A stretch of 64,000 nt of DNA. It comes from Bacilli bacterium. Lineage in GTDB: Bacteria; Bacillota_I; Bacilli_A; RFN20; CAG-826. The first letter of the stretch is position 1; each line of letters starts with the position of its first letter. Shown one piece after another: positions 1 to 64,000 of this stretch. Under the pieces are notes generated by a model, which was not told the DNA's origin, did no database searches, and saw only the letters and a program-made list of their open reading frames with translations. A program made the translations under genes and the position numbers. The stretch spans positions 36,490 to 100,489 of the forward strand of contig JAKSUL010000001.1 of NCBI GenBank assembly GCA_024409055.1. Reading direction: 5' to 3'.

Positions 1-363
1 GTATAGACAAGTCCCCTCAGCATTTAAAGCATCCAGTGAAAGGGCGTGCTTCTCGCCATGTGGGAAAACGATTTTTTTCGCCTCTTTGTATATGTCTTGG
101 GCAATGCAGCTTCTGAAGTAGGCGCGAAAATACCCTTTCAGCAAATCGTAGTTTGGGACAATCGTGCTGAATGAAGAGATGAAAATAAATTGCAGGTCGG
201 TGATGTCGACCGAGGTACGAAGGTTCGAAACGAAAGAATCTGGCCATTTATAGATCTGCTGGTAGCGGTTGAATAAAACTTCATAAGCTTTCTCAACGCC
301 AAGCCAAATCAAAATGATCAGCTCTTCGTCTGTCAAACCCCCATAAAGTTGAGGTTTTTTCAT
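1..363 (-). CDS. sigma-70 family RNA polymerase sigma factor, SigH-like (5' part; C-terminus runs off window start)
   Basis: Own translation of minus strand from ATG at 363 to position 1 is stop-free: MKKPQLYGGLTDEELIILIWLGVEKAYEVLFNRYQQIY..., resembling sigma region 2 of B. subtilis SigH. Position downstream of cysS-rlmB matches the conserved cysS-yacO-sigH neighbourhood. Not in ORF track because no stop inside window. Confidence 0.5.
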   Translation of the reverse strand, partial: MKKPQLYGGLTDEELIILIWLGVEKAYEVLFNRYQQIYKWPDSFVSNLRTSVDITDLQFIFISSFSTIVPNYDLLKGYFRAYFRSCIAQDIYKEAKKIVFPHGEKHALSLDALNAEGTCLY

Positions 364-384
364 AATGATATATGTATTGGTTAA

Positions 385-1095
385 TTACTTTCTTTTTACG
401 GAAACGATACTAAGAAAAACGGCGGTAGCAACGGAGGCATTAAGCGAGTTAATGTGACCCACCATTGGTATCTTCGCTATGAAATCACTGTTGCGGAGAA
501 CAAGATTGGAAATGCCAAATCCCTCGCTTCCGATAATTAGGACAATTGGACATTTATAATCTATTTCATCGTAATACTGGGTGGCGGTGCCATCACTTGC
601 AACCACCCAATACCCGTTTTCCTTAAACGTTTTTATCGCTTGGGACAAATTGGAAACTTGAGCGACCTTGACCCAATTGATAGCCCCAGTGGAAACCTTG
701 GCCACGGTGGCGTTTAGAGGCGCTTCGCCTCTTTTCTTCATAACGATGCCGGACACGCCAAAAGCATCGCATGAGCGAAGGATGGCGCCGACATTGTGCG
801 GATCTTCTATTCCGTCCAGCATCAACACAAGCGGATACTTCTCTTTTTTGCCGGCGGCGATTATTTCTTCGACCGTAGAAAGGCCGAATTCTTTAGAAAA
901 AGCCACAAAGCCTTGATGAGAATCGGTTTTGGAGATTTTAGCTAAATCCCCTTCTTTCACGAATTCGACGCGAACCTTGTTGGCTTTAGCCATCTTGACC
1001 AGTTCGTCATTAGCAAAACGATCCAAAGTCAAAAGCTTTTCAATATTTGAGGCCTTTAAGCCTTCACGTATAGTGTTTTTTCCGTAGACGATCAT
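385..1095 (-). CDS. rlmB: 23S rRNA (guanosine-2'-O)-methyltransferase, TrmH/SpoU family (RlmB/YacO-like)
   Basis: 236 aa; SpoU methylase motifs (…LMLDGIEDPHNVGAILRS…, …IGSEGFGIS…); conserved position after cysS. Confidence 0.85.
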   Translation of the reverse strand: MIVYGKNTIREGLKASNIEKLLTLDRFANDELVKMAKANKVRVEFVKEGDLAKISKTDSHQGFVAFSKEFGLSTVEEIIAAGKKEKYPLVLMLDGIEDPHNVGAILRSCDAFGVSGIVMKKRGEAPLNATVAKVSTGAINWVKVAQVSNLSQAIKTFKENGYWVVASDGTATQYYDEIDYKCPIVLIIGSEGFGISNLVLRNSDFIAKIPMVGHINSLNASVATAVFLSIVSVKRK

Positions 1096-1100
1096 AAAGA

Positions 1101-1874
1101 TTAAGAAATTGTGGAGACGTTGATTTCAAGAGGACGAATGGTTCCTCTAAGTTCCTCAACGAAGGGAAGAACGTTAGCCTGTGTGTGATAGGACAAGCGG
1201 CAAGACATGCGAAGAGCCGGTTGATCTTGGTAATTCACTATCTCAGTAGATGTGTTATGAAGCGTGATGCCATAACGCGCGGCAGTAGCGAGGATATCTT
1301 TCAAGCAGTTGGAATCGCTAGAAAATACAATGGTGAGAATTGGGTTCTTCTTAGAAGCGAATTTTTCAACGCGACGGAGGTTGATAAGGGCCACCATGGC
1401 GATTAACGTCGCCGCTGTAGCGATAACGTAGTTGCCAGATCCGCAGCATAGACCGATGGCCATACACATCCAAATAGTCGTTGCCGTGGTAAGGCCCCTG
1501 ACCGAGATTCCGTTTTGGACGATGGCGCCAGCGCCTAAGAAACCGATGCCGGTGATGACCTGGGCGGCCAAACGGGCGGGGTCGCGGTTTGAACCGGCGG
1601 CAGAGGAGGAGGCGGAAGCGTCCCAAACCCTGAAACCGTAAATCGATATTGTCATGATAAGGGCCGAACCCAAAGCGATGAGGATGTGGGTCCTTAATCC
1701 GGCGTTATGTCCGTGGTATTCACGTTCATAACCGATGATACCGGCGAGAACAATAGTCATGAAGAAAGCCAAGGCGATGGCAAGGATGTTTCCAACGATG
1801 CCTCCGCTAAAGTTGGTTCCAAAATCAGTGTTGAACCAATTCAGAATGATTTGATCGATTGTTGTAGCCGGCAT
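1101..1874 (-). CDS. MgtC/SapB family membrane protein with C-terminal ACT-like domain
   Basis: 257 aa; N-terminal 4-5 TM segments, DPARLAAQ motif typical of the MgtC family, C-terminal soluble domain. Confidence 0.7.
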   Translation of the reverse strand: MPATTIDQIILNWFNTDFGTNFSGGIVGNILAIALAFFMTIVLAGIIGYEREYHGHNAGLRTHILIALGSALIMTISIYGFRVWDASASSSAAGSNRDPARLAAQVITGIGFLGAGAIVQNGISVRGLTTATTIWMCMAIGLCCGSGNYVIATAATLIAMVALINLRRVEKFASKKNPILTIVFSSDSNCLKDILATAARYGITLHNTSTEIVNYQDQPALRMSCRLSYHTQANVLPFVEELRGTIRPLEINVSTIS

Positions 1875-1883
1875 GATTCCTCC

Positions 1884-3230
1884 TTAAAGAATGCCGTGCT
1901 TAGACAAGGTGGCGCGGAGTTCGTCGCTCCTAGCGAAATCCTTGGCAGCTTTGGCTTCTTGATATTTTAGATAAAGATTTAAATCTTCTTCATTCATGTG
2001 TGGGTGTCCAATCGGTAAGCCAAGAACATTTAGATAATCCTTTAGCTTAGCAAACGATTTCGAAGCGGCTTCAAGATTCAAAGGGCGAGTCCTGATAGCC
2101 ATATTCGCCGTTTTGACTTCTTCGTAAAGAATGGATAAGGCGTTCGGGGTATTGAGGTCGTCGCAAAGAGCGTCCAAGAAAGCGTCTTCGTTTTCAGGAA
2201 CAAGCTTTTCGACGTCGATTCCGTTAGTTTCAAGTAGAACCGCGAGTTGTTTCATGACGGTCTTAAGTTTGTTGACGTTGGCCACCGCTTCCTTAAAGGT
2301 ATCCTCCGAGAAAGAAACAGGGGCTCTATAGTGGGCATTAAGAATGACAAGCCTCATGGCTTCTCCGCCATAAGCGGCCACCACATCCTTGGTCAACATA
2401 ACATTGCCTAAGGACTTGGACATTTTTTCGTTATTGATGTTAACAAATCCGTTATGCATCCAATAATTGGCGAGTTTGTTGCCGTTATGGGCCTCGCTTT
2501 GGGCGATTTCGTTCTCATGGTGCGGGAATTTAAGGTCAAATCCGCCGCCATGGATATCGATCAATCCGTTTTGGTCGCGGAAGATCGAGTCGATCATAAC
2601 GCAGCATTCAGTGTGCCATCCTGGACGCCCGCAGGACCATTTGGTATCCCATTTGATGCCTTCCTCGGTCTTTTTCCACAAAGTGAAATCAATCGGGGAT
2701 TCTTTCTTTGAGTTGACCTCGATCCTGGCGCCGTTTAATAACGATTCAACGGTGTTTCCGGACAATGTTCCATAATCGTGAGCCTGGGAGATGCGGAAAT
2801 ACACATCGCCATCAGCCTCGTAAGCCGCTCCTTTTTGGACCAATTCATCGATGTATTTGATAATCTGCGGCATATAGACGGTTGGACGAGGCTTGTAATC
2901 CGGCTGCATGGAACCAACCGCATCAACTAAGGAGGCAAACTCTTTGATGACTCTTTCAGTCAATTCTTTTTCGGTGATGCCCTCTTTTTTGGCTTCGTTA
3001 ATTATCTTGTCGTCTACGTCGGTGTAATTGGAGACGAAAGTGACTTGATATCCAAGCTTAATTAGGACGCGTCTTAAAACGTCAAAAGAAATAACGGGGC
3101 GGAAATTGCCGACGTGTGGAGAGCTGTAAACAGTTGGGCCGCAAACGTAGATTGAAGCTTTTCCAGGAACTATTGGATGAAAGTCTTCGACCTTAGCGGT
3201 CATTGAATTGTAAATTCGAAGGTTTTTCAT
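1884..3230 (-). CDS. cysS: cysteine--tRNA ligase
   Basis: 448 aa; class I aaRS with HVGN (HIGH-type) and KMSKS motifs, zinc-binding Cys; N-terminus CGPTVY. Confidence 0.95.
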   Translation of the reverse strand: MKNLRIYNSMTAKVEDFHPIVPGKASIYVCGPTVYSSPHVGNFRPVISFDVLRRVLIKLGYQVTFVSNYTDVDDKIINEAKKEGITEKELTERVIKEFASLVDAVGSMQPDYKPRPTVYMPQIIKYIDELVQKGAAYEADGDVYFRISQAHDYGTLSGNTVESLLNGARIEVNSKKESPIDFTLWKKTEEGIKWDTKWSCGRPGWHTECCVMIDSIFRDQNGLIDIHGGGFDLKFPHHENEIAQSEAHNGNKLANYWMHNGFVNINNEKMSKSLGNVMLTKDVVAAYGGEAMRLVILNAHYRAPVSFSEDTFKEAVANVNKLKTVMKQLAVLLETNGIDVEKLVPENEDAFLDALCDDLNTPNALSILYEEVKTANMAIRTRPLNLEAASKSFAKLKDYLNVLGLPIGHPHMNEEDLNLYLKYQEAKAAKDFARSDELRATLSKHGIL

Positions 3231-3267
3231 AATCTAATTCTAGCATAGTAAAAAGAAGGCGAGGAAC

Positions 3268-3912
3268 TTATAGCAAAGAAACTAATTCATTTATTGAATT
3301 AATGTGATATTTTGCCGGTTCATTCCCTTTTAGATGCCCATATCCATACGAAACTAAAGCGCAGTCAACACCGACGTTTTGCGCCGTTTTGAGATCGACC
3401 ATGGAATCGCCGATCCAAAGAATCGAATTTTTGTCCAATTTCTCTTTTTCGATCAGCTTATTGCTGACGCTTGGGTCTGGCTTATGGGGTATTCCGTCTA
3501 TTTGGCCACGTATCTCGTCGATGATGTTATCTCCTATTTTTGCCCTCACTATCTCTTGAGCGAGGCGGTTTGGCTTAGTGGTAATGACGTAAAGCTTAAC
3601 GCCTTTTCTTTTGGCATCTTTTAAAAATTCCACCACTCCATCATATGGCTTAGAAGTGTCACATTGGAATTCTTCGTAATACTTAAGGTAAAAGGGTCTA
3701 AGCCTATCGATTTTCTCCTCGTCATTCCCTTCTTCTTGAAGAGCTTTCTTTATGAAGGCAAGCGCTCCACCACCAATAAGATTCATGGCTTCTTCAACTG
3801 AGTAGCGATAGGGAAAGGAGGCGTCTTCCATCGCTTGGTTGATGGCTCTAGTGATATCAGGAAGGGTATCGATGATCGTGCCATCTAAATCAAATATCAA
3901 TGCGTTATACAT
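3268..3912 (-). CDS. HAD-superfamily hydrolase (phosphoglycolate phosphatase/PpaX-like)
   Basis: 214 aa; motif I FDLDGTIIDT at N-terminus, motif IV IGDSMVD. Confidence 0.75.
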   Translation of the reverse strand: MYNALIFDLDGTIIDTLPDITRAINQAMEDASFPYRYSVEEAMNLIGGGALAFIKKALQEEGNDEEKIDRLRPFYLKYYEEFQCDTSKPYDGVVEFLKDAKRKGVKLYVITTKPNRLAQEIVRAKIGDNIIDEIRGQIDGIPHKPDPSVSNKLIEKEKLDKNSILWIGDSMVDLKTAQNVGVDCALVSYGYGHLKGNEPAKYHINSINELVSLL

Positions 3913-4046
3913 GAGTATATTCTAGCAAATATTATTAGGCTGGTTTCCCATATTCTAAGGCGCGATGAATAAAAAGGCCGATATCTTAAGGGAGAATGGG
4001 CGAAAACGCCTCAAAAGGGCTAAAAATGCGTTTTTACGGCAAAAGA

Positions 4047-4078
4047 AAAAGCCCCTAGCGAACTAGAGGCTTAATTTG
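4047..4078 (-). terminator. rho-independent terminator downstream of rplQ (end of alpha operon)
   Basis: Minus-strand reading: agcctctag-ttcg-ctaggggct hairpin followed by ttttctttt. Confidence 0.5.
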
Positions 4079-4088
4079 GACGTACCAA

Positions 4089-4490
4089 TTAGTCGACCCA
4101 GGTGATGAGGACGACTTCAGCGTTGTCGCCACGACGGGCACCGAGCTTATAAGCCCTGGTGTATCCACCGTTGCGTTCTTTGAACTTCGGTCCGATCTCG
4201 TCGAAGAGGACGGCGAGGGCTTCTTTGCCTTCGGCGTTGACGATGCCCGGACGGACGACGCGAGCGGCCTGCCTACGAGCGGCGAGGTCACCCTTCTTGG
4301 CGAAGGTGACGAGGTTCTCGGCTAAAGAGACAAGCTCTTTCTTGACGCCAGAGGTGACTTCGACCTTTCCGTAAACGATGAGTTCGGTAACGACGTTGCG
4401 GAGCATCGACTTGTTCTTCGAAGCGGTATAAGCCGCTTTGAAGCGGACGCCGGTTTTTCCGTGGACGTTCTTTCTTCCTTGTGCTGCCAT
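4089..4490 (-). CDS. rplQ: 50S ribosomal protein L17
   Basis: 133 aa; …GDLAARRQAARVVR…GGYTRAYKLGARRGDNAEVVL… typical of L17; about 13-aa N-terminal extension. Confidence 0.9.
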   Translation of the reverse strand: MAAQGRKNVHGKTGVRFKAAYTASKNKSMLRNVVTELIVYGKVEVTSGVKKELVSLAENLVTFAKKGDLAARRQAARVVRPGIVNAEGKEALAVLFDEIGPKFKERNGGYTRAYKLGARRGDNAEVVLITWVD

Positions 4491-4493
4491 TTT

Positions 4494-5516
4494 TTATTCT
4501 CCTACGTAATCGCGGAAGTGGAGCCCGATGGAAGCGAGCTTCTCTTTGACTTCCTTAAGCGACTTCTTGCCCAAGTTGCGGACCTTCATCATCTCTTCCT
4601 CGGATCTCTGGGTGAGTTCCATGACGGTGGAGATGCCAGCCCTCTTGAGGCAGTTGTTGCTACGGACGCTGAGGTCGAGTTCTTCGATCATGACGCCCTG
4701 ATATTTGTCTTCTTCGACCGGTTTCTCATCTTTGGTGGTCTTGATATTCATGACCTTTTCATCAAGTCCGATGAACTTGTTGAAGTGATCGATGAGGAGG
4801 CGGGAGGCAAGAGCCACCGCTTCATGCGGCTTCGTCGAACCATTGGTGTAAAGTTCGATCGAGAGGCTGTCGAATGAGGAGTCGTGGCCGACGCGGGTCG
4901 GCTCGACGAGGTAAGAGCATTTGACGACCGGTGAGAAGTTGGAGTCAGTATAGATGACGCCAACACTCTTTCCGACGTTGTGCTCAATTTTGTTGATGTT
5001 GCTGGTGACGTATCCACGGCCACGGGTGGCGTAGATGGTCATGACGAGGCGTCCGCCTTGGGAAAGGTGAGCGATCTCGAGTTCCGGATTGATGACCTTG
5101 ACAAAGGCGCTTTCCGGGAGGTTTCCAGCGGTGAGAGTACGGATTCCGTGCTCGTCGACCGGAAGGTCAAGTTTATCGGTGTCGATTTCGATCTTCTTCG
5201 GCTCGTTGTGTGGATCGTCGATCTTCAAAACGAGTTCTTTGAGATTGAGGATGATACCGGTGACGTCTTCGAGGACGCCTTCGACAGGGGTGAATTCATG
5301 ACGAACGCCTTCGATTTCGACGGCATAGACGCTAGCACCATCAAGGGCGCTGAGCAAGACGCGGCGGAGGGCGTTACCAAGGGTAAGGCCGAAGCCCCTC
5401 TCAAGGGGTTTTACGACGATCTTGGCGTAGTTATTGGTTTCGTCATTGACCTCGATCTGAGCATCGATGTTCTCAAATGGACGAGGAAGCCTGTTTTCTT
5501 CAATTTTGGTTGCCAT
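4494..5516 (-). CDS. rpoA: DNA-directed RNA polymerase subunit alpha
   Basis: 340 aa; …ERGFGLTLGNALRRVLLS… NTD and C-terminal domain …NCLKRAGISTVMEL…. Confidence 0.95.
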   Translation of the reverse strand: MATKIEENRLPRPFENIDAQIEVNDETNNYAKIVVKPLERGFGLTLGNALRRVLLSALDGASVYAVEIEGVRHEFTPVEGVLEDVTGIILNLKELVLKIDDPHNEPKKIEIDTDKLDLPVDEHGIRTLTAGNLPESAFVKVINPELEIAHLSQGGRLVMTIYATRGRGYVTSNINKIEHNVGKSVGVIYTDSNFSPVVKCSYLVEPTRVGHDSSFDSLSIELYTNGSTKPHEAVALASRLLIDHFNKFIGLDEKVMNIKTTKDEKPVEEDKYQGVMIEELDLSVRSNNCLKRAGISTVMELTQRSEEEMMKVRNLGKKSLKEVKEKLASIGLHFRDYVGE

Positions 5517-5571
5517 TGTTGTGTGTTCCTCCTATATGGTTTCCGTTGTAGCGATTTGAAACGTCGTGGGA

Positions 5572-5976
5572 CTAGCCCCTCGGGCGCTTCGGAGGACGGC
5601 AGCCGTTGTGCGGGATCGGGGTGGTGTCGGTGATGGACAAGACCTGGAGTCCGGAAGCGGCGAGAGCACGGACGGCAGACTCACGGCCTGGGCCCGGGCC
5701 TTTGATGTCGACGTCGACCTGGCGGAGGCCTTGGTCATACGCGGACTTGGCAGCGGCTTCACCAGCGAGCTGAGCAGCGAACGGGGTGCTCTTCTTGGCG
5801 CCCTTGTAGCCAAGAGCTCCAGCGGAGCTCCAAGCAATGACGTTGCCCTGAACGTCGGTGATGGTGACGATGGTGTTGTTGAAAGTGCTGTGGACGTGGG
5901 CGACTCCCTTAGTATAGGAGCGCTTGATCTTTTTCTTACGAGCAGAGGTCGCTTTGGTTTTCTTAGTTGCAGCCAT
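5572..5976 (-). CDS. rpsK: 30S ribosomal protein S11
   Basis: 134 aa; …[16 protein letters not shown]…[13 protein letters not shown]…HNGCRPPKR. Confidence 0.95.
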
Positions 5977-5990
5977 TGTTCTTTACCTCC

Positions 5991-6365
5991 TTACCTCGTG
6001 GCTTCCTTCTTGTTGGCGATGGTCTTTCTCTTACCTTTGCGGGTACGGGCATTGGTGCGAGTTCTCTGACCACGGCAGGGAAGGCCTCTCTTGTGGCGGA
6101 TGCCACGATAGCAACCGATTTCGGTTAAACGTTTGATGTTGAGGGCAACCTCACGGCGGAGATCACCTTCGGTGCGGATCTTAGCAGCTTCGTTACGGAG
6201 AGCGGTGAGCTGTTCATCGGTCAAATTCTTGACCCTGATGTCTTCGCTGACTCCAGCGGCTTCGCAGATCTTTTTGGCGGTGGTCAATCCGATACCATAG
6301 ATGTAGGTAAGGGAGATGACGACGCGTTTTTCATTTGGGATATCAACCCCGACAATACGTGCCAT
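5991..6365 (-). CDS. rpsM: 30S ribosomal protein S13
   Basis: 124 aa; [26 protein letters not shown]…. Confidence 0.95.
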
Positions 6366-6390
6366 ATTGCTTAATTTTCCTTTCTATCGC

Positions 6391-6504
6391 TCAACCCTGG
6401 CGCTGTTTGTGCTTGGGGTTGGAGCAGATGACCATGACTTTGCCATGGCGCCTAATGACTTTGCACTTGTCACAGATAGGCTTGACTGACGGTCTGACTT
6501 TCAT
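6391..6504 (-). CDS. rpmJ: 50S ribosomal protein L36
   Basis: Not in ORF track (37 aa). Own translation: [37 protein letters not shown], stop TGA; canonical L36 with Cys zinc ribbon. Confidence 0.9.
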
Positions 6505-6518
6505 GTGTAGACGCTCCT

Positions 6519-6740
6519 TTAGTTTTTGTAGCGGAATGTGATTCGCCCGCGTGTTAAATCATACGGTGAGAATTGGACGGTGACTCTATCGCCGGGGAGA
6601 ATGCGGATGTAATGCATCCGGATTTTGCCCGAAACGCAGGCTAGACACTCGTGTCCATTGGCGAGTTTCACCTTAAACATTGTGTTGGGAAGGCATTCCA
6701 ACACGGTCGCCTCGACTTCAATGCAATCTTCTTTGCTCAA
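6519..6740 (-). CDS. infA: translation initiation factor IF-1
   Basis: 73 aa; S1-like OB fold, …[16 protein letters not shown]…. Confidence 0.95.
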
Positions 6741-6757
6741 AGTAGATTCTCCTTTCT

Positions 6758-7507
6758 TTAAAGCTTTGTGAGGATCTCGTAGCCGTCTTTGGTGACGACA
6801 AGCGAGTTCTCGTAGTGGCTGGTCAATTTGCCATCTTTCGATAGCGTCGTCCAGCCATCCTTAAGGGTCCTCACGTCGGCTTTCCCTTCAAGGATCATGG
6901 GTTCGATGGCTAAGGTCATACCCTCACATAAGATAGGACCCGTACCAGCTTTACCATAGTTTGGGATATAAGGATCTTCGTGGAGGTGGGTTCCAACGCC
7001 ATGTCCAGTGTAATCCCTGGGGACGTTGCAGCCGTAGCTCTTTGCGGTCCTTTCTATCTCCGCCTCGACATCGCCGAGGTGAACGCCGGCCTTTACTTTG
7101 GTCATGCCATTCCAGAAACACTCCTCAGCGACTTTAATCATCTTTAGAGCTCTTTCGGAACAGATTCCGCAAGCGAAGGTGCGGCAGGCGTCGCCGACAT
7201 ACCCATTAAGGGTCGCGCCGACGTCTATGGAAACGATGTCGCCATCCTTGAGAACTATTTTCTCGGACGGGATACCGTGAACCATAACTTCGTTGACCGA
7301 GATGCAAACTGCACCCGGGAAGCCTCCGTATCCGAGGAATGTCGGGATAGCACCCTCACCTCTTATTACCTTTTCGGCTTCATCATTAAGGTATTTCGTG
7401 GAAACGCCAGGTTTGACGAGCGGACCCACTTTTTCGAAGACCAACGCAACGACTCGTCCGGCCTTCTTCATGAGTTCGACTTCCCTAGGGGATTTGATGA
7501 TGATCAT
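6758..7507 (-). CDS. map: type I methionine aminopeptidase
   Basis: 249 aa; metal ligands in …[10 protein letters not shown]…, HGVGTHLHE, …EPM…. Confidence 0.95.
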
Positions 7508-8157
7508 TCAAGGCCCCTAAGGAGTTCGATTATCTCTTTCTTTAAGTCAGCCGGGTTTCCGACGCCGTTGAACGGATGGAGAAGACCAGCCTTCTTGTAG
7601 TAGTCGAGAAGCGGCTGAGTGGACTCATAGTAGTTCTTGAGTCTAACAGCGAAGCTTTCGGCATTGTCGTCTTTGCGCTGAATGAGTTCAGCACCGCACC
7701 TATCACAGATTCCTTCGACGGAAGGTTTCATGGTGTTGACGTTATAGGAAGCACCGCACTTTGGGCAGACACGGCGTCCAGCGATCCTCTCGATGAGGAC
7801 CTGATCCGGAACGGAGATGTCAATGACCGTGTTGACGGGACGTCCGATTTCCTCGCCGAGAGCCTTGAGGGCTTCGGCTTGAGGAATGGTGCGTGGGAAT
7901 CCGTCGAGAAGGTAGCCGTTGGCGCAGTCATCTTTGGAAAGACGATCTTTGACCATGGCGACCGTGATGTCATCGGGGACAAGATCGCCCCTATCGATGA
8001 TTTCCTTAGCTTTGCGGCCAAGCTCGGTTCCCTTGGAAATATTCTCACGGAACATATCGCCCGTGGAGATGTGCGGAATATGGAATTCGTCGACGATATC
8101 GACAGCCTGGGTTCCTTTGCCGGCTCCAGGCGGGCCCATTAGGATGATATTAAGCAT
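7504..8157 (-). CDS. adk: adenylate kinase (with Cys4 zinc lid)
   Basis: 217 aa; P-loop GPPGAGKGTQ; lid CPKCG…CDRCG. Confidence 0.95.
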   Translation of the reverse strand: MLNIILMGPPGAGKGTQAVDIVDEFHIPHISTGDMFRENISKGTELGRKAKEIIDRGDLVPDDITVAMVKDRLSKDDCANGYLLDGFPRTIPQAEALKALGEEIGRPVNTVIDISVPDQVLIERIAGRRVCPKCGASYNVNTMKPSVEGICDRCGAELIQRKDDNAESFAVRLKNYYESTQPLLDYYKKAGLLHPFNGVGNPADLKKEIIELLRGLE

Positions 8158-9527
8158 TAGATTGATACTCCTTGGACTTCTTCGAACGATTTTCCAGCAA
8201 GCAAGCCATCGATCTGGGCGTTAACCTCGATACAGACACCAACGATAATGATCATTGATGTACCACCGATCGCGAGGCTGCTGTCGTTTCCGAAGACGTT
8301 AGTCATAACCAATATATTCGGGAGCGCGCTGATGAAGGCCAACGCAATCGCACCGATGCAGGTGATCCTGTTGAGGACTTTTCCAACGTACTTCTCGGTT
8401 TCTTTGCCCGGGCGGATGCCAGGGATATAAGAACCGTTCTTTTGGAAGTTGTCCGCCAACTGTTCAGGGTCGATTTGCATTTGAGCGTAGAAGAAGGTGA
8501 ACGCGACGATTAGAACGATGTAGATGATGAGACCCCAAGGCATTTTCCAAGTATCGCCATCCAAGGTTTTCATCTCGAATAGGGTGCTATAAGAGAAGAT
8601 ACCAAGCCATTCGGCCTTACCGGCATCGCTAGAAATGAAGGAAGCGATGACGGACGGAGCCATCATGATGGAGGAAGCGAAGATGACCGGGATAACACCA
8701 GCGGAGTTCACTTTTAACGGCAAGAACGAAGCCTTGCTCATAGCGGCGCTTGGGCCGCTCTTTCCGGCGTGTTGGACCGGAATCTTCCTCTTCGAGAGCT
8801 CGATGAAGACAACGAAGCCCAAGATGAGGATATAGACGAGGATATAGAGAGCAAACTGAGCAGCTCCCTTGACCAACATTCCCGAGTCATCGAAGGAAGC
8901 GTTGGCGGTGATCCATTTGGACCACGCGTTGCTGATCTGAACCGGCAAGGAACGGATGCAGCCCGCGAAGATGACGATAGAGATGCCGTTTCCTAATCCT
9001 TTTTCGGTGATTTGGTCGCCGAGCCACATGACAAGCATGGTGCCAGCTAACATGATCACGACAAGGTAGGCGTAGCGCCAGAATCCGTCCACGCCCATAT
9101 TTGATAAATCGACGTAGTCGGAGTTTTCCATCGTCTTGATGATGCCGTAAGCCTGAACCGCTCCTAATAAGAGGGTGAGGTAACGGGTTGCCATCTCTTT
9201 CTTCTTACGGCCGTATTCACCTTGCTTAGATAACTCGGTGAGGGCCGGTAAGACGTCTTTGGACAGCAATTCGATGATGATCTGGGCGGTGATGTATGGC
9301 GAGACGCCGAGAGCAAACACGGAGAAGTTGCTAAGAGCACCACCTCCGAGGAGGTCCATGAGGGCAATGGCGTTAGCGCCGTTCATGGCGCCTTTGAGGG
9401 AGTCCTTAAGCTGGACGCCCGGCACCGTGATGGCCGCCCCGATCCTTATGACAAAGAGGATCATGACCGTGAAGAAAATACGGCCAACAATTTCTTTGTT
9501 TTTGAAGATCGAGACGAACTTTTTCAT
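8157..9527 (-). CDS. secY: preprotein translocase subunit SecY
   Basis: 456 aa; 10 TM helices; conserved position between rplO and adk. Confidence 0.95.
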   Translation of the reverse strand: MKKFVSIFKNKEIVGRIFFTVMILFVIRIGAAITVPGVQLKDSLKGAMNGANAIALMDLLGGGALSNFSVFALGVSPYITAQIIIELLSKDVLPALTELSKQGEYGRKKKEMATRYLTLLLGAVQAYGIIKTMENSDYVDLSNMGVDGFWRYAYLVVIMLAGTMLVMWLGDQITEKGLGNGISIVIFAGCIRSLPVQISNAWSKWITANASFDDSGMLVKGAAQFALYILVYILILGFVVFIELSKRKIPVQHAGKSGPSAAMSKASFLPLKVNSAGVIPVIFASSIMMAPSVIASFISSDAGKAEWLGIFSYSTLFEMKTLDGDTWKMPWGLIIYIVLIVAFTFFYAQMQIDPEQLADNFQKNGSYIPGIRPGKETEKYVGKVLNRITCIGAIALAFISALPNILVMTNVFGNDSSLAIGGTSMIIIVGVCIEVNAQIDGLLAGKSFEEVQGVSI

Positions 9528-9976
9528 TATTTAACCTCAGCTTTACCGCCTAAGTCTTCGATGGCTTTCTTAGCAGAAGCAGAGAAAGCGGCAGCGACGA
9601 CGGTGAGCTTGCGCTCTAAAGTGCCCTTACCGAGGATTTTAATACCATCGAGTTCTTTTTTCACGATTCCTTTTTCAAGAAGGACGGTCGCGTCAACGGT
9701 GTCTCCGTCTTTGAAGCAGTTGAGCTTGTCGACGTTGACGATGGCGTAAACGACTTTCCTATTCTTGTGGGATTTGCGGAAACCGAACTTCGGAAGACGG
9801 CGATAGAGCGGGGTCTGTCCGCCTTCGAATCCGCCTTTCTTGGTGTGGTTGTGGGCGCCCTGGCCTTTTTGGCCTTTGCCAGCGGTTTTGCCGTTTCCGG
9901 TTCCGCGGCCGCGTCCTTTAATGAACCTCTTGGCTTTGGAGCCTTCGGTCACTGTGAGTGTGCTTAGGGAAGACAT
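9527..9976 (-). CDS. rplO: 50S ribosomal protein L15
   Basis: 149 aa; G-rich N-terminus [20 protein letters not shown]. Confidence 0.95.
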
Positions 9977-9978
9977 GA

Positions 9979-10713
9979 TTATTTATCTCCTTTCGGCGCG
10001 CTTTTCGGCGCTTCGGCCTTTTTGGCCTTGAAATCTTCGGCTTTCTTGAGTCCGCGGAGAACCATGGTTTTCTCATAGTCCTTCATGGAGACAAGACCGG
10101 CGTGGGTAGCCCTGATGATGTTGATTGGGGCGCGGCTTCCGTAGACCTTGGAGACGACGTTCTTGACGCCGCAGAGCTCAAGGATGGCACGGACTGGGCC
10201 ACCGGCGATGATACCAGTGCCCGGCTTGGCCGGCTTTAAGACGACTTTGGTAGCGCCGAATTTTCCTTCAACCTCGTGGGCGATGGTGTCGCCTTTAACG
10301 AGTTTGACGGTGTACATGCGCTTTTTGGCTTGGGACTCAGCCTTTTTGATGGCATCCGGGACTTCACCGGACTTCGCGATGGCAAAGCCGTATTTTCCCT
10401 TGTGGTCGCCGAGGACGATGAGGGCGCTGAAGCGCATATGCTTACCACCCTGAACGGTCTTCGAGATACGGTTGATGTTAACAACGCGCTCGTCGTATTC
10501 CTTTTCGTCACGACGGAATCCGCCACGGCCGCCACGGCGTTCGCCGGGACGTCCTTTGTGATCGCCGAACTTCCTGTCGCCAGGACGTCCAGCAGAGAGG
10601 GAACCATGGGGCTCGCGGGTCTGGTGAACACCACCCCTGAGTCCTTTGTTGGCCTCGCCTTCCGGCTTGGCTTCGGCCGCCGGAGCGGCAACGATATTCT
10701 TGTTTTCTTCCAT
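9979..10713 (-). CDS. rpsE: 30S ribosomal protein S5, unusually long (N- and C-terminal low-complexity extensions)
   Basis: Start chosen at ATG 10713 (AGGAG 6 nt upstream, 10 nt after rplR stop) rather than ORF-track start 10755. 244 aa. Core S5 dsRBD begins …[17 protein letters not shown]… after a 70-aa extension rich in Ala/Glu/Pro then Arg/Gly ([12 protein letters not shown]). C-terminal extra [14 protein letters not shown]. Confidence 0.9.
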
Positions 10714-10723
10714 GGTTTTCTCC

Positions 10724-11080
10724 TTAGAACTTGAGTCCGCCTTCGCGAGCGGCATCGGCTAACGCGGCAACACGTCCGTGATAGAGGTAGCCGTTACGGT
10801 CGAAGCAAACGGCAGTGATGCCCTTGGCTAAGGCCTTCTTGGCGAGGTCGGCTCCAACCTTGGCAGCGCCTTCGCAGTTGCCGCCATCGGTGATTTTGAG
10901 CTGAGTGGAGGAGCTGGAGACCAAGGTGACGCCTTTGACGTCGTCGATGATCTGAGCTTCGATGTTTTTGTTGGAGCGGAAGACGCAGAGCCTCGGCTTT
11001 TCGGCCGTGCCAGAGACTTTCGCGCGAACCCTGAGGTGTTTCCTCTGGCGAACCGCGGTTCTCGAAATCTTTTCGATCAT
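10724..11080 (-). CDS. rplR: 50S ribosomal protein L18
   Basis: 118 aa. Confidence 0.95.
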
Positions 11081-11094
11081 GGTTGTCTTCCTCC

Positions 11095-11643
11095 TTATTT
11101 CTTACCACCGGCAGCACGTTTGCCTTCCTTGCGGATGATGTGCTCGCCGACGTAGTGGACGCCCTTACCGCCATACGGCTCAGGACGTTTGGCATCATGG
11201 ATGAGGGCGGCGGTTTGTCCGACGGCCTGCTTATCGATGCCTTCGACAGTGATGTGGGTTTCATCCTTAGCCGAGATCTTGACTCCTGGGAGAGGAGCAA
11301 GAACGACTTCGTGGCTGTAGCCAAGGTTGAGGACGATCTTCTCGCCTCTCATGGCGCAGCGGTAACCGATACCACTGATTTCAAGTTCTTTCTTGAAGCC
11401 TTCGCTGACGCCCTTGATAGCGTTGGCGATGTTAGCCCTCGCGGTTCCGTGGAACATGATGGTGTCGGCGTTTTCGTTGGCGCGGACAACATGGAGGGTA
11501 CCGTCCTTGACCTCGACGCTCACGTTGTTAGCGATAACAACATTTAATTCGCCTTTGGCTCCTTTGACGGTGACGACGTTACCATTGGCTTCAACGGTGA
11601 CGCCCTGAGGAAGGGTGACGGGTTTTAATCCGATACGAGACAT
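11095..11643 (-). CDS. rplF: 50S ribosomal protein L6
   Basis: 182 aa. Confidence 0.95.
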
Positions 11644-11664
11644 AGTTGAATTCCTTCCTTTCTA

Positions 11665-12060
11665 TTACCAGACGTAGCAGAGGATTTCTCCACCGACGTT
11701 GTTCTTTCTGGCTTGCGCATCGGTGAGGAGTCCTTTCGGGGTGCTCACGATGGCGATTCCGAGGCCTTTGAGGACCTTCGGAAGTTTTTCGGACTCGCAG
11801 TAGACGCGGAGGCCCGGTTTGGAGATACGCTTGAGGCCAGAGATGACTCTCTCACCGGAAGCGCTGTATTTGAGGGTGATGACGAGGGTCTTCTTGCCTT
11901 CGACTTCTTCGACCCTGGCGTCATTGATGAAGCCCTGGTCTTTGAGGATCTTGGCGATTCCCTCTTTCATATTGCTGCTCGGGACGGAGACTTCCTCGTA
12001 ACGCATCGCATTGGCGTTGCGGATACGGGTAAGCATGTCGGCGATTGGATCTGCGTTCAT
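11665..12060 (-). CDS. rpsH: 30S ribosomal protein S8
   Basis: 131 aa. Confidence 0.95.
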
Positions 12061-12079
12061 GTTAATTATTCTCCTTTCC

Positions 12080-12265
12080 TTACCATGAGGCCTTCTTCAT
12101 GCCCGGGATTTCGCCCTTGTAGGCGAGCTCACGGATGCAGATACGGCACAATTTGAATTTGCGGATAACAGCGTGGGGCCTGCCGCAGCGTTCGCAGCGG
12201 GTGTATTCCCTGACTTTGAACTTGGCGGGTTTGTGGCTCTTGTTGACTAAGCTTTTCTTTGCCAT
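12080..12265 (-). CDS. rpsZ: 30S ribosomal protein S14 type Z (zinc-binding)
   Basis: 61 aa; [10 protein letters not shown]…CRIC Cys4 motif. Confidence 0.95.
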
Positions 12266-12276
12266 GTTGTGTCTCC

Positions 12277-12888
12277 TTATTTCTTGAACGGCATACCCAT
12301 CTTCTCGAGAAGTGAGTAGGCTTCTTTGTCGCTCTGGGCGGTCGTGACGATGACGACGTCCATACCGCGGATCTTGGACACCTTATCGTAGTCGATTTCG
12401 GGGTAGATTAACTGCTCCTTGACGCCGAGGGTGTAGTTTCCGTGGCCATCGAAGGCGTTCCTGCTGACGCCGCGGAAGTCGCGGACACGCGGGAGGGCGA
12501 TCGAGATGAGCTTGTCGAGGAACTCATACATCCTGACGCCACGAAGGGTGACCTTGCAGCCGATGGCTTGTCCCTCACGGAGTTTGAAGGTAGCGATGGA
12601 CTTCTTGGCCTTGGTGGTCACCGGACGTTGTCCAGTGATGATGGCGAGGTCAGCGACCGCATCTTCAAGGGCTTTGCTGTTCTGAGTGGCATCACCAACA
12701 CCGAGGTTGATGACGATCTTCTCAAGACGCGGAGCCTGCATAACGGAAGTGTATCCGAACTCTTTGACAAGAGCCGGAACGATTTCAGTCTTGTATTTGG
12801 TGGCAAGACGGTTGGAAGCAAGAGCTCCGACCTTGTTGCCATTTCCTTTGGCGGCAGCCTTCTTGGCTGTTTTCTTTTCTTCTGCCAT
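12277..12888 (-). CDS. rplE: 50S ribosomal protein L5 (Ala/Lys-rich N-terminal extension about 25 aa)
   Basis: 203 aa. Confidence 0.95.
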
Positions 12889-12902
12889 TTTAGCTTACCT
12901 CC

Positions 12903-13208
12903 TTAGTCTAAGGCCGCGCCGCTCTTGGCGAGGCGAACCTTTTTGCCTTTAACGGTGCCCATGTGGACACGGGTGGCTTTCTTGGTCTTCGGATCGATGA
13001 GAGCAACGTTGCTGGCATCGAACGGGACGTAGATGTCGACGACAGATCCTTCCGGAGTCTGCTGAGTCGGCTTTTTGTGGCGTTTGTGGACGTTGACGCC
13101 CTCGACAACCACTTTGTTGAGCTTCGGATAGACGCGCTGGACGATTCCTTCCTTGCCCTTATCGGCGCCGGAGATGACGACGACTTTATCACCTTTTTTG
13201 ATGTTCAT
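12903..13208 (-). CDS. rplX: 50S ribosomal protein L24
   Basis: 101 aa; KOW motif. Confidence 0.95.
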   Translation of the reverse strand: MNIKKGDKVVVISGADKGKEGIVQRVYPKLNKVVVEGVNVHKRHKKPTQQTPEGSVVDIYVPFDASNVALIDPKTKKATRVHMGTVKGKKVRLAKSGAALD

Positions 13209-13226
13209 TTCGTGTTTCTCCTTTCC

Positions 13227-13595
13227 TTATAGAACCTCGGGTGCGAGGGAGACGATTTTCATATATCCCTTGTCCCTGAGTTCACGGGCGACCGGTCCGA
13301 AGACACGGGTGCCGATCGGCTCGCCATCATCGTTGACGATGACAACGGCGTTATCGTCGAAGGCGATGGTCGATCCGTCTTTCCTGGCAAGCGGGTGCTT
13401 GACGCGGACGATGACGGCTTTGACGACGTCGCTCTTTTTGACCTTTCCGTTCGGGAGGGCATCCTTGACGGCGCAGAGGATGACATCACCAATGGAGCTG
13501 GTCTTTCTGTGGCTTCCGCCGTAGAGACGGAAAGCGCGGACGCTCTTGGCGCCGGAGTTATCGGCGACCACGAGATTTGTTTCGTTGTGGATCAT
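13227..13595 (-). CDS. rplN: 50S ribosomal protein L14
   Basis: 122 aa. Confidence 0.95.
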
Positions 13596-13942
13596 TATTC
13601 GGCCTCCTTAGCGGCTTCTTTGATCTCTTCGACGGAGCCTTCTTTGCTCTCGAGGGCTTCCTCAACAGAGGCGGCCTTCTCGATGACGACGGCTTTCTTG
13701 TCGACGGAGACTAAGCGGAAGCGCTTGGTCTTGCTGATCGGGCGGCAAGCCATGATGGTGACGGTGTCTCCAAGTCCGGCTTCGCCTTTCTCGTCATGGG
13801 CGTGGATCTTCTTGGTGTATCCAACCCTTTTGTTGTAAAGGGGATCGTTCCTCTTGGTGACGATAGAGACGATGATGGTTTTGTCCATCTTCGTGGAAGT
13901 GACGACGCCTTGAATGGTTGTCCTTCTATTTCTGGTTTCCAT
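13595..13942 (-). CDS. rpsQ: 30S ribosomal protein S17 (acidic C-terminal extension about 30 aa)
   Basis: 115 aa. Confidence 0.95.
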
Positions 13943-13959
13943 TTGGTTCTCTCCTTTCC

Positions 13960-14160
13960 TTACTTAGTGATTTGGAGCTCGCGCTCTCTCTTGACGGTGA
14001 GGGCTTTGGCGATGTCCTTACGGACGGCCTTGACCTCTTCCCCGTGCTCAAGCTGGCCAACCGCTTTCTTGCGGCGGAGCTCGAACAATTTGGTCTGAAG
14101 CTCGTAGATTTTTTCGTCGAGTTCAGCGGGAGTGAGTTCACGTAATTCTTTGATTTCCAT
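13960..14160 (-). CDS. rpmC: 50S ribosomal protein L29
   Basis: 66 aa. Confidence 0.95.
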   Translation of the reverse strand: MEIKELRELTPAELDEKIYELQTKLFELRRKKAVGQLEHGEEVKAVRKDIAKALTVKRERELQITK

Positions 14161-14164
14161 GTTC

Positions 14165-14575
14165 TTACTCTCCTTTCTTGATGACCTTGCAGCGGATCGG
14201 GAGCTTATAAGCAGCGAGCCTTAAGGCCTCACAAGCGACTTTTTCGTCGATTCCACCGATCTCGAACATGACGCGACCAGTTTTGACGACGGCGACCCAT
14301 GACTCCGGAGAGCCTTTGCCGCTACCCATACGAACCTCGGCCGGTTTCTTGGTCTTGGCAAGATGGGGGAAGATTCTGATCCAGACTTTACCAGCCCTAT
14401 CCGTGTAACGGGAGAGGACGATACGAGCAGCCTCGATCTGGTGATCGGTGATCCAAGCTCCTTCCTGAGCCTGAAGTCCGTATTCTCCGAAGTCGACTTT
14501 ATTGCCGCCTTTGGATTTTCCTTCGTATTTGATGCCGTGCGGGCGACGGTATTTAACGCGCTTTGGTTGCAACAT
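14165..14575 (-). CDS. rplP: 50S ribosomal protein L16
   Basis: 136 aa. Confidence 0.95.
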
Positions 14576-15276
14576 TATTTGTTGTCTCCTTTCGCCTCGC
14601 GGGAGGCTTCAGCGGCTTCCTTGGCTTCGTCAGCGGCTTTGTTCAAGCTGCGGCAAACCCAAACTTTGACACCGATGTCACCATAGGCAGTGTGGGCCTG
14701 AACGTGAGCGAAGTCGATATCGGCGCGGAGGGTATGAAGCGGGACGACGCCCTCTTTGTATCCATCCTTACGGGCGATTTCGGCGCCGGCAAGACGGCCA
14801 GAGCAGAGGGTACGGCAGCCTTTGGCGCCGGCCTTTCTCATCCTCTGGATGGCTTTCTTCATGGTGGAACGGTAGGAAGCACGGTTCTCGAGCTCACTGG
14901 CGATCCATTTGGCGATCAAAGTGGCATCGAGGTCCGGATTCTTGACATCGGCGACGCGGATCTTAACGTCATCTTTGCAGATTTTCTTAAGTCCTTTTTC
15001 GAGCTTTTGGGTATTGGCTCCGTCTTGTCCGATGATGACGCCGGCCTTGGCGGCGTAGACGGTGACGTCAGCGCGGTGGCCTTTGTCGGTTTTGGCGCGA
15101 GCGATTTCGATGTGGCTGACGCCGGCATCTTTGAGCTCTTTGTTGAGGTATTCGCGGATGGCGATGTCCTCAAGAAGGAAGGCGCTGTATTCTCCCTTTT
15201 TGGAGGCGAACCACTTGGATTCCCAGTCGCGGTTTACGCCGATGCGCATTCCGACGGCATTGACTTTCTGTCCCAT
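14575..15276 (-). CDS. rpsC: 30S ribosomal protein S3 (Ala/Glu/Lys-rich C-terminal tail)
   Basis: 233 aa; KH domain. Confidence 0.95.
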
Positions 15277-15294
15277 AGTTTGTTCCTTTCCTCC

Positions 15295-15702
15295 TTATTT
15301 GGCTTCCTTGACCACGCAACGGATGTTGGCGAGTCTCCTGATGAGAGGAGAGGCGCTTCCTTTGGCGCGCGGAGTGAAGCGTTTGATCCTCATGCCATCG
15401 GAGACCTGGATCTCAGCGATGTAGAGGTTGTCCTTGTCCATGCCGAAGTTGTTGACGGCGTTGGCAGCTGCGGACCTGACGATCTTCTCGACCGGTGTGA
15501 CACCGACCTTGTTGACCCTGGAGAGGATAGCGAGAGCTTCGCTAACTTTCTTTCCCCTCACGAAGTCGGCGACGAGCCTGACTTTTCTCGGGGTGACGCG
15601 GACGTCACGGGAGAAGGCCTTGGCCTCGGTGACGACCGGCTTTTCGACTTTCTTTTCTTCGACCGGAGCTTTCTTCACGGTTTTGGTTTTCTTTTCAGCC
15701 AT
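15295..15702 (-). CDS. rplV: 50S ribosomal protein L22 (Lys-rich N-terminal extension)
   Basis: 135 aa. Confidence 0.95.
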   Translation of the reverse strand: MAEKKTKTVKKAPVEEKKVEKPVVTEAKAFSRDVRVTPRKVRLVADFVRGKKVSEALAILSRVNKVGVTPVEKIVRSAAANAVNNFGMDKDNLYIAEIQVSDGMRIKRFTPRAKGSASPLIRRLANIRCVVKEAK

Positions 15703-15713
15703 GATTTTTCTCC

Positions 15714-16001
15714 TTATTTCTTACCGCCTTGGTCGCCGGCGTTGTTGCCGTGGTGACCAGGGAAGTTACGGGTCGGGGCGAATTCGCCGAGCTTGTGTCC
15801 GACCATATCTTCGGTGACGAAGACGGTGACGTGCTCCTTGCCGTTATAAACAGCGAAGGTTTGCTCAACGAAGGCGGGATAGATTGTGCTGCGGCGAGAC
15901 CAGGTTTTGATGATCTCTTTCTTGCCAGACTGTTGAAGAGCTTCGACCTTCTTGAGAAGGTAAGCATCGACGAACGGTTCTTTTTTGAGTGAACGTGACA
16001 T
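15714..16001 (-). CDS. rpsS: 30S ribosomal protein S19
   Basis: 95 aa. Confidence 0.95.
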
Positions 16002-16017
16002 TTTCTATCTCCTTTCC

Positions 16018-16851
16018 TTATTTAGAATTCTTCCTTCTCACGATGAGGCGAGTGGAATTCTTCTTGAAGCGGCGGGTCTTAACACCCTGAGTGCGCTTGC
16101 CCCACGGGCTCCTCGGAGCGTCGCGGCCGACAGGGCACTTACCCTCACCACCACCATGAGGGTGGTCGCACGGGTTCATAGCGGAACCACGGACGGTCGG
16201 GCGGATGCCAAACCAGCGGTTCTTACCGGCTTTACCACGGTTGATGAGGTTGTAGTCCTCATTACCGACGATGCCGATGGTGGCACGGCAGACAGCGAGG
16301 ACTTTCCTCACTTCGCCAGAAGCCAAACGGATGATGCAGTATTTGCCTTCGGTGCCGAGGACCTGAGCGGAGGTTCCGGCAGCGCGGCACATCTGTCCGC
16401 CTTTGCCCGGCTGAAGCTCGACGTTGTGGACGAAGCTTCCTTCGGGGATGTTCTTGAGCTGGCAGCAGTTGCCGACCTTGATGTCGGTAGCTTCACCGCT
16501 GATGACTTTGTCGCCAACGTTGAGGCCCTGCGGCTCAATGATGTAACGCTTTTCGCCGTCGGCATAAGCCAAGAGGGCGATGTTGGCATTACGGTTCGGG
16601 TCGTATTCGATCGCCTTGACGGTGGCTGGGATGCCATCTTTCAAGCGACGGAAGTCGATGATCCTGTAACGGGTTTTGTTACCACCGCCGATGTGACGGC
16701 AGGTAATCACTCCTTGATTGTTACGGCCACCGGTTTTTTTCTTGGTGACCAACAACGATTTTTCAGGAGTGGCTTTGGTGATGTCCTTGAAGGTCGAGTT
16801 GCTCATTGAGCGACGGGACGGCGTATAAGGACGGTAGGTTCTGATAGCCAT
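16018..16851 (-). CDS. rplB: 50S ribosomal protein L2
   Basis: 277 aa. Confidence 0.95.
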
Positions 16852-16904
16852 TTCTTTTTCTCCTATATTGGATGCTTTTTAGGTTTGACCCTAACGGTGA
16901 TTCC

Positions 16905-17318
16905 TTACTCCTTGAAGAGGTCGATCGCTTCACCTTCATGGATGGTGACAATGGCTTTCTTGAAGCCGCTGATCGTACCCTGGTAACGTCCGCCACGAGT
17001 TGTGGTTTTGCCGACTTGGTTGATGACTTTGACGTCGTCGACCTTGACCTGGAAGATTCTCTGGAAGGCCAATTTGATCTCAACCTTATTCGTATGCGCG
17101 CTGACACGCACAGTTACCTTATTAGAATTCTGCATGAGCCCCATGGACTTTTCGGTGATGTGGGGTTCTTTGATGACTTCGTAGTCATGAGCCGTAGCTT
17201 TTCCGAAGGCCGGAGCTTTCGGTTCTTCTTTGACGGCTTTCTTGGCGGCCTTTTTGGCCGGGGCTTTCTTGGCCTTGGTCTCTTCGACCTGGGCCTCAAC
17301 CTTAACTTCGTCTGCCAT
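16905..17318 (-). CDS. rplW: 50S ribosomal protein L23 (Ala/Lys-rich N-terminal extension about 40 aa)
   Basis: 137 aa. Confidence 0.95.
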   Translation of the reverse strand: MADEVKVEAQVEETKAKKAPAKKAAKKAVKEEPKAPAFGKATAHDYEVIKEPHITEKSMGLMQNSNKVTVRVSAHTNKVEIKLAFQRIFQVKVDDVKVINQVGKTTTRGGRYQGTISGFKKAIVTIHEGEAIDLFKE

Positions 17319-17956
17319 TATTTAAGGGCCTCCTCGATTGCTTTGATGTCTTCCTTGGAAACGACGAGGGTCTGAGCGTTAAGAACGTCATAGACGGAAA
17401 CGTTGTTCCTGGTGACGAGACCGACGGTGGCGATGTTGCGTCCGGAGAGAACGACGTTCTCGTTGGAGCCATCGACGACGACGAGGGTCTTGCCTTCCGC
17501 TTTGATGGCGGCGAGGGCTTTGACGAACTCTTTGGTGGAAACCTTCTCGAGCTTGAGTTCATCGACGACGATCAAGCCTTTAGCGGCTTTTTCGCTGAGG
17601 ACGGTCTTAAGGGCGAGCTTGTGGGCTTTCTTGTTCTGGGAAAGCTTGAAGGTCTGGGTTCCATCAGGTCCGAAGACGTTACCGCCTCCAACCCAGATTG
17701 GGCTCTGGCGGTCGCCAGCGCGGGCGCGGCCCGTGCCTTTTTGCCTCCACGGCTTGATGCCAGATCCGGAAACGTCGTGGCGTTTCTTGGTCTTAGCGGT
17801 GGCCTGGCGGCGGTTCGCATTGTCGGTCACGACCGCGTCGTGCACGACCTGCGCGTTTTCCTCTTTAATTCCGAAGACGGAAGCAGAGAGGGAGACGGTG
17901 CCGACTTCTTCGCCGGCGAGGTTAACCACTTTGTGGCTGATTTTCTTTTCGGCCAT
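17318..17956 (-). CDS. rplD: 50S ribosomal protein L4
   Basis: 212 aa. Confidence 0.95.
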   Translation of the reverse strand: MAEKKISHKVVNLAGEEVGTVSLSASVFGIKEENAQVVHDAVVTDNANRRQATAKTKKRHDVSGSGIKPWRQKGTGRARAGDRQSPIWVGGGNVFGPDGTQTFKLSQNKKAHKLALKTVLSEKAAKGLIVVDELKLEKVSTKEFVKALAAIKAEGKTLVVVDGSNENVVLSGRNIATVGLVTRNNVSVYDVLNAQTLVVSKEDIKAIEEALK

Positions 17957-17958
17957 GG

Positions 17959-18645
17959 TTATTCTCCTTTCTCAGCGGTGAGGTCAACGAGCGGCTTAAC
18001 TTCCGGTTTCTTGAACTGAGCTTTGATCGGGGTGCGGAGCATGACGATGCTCTTTTTCGGTCCCGGGAGTCCGCCCTTCACGAGGACGTAATTCTTCTCA
18101 GCGTTGACTTCAACGATGGTGACATTCTGAACGGTGGCCTGATGCGGAGCCATATGACCGGACATGGTCTTGCCCGGGATAACGCGGTTGTTGCAGCGTC
18201 CGTTGTTGGCTAAGGAACCAATCTGGCGGTGATAGCCGGATCCGTGTCCTTTCGGGCCGATGTGGTTGTGATACCTTTTGATGGTACCGGCATATCCGTG
18301 GCCCTTGGTGGTACCGACGACGTCGATGACTTCACCAGCGGCGAAGAGATCGGCGGTGAGGTTCTCACCAATGTTCTTGCCATAGATCTCGTCGCCCTTG
18401 AGCTCGTAGAGGTGCTCCTTGGTTCCGAGGTTGGCTTTCTTGTAGATGCCTTTGATGGCTTTGTTGACTAAGCGTTCGGCTTTGTCTTCGTAACCGACTT
18501 GGATGGCTTCATAGCCGTCCTTTTCGGTCGTCTTCTTAGCGACGACGACGTTCGGGAGGACTTCGACGACGGTGACCGGATACATTGTTCCGTCAGCGGC
18601 GAAGACTTCGGTCATGCCCATTTTTCTTCCGATGATGGCTTTCAT
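17959..18645 (-). CDS. rplC: 50S ribosomal protein L3
   Basis: 228 aa. Confidence 0.95.
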   Translation of the reverse strand: MKAIIGRKMGMTEVFAADGTMYPVTVVEVLPNVVVAKKTTEKDGYEAIQVGYEDKAERLVNKAIKGIYKKANLGTKEHLYELKGDEIYGKNIGENLTADLFAAGEVIDVVGTTKGHGYAGTIKRYHNHIGPKGHGSGYHRQIGSLANNGRCNNRVIPGKTMSGHMAPHQATVQNVTIVEVNAEKNYVLVKGGLPGPKKSIVMLRTPIKAQFKKPEVKPLVDLTAEKGE

Positions 18646-18659
18646 GATTGAGTCCCTCC

Positions 18660-18971
18660 TTATAACTTAATGTCGATGTCGACACCAGACGGAAGATCGA
18701 GCTTCCTCAAATCTTCAACAGTGTCTTTGGTAGGTTTGGTGATGTAAACCAACCTTTTGTGTGTGCGGATCTCAAACTGCTCGCGGCTGTCCTTGTACTT
18801 GAAGGTCGAGCGAAGCACGGTTGTGACCAACTTTTCAGTCGGAAGCGGGATCGGTCCCACAACTCCGGCACCAGTCTTCTCGGCGACGGCTAAGATCTTC
18901 TGAACGCTGAGGTCGAGGATCTTGGACTCGTAAGCTGAGAGGCGAATCTGGATTTTCTTCTCTTTTGCCAT
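18660..18971 (-). CDS. rpsJ: 30S ribosomal protein S10
   Basis: Start moved to ATG 18971 ([11 protein letters not shown]…, 103 aa). The ORF-track extension to 19085 is unsupported leader sequence. Stop TAA. Confidence 0.9.
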
Positions 18972-19097
18972 GAATTTCTCCTTTCGTATATTTCCAGGCA
19001 CTTGGCGTATTTTGCTCACCGCGAATTCCCCGACAGCCCATTTCATGACAACGCCTGTGGGTGTGTCGGCAACCTCTCGGTTCATCGCAAACGCCAG

Positions 19098-19140
19098 CGT
19101 GATGCACTATACACGTGTATATATACGAACGTCAAGCACA
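19098..19140 (-). promoter_or_regulatory. candidate sigma-A promoter of the S10 operon (-35 TTGACG, 18-nt spacer, -10 TATAGT), about 125-nt leader
   Basis: Read on the minus strand in the AT-rich gap between queH terminator and rpsJ. Confidence 0.35.
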
Positions 19141-19204
19141 AATTTGTTATTTTTTAAATAAATCAGCAATAATCGCTACTTTTTTTGAAAATCCGAAAGA
19201 AAAA

Positions 19205-19237
19205 AACCAGGCCTTATCGAGAAAAGCCTGATTTTCA
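19205..19237 (-). terminator. rho-independent terminator after queH
   Basis: Minus strand: caggc-13 nt loop-gcctg followed by gtttttt. Confidence 0.45.
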
Positions 19238-19280
19238 CATTTTATTGTGCACCGTGCACAAAAACGAGTTTTTTATTAGC

Positions 19281-19940
19281 CTAATTTTTGGTTTTTGTCT
19301 CTTCTTTTTTGAGCATAGATTGGTAGGAGTAGACGCATCCGCAATATTCCTGTTTATATAGGTTATAGTGCTCTCTCATAGCTTGGCCTTTATCTATGCC
19401 CTTGTTCTTTTTGAAGTCGCTATAAAAGTATTTAGTCTTGCTGTGTTTGGCCTCTAAATCACGGCCGATAGAATTGAGTATTTGACTGTCTTTTTGACGA
19501 GAAATAGTCATGACTGTGCAGAAATAATCAAAGCCATTATTTTCGGCGTAGTCATATGCTTCTTCCATGCGTTTTCGATAGCAAATGCGACATCTCTCCC
19601 CGCCTTCTCTTTGAGTCGCGAAAGGAGCAAGGTCTTTCATGTATCCTTCGTTATCATATGGATTAATTATGACATTAATGTCATAACCGTAATCTTTCTT
19701 AATGGATTCAAGGAGTTTTAAAAGCTCATTAAGCCTTCTTTGATATTCGCTCTCTGGATAGATATTTGAGTTGTTGAAATAAAGGGCAACATCAAAATGC
19801 GGGCACAAAAAAGTCAAAGGGAAGCAAGAGCAAGGACCGCAGCAAACATGCATAAGCAAAGTGGGCTTTTTTTCACCAGAAAACGACTCGATCGTCGCCA
19901 CGCTTTTCTTGTAGTAATTTATCTTACCGTTATACGGCAT
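19281..19940 (-). CDS. queH: epoxyqueuosine reductase QueH
   Basis: DUF208-type; …LLMHVCCGPCS… Cys cluster. Start taken at MPYNGK… (ATG 19940, 1-nt overlap with queA stop) rather than ORF-track 20054. Confidence 0.85.
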   Translation of the reverse strand: MPYNGKINYYKKSVATIESFSGEKKPTLLMHVCCGPCSCFPLTFLCPHFDVALYFNNSNIYPESEYQRRLNELLKLLESIKKDYGYDINVIINPYDNEGYMKDLAPFATQREGGERCRICYRKRMEEAYDYAENNGFDYFCTVMTISRQKDSQILNSIGRDLEAKHSKTKYFYSDFKKNKGIDKGQAMREHYNLYKQEYCGCVYSYQSMLKKEETKTKN

Positions 19941-20997
19941 TAAAGATCCTCGTTTGAGGCGTAATCGAACGCTCCGTGGATAAACATTCCATCTCCAAAG
20001 GAGAAGAACCTGTAACCGGCCTTTACGGCGGTCTCGTAGCAATGCAACGTCCACTTTCTTCCCATAAACGCTGAAACAAGCATGACAAGAGTGCTCTTCG
20101 GCAAATGGAAATTGGTGATTATGGCATCGACTGCCTTATAGGCATAACCAGGATTGATAAAGATGTTCGTGTCTTCTTTGGTCGCCTTGAACGTTCCGTA
20201 TTTTCCATAGTTAGCTTCCAAAGTTCGAACAGAGGTTGTTCCGATGGCGATAATGCGTCTTCCCTCGGATTTAGCTTTGTTTAATCTAGAAGCGGCATCT
20301 TCGCTCATTTCGTAGAGTTCGGTGTGCATAACGTGATCTTTGGTGTCTTGGACTTTGACGGGGCGGAATGTCCCAAGGCCGATGTTGAGGGTGATGTCCA
20401 CCACTTCAACGCCTTTGTCGCGGAGCTTGGCGAAAAGTTCCGTCGTAAAATGGAAGCCGGCCGTCGGAGCCGCGGCTGAGCCCGGCACCTTGGCATAGAC
20501 CGTTTGATAATCGGAATTGTCCGATATCTGCTGCTTGATATAGGGAGGAAGCGGCATCTTTCCAAGCTTATCGAGTATCTCGAGGAAGATTCCAGAATAA
20601 TGGAACTCCATATGTCTGATGCCTTCTGGCAGCACCTCGACGCATGTGCAGGTTAAAGAACCATCGCCGAACGTGACGTTGCTCCCGACCTTTAGGGAAT
20701 GGGCATTGCCGCATAAGCATTCCCATCTATCACCTTCGAGCTGTTTTAAAAGAAGTACCTCGCAGTGACCGCCCGTTTCGACTTTAGTTCCAACTAAGCG
20801 AGCCGGAATGACCTTCGTGTTATTTCTGACCAAAACATCGCCTTCATGGAGGTAATCGGCGATATCCTTGAAAAGTTTGTTCTCAATGACCTTGTTCTCA
20901 CGGTCCACCACCATCAGGCGGCATTCATCCCTTTGTCTAGAAGGGGTCTGAGCGATTTGCTCTTCGGGAAGATAAAAATCAAATAGATTGATGTCCA

Positions 20998-20998
<1 letters not shown>
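19940..20998 (-). CDS. queA: S-adenosylmethionine:tRNA ribosyltransferase-isomerase
   Basis: 352 aa; N-terminus MDINLFDFYLPEEQIAQTP… typical of QueA. Confidence 0.95.
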
Positions 20999-22146
<1,148 letters not shown>

Positions 22147-22164
22147 TTATTTGCCTAAGGCAAA

Positions 22165-22668
22165 CTAGAAACGGAAATCTAAGTGACGATTCGCCCCAAA
22201 CGCATCATGGAAACCCTTATTTTTCTTTGTGACCATAAACAAGGCATAACCCACAAAAATCGCAATGGCTTCACCGATTCCGACGAAAAGCGCGCTTTCC
22301 CAAAACGGTAATTCAAGGAGCCAATTTAGCTCAAATCCAACGGCAAATGCGTTGATCAATATCGGCCAAATTGTCGCGATAAGTAATTTCGGAGACGCAT
22401 AGGCAACTAGGAGCGACGAAACCAAAGTAGCGGCAGTTCCAATAAGAACATCCCACATCCCCAAAGTCGATCCGAAGTTAGCCATTAAACAGCCCAAAGT
22501 AACGCCAATAACAAAATCCCTTCTAAAGAAGCATAGAAGGATCATTATCTCGGCTATCCTCACTTGGATTTGGCCAAAGGCAAATGGGGAAGTAACCATC
22601 GTAAGCAAAAAATAAATCGCCGCAACGATAGCGTTACTGGCGATTTTTCGGGTAAGTGAAACGGTCAT
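22165..22668 (-). CDS. queT: queuosine-precursor transporter QueT-like (ECF-type S component)
   Basis: 168 aa from ATG 22668 (AGGAGG 8 nt upstream); about 5-6 TM; immediately upstream of tgt-queA-queH and downstream of a preQ1-like aptamer. Confidence 0.65.
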   Translation of the reverse strand: MTVSLTRKIASNAIVAAIYFLLTMVTSPFAFGQIQVRIAEIMILLCFFRRDFVIGVTLGCLMANFGSTLGMWDVLIGTAATLVSSLLVAYASPKLLIATIWPILINAFAVGFELNWLLELPFWESALFVGIGEAIAIFVGYALFMVTKKNKGFHDAFGANRHLDFRF

Positions 22669-22674
22669 GAATTG

Positions 22675-22722
22675 GACCTCCTGATTTTTTAACGCTGGGT
22701 ACCGAGGCAACAGCGTAGAAAC
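22675..22722 (-). promoter_or_regulatory. predicted preQ1-I riboswitch aptamer in queT leader
   Basis: Minus strand RNA: ACGCUG-UUGCCUCGGUACC-CAGCGU-UAAAAAAUCAGGAGG. That is a 6-bp stem, 13-nt loop and A-rich tail running into the SD, as in the B. subtilis and T. tengcongensis preQ1-I aptamers. Confidence 0.55.
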
Positions 22723-22760
22723 ACTATACAAAGATTTGAAATTCGTTTCAACTTTGGAAG

Positions 22761-22784
22761 AAAAAAGCGGACACGTGTCCGCTT
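22761..22784 (-). terminator. rho-independent terminator after kinase-like gene
   Basis: Perfect palindrome gcggacacgtgtccgc followed on the minus strand by T6. Confidence 0.6.
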
Positions 22785-22786
22785 TA

Positions 22787-23368
22787 TTACCAATATTTGA
22801 CGGCCATTAAGACCATGTTTTTATTAACGACTTCTTCCGGAAGAGGGGTTACGTCTTCGCCGACGAGCCCTTTTCTTTTTAGCTCGGAAACGCATTCAGC
22901 GCCCCTGAACCAATAGCGAAGACCCGTTTTCTCAAGTTTATTCTCTTCCGTAAGGTCGGAAACCTTAATCGGGAGATAGAACATTTGAGAACCGCGCAAC
23001 ATGAAGTTCTGCGGTTTCCAATCCAAAGCAAGTTTGGCATATTTGGCAAAACGGTAGCAATCAAACAAAGCCTTGAAGTATTCTTCCGGCAAATCGCCTT
23101 CCGCCAATTTTTCCAAAACGGAAGTTTCGGGGAAATAATCGAAAACGATCACATGCGCCTCGTCATCGTGATAACAGACTTTAGCCATGTTGATGCCGGC
23201 TTTCTTTAGCCTTTTGTAATTGGCCAAAACCTCATCGTATCCTTCGTTATAAACGCGAACCATATAATGGACGCCGCTATAAACGCAGATATACGAGACG
23301 TGATCCTCGTGTTTTGCGAGGATGCTTTCGACGACGAATTTTTTGTTTTTTGCAACTATCGTTTCCAT
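22787..23368 (-). CDS. hypothetical 193-aa protein with protein-kinase-like catalytic-loop motifs
   Basis: LDWKPQNFML resembles the HRDLKPEN catalytic loop; IKVSDL sits 17 aa later at the DFG position; no Gly-rich loop. Confidence 0.55.
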   Translation of the reverse strand: METIVAKNKKFVVESILAKHEDHVSYICVYSGVHYMVRVYNEGYDEVLANYKRLKKAGINMAKVCYHDDEAHVIVFDYFPETSVLEKLAEGDLPEEYFKALFDCYRFAKYAKLALDWKPQNFMLRGSQMFYLPIKVSDLTEENKLEKTGLRYWFRGAECVSELKRKGLVGEDVTPLPEEVVNKNMVLMAVKYW

Positions 23369-23490
23369 TGGAAATTATTATAACAAAAAAGATTTCCGAA
23401 CGCTATTTTTGACAAACCAAGCCTTGATGAAAAGGTTTTCATTTCAAAAAACTCTCTACAAAAGAGTCCTAAATCACTATGATTTAGACT

Positions 23491-23973
23491 ATGAGTACAC
23501 TGATTCTGCTATCAGCGATCCCGGGAAGCGGCAAAAGCACTTGGGCCAGAAATTACATAAAAGACCACCCAAATACGAAAATCGTTTCCAGCGACGATAT
23601 CAGAGAAGAATTCTTTGGAAAGCCGAATGATTTCCGCGATGAGAAGTTCATTTGGAAGACATATCTTGAAAGAATTATCAAATACGGCAGCGAAGACCCG
23701 ACTTGCACCGTCATCGCCGATTCAACAAATTTAACCAACCACTACCGCCGTTATTATTACGAAGCCACCCCGTGTTTCGATAAGCACATATTGGTGGCCT
23801 TCAATATCCCCTACGAAATTGCTTTCCTTCAAAACAAGATGAGGAGTCAAAGTAAGATCGTTCCTGATTCCGCCATGGAACTACTCCATAAAGAATGGGA
23901 AGACGTCTCAGACGATATAAAAAATCTCTACGACGAATACATCTCAATTACAGATACATACATAAATAAATAG
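23491..23973 (+). CDS. AAA_33-type P-loop kinase (polynucleotide-kinase-like ATP-binding protein)
   Basis: 160 aa; Walker A ILLSAIPGSGKST; Walker B-like VIAD. Confidence 0.7.
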   Translation: MSTLILLSAIPGSGKSTWARNYIKDHPNTKIVSSDDIREEFFGKPNDFRDEKFIWKTYLERIIKYGSEDPTCTVIADSTNLTNHYRRYYYEATPCFDKHILVAFNIPYEIAFLQNKMRSQSKIVPDSAMELLHKEWEDVSDDIKNLYDEYISITDTYINK

Positions 23974-24026
23974 AATTATCTACAATATAAGCCCCAATTT
24001 TGGGGCTTTTTTGCTAATATTTACTC

Positions 24027-24608
24027 ATGAAACCAAATTCATCTCCAAACAACGAGAAATGGGGCGTTGTTCAAACGCTTCTTCCCAACAAAAGTTGTTT
24101 TGAGTATGACGAATATAACAACATCAAAATAAAAGATATCCCTGCCGCAGGTTTCGATGACACCAAAGAGGTTACAGGATATAGCAACGGTGACCTCGGA
24201 TCGTCGCTTCAAGAAACAAAATACGCCAGTGTCACCAACTCAACGCGAATCAAAAAAATCATTGGGGGCGTCGCTAAAGTCGGCGTGGCCGCATTAGCTG
24301 TCGTCTCGATATTCTCGATTGTACAACAGGGAATTCCAAAATTATCCAACGTCGAGGTGTACGAAACATCGTATCGCGGAATTCAATATTCATTCTCCGC
24401 CACCGTAAAATACGAAGCCGCAATCGTTGTGATGATCGAAAACGGCGGTGACAGAATAATCCTCGAAGAGCAGATAGTAAACAGTGATAACCCAGCGTAT
24501 TTCGTTGGATACTATTCAGGGGATTACGGGGATTACGAACTGACAATTAAATACGATGGATCATTCGGAAACGGGTCCATCTATTCAAAGAAAGGAGTCT
24601 TAAGATGA
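24027..24608 (+). CDS. hypothetical single-pass membrane protein
   Basis: 193 aa; one TM (IIGGVAKVGVAALAVVSIFSIV); stop overlaps MscS start (ATGA). Confidence 0.55.
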   Translation: MKPNSSPNNEKWGVVQTLLPNKSCFEYDEYNNIKIKDIPAAGFDDTKEVTGYSNGDLGSSLQETKYASVTNSTRIKKIIGGVAKVGVAALAVVSIFSIVQQGIPKLSNVEVYETSYRGIQYSFSATVKYEAAIVVMIENGGDRIILEEQIVNSDNPAYFVGYYSGDYGDYELTIKYDGSFGNGSIYSKKGVLR

Positions 24609-25660
24609 AAGAGGAAGAGAGAAAAATCGAAGAGATTAAGGACATGTCACGGGAAGCAAAGAACGCGCTTATCTATGGCACTGATTCGAAGGGGCAGCCC
24701 AAAAAGGAAGGGAAGCCTTGGGCCGAAAAGGATAAATCCGAAAAAATCCATTACATCGTATCTTGGTCAATATTCGGAATCGAAGTCCTCTACGTTGTGC
24801 TGATTATATTAGCCGGCGCATTATTCCCCGGATCCTTCTTAGGCAACGTCTTGATATCCTATAAACCGGATGTATCGCAGCCAATCGAAGTCGGGGGAGC
24901 GATAATGCTAAGTTTGTTCTTCGTTTTGTTGCTCCTAGGAATCAGCAAAATAATAAGAACCGCCTTAAACATCACCTCTAGAAAAACCAACAATAAGGGA
25001 AAGACGATAATCAAGATCATCAATTCGACGGTCAAATACTTAACCTGGATTGTCTTGGCCTTCATTCTCTTAGGCATCTGGGGTGTCGATACCACCACAA
25101 TAATCGCCAGCGCAGGAATCGTTGCCCTCATCATCGGTCTTGGCGCTCAAACGTTGATCGCTGACGTCATCAGCGGATGCACGATTGTTTTCGAGAACGA
25201 GTTCGATGTTGGCGACACAGTCGTCATCGACGACTTCAGAGGTGTCGTTACTGACATCGGATTAAGCTGCACCAAAATCACCGATGTAGCCGGAAATACA
25301 AAGAGTATTAGAAACAGCCAAATCAACACCGCAATAAACCTCTCTCAAGAGATGTCGTTGGCGGTCGTGGATGTCCCCCTCGATTACGGAGAAGACTTTA
25401 GAGCCATCAGAAAGCTCTTCGAAGAGAATCTCACCAACATATCAAAGCAAGTCCCTGATGTCATTGGAGAAGTCGAATTGCTCGGCATGCAGGAATTCAA
25501 AGACTCAGCGGTTATCCTTAGATTAATCGCACATACGCGTGAAGAGAACAAATTCGCCGTCACAAGAAAGCTCAATGAAGTCATCTTCCTCCTCTTGAAA
25601 GATAACGGAATAGAAATCCCGTTCAATCAGATCGTCGTTTCTCAAAGAGAAGAGAAATAA
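24605..25660 (+). CDS. small-conductance mechanosensitive channel, MscS family
   Basis: 351 aa; 3 TM then MscS beta-domain (…GAQTLIADVISG…FDVGDTVVIDDFRGVVTDIGLSCTKI…). Confidence 0.85.
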   Translation: MKEEERKIEEIKDMSREAKNALIYGTDSKGQPKKEGKPWAEKDKSEKIHYIVSWSIFGIEVLYVVLIILAGALFPGSFLGNVLISYKPDVSQPIEVGGAIMLSLFFVLLLLGISKIIRTALNITSRKTNNKGKTIIKIINSTVKYLTWIVLAFILLGIWGVDTTTIIASAGIVALIIGLGAQTLIADVISGCTIVFENEFDVGDTVVIDDFRGVVTDIGLSCTKITDVAGNTKSIRNSQINTAINLSQEMSLAVVDVPLDYGEDFRAIRKLFEENLTNISKQVPDVIGEVELLGMQEFKDSAVILRLIAHTREENKFAVTRKLNEVIFLLLKDNGIEIPFNQIVVSQREEK

Positions 25661-25667
25661 TAAAAGC

Positions 25668-25706
25668 CGTTCGATTCGAAGTCGAACGGCTTTCTTTTTT
25701 TGTTGC
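25668..25706. terminator. bidirectional rho-independent terminator (MscS operon / convergent membrane protein gene)
   Basis: aagccgttcga-ttcgaag-tcgaacggctt flanked by T-run on plus and A-run upstream. Confidence 0.6.
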
Positions 25707-25710
25707 TAGT

Positions 25711-26721
25711 TTATTTGGTAGTAGCGGAGGCTTTCTTCTTACCAATGACGGTGTAAACGATGAAGGCAACGGCGATGGCGATCAAGGCAATGCCGGCAAT
25801 GTAAGACATGACAACGAAATCGGTCGGGATTTTATTGTTTCCGGAAATACCAGTTCCTTTTGTAAGAACAAGGTCCCAGTTGTTTTTCCAAATCTTATCG
25901 TATGAGTTGTGGTTGGAATTATAGAGAGCGTTGTAGGTGCCGGCTCCAGTGAAGAACAAGCCAACGAATAAGAGTCCAACGGCGCCGATGATTGTGGCTC
26001 CAGAAACGGAGGTTCCATTCTTGATACCTTTCTTAACCATGGCTCCAGAAGCAAGTCCGAGGACTGCGACGATCAAGGCAGTGACGGCAGCGGTTCCAAG
26101 TTTTAACGGAAGGTTATAAACGACGGATTGCGAAGTAAGGGCAGCGACGGCCGGGAGAACGAGGACGGCACAGACGGCGCATCCAACAACTCCCATGACG
26201 TTGAAGATGATAGCGGTAAGGTTGTTCTGATCTTTGTCTTCGAGAAGTTTCATCATCGGGACGTTTCCGCCGATAAGAGCGGCGATAGCGACGATGATGC
26301 AGATGACGATCCACCAAGCGGTAACGCCTTTTCCGTAAACGTTATAGAAGACGAGGGCGTTGGCGACGAAGAAGATGGCAACGATATAAGCGACGGCGAC
26401 ATACTGGAGGAAGCTCTTAACGACAAGTTCATCGTTACGCTCATCAAGCATGGATTTGACGCTTAAGACAAGTCCAATGACAGAAGCAGCTCCAACGGCA
26501 AGTCCGAGAACCGCAATAGCGGCCGGGAAGACGAAGGAGAATTCGCTGAAGTATCCAGCTTGCTGGATGCCAACACCACTGAATTGGTTGGTGAAGTGAG
26601 CAACGGCGAAGAAGTCCGGGCAAACAAAGAACCCGAAGTAAATGCCAGCGGCTCCAAAAATGAGGGTGAGCAACGCAAAGACGACAACGTTGATCATTCT
26701 GACTGTTGAGGAATATTTCAT
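25711..26721 (-). CDS. polytopic membrane protein of unknown function
   Basis: 336 aa; about 10 predicted TM helices; no recognisable motif. Confidence 0.55.
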   Translation of the reverse strand: MKYSSTVRMINVVVFALLTLIFGAAGIYFGFFVCPDFFAVAHFTNQFSGVGIQQAGYFSEFSFVFPAAIAVLGLAVGAASVIGLVLSVKSMLDERNDELVVKSFLQYVAVAYIVAIFFVANALVFYNVYGKGVTAWWIVICIIVAIAALIGGNVPMMKLLEDKDQNNLTAIIFNVMGVVGCAVCAVLVLPAVAALTSQSVVYNLPLKLGTAAVTALIVAVLGLASGAMVKKGIKNGTSVSGATIIGAVGLLFVGLFFTGAGTYNALYNSNHNSYDKIWKNNWDLVLTKGTGISGNNKIPTDFVVMSYIAGIALIAIAVAFIVYTVIGKKKASATTK

Positions 26722-26836
26722 ATGTGAACCTCTCTCTTTTAATATCCGAAAAATACGGCTCGTATATTTAAGTCTATCTTATAGAGATAGTCAATATTGC
26801 GAAAGAGAGGGAAAAGACAAGTCTTTTACACGCTTA

Positions 26837-27961
26837 TTAGATAGAGGCGGCGACTGATAGCGCGGAAAGAAGGCACCAAGTGAGGTTGTAACCACCACAT
26901 GGTCCGTCAACATTTAGCACTTCGCCGACGTAATGAACATTTGGCTCGTCAGCGAAAGAAAGAGACGAAGAAATATCGCCCATTTCAATACCACCGATTG
27001 TCACCTGCGACTGTTCGAACGGATACGTATGGTCAAAATTGAAGGATACGTGCTTCAAATATTGGCCAAGATCGGCTTCATTACGAATCTTTTTGGATAC
27101 ATAGTTTGCAAGCTTTATTGGCAAGATGGAGCGGATGTCCTTCGCAGAAGATATCGCCTTATTGAGCTCTTCGAGTGACAACTCAGGGAATAGATCAAGC
27201 TCGATAGAACAAGAAGAAACGTTATGATGAACGATAAAGGATTCGCAGTTAAAAATAACAATTCCAGAAAGTCCATCGTCTTTAAAAATGACTTCACCTT
27301 CCTCAAAATAAATTTGCTTGCCGTTAGAAATGAGCTTTACTGAAGCCTCGTGCCTAACCCCCGAAATTTCTTTCGTGGACTCTTTGGTTTTAATGGGACA
27401 TAACCCTGGTTTTAATGGGGAAACTTTCCTTCCGTGTTTTTTAAAGACCTCGAACAAGGAACCGTCGCTTCCAAGATTTTTCTGACTCATTCCGCCGGTG
27501 GCAAAAATTATTTTGTCGAATTTCCATTCGCCAGAATCCGTATATAGCACACATGTGTCTTTCGCCGAATAATCGATGACACGTGTGCCTGTTTTTATTT
27601 TCACGCCCAAATCAAAGCACAGTTTCTTTAGATGTTCGACATACGACTCCGCGCTGAAAGATAGCGGGTAGCCCAAATCTCCAATCAGTTTAAGAGGGAC
27701 GCCAAACTCCTCTAGTGTTTTTCTCAAAGATTCAACTCGGTATTTTTCAAAAAATGGGCGAACCAAATCTTCTTGATAATACGACGACGCATTCGCAGAA
27801 AGGTTCAACAAGTTGCAGTGCCCATTTCCGGTCGCTAAAAGTTTTCTTCCAATCTTTTCGTTTTTCTCTATGACCACCACTTCAAAATCAGGATGATTCT
27901 TCTTGATAAGAATGGCGGTGTATAGGCCAGAGGAAGAAGCGCCAACAATACCGATTCTCAT
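26837..27961 (-). CDS. HI0933/BaiN-like FAD-dependent oxidoreductase (aminoacetone-oxidase family flavoprotein)
   Basis: 374 aa; N-terminal GxGxxG dinucleotide fold IGIVGASSSGLYTA…VIEKNEKIGRKLLATGNGHCN. Confidence 0.8.
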   Translation of the reverse strand: MRIGIVGASSSGLYTAILIKKNHPDFEVVVIEKNEKIGRKLLATGNGHCNLLNLSANASSYYQEDLVRPFFEKYRVESLRKTLEEFGVPLKLIGDLGYPLSFSAESYVEHLKKLCFDLGVKIKTGTRVIDYSAKDTCVLYTDSGEWKFDKIIFATGGMSQKNLGSDGSLFEVFKKHGRKVSPLKPGLCPIKTKESTKEISGVRHEASVKLISNGKQIYFEEGEVIFKDDGLSGIVIFNCESFIVHHNVSSCSIELDLFPELSLEELNKAISSAKDIRSILPIKLANYVSKKIRNEADLGQYLKHVSFNFDHTYPFEQSQVTIGGIEMGDISSSLSFADEPNVHYVGEVLNVDGPCGGYNLTWCLLSALSVAASI

Positions 27962-27962
27962 C

Positions 27963-28472
27963 TTATTTCTCCTTATAGTTCACCTTCAGGGTGACTTCGT
28001 CTTGAGCGGCAGGTCCGCCGTCTCTAGGGGCGCATGCGATAACGACTTTGATTGAGGTTCTTTTTCCAAGCATTTCCGGAGTAGCGTGTTTGATCAATAA
28101 AGAGCCCCTTGTCTTGGCGTAAATGTCTTCTGGGTTTAGCTCAACAAATCCGTTTCCTTCAGGAACAACGAATTCGTAGGCGCGGTTCGTAACATTCAGA
28201 GGGAGGATTTCGACCTGAAGAGAGTAGGCGATATACCATTCCCCTTCATATTCGACTTCGGTAAAAAGGTCGCGGTCAAAATAATCCAATTCGATGGTTT
28301 TCACCTTGGTGGTTGGATTAATTGAAGGGTCTTTTCCAAACATCGACTTGATGTTGAGGGATTGGATGTAAATAACTGGCGTGATTCCCTGAGGGACCGC
28401 ACCAATGGTACCGACGACAACAAAAGCCAAAATCGTGAAGACGCCGATAAAAATCAAAAGTCCTTTTTTCAT
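27963..28472 (-). CDS. small exported/membrane-anchored protein
   Basis: 169 aa; N-terminal signal-anchor MKKGLLIFIGVFTILAFVVVG; 4-nt overlap with upstream permease, 2-nt gap to flavoprotein. Confidence 0.55.
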   Translation of the reverse strand: MKKGLLIFIGVFTILAFVVVGTIGAVPQGITPVIYIQSLNIKSMFGKDPSINPTTKVKTIELDYFDRDLFTEVEYEGEWYIAYSLQVEILPLNVTNRAYEFVVPEGNGFVELNPEDIYAKTRGSLLIKHATPEMLGKRTSIKVVIACAPRDGGPAAQDEVTLKVNYKEK

Positions 28473-30190
28473 ATCGTCGCTCCTTCCTTAAAGATGAGGG
28501 TTATCTTCTTAATGAAGACGATGAGACAAATAACAAAGTACCCAATGCCAAGAAGCATGATTTTAACAGAGGCCGTTTCGGTCCTAGATAAAGAGCCCCA
28601 AGTAAAGAAGTCTGTTTGATACAAGTAGTACAAAACGCCGAACACCAACGATACGACTATGGCGCTTACGACCGATCTTTTCTCGGCCGGGGAGGCAAAG
28701 TCGGAATCTTCAAAGTGATCCTTTTTGGTTGTGAAGTCATGTCCGGCAGAAGAAAGCAAATGACCCAAATAAGCAAAGACTAAGGCCGTTCCGACGAAGA
28801 ATATGGATAATCCTCCAATGGATTTCATGGAGCCGAATACGGCGGCTGAAATAGCAACGGAGATTGAACCGATTATTCCAGGCCAAATAATTTTCGAAGA
28901 GACCATGAATATTTCATTTCCTGGGTACGTGCGGGTTAAATTGAAGGCGTCGCCCTCAGAACTATAGATTCTCGCAGCGATCGTGTTGGCGGACAAAGAT
29001 ACCAAAAGAAGAATGACGACATTGAAAGCAAGAATCATCATGTCACCGCGAATATTGGACTGCATCGAGCCGAATATTTTATCGACGACAAGAATGAAGA
29101 TTGGCATAACAGCGAATGTTCCAAAGCATCCGCTAAACAAGTTCGGATCGCGGAAGAACAAAGTCGCCTCCTTCTTCATTTGCGTGTAGAAGAAACTATG
29201 CCTGACCATATTCTTGGTCTTTGTTTTTCCGGCTCCACCGAAATCACTAGAAGAGGAAGCGAGACGGAAATAAATCGGGTTGACGACATAAAGACAAAGA
29301 ACTAAGAAAATCACAATGGTGGCGATAACGCCTAATAACGTTATGACGTTCGTGGCCGTGAATAACCTTACGTTGTTATCCTGCAAATAGCCCATGGACA
29401 TCGTGGTTAGCCAAAAGAAGAACGAGGCTTCATTTTGATATCCATTCAAGAATTTAATTATTGCGGCCTGATACGGACCCCAAGAGTTAAATAGGGAAAT
29501 GCTATCCGGGATAAGCATTACAACATTGACGATAGCGAAAATGATGAGGACGAAAGCCGCTATCGAGAGAAAAACCGTAATAATGTTGTGTTTCTTTAAG
29601 AATAGCCACGCGTAGTAAGTCGGGATCGATAACAAGGATAAAATCAACACTTCAGCGGCTGTTAAAAGGAACCAAGCCAAAATAAGCCACGGGTAGCAAT
29701 ACGCCTTGAAGTTTGAGAAGATCATGAACCCGGCAAGGAAAGCGACCTCAATCATCAAGGTTCTGACCAATTGACTGACAAAGAAAACGAAAATCCTAGC
29801 GAGAAAAATGGTGTTTCCGTTGCACGGGAACGTAATCAATATTTTGTTGTCCGGCGCGAAATATAATGACTTCGTGAGCTTCAATAATGCAGGGATGAAT
29901 CCGATGAAGAAGAAAGCCATTACTATTAAAGAAGGTACGCTTTGAGGAACTTTAGCCAAAACCGAGAATAACGAGAACAACCTCGAGATATAGAAAAAGA
30001 CGAACGACACCGCAGCTACGACCACAAAGCCGATCAACATGACGATCACTCTAATCAGCGATTTTTTGAAATCGCGTTTAAAATCCATCTTCAGAGTGTT
30101 GGCCAAAAGCATTTTGACGATAGACCAAAAACGCGGTCCATCAACCGATAAGCGCCCGTTTTTGATTTTTGTCGTCTTGGCTTGGGACAT
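28469..30190 (-). CDS. large polytopic membrane protein, putative ABC-exporter-type permease
   Basis: 573 aa; about 12 TM; immediately downstream of the ABC ATPase fusion gene. Confidence 0.5.
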   Translation of the reverse strand: MSQAKTTKIKNGRLSVDGPRFWSIVKMLLANTLKMDFKRDFKKSLIRVIVMLIGFVVVAAVSFVFFYISRLFSLFSVLAKVPQSVPSLIVMAFFFIGFIPALLKLTKSLYFAPDNKILITFPCNGNTIFLARIFVFFVSQLVRTLMIEVAFLAGFMIFSNFKAYCYPWLILAWFLLTAAEVLILSLLSIPTYYAWLFLKKHNIITVFLSIAAFVLIIFAIVNVVMLIPDSISLFNSWGPYQAAIIKFLNGYQNEASFFFWLTTMSMGYLQDNNVRLFTATNVITLLGVIATIVIFLVLCLYVVNPIYFRLASSSSDFGGAGKTKTKNMVRHSFFYTQMKKEATLFFRDPNLFSGCFGTFAVMPIFILVVDKIFGSMQSNIRGDMMILAFNVVILLLVSLSANTIAARIYSSEGDAFNLTRTYPGNEIFMVSSKIIWPGIIGSISVAISAAVFGSMKSIGGLSIFFVGTALVFAYLGHLLSSAGHDFTTKKDHFEDSDFASPAEKRSVVSAIVVSLVFGVLYYLYQTDFFTWGSLSRTETASVKIMLLGIGYFVICLIVFIKKITLIFKEGATI

Positions 30191-30192
30191 AA

Positions 30193-39619: not shown

Positions 39620-40582
39620 TTAGGCTAATTTTTTACGCCAATAGGCGATCATGTCAGCGACGGTTTGCTCGTAGGTATATTTTTCAACCCAGCCAAGAGC
39701 TTTGATCTTATCGCAGTTTCCGGCATATAGCCTTTCATCGGCAGGACGGAGAAGCTTCGGATCGGTGACGAGTTCATATTTGACGCCCATAACCTTTTCA
39801 ATGCATTCAACAACATAACTCATCCTGAAGATGTGGCTGGAGCAAATGTTGTATGGCTCGCCTGGAACGGCTTTTTCGCTAAGAATAACAAGGCCTTCAC
39901 AAAGATCACGAACGTCTAAGATGGCGCGCAAAGCGGTCAAATTGCCGACGACCAATTTGTTACTTCCTTCCTTTTCAAGAAGAACCGCTCTCTTGGTGAA
40001 ATCGGCAGTGATATCACCGATTTTTCTTGGGCCCGTGCAGTTAAATAAGCGCACACGTGCCGTCCTAATTCCGAAATTGCGGTTATATTGGAAGCAAAGG
40101 AGGTCTTCGGCGACTTTTGAGACTCCATAGGGGTGAAGAGGAAGCATGGCGCAGTCTTCGGTCGGAAGATGCTCTGGATCATAAGAGAGCAAAGCTTCGC
40201 CATAGATTGCCGAAGAGGAAATAACCACTACCATCGGATCGTATTCCGGATGTTTGGCTTTAGCGGCCTTAATGGCTTCGAATAGACCAACCGTTCCATT
40301 GACGTTGACGTCCATTGTGTAATATGGGTCTTTCCAAGAAACGACGGGGAAACTTTGGGCGGCGAGATGGAAAATTCTCTCAGGAAGATTGTTCTCGATG
40401 AGTTCCATGACTTTGTCATGCTGTCTAAGGTCTAGTTCGACAAGGTTGATTGACGGATCGATTTCGGAAATGTCCGTCGTTGGGGTGTAATAGGATCCGA
40501 TTACTTCGTATCCTTTTTTCTTTAGTAACTCTACTAAATGACTGCCGACCATTCCGCCGGCACCGGTAACATAAGCTTTCAT
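39620..40582 (-). CDS. NAD-dependent epimerase/dehydratase (extended SDR, GDP-sugar dehydratase/epimerase-like)
   Basis: Start at ATG 40582 (MKAYVTGAGGMVGSHL Rossmann motif); catalytic YxxxK in PYGVSK. Confidence 0.85.
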   Translation of the reverse strand: MKAYVTGAGGMVGSHLVELLKKKGYEVIGSYYTPTTDISEIDPSINLVELDLRQHDKVMELIENNLPERIFHLAAQSFPVVSWKDPYYTMDVNVNGTVGLFEAIKAAKAKHPEYDPMVVVISSSAIYGEALLSYDPEHLPTEDCAMLPLHPYGVSKVAEDLLCFQYNRNFGIRTARVRLFNCTGPRKIGDITADFTKRAVLLEKEGSNKLVVGNLTALRAILDVRDLCEGLVILSEKAVPGEPYNICSSHIFRMSYVVECIEKVMGVKYELVTDPKLLRPADERLYAGNCDKIKALGWVEKYTYEQTVADMIAYWRKKLA

Positions 40583-40645
40583 GTTTGCTATTGTATCATA
40601 TCTAAACAACTCTGATATAAATCAGAAATGTATAATAGAGGACAT

Positions 40646-41842
40646 ATGAAAACCTTATTTACCAACGCCCGCATCTTAACGATGAACGACGGGCCTAAAT
40701 TCTTAGAAGGAAACCTCACTATTGAAGGTTCTAGAATCGCATATGTCGGAAAAGAAAAGCCAACAGGCGACTTCAACAAAGTGATTGATTGCAAAAACAT
40801 GGTCTTGATGCCAGGCCTAAAAAACGCCCACACCCACAGCGCGATGACCTTTTTAAGAGGGGTCGGCGAAGGACTTCCTTTGATGGACTGGTTGAATATT
40901 GTCTTTCCTATCGAAGATAGACTAACGGGCGATGATATCTACTGGCTGACCCAAACGGCGTTCATCGAATACGTTAGGGGCGGCACCACCGCTTGCTTTG
41001 ACATGTATTTCTTCTGCCCTGAAATCGCTAGAGCCTCGGTCGACTTCGGTTTTAGGACCGCTCTTCTTCAAATGACGAACGGAAAAGGCGATAGGTTGGA
41101 ACAAATCCGCAATATCTATAAAACCTACGGCGGAGACACTTTGGTCAAACCGATGCTCGGATATCACTCCGAATACACGGTCCAAGAAGATGAGTTCAAA
41201 GAATTGAAGATGCTTGCCGACGAATTCAAAGCGCCGCTATTCACCCACATTTCTGAAACAGAAGGCGAAGTGAAAGGAAGCTATGAAAGAAGAGGGAAAT
41301 CTCCTGTCAAATTCATGGCGGATAGAGGTTTCCTTGAATACGGGGGCGGAGGATACCACTGTATCTGGTTCAACGACGAAGACATCGAGATCTTTAAAAA
41401 ATGGGGAGCCCACGTCGTTTCTTGCCCCGGTTCGAACATGAAGTTAAAAGACGGCACAGCCCCGCTTACCAAATATTGGAGGGCAGGCCTAACGATTTCT
41501 CTTGGAACTGACGGAGCTTCCAGCAACGAATCCTTATCCATGTGGAGAGAAATGCATCTCGCATCCTTGCAGAATCCGGAAATCCCTGACTATGAAATAT
41601 TAAAAATGGCGACCGTAAATGGCGCCTTGGCCATGAGCTTGCCAGAGTGCACCACTCTCGAGGTCGGGAAAAAGGCCGATATTATTTTGGTAGACGCAGA
41701 CTCAATCGAAGAGCTTGTCCATACTACAAAAGACGAAGACGTTAAGCTTGTTTATATCGACGGAAAAGAAGTCTCTTACGATTACGAAAAGATAATGAAA
41801 GAGGCGTCCCGTTGTAGGAAACGCCTCTTGCAGGAAGATTAA
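40646..41842 (+). CDS. amidohydrolase-family deaminase (MtaD/TRZ-ATZ-like)
   Basis: Start at ATG 40646 (AGAGGA SD); metal-binding …LMPGLKNAHTHSAM…. Confidence 0.75.
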   Translation: MKTLFTNARILTMNDGPKFLEGNLTIEGSRIAYVGKEKPTGDFNKVIDCKNMVLMPGLKNAHTHSAMTFLRGVGEGLPLMDWLNIVFPIEDRLTGDDIYWLTQTAFIEYVRGGTTACFDMYFFCPEIARASVDFGFRTALLQMTNGKGDRLEQIRNIYKTYGGDTLVKPMLGYHSEYTVQEDEFKELKMLADEFKAPLFTHISETEGEVKGSYERRGKSPVKFMADRGFLEYGGGGYHCIWFNDEDIEIFKKWGAHVVSCPGSNMKLKDGTAPLTKYWRAGLTISLGTDGASSNESLSMWREMHLASLQNPEIPDYEILKMATVNGALAMSLPECTTLEVGKKADIILVDADSIEELVHTTKDEDVKLVYIDGKEVSYDYEKIMKEASRCRKRLLQED

Positions 41843-43047
41843 TCCGAGAGCTTTTTGAGCTCGCTTTCCAAAACGGAGAAGTATTTATCAGGATCGAAGA
41901 ACGCTTGGGAGAACTCCTGAGCGTTTTTTCCATATTTTTCTTTTGTCGAAGCATCGGCATCCGCGATTTCGGTTATGACTTTTGCTAACGCTTCGTGATC
42001 TCCCGCATTCACGCACAGTCCACACTTAGCTTCTTCGATAATATGTGGAACAGCCCCATCGGCACATCCGACTATCGGTTTTCCGGCCGCCATATACGAT
42101 TGGAGTTTTGCCGGCAAAACATAGGAGGTAAGCCTTCCTTTTGCAAAGTTGACTAAAAGCGCATCGGAAGCCGCATAGACGGAAGGTATCTCCTCTAAAG
42201 GAATCCTTCCATGGAAAATCACGTTAGACGTACCTTCTTTTTCCGCCAAATCCTTCACGGCTTGAAGAGCGGATCCGCTTCCAACGATATGAATAGCAAT
42301 ATCCTGCCGTTCCTTAAGCATAGAAGCGGCTTTCACTAAGGTTTGGAGGTCTTGAGCCTTGCCAACGTTACCCGCAAAAACAAAGTTATGCTCTCTGGTT
42401 TCATCTAATTTTGGCTCGACTTTCTTTTGGAAAAGTTCTTCCCCATATTGAGGTAAGAAACCCATCTTGTCTTTGTCGACACCGCAAACTTCATTCAAGT
42501 AATCGATGTATTTAGGCGAAGTAACGAGGATTTTGTCCATCGAATGGTAAATCTTTTTGGAAACCTTCAAATAATGCCTATAGATAGGTTTGGTTATTCC
42601 GCGTTCCACCACGCCGCCAACGGACAAGCTTTCTGGCCACAAATCGAGGCAATACATCAATATTTTCTTATTATGCTTGCGCGCATATGCAATGGCGGGA
42701 TCGCTTTGCATGACTGGTGACAATTGGTTGACCAAAACCACGTCGAAATCTCCGGGCAGTTTCTTAGCTAATGATGTCGCGTTTCTTTGATATGTTTTAT
42801 ATTTCAAATACAGGTTTAAAGCCCCGTGGTTCCTTGGATGCTCATTGACGCGAATGATTTTCACGCCATTGCGATCCTGCTTCCACAAAGACTTATCTTT
42901 GTATTCTTTTTTTAGCGTCCCATCGTCATTATTTGGAAGGCCACACAAAACAGTGACTTCGTTGCCATCTTTGACTAAACGTTCGCACGTATCGACGATT
43001 CGCCATGTTTCTGGCCAGTATTGTTGGGAAACCACTAGGATTTTCAT
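41839..43047 (-). CDS. glycosyltransferase family 4 (GT-B)
   Basis: Start at ATG 43047 (MKILVVSQQYWPE); C-terminal EX7E-like region. Confidence 0.85.
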   Translation of the reverse strand: MKILVVSQQYWPETWRIVDTCERLVKDGNEVTVLCGLPNNDDGTLKKEYKDKSLWKQDRNGVKIIRVNEHPRNHGALNLYLKYKTYQRNATSLAKKLPGDFDVVLVNQLSPVMQSDPAIAYARKHNKKILMYCLDLWPESLSVGGVVERGITKPIYRHYLKVSKKIYHSMDKILVTSPKYIDYLNEVCGVDKDKMGFLPQYGEELFQKKVEPKLDETREHNFVFAGNVGKAQDLQTLVKAASMLKERQDIAIHIVGSGSALQAVKDLAEKEGTSNVIFHGRIPLEEIPSVYAASDALLVNFAKGRLTSYVLPAKLQSYMAAGKPIVGCADGAVPHIIEEAKCGLCVNAGDHEALAKVITEIADADASTKEKYGKNAQEFSQAFFDPDKYFSVLESELKKLSD

Positions 43048-43117
43048 CGAATTAATTATACAAACATGCAATTAAAGAGCCATCGCATATTTAAAGCCTC
43101 GTATTATAATCAGTGGT

Positions 43118-44296
43118 ATGAAAATCGCTGTCGCAGGAATTGGATACGTAGGACTCTCGAATGCCGTTTTGCTAAACCAAAGGCATGATGTCGTCGCTTT
43201 CGATATCGACGAGAAGAAAATCGCCAAAGTCAAAAACGGCGAATGCCCGTTCTCCGATAATCTGATCCCGCAATACTTGGCCGAGAATCCATTAAAAGTC
43301 ACTTCAGATACCTCTTGCTATGAGGGGTGCGATTTCATTCTTATCGCCGCCCCGACGGATTACGATCCGGAAAAAGAGTTCTTTGACACGTCAAAGGTCG
43401 AAGACGTGATTGAAAAGGCATCAAAAGTAAATAAGGATGCCGTCTATGTAATAAAGTCGACCGTTCCGATCGGTTATACGGAAACAATCAAGAAAAGGAC
43501 CGGCTTAAAAATCGTATTCTCCCCAGAGTTCTTAAGAGAAACAAAGGCGCTAGAAGATAACCTTCATCCTTCAAGAATCGTTGTCGGATGCGACAAAGAA
43601 CTAGAAAAGGAAGCAGGCGTGTTCGCCTCGTTATTAAAAGAAGCTTCTCTAAACGAAGACACCAAGATCTTAATTTGTGGATCTTCAGAGGCCGAATCCA
43701 TCAAATTGTTCGCCAACACGTATTTGGCTTTGAGGATTTCTTTCTTCAATGAATTAGACACGTTCGCCAAAACAAAAGGCTTAAATACAAAAGAAATCCT
43801 CGAAGGGATTTGCTTAGATAACCGAATCGGAAATTTCTATAACAATCCCTCGTTTGGCTATGGCGGATATTGTTTGCCGAAAGATACAAAGCAATTGAAA
43901 GCCAACTATGCCTCCATTCCCGAAAATTTGATCTCCGCTATCGTATCCAGCAACGACACCAGGAAAGATTTCATCGCCCAAGAAATAATCAAAAAGGCAA
44001 AACAGGTTTCGAAGAACCCCACAATCGGCATCTACAGGATGACGATGAAAACGGGTGCCGATAATCTACGCGCCTCTTCCATGATCGATATATACCAAAG
44101 GTTAGTGGCTAGCAATATGCGGGTCGTCGTTTACGAACCATACTTAGCCAAAGAAAACCAATACGAGATAAAGACCGAAGAAGATTTCGATAAATTCATC
44201 TCAATGTGTGACCTTATCGCAGCCAATAGGATAGATGAAAAGATATCGAAATCAGGTAAAAACGTATATACGTCTGACTTATTCGGAATCGATTAA
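43118..44296 (+). CDS. ugd: UDP-glucose 6-dehydrogenase
   Basis: 392 aa; MKIAVAGIGYVGLS NAD fold; catalytic Cys in GGYCLPKD. Confidence 0.9.
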   Translation: MKIAVAGIGYVGLSNAVLLNQRHDVVAFDIDEKKIAKVKNGECPFSDNLIPQYLAENPLKVTSDTSCYEGCDFILIAAPTDYDPEKEFFDTSKVEDVIEKASKVNKDAVYVIKSTVPIGYTETIKKRTGLKIVFSPEFLRETKALEDNLHPSRIVVGCDKELEKEAGVFASLLKEASLNEDTKILICGSSEAESIKLFANTYLALRISFFNELDTFAKTKGLNTKEILEGICLDNRIGNFYNNPSFGYGGYCLPKDTKQLKANYASIPENLISAIVSSNDTRKDFIAQEIIKKAKQVSKNPTIGIYRMTMKTGADNLRASSMIDIYQRLVASNMRVVVYEPYLAKENQYEIKTEEDFDKFISMCDLIAANRIDEKISKSGKNVYTSDLFGID

Positions 44297-44330
44297 AAAA
44301 GTTCCTCGCTCGAGGAACTTTTATTTTTTC
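44297..44330. terminator. bidirectional rho-independent terminator shared by convergent ugd and 44321..45601 genes
   Basis: aagttcctcg-ctcgaggaactt flanked by A6 and T-rich runs. Confidence 0.65.
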
Positions 44331-45601
44331 TTTCTTAGCAGTTTGAACAAGAAGGAGAAGGTCGGAACAAATGCCGCATAAACGAAGAACGCCACTGCGA
44401 AGGGGACGAAGCGGGCAGGAATCCAAATATCGCTATTCTGCGTATTTCCCAATATGAGAAGAACGATAGCGGCCGCGACGGCGGCTACTGGGAAACCACA
44501 AATTGCGATAATCAAGAATTTGGAATCCCTGAACCTTTGTCCTTTGTTGTCTTGGATAAGCGAAGCAATTGGAACGATGGACATGGCAAAAAAAGCTAAA
44601 CACATGGCCAAACAAATCCAGAAGAATGTAGTTATGCGGTCGGCATTTGCGTTCTTAAATGAGAAGAAGACGAAAGAAATAACAATCGAAAGGACAAAGA
44701 ATACAAGTCCGAACACAAAGTTATAGACATCTGTTTTCTTTGGGTCGAAACGGAAAATAGAACCACTTTCTTCATCGGACGTCGGGATCTGATTTTCGTC
44801 AAAACTTTCCTCTTTCTCTTCTTCGGTTACTTCCGGGGCAGGGCGAGCGGTCTCTTCAACGGGGATGGACGGTTTTTCTTGTCGTGTCTCTATTTTTTGA
44901 GGGCGCCTTTCCTCTTCGCGGTCAACGCTCTTTCCCGATAAATCATCGAAAAAACGAGCCATGACCATTTCTCTTACGCCATTTTGAGGCTGAGGATGTT
45001 CCACGATTCTCGGGGCGGATGGATTGACGATGGAATTTATATCGTCATAGAAAACAATATCTTCACTCGGATAAGGGAAAACTTGAGGAGCGTATACATA
45101 AATTCGATATGTGTGTAGGACCTTGCCAAGGATATCGATTATGAATAGGGCGAATTTTTTATCGGCACGAGCCAAATCCAAAACCACGTATAGCGGATGA
45201 GCGCACAATTCGATGTATACGGATTGAACGGTCATGAAGAAAGACGATTGCCATTGGGTCGGAACACCCTTGAGGTTTATGTATTTACGGATCGGCTCAT
45301 CAATCTTCTCGGTCTTCGGGGTAGAGCCGAAAGGAATCTGCGAACGAGTGACGACGCAAGAAGAGGATGATGCGGTAATAACAGAAACCGCCGTGCGATC
45401 TCTTTTTAGATTCGTGGCATCCAATAAATCGTTTCCCTCAATGCTAAATGTGCCGGTATAAGAGAAAAAGCCTTTAAGCTCCATGATTTCCAAACAAGAA
45501 AGAGCCTCTTTGCCGTTGATCAGACAAAGATGATCAAAAGGACAATTGACGTTAATCATCTTTTCGGGTTTTGAATTGGACGAATAGGTTGCCTTGATCA
45601 T
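44321..45601 (-). CDS. hypothetical two-domain protein: about 240-aa N-terminal soluble domain, acidic/Pro-rich linker, 4-TM C-terminal domain
   Basis: 426 aa; no motif recognised. Confidence 0.5.
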   Translation of the reverse strand: MIKATYSSNSKPEKMINVNCPFDHLCLINGKEALSCLEIMELKGFFSYTGTFSIEGNDLLDATNLKRDRTAVSVITASSSSCVVTRSQIPFGSTPKTEKIDEPIRKYINLKGVPTQWQSSFFMTVQSVYIELCAHPLYVVLDLARADKKFALFIIDILGKVLHTYRIYVYAPQVFPYPSEDIVFYDDINSIVNPSAPRIVEHPQPQNGVREMVMARFFDDLSGKSVDREEERRPQKIETRQEKPSIPVEETARPAPEVTEEEKEESFDENQIPTSDEESGSIFRFDPKKTDVYNFVFGLVFFVLSIVISFVFFSFKNANADRITTFFWICLAMCLAFFAMSIVPIASLIQDNKGQRFRDSKFLIIAICGFPVAAVAAAIVLLILGNTQNSDIWIPARFVPFAVAFFVYAAFVPTFSFLFKLLRKKK

Positions 45602-45649
45602 AACTTATCCTTCTTATTTTATATTGTTCGCAAGAATAAATGCCAACTG

Positions 45650-47806
45650 TTAAGCTTTGGCCCTTTTTCTTCTTGGCTTCTTTGCCATATATTTTTGCAT
45701 TTTTTCAGCTAATTTAATGTTCTTTTTATCGTCCCATAACGTTGCCGCTCTTTCGTATCTAGACCAGCCTTGGAACATATTTGATAGTAAGGAAACGTTC
45801 TTGCCTTTCGCTAAAGGAAGACCTAAGAAAACAAATAGAATTAGCAGCACATACAAAACGACGTAAGTCAAAATGGTGTACCTAGTCTTTTCTAAAGGAA
45901 GCACAGAGCAGAGGAGACCAAATAAATATCCGGAGGCAATAACGGAAAGCGTCACCACTAACGGTTTTATCATCTTAAGTTTCACGGTGTGGGCTTTTTT
46001 GCTCGGGGATAAGACCAAGAAAACAAGAACGAGAATGGCAAAGAGTCCTCCAAATATTTGAAGGGCGGCTTCTTTGAAAACAACAGGTAAAACGTACATC
46101 AAAACGATGACCAGCATACTGATGATTCTCCATATTCCGATAGACCATGCTTTTTTAAGCCTCGTTCTATAAGCAAAGCAAATCGAGATAGCCACGGAAG
46201 AGATGAACGCCAAAACGGCATAAATCAATGCGATCCAAGTCACAATTTCGTTAGCCAACGAGAACAAGGCAAATACACCGGCAAAAAGCAAAGAGGAGAG
46301 GAAAACGGGCGTTAGCAAATGGCCTGAAGAAGTCTCTTTCCTTGCCTCGATATCATCCTCGACTTTGGAGGCGGAATATTCGCGAATAGATTCGTCGACT
46401 TCGACGTGCTTATCGTGGTACCTATCAATCAAAACAGGTAAATACACCAATAACATTAAGGCAGTGCTCTTGGCGTCCGAACCCATAAACGATGTGGTTT
46501 CGACGATCGAATGGCCAATGAAGATGAAGAAAGCCATCATACAAACAATGTTATGAGGATGCTTTTTCTTCGTGAAATTGATGATCATCAAAACAAAGAT
46601 ATAAACCAGCATCGCAAAGTAGATAGCTAGGCGAAGAATGCCGCCGTAGGCGAGCATCGCTAAAAATCCGTTATGCGTATACCCTAATTTCAGGACATTG
46701 TTCTCAAGCTCATATCCAAGCAACCTCAAATAGTTGCCATCTCCCATGCCAAAAATTGCTCTCCATGGATTCACGAACACATCACGAACAACGACTTTCC
46801 ATATGAAGACCCTGCTTTGCATGGTCCCAAAGTCGTTCCCGAACAATTCTTTGTATACATGTTCGTAAGCCTTTCCGACAAAAGGGATATCTTTGATCTT
46901 GTCAGAAACGATAAGCCACGTGAATACGCCAATGACACCAAGAACAGCCACCAGGGCTATGTTATTTTTGATCCAGTGGCGTTTGATTGTCGCGATGTAA
47001 CGATAAAGAAGGAACGCCAACACGAAGATCGTTCCTAAAGCCAAACAGGTTTTAGAAAGGATGAAGAGCTGCTCGATCATGAAGAAGGCCATGATGATGT
47101 AATAAAAGAAATGCCTCGACCTAGTTTGCAAATAGCCGCATGCAAAAATACCGATGAGCACCATAGTCCCGTAGGTATTTCTATTGCCCCAGAAAGATTG
47201 AATTATTTGAACTGATTGCGATTCGGTTTCCGGATTGAAGAAAGAACGATAAAAGTCGAATTCATAGAAAAGGCTCCAGATAACGGAGACGAAAATCACG
47301 ACGATCGATGCGATGAAGAAAATATCAAGAGCCCTCGAGTTTTTATAAACCTGGGGGAAATAAACGAACATCAAGTAGAGATAGACACAGGTCACCCCAA
47401 ACGTGGCCGTATAGCGGACCCTATCGATATCGTTTAAAAAATAAACAAGACGGAATGCATCAAAGTTTTCGGCGTCTCTAACGTATTTGACGCCTGTAGT
47501 TTGATAAACGGACGGGAAAATCAAAATAGCGACCAAATTGCCGAAAAACAAAAGAAGGCCAAACGCCATGAAAATGTAGTTTTGCTTAATCGGAAAATAT
47601 CGATGGGCCAAGAAAAGAAACAAAAGAACACTTATGGCCACTGCTCCAAGAGACAGGAAGTATTCGCTGTCGGTCATGAACGATGTGTAGACAGGGTTGA
47701 AGAAAGCGATGCCTTCGCTGAAAAAAGCGCCAATAACAAGCATCAAAACGATCGATAAGCCTATGAGAATATAGGCCGGTTGGCGAGCTCTTTTTTCGCT
47801 TTGCAT
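45650..47806 (-). CDS. O-antigen ligase/polymerase (Wzy_C)-family membrane protein with extra C-terminal TM region
   Basis: 718 aa; over 14 TM; …GYTHNGFLAMLAYGGILRLAIY… resembles the conserved H-N-x-x-L…E/Y-x-G motif of the O-antigen ligase family. Confidence 0.5.
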   Translation of the reverse strand: MQSEKRARQPAYILIGLSIVLMLVIGAFFSEGIAFFNPVYTSFMTDSEYFLSLGAVAISVLLFLFLAHRYFPIKQNYIFMAFGLLLFFGNLVAILIFPSVYQTTGVKYVRDAENFDAFRLVYFLNDIDRVRYTATFGVTCVYLYLMFVYFPQVYKNSRALDIFFIASIVVIFVSVIWSLFYEFDFYRSFFNPETESQSVQIIQSFWGNRNTYGTMVLIGIFACGYLQTRSRHFFYYIIMAFFMIEQLFILSKTCLALGTIFVLAFLLYRYIATIKRHWIKNNIALVAVLGVIGVFTWLIVSDKIKDIPFVGKAYEHVYKELFGNDFGTMQSRVFIWKVVVRDVFVNPWRAIFGMGDGNYLRLLGYELENNVLKLGYTHNGFLAMLAYGGILRLAIYFAMLVYIFVLMIINFTKKKHPHNIVCMMAFFIFIGHSIVETTSFMGSDAKSTALMLLVYLPVLIDRYHDKHVEVDESIREYSASKVEDDIEARKETSSGHLLTPVFLSSLLFAGVFALFSLANEIVTWIALIYAVLAFISSVAISICFAYRTRLKKAWSIGIWRIISMLVIVLMYVLPVVFKEAALQIFGGLFAILVLVFLVLSPSKKAHTVKLKMIKPLVVTLSVIASGYLFGLLCSVLPLEKTRYTILTYVVLYVLLILFVFLGLPLAKGKNVSLLSNMFQGWSRYERAATLWDDKKNIKLAEKMQKYMAKKPRRKRAKA

Positions 47807-47880
47807 AGCAAAAGAATACCTATACGCGCGTAATATTCAAACAAAAAAGAGCCAAAATGGCTCTTTATTTGCACGTTTGC

Positions 47881-48786
47881 TTATTTAAGAAGGAAGTTGG
47901 AGATATCCTCGTAAACCTTCATATATTCCGTTTCGTTATGAATTTCATGGCGCATATTCGGATAGATAATCAACGTCACGTCCTCCATGTTTTTGGATTT
48001 ATAAAGCTTATACAAGGCAGTCGGTCCTTTTCCGTTTCCACCAACTGGATCGGAGTCTCCAGCGATGATAAGAACGTGTTCTTTAGGAGAAATGCATTTT
48101 GTTGATTTTTTCTCGTAAAGGTGGCTCATGCCGCGGAGGAATTCCTTCCAGAAACCTTGAGTGTTGGGATGTCCGCAATAGGGGTCATCGATATAGGTCT
48201 TCACGTTTTCTTCGTTGACGCTTAGCCAATCGAGGTCGGTCTTGCGATCCTTGACGGATTTTTTATAGGCACCCATTCCCATGTTGGTAAGGAATTTAGC
48301 TTCTTTGTTCCAATTCTTCTTGTTAACGATAATCGAAGCCAAGAAGAAACCCATTTTATAAAGGCCAAGGGCTGGACCATTCGATCCACAGATAATGGCT
48401 TTATCGGCCGTTTCAGGATAACGTTCCAAATAGCTTTGGATGGCGAAGGAGCCCATCGAATGTCCAAAAACATAAGTTGGAAGAGAGGTCGATTTTTTGA
48501 CCTCCTCAACCTTGGCGTGGATAGCGTCGACGATCATTTTGAAGGCGTCGACCGGCCACTGCTGCTGTTCTTCGACAGATTTGGCATTTAAACCTTGGCC
48601 GAAATGATCTAGGCAATAGACGTTGATGCCTTTCTCGTTTAGATACTTGGCAAGACGGTCGTAACGGAAACTATACTCTTGCATCCCGGTGATCATGACA
48701 AGGTTGGCGACTGGTTTTGTAGCCTCCCAGGCATGTCCTTGAACGGAATGCTCTTCGTTTAATTTGACAATGAACTTTTCGGCCAT
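47881..48786 (-). CDS. alpha/beta hydrolase (lysophospholipase/monoacylglycerol-lipase-like)
   Basis: 301 aa; nucleophile elbow GHSMGS; HG oxyanion motif. Confidence 0.75.
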   Translation of the reverse strand: MAEKFIVKLNEEHSVQGHAWEATKPVANLVMITGMQEYSFRYDRLAKYLNEKGINVYCLDHFGQGLNAKSVEEQQQWPVDAFKMIVDAIHAKVEEVKKSTSLPTYVFGHSMGSFAIQSYLERYPETADKAIICGSNGPALGLYKMGFFLASIIVNKKNWNKEAKFLTNMGMGAYKKSVKDRKTDLDWLSVNEENVKTYIDDPYCGHPNTQGFWKEFLRGMSHLYEKKSTKCISPKEHVLIIAGDSDPVGGNGKGPTALYKLYKSKNMEDVTLIIYPNMRHEIHNETEYMKVYEDISNFLLK

Positions 48787-48798
48787 GTTTTTCTCCTT

Positions 48799-49812
48799 TT
48801 ATTTAATGCCGTCAGGATTCTTCTTTTGGAAGTTATAAGCGTCGCGGCAAGCGTCTTCAACGTTGAAGCGAGCGTGCCATTTGAGTTCGGTGTTAGCCTT
48901 ATCGCAATTGGCGTAATTCTCAGCTACGTCCCCGCTGCGTCTTTCCAAAATCTTATAAGGAACTTTGGCTCCGGTGGCTTTTTCGTAGGCGGAAACAGCC
49001 TCTAAGACGGAAGTTCCTTTTCCTGTTCCGAGGTTATAAACGACAAGACCCGGCTTATCTTCAAGTTTCTTCAGGGTAGCCATATGGCCTTCGGCGAGGT
49101 CGACGACGTGGATGTAGTCACGGACGCCAGTTCCATCCGGAGTCGGGTAATCGCCGCCCCAAACGCGGAGATAATCTCTCTTGCCAATAGCGACTTGAGA
49201 AATGTAAGGCATGAGGTTGTTCGGGATTCCGTTCGGATCTTCGCCAAGAAGTCCAGACGGGTGAGCTCCGATCGGGTTGAAGTAACGGAGCAAGGCAATG
49301 TTGAAATCAGGGTTGGCTAATTGGAAATCGCCAAGGATCCTTTCGATCATGATCTTGGTTTCGCCATAAGGATTGGTGGCGTGACCGACTGGATCGGTTT
49401 CGACAAGCGGAACTCTCTTCGGCGTTCCATAAACGGTGGCGCTGGAGGAGAAGATTAAATTCTTAACGCCGTATTCTTTCATCAATTTGACGAGGTTGAT
49501 GCTGGAAACCAAATTGTTTTCGTAATATTCAATCGGTTTCTCAACGGATTCGCCGACCGCCTTCAATCCGGCAAAGTGAATGGCGGCATCGAATTTAGCG
49601 GTCTCGAAGACTTTTTTGAAAGCTTCGTAATCGCAGCAATCGACCTGGAAGAAATCCGGCTTTTTGCCAGTGATGGTTTCGATTCGTTCCAAGACGGCAA
49701 TCTTCGAATTGAAGAGGGCATCGACAACGGTGACCTCATAGCCTTCGTTGAGAAGGCAGATTACGGTTTCGGATCCGATGAATCCCAAACCACCAGTAAC
49801 TAGAACTCTCAT
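48799..49812 (-). CDS. galE: UDP-glucose 4-epimerase
   Basis: 337 aa; VLVTGGLGFIGS; catalytic S…YxxxK (PYGETK). Confidence 0.9.
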   Translation of the reverse strand: MRVLVTGGLGFIGSETVICLLNEGYEVTVVDALFNSKIAVLERIETITGKKPDFFQVDCCDYEAFKKVFETAKFDAAIHFAGLKAVGESVEKPIEYYENNLVSSINLVKLMKEYGVKNLIFSSSATVYGTPKRVPLVETDPVGHATNPYGETKIMIERILGDFQLANPDFNIALLRYFNPIGAHPSGLLGEDPNGIPNNLMPYISQVAIGKRDYLRVWGGDYPTPDGTGVRDYIHVVDLAEGHMATLKKLEDKPGLVVYNLGTGKGTSVLEAVSAYEKATGAKVPYKILERRSGDVAENYANCDKANTELKWHARFNVEDACRDAYNFQKKNPDGIK

Positions 49813-49817
49813 TTGAA

Positions 49818-51245
49818 TTACCTCTTTCTAATTTCTATATTCATGAATTTTGATACAACGGCTGGGTTGAATTTGCCCTTTGCCGATTTCATGACTTGTC
49901 CAATCAAGAATCCGATGGCTCTATCTTTGCCAGCCTTGAAGTCCGCGATGGACTGCGGGTTGGCGTCAAGAACCGCGTTGACGGCCGCGATGACTTCGTC
50001 GTCATTGCTGACCATTAACTGGATTCCGAGTTTTGCCTGAGCTTCTTTCGGTGAAATTCCCTCAGCAAGCACGGCGTTAAGGATATCAGCGCATTGTTTA
50101 TGGGTGAATCCGCCTTCCTGCATGTTGGAAATCTCGGCCAACACTTCAGGCTTTAACGGGAATTCATCAATGGCTATTCCGTTTTTGTTTAAGTACGCAT
50201 TAACCTCAACGATGAGCCAATTGGCCAATCCCTTCGGTGATTTAGCGTTTGCAAGGCCCCCTTCAAAATAAGTGGCGTTTTTGATATCGCTAAGAATGAT
50301 TTCGGCATCCGTAACGCTTAATCCGAGCTTAACGTACCTTTCCTTTTTGGAATCGTATAGTTCAGGACAAGTGGCGATGGCATCGTTGACAAATTCGTCG
50401 CTCAGCTTAATCGGAACAATGTTCGGCTCCGGGAAGTATTTGTAGTCAACAGCATCGGTCTTAACCCTCATGAGGACGGTCTTTCCGCTAGCTTCGTCAT
50501 AACGGCGAGTCTCCTGCTGAACCGGGGTTCCGGACAAAAGGAGAGAAGTCTGCCTAGCTATTTCGTAATCAAGAGCGGATTCGATGTTCTTCGTCGAGTT
50601 AAGGTTTTTGATCTCGACTTTAGTTCCGAATGTCGTTGAACCATATGGGCGGACGGAGATGTTGACGTCGCAGCGTAAGGACCCTTCTTCCATCTTGCCG
50701 TCGCTAGTTCCACTATAAACGACGATATTGCGGATAGCTTCGACGTAGTGCATGGCCTCGGTTCCGCTTCTCATCTCAGGCTTGGAGACGATTTCGACAA
50801 GAGGAACACCAGCGCGGTTATAGTCGAGGAGGCTGCAATCGGCTAGGTGAAGCTGTTTGCAGGTATCTTCTTCCATATGGATTCTTTCGATTCCGATTTT
50901 CTTTTCGTTTCCGTTTTTATCAAGAACGGTCAAGTAACCTTCTTTTCCGATCGGGCGGAACTGCTGGGTGATTTGGAACCCCTTCGGCAAGTCGCTATAG
51001 AAATAGTTCTTCCTGTCGAAATGGAGTTCGTGATCGATTTACATATGCAAGGCATTCGCGACCCTGATTGCATTAATGACGGCTTGTTTATTGACGACCG
51101 GCATAGTTCCTGGATAAGCCATATCAAGAAGGGCGACTTGGCTATTCGGATCACGGCTGAAGGAACAAGGAGCCGCGGAGAACATCTTTGATTTGGTTCT
51201 CATCTCGACGTGAATCTCGAGACCGATGACTGCTTCAAAGTTCAT
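49818..51245 (-). pseudogene. gatB: aspartyl/glutamyl-tRNA amidotransferase subunit B, interrupted by a single in-frame TAA (codon at 51039-51041)
   Basis: The two ORFs are in the same frame: …[41 protein letters not shown]…. The TAA sits where B. subtilis GatB has Glu (…ALNMEIATE…). Confidence 0.7.
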
Positions 51246-52711
51246 AGATTGCCCTCCTTTTTATTGATGACGGATAGTCCTTTTAATCCGGTGATATTTT
51301 CAAAGGCAGAAGCAACCTTGAAGAGTTCTTTTTCTTCAAAGGCGCGGCCCATGATATTGATTCCAAGCGGAAGCCCGTCTTCTAACCCTAACGGAAGGGT
51401 GATGGACGGCAAGCCGGAGAAGTTGCCGATGGCCAAGTGGTTATCGGCAATGAGGTATTCATCAGAAAGTTTGTCACTTTTTGCTCCGAATAACGGGGCA
51501 ACGCCAGGAGCGGCTGGGGTTAAGACGAAATCGTATTTAGAAAGAATCTCATTGGTCTTCTCTACGATCTTGGCTCTATTCTTTTGAGCCCTGAGGAACA
51601 AGACATCCTGATTTTCTCTCATAAGGGCGAATGAGCCGATGACGAAACGCCTCTTGATCAATTCCGAGAAACCTTTGGTTCTAGCGGTCATCATGACGTC
51701 CTGATAGGTTTTGCCACCATAATTCGGGCCGAATTTGATTCCGTCCAAATTGGCGTTATTGCTGGTCGCTTCAGCGCACGAAATGACGATGTAGGTAGCA
51801 TAGATGGAATCGAGTAGGTCTTTTCCAAACTCCACGCTTTCAACGATGGCGCCTTGTTTACGGAGCGCATCTATAGAAACTTTGTATTTTTTTAATAGAG
51901 CAGGGTCGGTGATCGATTCGTCGATTTCTTTGATGCAGGCGATACGAACGCCTTCGATGGATTCACCGATTTTCTCTTCGTATTTTTCGACTGGTTTAAA
52001 GGAAGAAGTCGAATCCTTGTCATCCCTTCCGGAAAGAAGGCCTAAGAGCAAAGCGGAATCTTCGACGTTTCTAGTGAAATAACCGACGTGGTCTAGTGAC
52101 GGAGCAAACGGGAATAAACCAAACCTAGAAATACGTCCCCAGGTCGGTTTTAAGCCGACAAGGCCGGCTAAAGAAGCCGGTTTTCTAACAGAGTCGCCGG
52201 TATCGGAGCCTAAAGCGAAAGGAACAATAGACGCAGCGGTTGAGGCGGCCGATCCACAGCTTGAACCGCCGACCATGCGTTTATGTTCTGGGTCATATGG
52301 GTTATAGGTCGTTCCAAGATGTCCGGTCGTGCCAGTTCCGCCCATGGCGAGTTCATCAAGCGTGCTCTTGCCGATCATGACCGCTTTAGCGGCCTTAAGT
52401 TTGGTTATGACAGTCGCATCAAAAAGAGGAACGTATCCTTTTAAGATGTTGCTGGAAGCGGTCGTTTCGATATCTTTGGTCGAGAAATTGTCTTTGGCGA
52501 TATAAGGGATGCCATAGAAGACATTGTCCTTTTCGACTTCGGTTAAGGAGCTAGCGAATTCGAGAGCCTCTTTTTCACAAATAGTCTCGAAGGCGTTTTC
52601 TTTGTTGGCCTTTGCTCTAGCGACAGCTTCTTTGGTTAGTTCTAATGGAGTGGTTTCCCCATTAACGAGGGCTTCATGAATTTCCCTGATAGATAAATCT
52701 AAGTAACTCAT
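51242..52711 (-). CDS. gatA: glutamyl-tRNA(Gln) amidotransferase subunit A
   Basis: 489 aa; amidase signature GGSSCGSAA. Confidence 0.95.
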   Translation of the reverse strand: MSYLDLSIREIHEALVNGETTPLELTKEAVARAKANKENAFETICEKEALEFASSLTEVEKDNVFYGIPYIAKDNFSTKDIETTASSNILKGYVPLFDATVITKLKAAKAVMIGKSTLDELAMGGTGTTGHLGTTYNPYDPEHKRMVGGSSCGSAASTAASIVPFALGSDTGDSVRKPASLAGLVGLKPTWGRISRFGLFPFAPSLDHVGYFTRNVEDSALLLGLLSGRDDKDSTSSFKPVEKYEEKIGESIEGVRIACIKEIDESITDPALLKKYKVSIDALRKQGAIVESVEFGKDLLDSIYATYIVISCAEATSNNANLDGIKFGPNYGGKTYQDVMMTARTKGFSELIKRRFVIGSFALMRENQDVLFLRAQKNRAKIVEKTNEILSKYDFVLTPAAPGVAPLFGAKSDKLSDEYLIADNHLAIGNFSGLPSITLPLGLEDGLPLGINIMGRAFEEKELFKVASAFENITGLKGLSVINKKEGNL

Positions 52712-53028
52712 TATCCAACCACCTTCGGCAATTTGATCTGCCCGTCTTGCTTAGAACCAGCGTTCCTAAGAGCGTCTTCTTTCTTTAACGGCTCTTCGGC
52801 AACATCCTCGCGAAGATAAGAAACCTCGCAAGGGAAAGGGAAGGTCATCGGGGCATAGTTTTCTAGCCCTTCGATCTTTCCTATCATCTCCATCTGCTTT
52901 TTAAGAACGTCAAACTCTTGGAGCAGGGTCTGATATTCTTCCTCCGACATGTCGAACATCAATCTGTTCGCAGCATCGCGGAGAACGTCGAGTGTAATTT
53001 CTTTCATATCCGTAAAATTGTAATCCAA
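52711..53028 (-). CDS. gatC: glutamyl-tRNA(Gln) amidotransferase subunit C
   Basis: 105 aa; position and size. Confidence 0.8.
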   Translation of the reverse strand: MDYNFTDMKEITLDVLRDAANRLMFDMSEEEYQTLLQEFDVLKKQMEMIGKIEGLENYAPMTFPFPCEVSYLREDVAEEPLKKEDALRNAGSKQDGQIKLPKVVG

Positions 53029-53045
53029 ATTACAATATAGTCCAA

Positions 53046-57382
<4,337 letters not shown>

Positions 57383-57600
57383 ATAGTTCCTTATAAATAA
57401 GGAAAGGGTGACTAAGTTAAAAATCGCTCATTTTTTCTCACACGGAAAAGGTGAGGGGGGCCGGAAAAGAACGAATGGGGGACGTTCCAGGAGTATGCAT
57501 AGGCGGTTTGCACGGCCTCCCTCACTATTCTATTGGGGAGTTTTTCGAAAAAGGGGCAAAAAAACTACGTAAAAGCAAAAAATACACATACAATTTGTTC

Positions 57601-58509
57601 ATGTCTTTCTTCAAAGAAAGGAAAACCCCTATCGAAAACATAGCGTTTATGGGCCTGATGTGCGCCGTTAACGCCGTTTTCTCTTTGATAGCCACACTGT
57701 TGCCGGTTGGGGCCGTCTTCATAATGTTGGTTGTCCCTCTTGGAAGTGCTTTGGTGGCCAAACTTTGCAAAGCCAAATACCTGCCGATTTATCTTTTCGC
57801 CGCTATCGGCGTAAGTATTGCCATAACCGCCTGGGATTTCTCCACCACAATCTTTTATACATTCCCCGCTATTTGTTCCGGACTACTTTTCGGCTTTCTA
57901 AAAAGAAGAGACGTACCCACCGCTTTATGCGTCTTAGGCGTGACTCTTGTCCAAATCGGATTCACCTATTTATCTTTGCCAATCGTAAAAGCTATATACG
58001 GAATCGACATGGTCTTCTCGATCGAAAAGGCATTTGGAGTAGAGACTCATCCATATATCTCCGACATAGTTCCTTCTTTCATAATCGCTTATGCAATGGC
58101 GCAAAGCGCAATCTCCTCATTGTTCATGACGGCAGGTTTATTCGAGGATAAAGAGAAAGAGATTGGAAAACTTCAGTTCATTTATCCGGCATTAGATATT
58201 CTCATTTCAATCATTTCGGCAGCGTTAATAATCTGCGGGGTGAGGAACGTGGGCTATGCGTTACTATGCTTCGCCATATACTTTTCTTGCATATCTCTAT
58301 TTGGTATTTTCACTAAAATCAACGTCACGTCCCTCGTAATAGGCGGGGCATTGGTCGTAATTTCTATCTTTGTTTTCGCCATAATTAACCCTAGTTTGTC
58401 GCCCTGGCAAAAGCCGGCTTTGTTCCTCATGTATTGCGTATCTATGGCTATTTCTTATATAGCCAATCTCCTTTTTCTCTACAAAAAGGGAAATAGTTCT
58501 CTAAAATAG
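57601..58509 (+). CDS. polytopic membrane protein of unknown function (start uncertain: 57601 ATG, or 57475 ATG within a structured leader)
   Basis: about 8 TM; ORF-track start 57451 is a GTG embedded in a 13-bp helix and is unlikely. Confidence 0.5.
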   Translation: MSFFKERKTPIENIAFMGLMCAVNAVFSLIATLLPVGAVFIMLVVPLGSALVAKLCKAKYLPIYLFAAIGVSIAITAWDFSTTIFYTFPAICSGLLFGFLKRRDVPTALCVLGVTLVQIGFTYLSLPIVKAIYGIDMVFSIEKAFGVETHPYISDIVPSFIIAYAMAQSAISSLFMTAGLFEDKEKEIGKLQFIYPALDILISIISAALIICGVRNVGYALLCFAIYFSCISLFGIFTKINVTSLVIGGALVVISIFVFAIINPSLSPWQKPALFLMYCVSMAISYIANLLFLYKKGNSSLK

Positions 58510-58518
58510 AGAGGTCTT

Positions 58519-59088
58519 ATGTACAGGTTTCTTAGAGGATTTGGCTTAGGCCTCCTATACGCACTCCTATTGCCCTTCATGATCGTTGCTTTCGCGATCA
58601 TCGCTGTTTTCTATGGAATCGTTAACTTCTTGATCAACCTCGTCAAAGCCATAATCCACTTCTTCAAAGGGGAGCCCATCTTTCCTCCGTTTGATGAAGA
58701 CGTTAGGGCTGACGAAATATTGACTACTCCGGCACCGGCCCCAATTTCCCAACCGGCACCGCAACCGACCACAAACGTCTATTTGCAAACCAATTACTAT
58801 CCTGGTCAACAAGGATTCCCTGCTCCTGGAGCTGCCCCGATGCCAAATCCTCAAGTTCCACCGCAGCCCATGCCTCAGGCTCAATTCCAACCTCAGCCAA
58901 ATCCATATCAGCAGCCTTACTACCAACAGCCGCAAATCCAACCACAAACTCAGCCTCAGCCCCAATTCATTGAGAATCAGAATCAGCAGCCCCTTTCTCA
59001 GGAAGAAGACCCATTTAGGATCCCCGTCCAGGAAGAGCTACCTCTCGATGATCAGATGCCGGACGAGCAAAAGGAGGACGAAGAATGA
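58519..59088 (+). CDS. membrane-anchored Pro/Gln-rich low-complexity protein
   Basis: 189 aa; N-terminal 2 TM then PQPxPQ repeats and acidic tail. Confidence 0.55.
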   Translation: MYRFLRGFGLGLLYALLLPFMIVAFAIIAVFYGIVNFLINLVKAIIHFFKGEPIFPPFDEDVRADEILTTPAPAPISQPAPQPTTNVYLQTNYYPGQQGFPAPGAAPMPNPQVPPQPMPQAQFQPQPNPYQQPYYQQPQIQPQTQPQPQFIENQNQQPLSQEEDPFRIPVQEELPLDDQMPDEQKEDEE

Positions 59089-59798
59089 TTTACTCACCTC
59101 TTTTTGCCTCGATTGAGGTCTCCGAAAACGATAGAAGATTACTAGTTTTCCTCATCATATTCCTTCTCTTAACTCTAGCCATCGCTGGAGGCGTTGGATA
59201 TTTGATTAGAAAAACGATGAGCTATCAATCGAAGAGAGTTAATTCTCTTTGTACAAAGGTTCTTACGACCAAAGTCGTTTGCGAGGAAAAACACTACAAG
59301 CAATACGCTTCAAAGAAGAGTTCGATCCTCTACTTCAAACAAAGCTTCATCGGCGTCGTAATAGGAATCGCCGGGTTGTTACTCTGGGTCATCTCAAGCG
59401 CCATAATGCAATCTTGGGGCGAAAACATGTTCTATTACTTCGGGAATGACCTCTTCTACATATTCGGAGTAAACGAAACTTCCCAGTCTTGGAATTTCCT
59501 AAATATCACCTTCCACACTTTAGTGGTAGTCAATAACGGAGGAGCCGGACCAATATTCGTGCCCGAACACATCCCCTACTACTTAGAAACAATATTCTTC
59601 GTAACATCCTTCTGCTGGATAATGGTGGCGACTCAGGCGTTTGTCTCTCGTTACTTCGCCATTCAAAAATTCGCCAAAGAAGCCGCCGATAGAACGCTTA
59701 AAGATTTCACGTTTGCATCTACTCCTGGTTCTTTAGCGGAACCAACTCAGACTCAGGATGCAAACACTCCTACAAACAACCTTCCGACAGAACAATAG
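59085..59798 (+). CDS. membrane protein of unknown function
   Basis: 237 aa; 4-5 TM; ATGA overlap with previous gene. Confidence 0.55.
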   Translation: MIYSPLFASIEVSENDRRLLVFLIIFLLLTLAIAGGVGYLIRKTMSYQSKRVNSLCTKVLTTKVVCEEKHYKQYASKKSSILYFKQSFIGVVIGIAGLLLWVISSAIMQSWGENMFYYFGNDLFYIFGVNETSQSWNFLNITFHTLVVVNNGGAGPIFVPEHIPYYLETIFFVTSFCWIMVATQAFVSRYFAIQKFAKEAADRTLKDFTFASTPGSLAEPTQTQDANTPTNNLPTEQ

Positions 59799-59801
59799 AA
59801 A

Positions 59802-59846
59802 ACGAGCTCGTGACAACAACACGGGCTCGTTATTTTTAATTGTTCC
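59802..59846 (+). terminator. rho-independent terminator
   Basis: aacgagc…gctcgtt hairpin then atttttaatt. Confidence 0.5.
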
Positions 59847-59848
59847 TA

Positions 59849-60001
59849 TCAATGGCCAAGGGTGTTACTGAAGAGGTCAAACACCTCAATGAGAATAAGA
59901 ATCAGCATAACCAAAACCAGAATAACGCCGAGGATGAATATCCTCCTTCTAGCGATGTCTTTCTTGCTTAGGTCAATTTTTTCTTTCTTCTCTATTTCCA
60001 T
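59849..60001 (-). CDS. possible 50-aa small hydrophobic protein immediately downstream of asnS (low confidence)
   Basis: Own translation MEIEKKEKIDLSKKDIARRRIFILGVILVLVMLILILIEVFDLFSNTLGH; no SD; 5 nt after asnS stop. Confidence 0.25.
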   Translation of the reverse strand: MEIEKKEKIDLSKKDIARRRIFILGVILVLVMLILILIEVFDLFSNTLGH

Positions 60002-60006
60002 ATCGA

Positions 60007-61392
60007 TTAGTACTTAATGTTGCTGGATGTTCTTGGGAACGGTTCGGTGTCACGGATGTTGGCGACGCCGGTGATATACATCAAAAGGCGATCGAAACCG
60101 ATGCCGAATCCGCTGTGGATGCATCCGCCGTACTTACGAAGGTTGAGATACCATTCAAGGCCTTCTTTGTTTCCAATTGCGGCCATCTTCTTCTCGAGGA
60201 TATCGTAACGTTCTTCCCTTTGGGAACCGCCGATTATTTCACCTTCTCCAGGAACAAGGCAGTCACACGCGGCGACAGTCTTACCGTCATCGTTTTCACG
60301 CATATAGAAGGCTTTGATTTCTTTCGGGTAGTTGATGAGGAACATCGGTCCTTTGACGACTTCCTCCGTCAAATAACGCTCATGCTCGCTTTGCAAGTCC
60401 ATGCCCCATTCGATGTTGGAGTTCTCGAACTTATGCCCGTTCTTAACGGCCTCTTGGAGGATTTTGATGCCATCCGTATATTCCATTTTGGTGAACGGGG
60501 TGGCTAAAACGGCATTGAGCTTATCGAACAATCCTTTGGAAATGAAGTTGTTGAAGAAATCCATTTCGTCCGGGCATTTGTCCATAACGTATTTGATGCA
60601 GTATTTGATGCACTCTTCCATGAGAACCATGTCATCTTCGAGATCAGCGAAGGCGATTTCCGGCTCAATCATCCAGAACTCAGAAGCGTGACGTGGGGTG
60701 TTGCTCTTCTCGGCACGGAAAGTCGGGCCGAAGGTGTAAACATCACGGAAAGCCAAAGCAAAGGCCTCGACGTGAAGCTGTCCGGAGACAGTAAGCGAAG
60801 CTTTGCGACCAAAGAAGTCGTTATAGGCATCCTTGGCATCGGTGACGACAGTGAAGACGCTTCCGGCGCCTTCGGCGTCATTACCGGTGATTTCCGGAGT
60901 GTGAACGTAGACGAACCCTTTGTCTTGGAAGAATTCATGAATTCCGCGAGCCAAAACGGAACGGACCCTATATAAGGCCGCGAATGTATTGGTCCTCGGA
61001 CGGAGATAGCAAAGCTCTCTTAAGTATTCAAGAGAATGGAATTTCTTTTGAAGTGGGTAATCGGAAGCAACGTCTCCAAGGACGACGATTTCGGTCGCAT
61101 GAAGTTCGAACGGTTGTTTCATCTCCGGAGTCAAAACGATAGTTCCTTTTACCCCGATGCAAGCGCCGGTCAAAATATGTCCGACTTTGTCGAAATTCGG
61201 GAGTTTGGAATCATAGACAACTTGGATGGTTTTGAAGCAAGAACCATCGTTAACCGCGATGAAACCGACCTGGCCGCTGCTGCGGTTGGTCCTGACCCAT
61301 CCTTCAACAAGAACGGGGCTTAATTTAGAAATGTCCTCTTTTGAAGCATGAGCGGCGTAGAGGTCACGCACTGTAATGGCTTTTGGTTGCAT
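60007..61392 (-). CDS. asnS: asparagine--tRNA ligase
   Basis: 461 aa; class II aaRS, N-terminal OB fold, motifs 2/3. Confidence 0.95.
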   Translation of the reverse strand: MQPKAITVRDLYAAHASKEDISKLSPVLVEGWVRTNRSSGQVGFIAVNDGSCFKTIQVVYDSKLPNFDKVGHILTGACIGVKGTIVLTPEMKQPFELHATEIVVLGDVASDYPLQKKFHSLEYLRELCYLRPRTNTFAALYRVRSVLARGIHEFFQDKGFVYVHTPEITGNDAEGAGSVFTVVTDAKDAYNDFFGRKASLTVSGQLHVEAFALAFRDVYTFGPTFRAEKSNTPRHASEFWMIEPEIAFADLEDDMVLMEECIKYCIKYVMDKCPDEMDFFNNFISKGLFDKLNAVLATPFTKMEYTDGIKILQEAVKNGHKFENSNIEWGMDLQSEHERYLTEEVVKGPMFLINYPKEIKAFYMRENDDGKTVAACDCLVPGEGEIIGGSQREERYDILEKKMAAIGNKEGLEWYLNLRKYGGCIHSGFGIGFDRLLMYITGVANIRDTEPFPRTSSNIKY

Positions 61393-61430
61393 ATTTTTAG
61401 TATAAAGACTAATTGTCTTTTTTGTAGTTA

Positions 61431-62447
61431 TTAGGAGAGAAAATCGTCCCAGTGATCGATTTTCCAGTTGGGGTCTACCCCAAGGTTAAGAGGAGCGAAC
61501 GTTTTTCTGACGTATAGATGCTCAGCGACTTTGGCTATCATGGCAGCCTGATCGGTCGTGCACCATAGCGGCGGGATGATTAAGTCGATATCGGTGCCCT
61601 CCACCGCTTTTTTCATCTCATCGCGTAGATAAGAGTTAGCGGATACGCCACCGGCCAAGACTATCTGCTTGACGTTGAAGTCTTTCGCAGCGGCCATGGC
61701 TTTTTCCATAATCATGCCGATTGCGACATCTTGGAAGGAACGAGCCATATCGTCGAGCCTTACCAATTCGCCTTTCATCTTAAGCTGATTGACGAGATTA
61801 ATGACCGAAGTCTTTAAGCCCGAATAAGAGAAGTCATACGGCCCCGGGCTTTGTGGCCTTGGAAGGTTATATGTGTGTTGACCAAGTTTGGCGTGCTGAT
61901 CAATTGGGAGGCCACCCGGATAAGGGAGTCCCAACACACGGGCGACTTTGTCGTAGCATTCTCCGACTGCGTCGTCTTTTGTTTCCCCGACGATTTCGAA
62001 GTCCATATCGCCACGCATAATGACGAGCTCTGTATTTCCGCCCGAGACGACGACGCATAGAAGCGGAAACTTTAATTCTCCTACGTACTCGTTCGCATAG
62101 ATGTGCCCAGCCAAGTGATGAACCGGGATGAGCGGCTTCTTATAAAGCATCGCTAACGTTTTGGCGGCTTGAAGCCCAACGTGGAGGCACCCAATTAGTC
62201 CCGGGCCTCTAGTGACCGCGAAGGCATCGATGTCCTCTAAGGTCAATTTTGCTTTTCTCAAAGCCTCTTCGATACAGATCGTTATATTCTCTGTGTGAAG
62301 CCTTGAAGCGATTTCGGGCATGACGCCACCGTATTTTTCGTGAACGGAAATCTGAGTGGCGACGATATTGCTCAATAGTTCACCGTCTTGGGTGATGGCG
62401 ACGCTTGTTTCGTCGCAGCTAGATTCGATAGCTAAGATCCTAGTCAT
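61431..62447 (-). CDS. tsaD: tRNA N6-adenosine threonylcarbamoyltransferase
   Basis: 338 aa; Kae1/YgjD family, metal-binding HxxxH-type residues. Confidence 0.95.
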   Translation of the reverse strand: MTRILAIESSCDETSVAITQDGELLSNIVATQISVHEKYGGVMPEIASRLHTENITICIEEALRKAKLTLEDIDAFAVTRGPGLIGCLHVGLQAAKTLAMLYKKPLIPVHHLAGHIYANEYVGELKFPLLCVVVSGGNTELVIMRGDMDFEIVGETKDDAVGECYDKVARVLGLPYPGGLPIDQHAKLGQHTYNLPRPQSPGPYDFSYSGLKTSVINLVNQLKMKGELVRLDDMARSFQDVAIGMIMEKAMAAAKDFNVKQIVLAGGVSANSYLRDEMKKAVEGTDIDLIIPPLWCTTDQAAMIAKVAEHLYVRKTFAPLNLGVDPNWKIDHWDDFLS

Positions 62448-63492
62448 TGACGATACTCCTTACCATGTAAATGGCATCTTCCCCATCATCGTAATATGCC
62501 TTCTTCGTTACGATGTCCTCAAAGGCGTGTCTCTTATAGAATCGATGGGCGTTCTCATTTGATTTTCTAACTTCCAAAGTGATGAAGTCGACTTCGTCCT
62601 TTTGGCTCTTGCACACCTTGACCATCTCGCCGATTAGCAAAGTGCCAACGCCTTTCTTTCTATAGGCCTCGTCAACGGCGATTTGGCTTATAGTCGCGGA
62701 ATCAAACGTAACCATGAAATCAATGAAGCCGATGACTTTGGCGTCCGCGATGGCGACGAAGAAGTAACCAACCGGATTATTCATTAGCTCATATGTGATT
62801 TGTTCTTCTGTATATGGGTTTTTGAAACAGGCCTTTTCGATTTCGCAGACAGAAGGAATATCGGCCGTATTCATTTTGCGAACAATGATCTTGGTCTCGG
62901 ATTCATAGGCGTCCTTAAGGTAAATCGGCCTTGCGCCTAACGGCTCTTCGACAAGATGATCCTCGTCGATGGCGTTAGCTAAATTGGCCATGACATTGAC
63001 GCGTTTTCCTTCGATTTCCAAATACCCGACATCGCCGGAAATAACGAAATCAGGGTGGGCGTCTATATATTGAAGAAGCGAAGCGTTATCCATAATGCAG
63101 TCAGCGACAATGGCTTTTTTGCCTTGGTAAACCCCGACATAGCTTCTTTTGCTTCTTGCGTTTACGATGGCGATGGTCGGCTCTTCTTCAAATCTCATGG
63201 CTTCTAAAGAGCTAGAAACATATAAAGGGCAATCTAAAGCCAAGGCCACGGTTTTAGCGATGGTCATCGCAATACGGACTCCGGTGTAGGATCCTGGGCC
63301 CTTGGTCACAGAAACGGAAGAGATATCCTTTCTTGTAATTTCGTGCTTATTCAAAATCTTATCGATTTCATCGACCATCAACTCGGACTGCCTTTGCCAA
63401 GCTTGGTAAGAGACGGAATCGATCAAAACGCCGTTTTTGGAAATGCCGACGGCAAGATCGGTATTGGAAGAATCCAAAAGCAAATCAATCAT
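62440..63492 (-). CDS. TsaB (YeaZ) fused in frame to RimI-type GNAT N-acetyltransferase
   Basis: Start ATG 63492 (AAGGAGG SD). The first about 215 aa are TsaB-like. The remainder (…IIVRKMNTADIPSVCEIEKACF… QIAVDEAYRKKGVGTLL…) is a GNAT fold like RimI. No stop between the domains. Confidence 0.8.
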   Translation of the reverse strand: MIDLLLDSSNTDLAVGISKNGVLIDSVSYQAWQRQSELMVDEIDKILNKHEITRKDISSVSVTKGPGSYTGVRIAMTIAKTVALALDCPLYVSSSLEAMRFEEEPTIAIVNARSKRSYVGVYQGKKAIVADCIMDNASLLQYIDAHPDFVISGDVGYLEIEGKRVNVMANLANAIDEDHLVEEPLGARPIYLKDAYESETKIIVRKMNTADIPSVCEIEKACFKNPYTEEQITYELMNNPVGYFFVAIADAKVIGFIDFMVTFDSATISQIAVDEAYRKKGVGTLLIGEMVKVCKSQKDEVDFITLEVRKSNENAHRFYKRHAFEDIVTKKAYYDDGEDAIYMVRSIVND

Positions 63493-63955
63493 GGAATGCC
63501 TCCTTAATAGAAGAAATGAGGCGGTCAAAATTGGCCGAATCGGACGAAATCGTTATTTCGCGATTGTCGCCACCGATGTTTTTCAAAGTGACGACTAAAT
63601 TATCTTCAGGAATCAATTTCTCGATAAAGACCGGCCACTCAATAAAACAAACACCGTCGCCTTCGATATACTCGTCTAATCCAATTTCGATGTTTTGGTT
63701 TTCAAGGCGATACGCATCGATGTGATAAAGAGGGATAGTTCCCTTGAAATAGCATTTCATTATGTTGAACGTCGGAGATATGACGTCTTCTTTGACATTC
63801 AGCCCTTCAGCCACGCCGCCAACCAATGTGGTCTTGCCGGCTCCTAAATCACCTTTTAGCAAAATAACATCGCCCCTTTGAAGGTTGGAGGCGATTAGAA
63901 GACCGAGTTTTCTCGTTTCTTCTTTGCTAGAGGTTTTAATTACAACTTCGCTCAT
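63485..63955 (-). CDS. tsaE: tRNA threonylcarbamoyladenosine biosynthesis protein TsaE
   Basis: 156 aa; P-loop GDLGAGKTTL; 8-nt overlap with tsaB start. Confidence 0.9.
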   Translation of the reverse strand: MSEVVIKTSSKEETRKLGLLIASNLQRGDVILLKGDLGAGKTTLVGGVAEGLNVKEDVISPTFNIMKCYFKGTIPLYHIDAYRLENQNIEIGLDEYIEGDGVCFIEWPVFIEKLIPEDNLVVTLKNIGGDNREITISSDSANFDRLISSIKEAFHD

Positions 63956-64000
63956 AAACAGGTGGGATTATATCACCCTCTTAAAGAGGGAGATAAAAAT

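Follow-up and report, generated by a model that had tools for sequence, protein, structure and literature searches.

That a pseudoknot sensing preQ1 shuts off a preQ1 importer is textbook biology. All aptamers of the preQ1-I class possess a G-C pair as the floor of the ligand pocket, a U in the loop L1, whose first U is a ligand contact, a cytosine immediately before the 3' strand of the helix P1 that pairs with preQ1, and an adenine in the loop L3 (PMC11625349). Three types are distinguished in this 2024 review and in the structural papers, from which the definitions used here were taken. Type I is typified by the signature UU...UC...ACUA and accommodates two stacked preQ1 ligands, type II has AC, and type III combines UU, a pyrimidine-rich loop and AC with an AAGG that is buried by Watson-Crick pairing (PMC11625349). 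The regulation of queT by preQ1-I riboswitches through burial of the Shine-Dalgarno sequence (SD) is likewise established (PMC11625349).

The queT locus and its leader

The DNA analyzed here is a single stretch of 64 kb (the window), which carries on its minus strand the genes queT, tgt, queA and queH, followed by a terminator-like hairpin:

22165 to 22668, minus strand: queT, 167 aa, the putative regulated gene (Pfam PF06177, E = 8.8e-39)
20998 to 22125, minus strand: tgt, encoding TGT (Pfam)
19940 to 20998, minus strand: queA, encoding QueA (Pfam)
19281 to 19940, minus strand: queH, encoding QueH (Pfam)
19202 to 19236, minus strand: terminator-like hairpin after queH (terminator scan)

A 100% identical QueT of 167 aa with the same start is found at NCBI in the 'Bacilli bacterium' metagenome-assembled genome GCA_024500545.1. 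The overlap of queA and queH on which the original prediction had remarked amounts to 1 nt, as does that of tgt and queA. Its further statement that queCDEF are missing also proved accurate, with no QueC, QueD, QueE or QueF domain recovered from the 46 ORFs of the 64-kb window that were scanned; this absence, which pertains to the window and not to the genome as a whole, is consistent with precursor salvage. Elsewhere in the window gatB is split over two frames (49818-51245, minus strand), with a 390-aa ORF (49818-50990, minus strand) that begins at position 82 of the GatB_N profile and a 68-aa ORF (51039-51245) that resembles the missing N-terminal part of GatB; a frameshift or a fault in the assembly of this metagenome-assembled genome would account for the split.

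Read on the minus strand, the leader of queT is UACGCUG-UUGCCUCGGUACC-CAGCGU-UAAAAAAUCAGGAGG-UCCAAUUC-AUG, and the candidate aptamer within it is the 41-mer 5'-UACGCUGUUGCCUCGGUACCCAGCGUUAAAAAAUCAGGAGG-3' (22717-22677). The stem, the 13-nt loop and the A-rich tail running into the SD that had been predicted here are all present: ACGCUG (22716-22711) pairs with CAGCGU (22697-22692) over 6 bp, the loop is UUGCCUCGGUACC (22710-22698), the tail is UAAAAAAUCAGGAGG (22691-22677), and the SD, AGGAGG, lies before an 8-nt spacer (22676-22669) that leads to the queT ATG at 22668. The outermost pair, A22716-U22692, is an addition to P1 that is not kept in relatives. The parts of the leader and its surroundings are as follows, with A-type denoting the variant, described below, to which the window element belongs:

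22764 to 22785, minus strand: intrinsic terminator of the preceding gene, a 9-bp stem with a T-run
22723 to 22751, minus strand: promoter-like site for queT, sigma70-like with 10/12 matches (TTGAAA 22751-22746, 17-nt spacer, TATAGT 22728-22723)
22711 to 22716, minus strand: 5' strand of P1, (A)CGCUG; the conserved helix has 5 bp (22715-22711)
22708 to 22710, minus strand: L1, UU plus 1-3 variable nt (G in the window); the UU is invariant and equivalent to U6/U7
22702 to 22707, minus strand: putative 5' strand of P2 (anti-SD), CCUCGG, invariant in the A-type
22698 to 22701, minus strand: L2, UACC; N22701 is variable, A22700, C22699 and C22698 are invariant
22692 to 22697, minus strand: 3' strand of P1, CAGCG(U), pairing with the 5' strand, with covariation
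22685 to 22691, minus strand: L3, an A-rich linker of U followed by AAAAAA; the six A (22690-22685) are invariant in the 30 distinct A-type regions
22677 to 22684, minus strand: putative 3' strand of P2 and expression platform, UCAGGAGG, with the SD AGGAGG at 22682-22677

Transcription of queT is predicted to start at about 22716, at the foot of P1, and the terminator of the preceding gene at 22764-22785 sets queT apart as an isolated transcription unit. The ORF directly upstream of the element (193 aa, 22787-23368, minus strand) has no Pfam match and no evident link to queuosine, and it ends in a strong terminator of its own.

The element retains the positions by which preQ1-I aptamers contact preQ1, namely the floor G22711-C22697, U22710, C22698 and the A-tract of L3. 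By analogy C22698 would be the specificity cytosine, while comparison with solved preQ1-I structures suggests that L3 might engage the minor groove by 'A-amino kissing' and also contact the ligand. The dinucleotide before the 3' strand of P1 is CC (22699-22698), as against the AC or UC of the described types, and the tail reads A-U-C-A-G-G. Judged by the published type definitions, the sequence of the element sets it apart from types I, II and III, and it is not a standard member of the class; we refer to it as the CC-type.

Covariance-model and motif searches

The Rfam family RF00522, to which the original prediction had pointed as its check, did not detect the element: there was no match at the gathering score (39 bits) in the whole 64-kb window, and none at E<=10 in scans of 201 nt (22600-22800) or even of 58 nt (22668-22725). 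A missing match at the gathering score does not by itself imply that a riboswitch is absent, since even relatives resembling the Thermoanaerobacter tengcongensis (Tte) aptamer attain only about 24 bits against the required 39. A covariance model of our own, built from 25 non-identical relatives of the variants other than the A-type, aligned the window element from end to end (1-40 of 40), at a score of only 15.3 bits (E=0.2); as a chance site at 9491-9523 received the same score, this model is unusable as proof. The folding energy of the hairpin is ordinary (z = -1.59 and -0.58), a measure that is uninformative for a hairpin of 5-6 bp.

We also searched with a grammar of the preQ1-I layout, which specifies a stem of 5 bp with G-C as its closing pair, a loop beginning with UU, containing CCU and ending in C, an A-tract and an AGG. 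It was matched twice in the window and in none of 300 dinucleotide-preserving shuffles, and of the two matches the one before queT has conserved counterparts in relatives. The other lies on the plus strand within feoB (36453-36500; AGGCG, a 19-nt loop, CGCUU and UGAAAAAUGAAGG) and has a G.U pair in its P1; this occurrence in the coding sequence is probably due to chance. On model scores alone the claim of a riboswitch would be rejected; the comparative data described below support it and rescue it.

Related queT loci and variants of the element

Searching species-representative genomes with a profile of QueT homologues yielded 80 loci, most of them in uncultured Bacilli of gut and rumen. In 78 of the 80 an element resembling the preQ1-I pseudoknot, composed of P1, UU, a pyrimidine loop, C, an A-tract and AGG, occupies the same position before queT, and its P1 covaries. 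The predicted preQ1-I layout of stem, A-tract and SD is supported. The element is absent from two loci, L036 and L070, the former of which keeps the order queT-tgt-queA-queH. An alignment of all types with MAFFT aligned P1 and failed to align P2, for which reason P2 was compared on a parse into segments. Together with 17 metagenomic matches (see below) this parse comprised 96 elements, 44 of them unique, which fall into five variants:

Variant A (the kind in the window), 40 elements: nGCUG UU n1-3 CCUCGG nACC CAGCn uuAAAAAA UCAGG AGG
Variant B, 31 elements: ACGUG UUCUU CCUCUG AAC CACGU cUAAAAAA CAAGG
Variant C, 6 elements: AGCUG UUCGUU CCGCAG UAAC CAGCU AUAAAAAA CAAGG, near the T. tengcongensis aptamer
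Variant D, 17 elements: AAGUG UUn CCUUG nnnAAC CACUU ...AAAAA CAAGG
I-like variant, 2 elements: UC before the 3' strand of P1

For each of the four variants other than A, RF00522 is the top-ranked Rfam family (C 24.1, B 22.8, I-like 16.5 and D 14.2 bits), although its gathering score of 39 bits was reached by none of the 20 related loci scanned. Across the 44 unique elements 97.3% of the P1 cells are paired, as against 69.3% in shuffles, and the covariation score of P1 is 0.648 versus 0.142 (0/500 shuffles), with slid controls at <=0.195. Changes on both sides were seen in three of the five pairs, these being the three lower ones; the two top pairs, U-A and G-C, the latter forming the pocket floor, are invariant in all 44, as are the equivalents of C22698 and U22710.

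The D-type loci (L007, L009, L016, L020, L023, L028-L030, L032, L035, L037, L043 and L051) show several peculiarities. The riboswitch follows directly on the stop codon of the upstream gene with no promoter nearby, P1 has 4 bp in some of them, and no more than 2-5 nt separate the end of the CAAGG strand from the AUG of queT, which makes the distance from SD to start unusually short. Most of these loci also have an extra 340-550 nt between queT and tgt.

The A-type was found at 40 loci representing 30 distinct regions, including 17 that were found without reference to any gene, and it always lies directly before queT. The 30 distinct regions have 31 invariant aptamer positions in common, while variation occurs in the 15 nt upstream, in the insert of 1-3 nt in L1, at one position of L2 and in the spacer between SD and ATG; the basal pair of P1 also varies, occurring as C-G, A-U and U.G. 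This distribution supports selection on the A-type as an RNA. The CC before the 3' strand of P1 is present in 19 of 19 unique A-type elements, and in 24 of the 29 distinct A-type upstream regions P1 is preceded, at a distance of 6-12 nt, by the end of a comparable -10 box.

The A-type search signature is CCUCGGNACC...UCAGG. Metagenomes were scanned with the pattern CCTCNNNACCNNNNNNNAAAAAANNAGGAGG, in which five positions of P2 and L2 and the entire 3' strand of P1 were left free. Of the 24 matches, 17 had a proper P1, and every one of these carried CGG...UC and lay directly before a QueT homologue; the remaining seven, with neither P1 nor queT, are chance matches. Even with the P2 positions free the scan revealed no variation of P2 within the A-type, the 17 real elements being identical in it.

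A neighbor-joining tree of TGT groups all A-type loci into a single clade, whose sister lineage comprises two B-type loci. Read most simply, this topology makes the A-type a descendant of an ordinary preQ1-I element that occupied this position, with a single origin for its special features. From the sequence comparisons, the A-type or CC-type is very probably a lineage-specific variant of preQ1-I belonging to one clade of uncultured Bacilli and missed by RF00522.

The putative pseudoknot helix P2

Two registers of complementarity are available to P2: CCUCGG may pair with UCAGG, leaving C22704 bulged, or CCUC may pair with GAGG. They are nearly equal in energy (-7.8 kcal/mol for CCUC/GAGG versus -6.8 to -7.9 kcal/mol for the UCAGG register), and both cover part of AGGAGG. 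Homology favors the proximal register, because the D-type offers only CAAGG for pairing. Comparison of the B-type with the A-type shows CCU[C]UG/CAAGG replaced by CCU[C]GG/UCAGG, in which a U-A pair becomes G-C, a compensated change in P2, while the pair next to the pocket goes from G-C to G.U. As P2 does not vary within the A-type, the case for this helix is made by its complementarity and by this one compensated change between types, which is a single event on the TGT tree.

The queT-tgt spacer and the extent of control

The spacer of 39 nt between queT and tgt reads, on the minus strand, UUUGCCUUAGGCAAAUAAAUAUCUACAAUUAAUCCCGUU-AUG. It has no SD and contains a candidate promoter:

22136 to 22163, minus strand: promoter-like site for tgt, sigma70-like (TTGCCT 22163-22158, 16-nt spacer, TACAAT 22141-22136), whose -10 box stops 10 nt short of the tgt ATG at 22125

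Distinct upstream regions of the related loci were examined for such sites, defined by at least 8/12 matches and a -10 box ending 4-12 nt before the start codon, and for SD-like 4-mers:

tgt: promoter-like site in 68 of 80 regions, SD-like 4-mer in 10 of 80
queT: promoter-like site in 0 of 72 regions, SD-like 4-mer in 60 of 72
queA: promoter-like site in 0 of 70 regions, SD-like 4-mer in 69 of 70
queH: promoter-like site in 2 of 49 regions, SD-like 4-mer in 24 of 49

These patterns suggest that throughout the clade tgt-queA-queH (19281 to 22125, minus strand, in the window) probably constitutes a separate unit, transcribed into a leaderless or near-leaderless mRNA. With this unit having its own conserved promoter and lacking an SD, the riboswitch most likely governs only queT. 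The -35 region of tgt falls within a near-palindrome, TTGCC-TTA-GGCAA (22151-22163, minus strand), which could form a small hairpin after queT or serve as an operator; similar TTGCC...GGCAA arms are present in L083, L094, L099 and L103, and a GGCA..TGCC form in L053 and L068, such arms being found in some of the relatives and not in all.

Proposed mechanism and alternative explanations

We consider it likely that 22717-22677 (minus strand) encodes a preQ1-I riboswitch of the CC-type, acting as a translational OFF switch whose control is limited to queT. In this model the queT mRNA would start at the foot of the 5-bp P1 helix, and preQ1 (7-aminomethyl-7-deazaguanine), when abundant, would stack on the G22711-C22697 floor and pair with C22698, while U22710 and one adenine of the A-tract would make further contacts to it. 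The bound ligand would stabilize P2 between the loop CCUCGG and the tail UCAGG or GAGG, and the resulting H-type pseudoknot would bury part of the SD AGGAGG and thereby lower the translation of queT. When the ligand is absent P1 alone would form and the ribosome-binding site would be free. The nested minimum-free-energy structure computed for the predicted transcript contains P1 as its sole helix and leaves the SD single-stranded. A transcription attenuator was also considered and rejected, as the 8 nt that separate the aptamer from the ATG hold no terminator.

The original prediction had suggested that all four genes may be under preQ1 control, and such an arrangement of one promoter, one riboswitch and one operon, with preQ1 controlling queT, tgt, queA and queH together, would accord with the order queT-tgt-queA-queH, which is kept in most related loci, and with the absence of any terminator-like site in the 39-nt gap between queT and tgt, a point on which the prediction was correct. 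Since no terminator precedes tgt, read-through from the queT promoter is possible or even likely. Nevertheless, the target of the switch as modeled is the SD of queT, which is separated by 8 nt from the ATG of that gene, and the aptamer is not followed by a terminator. Moreover, tgt lacks an SD and is preceded by a promoter-like site that is conserved in 68 of 80 regions, a feature shown by none of the 72 queT and none of the 70 queA regions, and translation of tgt from an internal, SD-less AUG on a read-through transcript would presumably be poor. The extension of control to the whole set of genes is not supported by these observations, and we regard a single preQ1-controlled operon as unlikely.

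The nature of the element itself could also be construed differently. It might sense no ligand at all and serve as a 5'-terminal stabilizing hairpin joined to a strong SD, or as a binding site for a protein, as would befit its want of a significant covariance-model match and its unremarkable folding energy. However, a hairpin alone has no need of 13 invariant nucleotides in loop and tail that mirror the preQ1-I contacts while the base of the stem and the flanks vary, nor would it be expected to replace elements recognizable by RF00522 at the same site in sister clades; this explanation is extremely improbable. A derivation from preQ1-I with a changed pocket that alters ligand preference or stoichiometry (discrimination between preQ1 and preQ0, or another 7-deazaguanine) is suggested by C22699, found where one-ligand types have A (AC) and the two-ligand type has U (UC), by the first P2 pair above the pocket, which is G.U or G-C in a new context, by the invariance of these changes across the whole clade and by the complete failure of the standard model RF00522 on the CC-type. 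Against this, all four known contacts of the alpha site are kept, the same content of QueT, TGT, QueA and QueH in the A-type and B-type clades leads one to expect the same metabolite, and the tail has AUCA where the two-ligand type has ACUA. In the two-ligand aptamer of type I, moreover, the published change C31U damages the second site, which counts against a CC-type with two ligands. We hold such an altered preference to be very unlikely. The proposal that the CC-type represents a fourth preQ1-I subtype, with a pocket remodeled by the C beside the specificity base and by the G.U or G-C pairs of P2, and with a different ligand preference, stoichiometry or switching, appears decidedly unlikely; were it true, an entire clade of uncultured Bacilli from gut and rumen would have conserved a subtype that is invisible to RF00522.

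The favored reading of a preQ1-I switch of the CC-type has several implications. Routine annotation leaves the riboswitches of this clade unmarked, because RF00522 misses the A-type and the relatives scanned score below its gathering threshold. The CC variant departs at the very nucleotide by which one-ligand and two-ligand subtypes are told apart, and hence offers a natural test case for the tuning of binding and switching. The apparent division of the operon by a conserved promoter would imply that feedback acts on uptake only, with the tRNA-modifying enzymes being made constitutively.

Comparison with described preQ1-I riboswitches

With type I, known from Carnobacterium antarcticum with its two stacked preQ1 molecules, the window element has in common the UU after the 5' strand of P1, a conserved C in the 3' tail and the association with queT. 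It departs from type I in having CC and A-U-C-A in place of UC and an A-C-U-A tail, and the readers of the second ligand, U16 O4 and C31, are without a rightly placed equivalent in the window. A two-ligand type I reading was rejected, as the UC and ACUA signatures are absent.

Type III, as in the leader of E. coli yhhQ (PDB 8fza), resembles the window element in its UU after P1, its pyrimidine-rich loop and a Watson-Crick CCU:AGG pairing that buries the SD, the counterpart of which in the window is putative. The description of type III best fits the B and D variants of the sister clades. Type III is characterized by AC and by an SD, AAGG, in which the first A touches the ligand; it is almost exclusively proteobacterial and linked to yhhQ, whereas the window element has CC and a UCAGG tail and belongs to queT in a lineage of uncultured Bacilli.

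Type II, represented by the leaders of T. tengcongensis queT and Bacillus subtilis queC and by RF00522, differs from the window element in its L2, which is UAAC as against NACC, so that the base before the specificity base is A where the window has C. The tails likewise differ (AAAAAAUCAGG in the window versus AAAACAAGG), as does the loop, which is CCUCGG in the window, and there is no match to RF00522; C-type relatives such as L019 are nearly Tte-like in their loop, CGCAGUAAC. With type II the window element shares the predicted architecture of a small H-type pseudoknot with a 5-bp P1 closed by G-C, the U after the 5' strand of P1, an L2 of 4 nt ending in the specificity C, an A-rich L3, a P2 that would use the first nucleotides of the SD and a probable translational control of queT.
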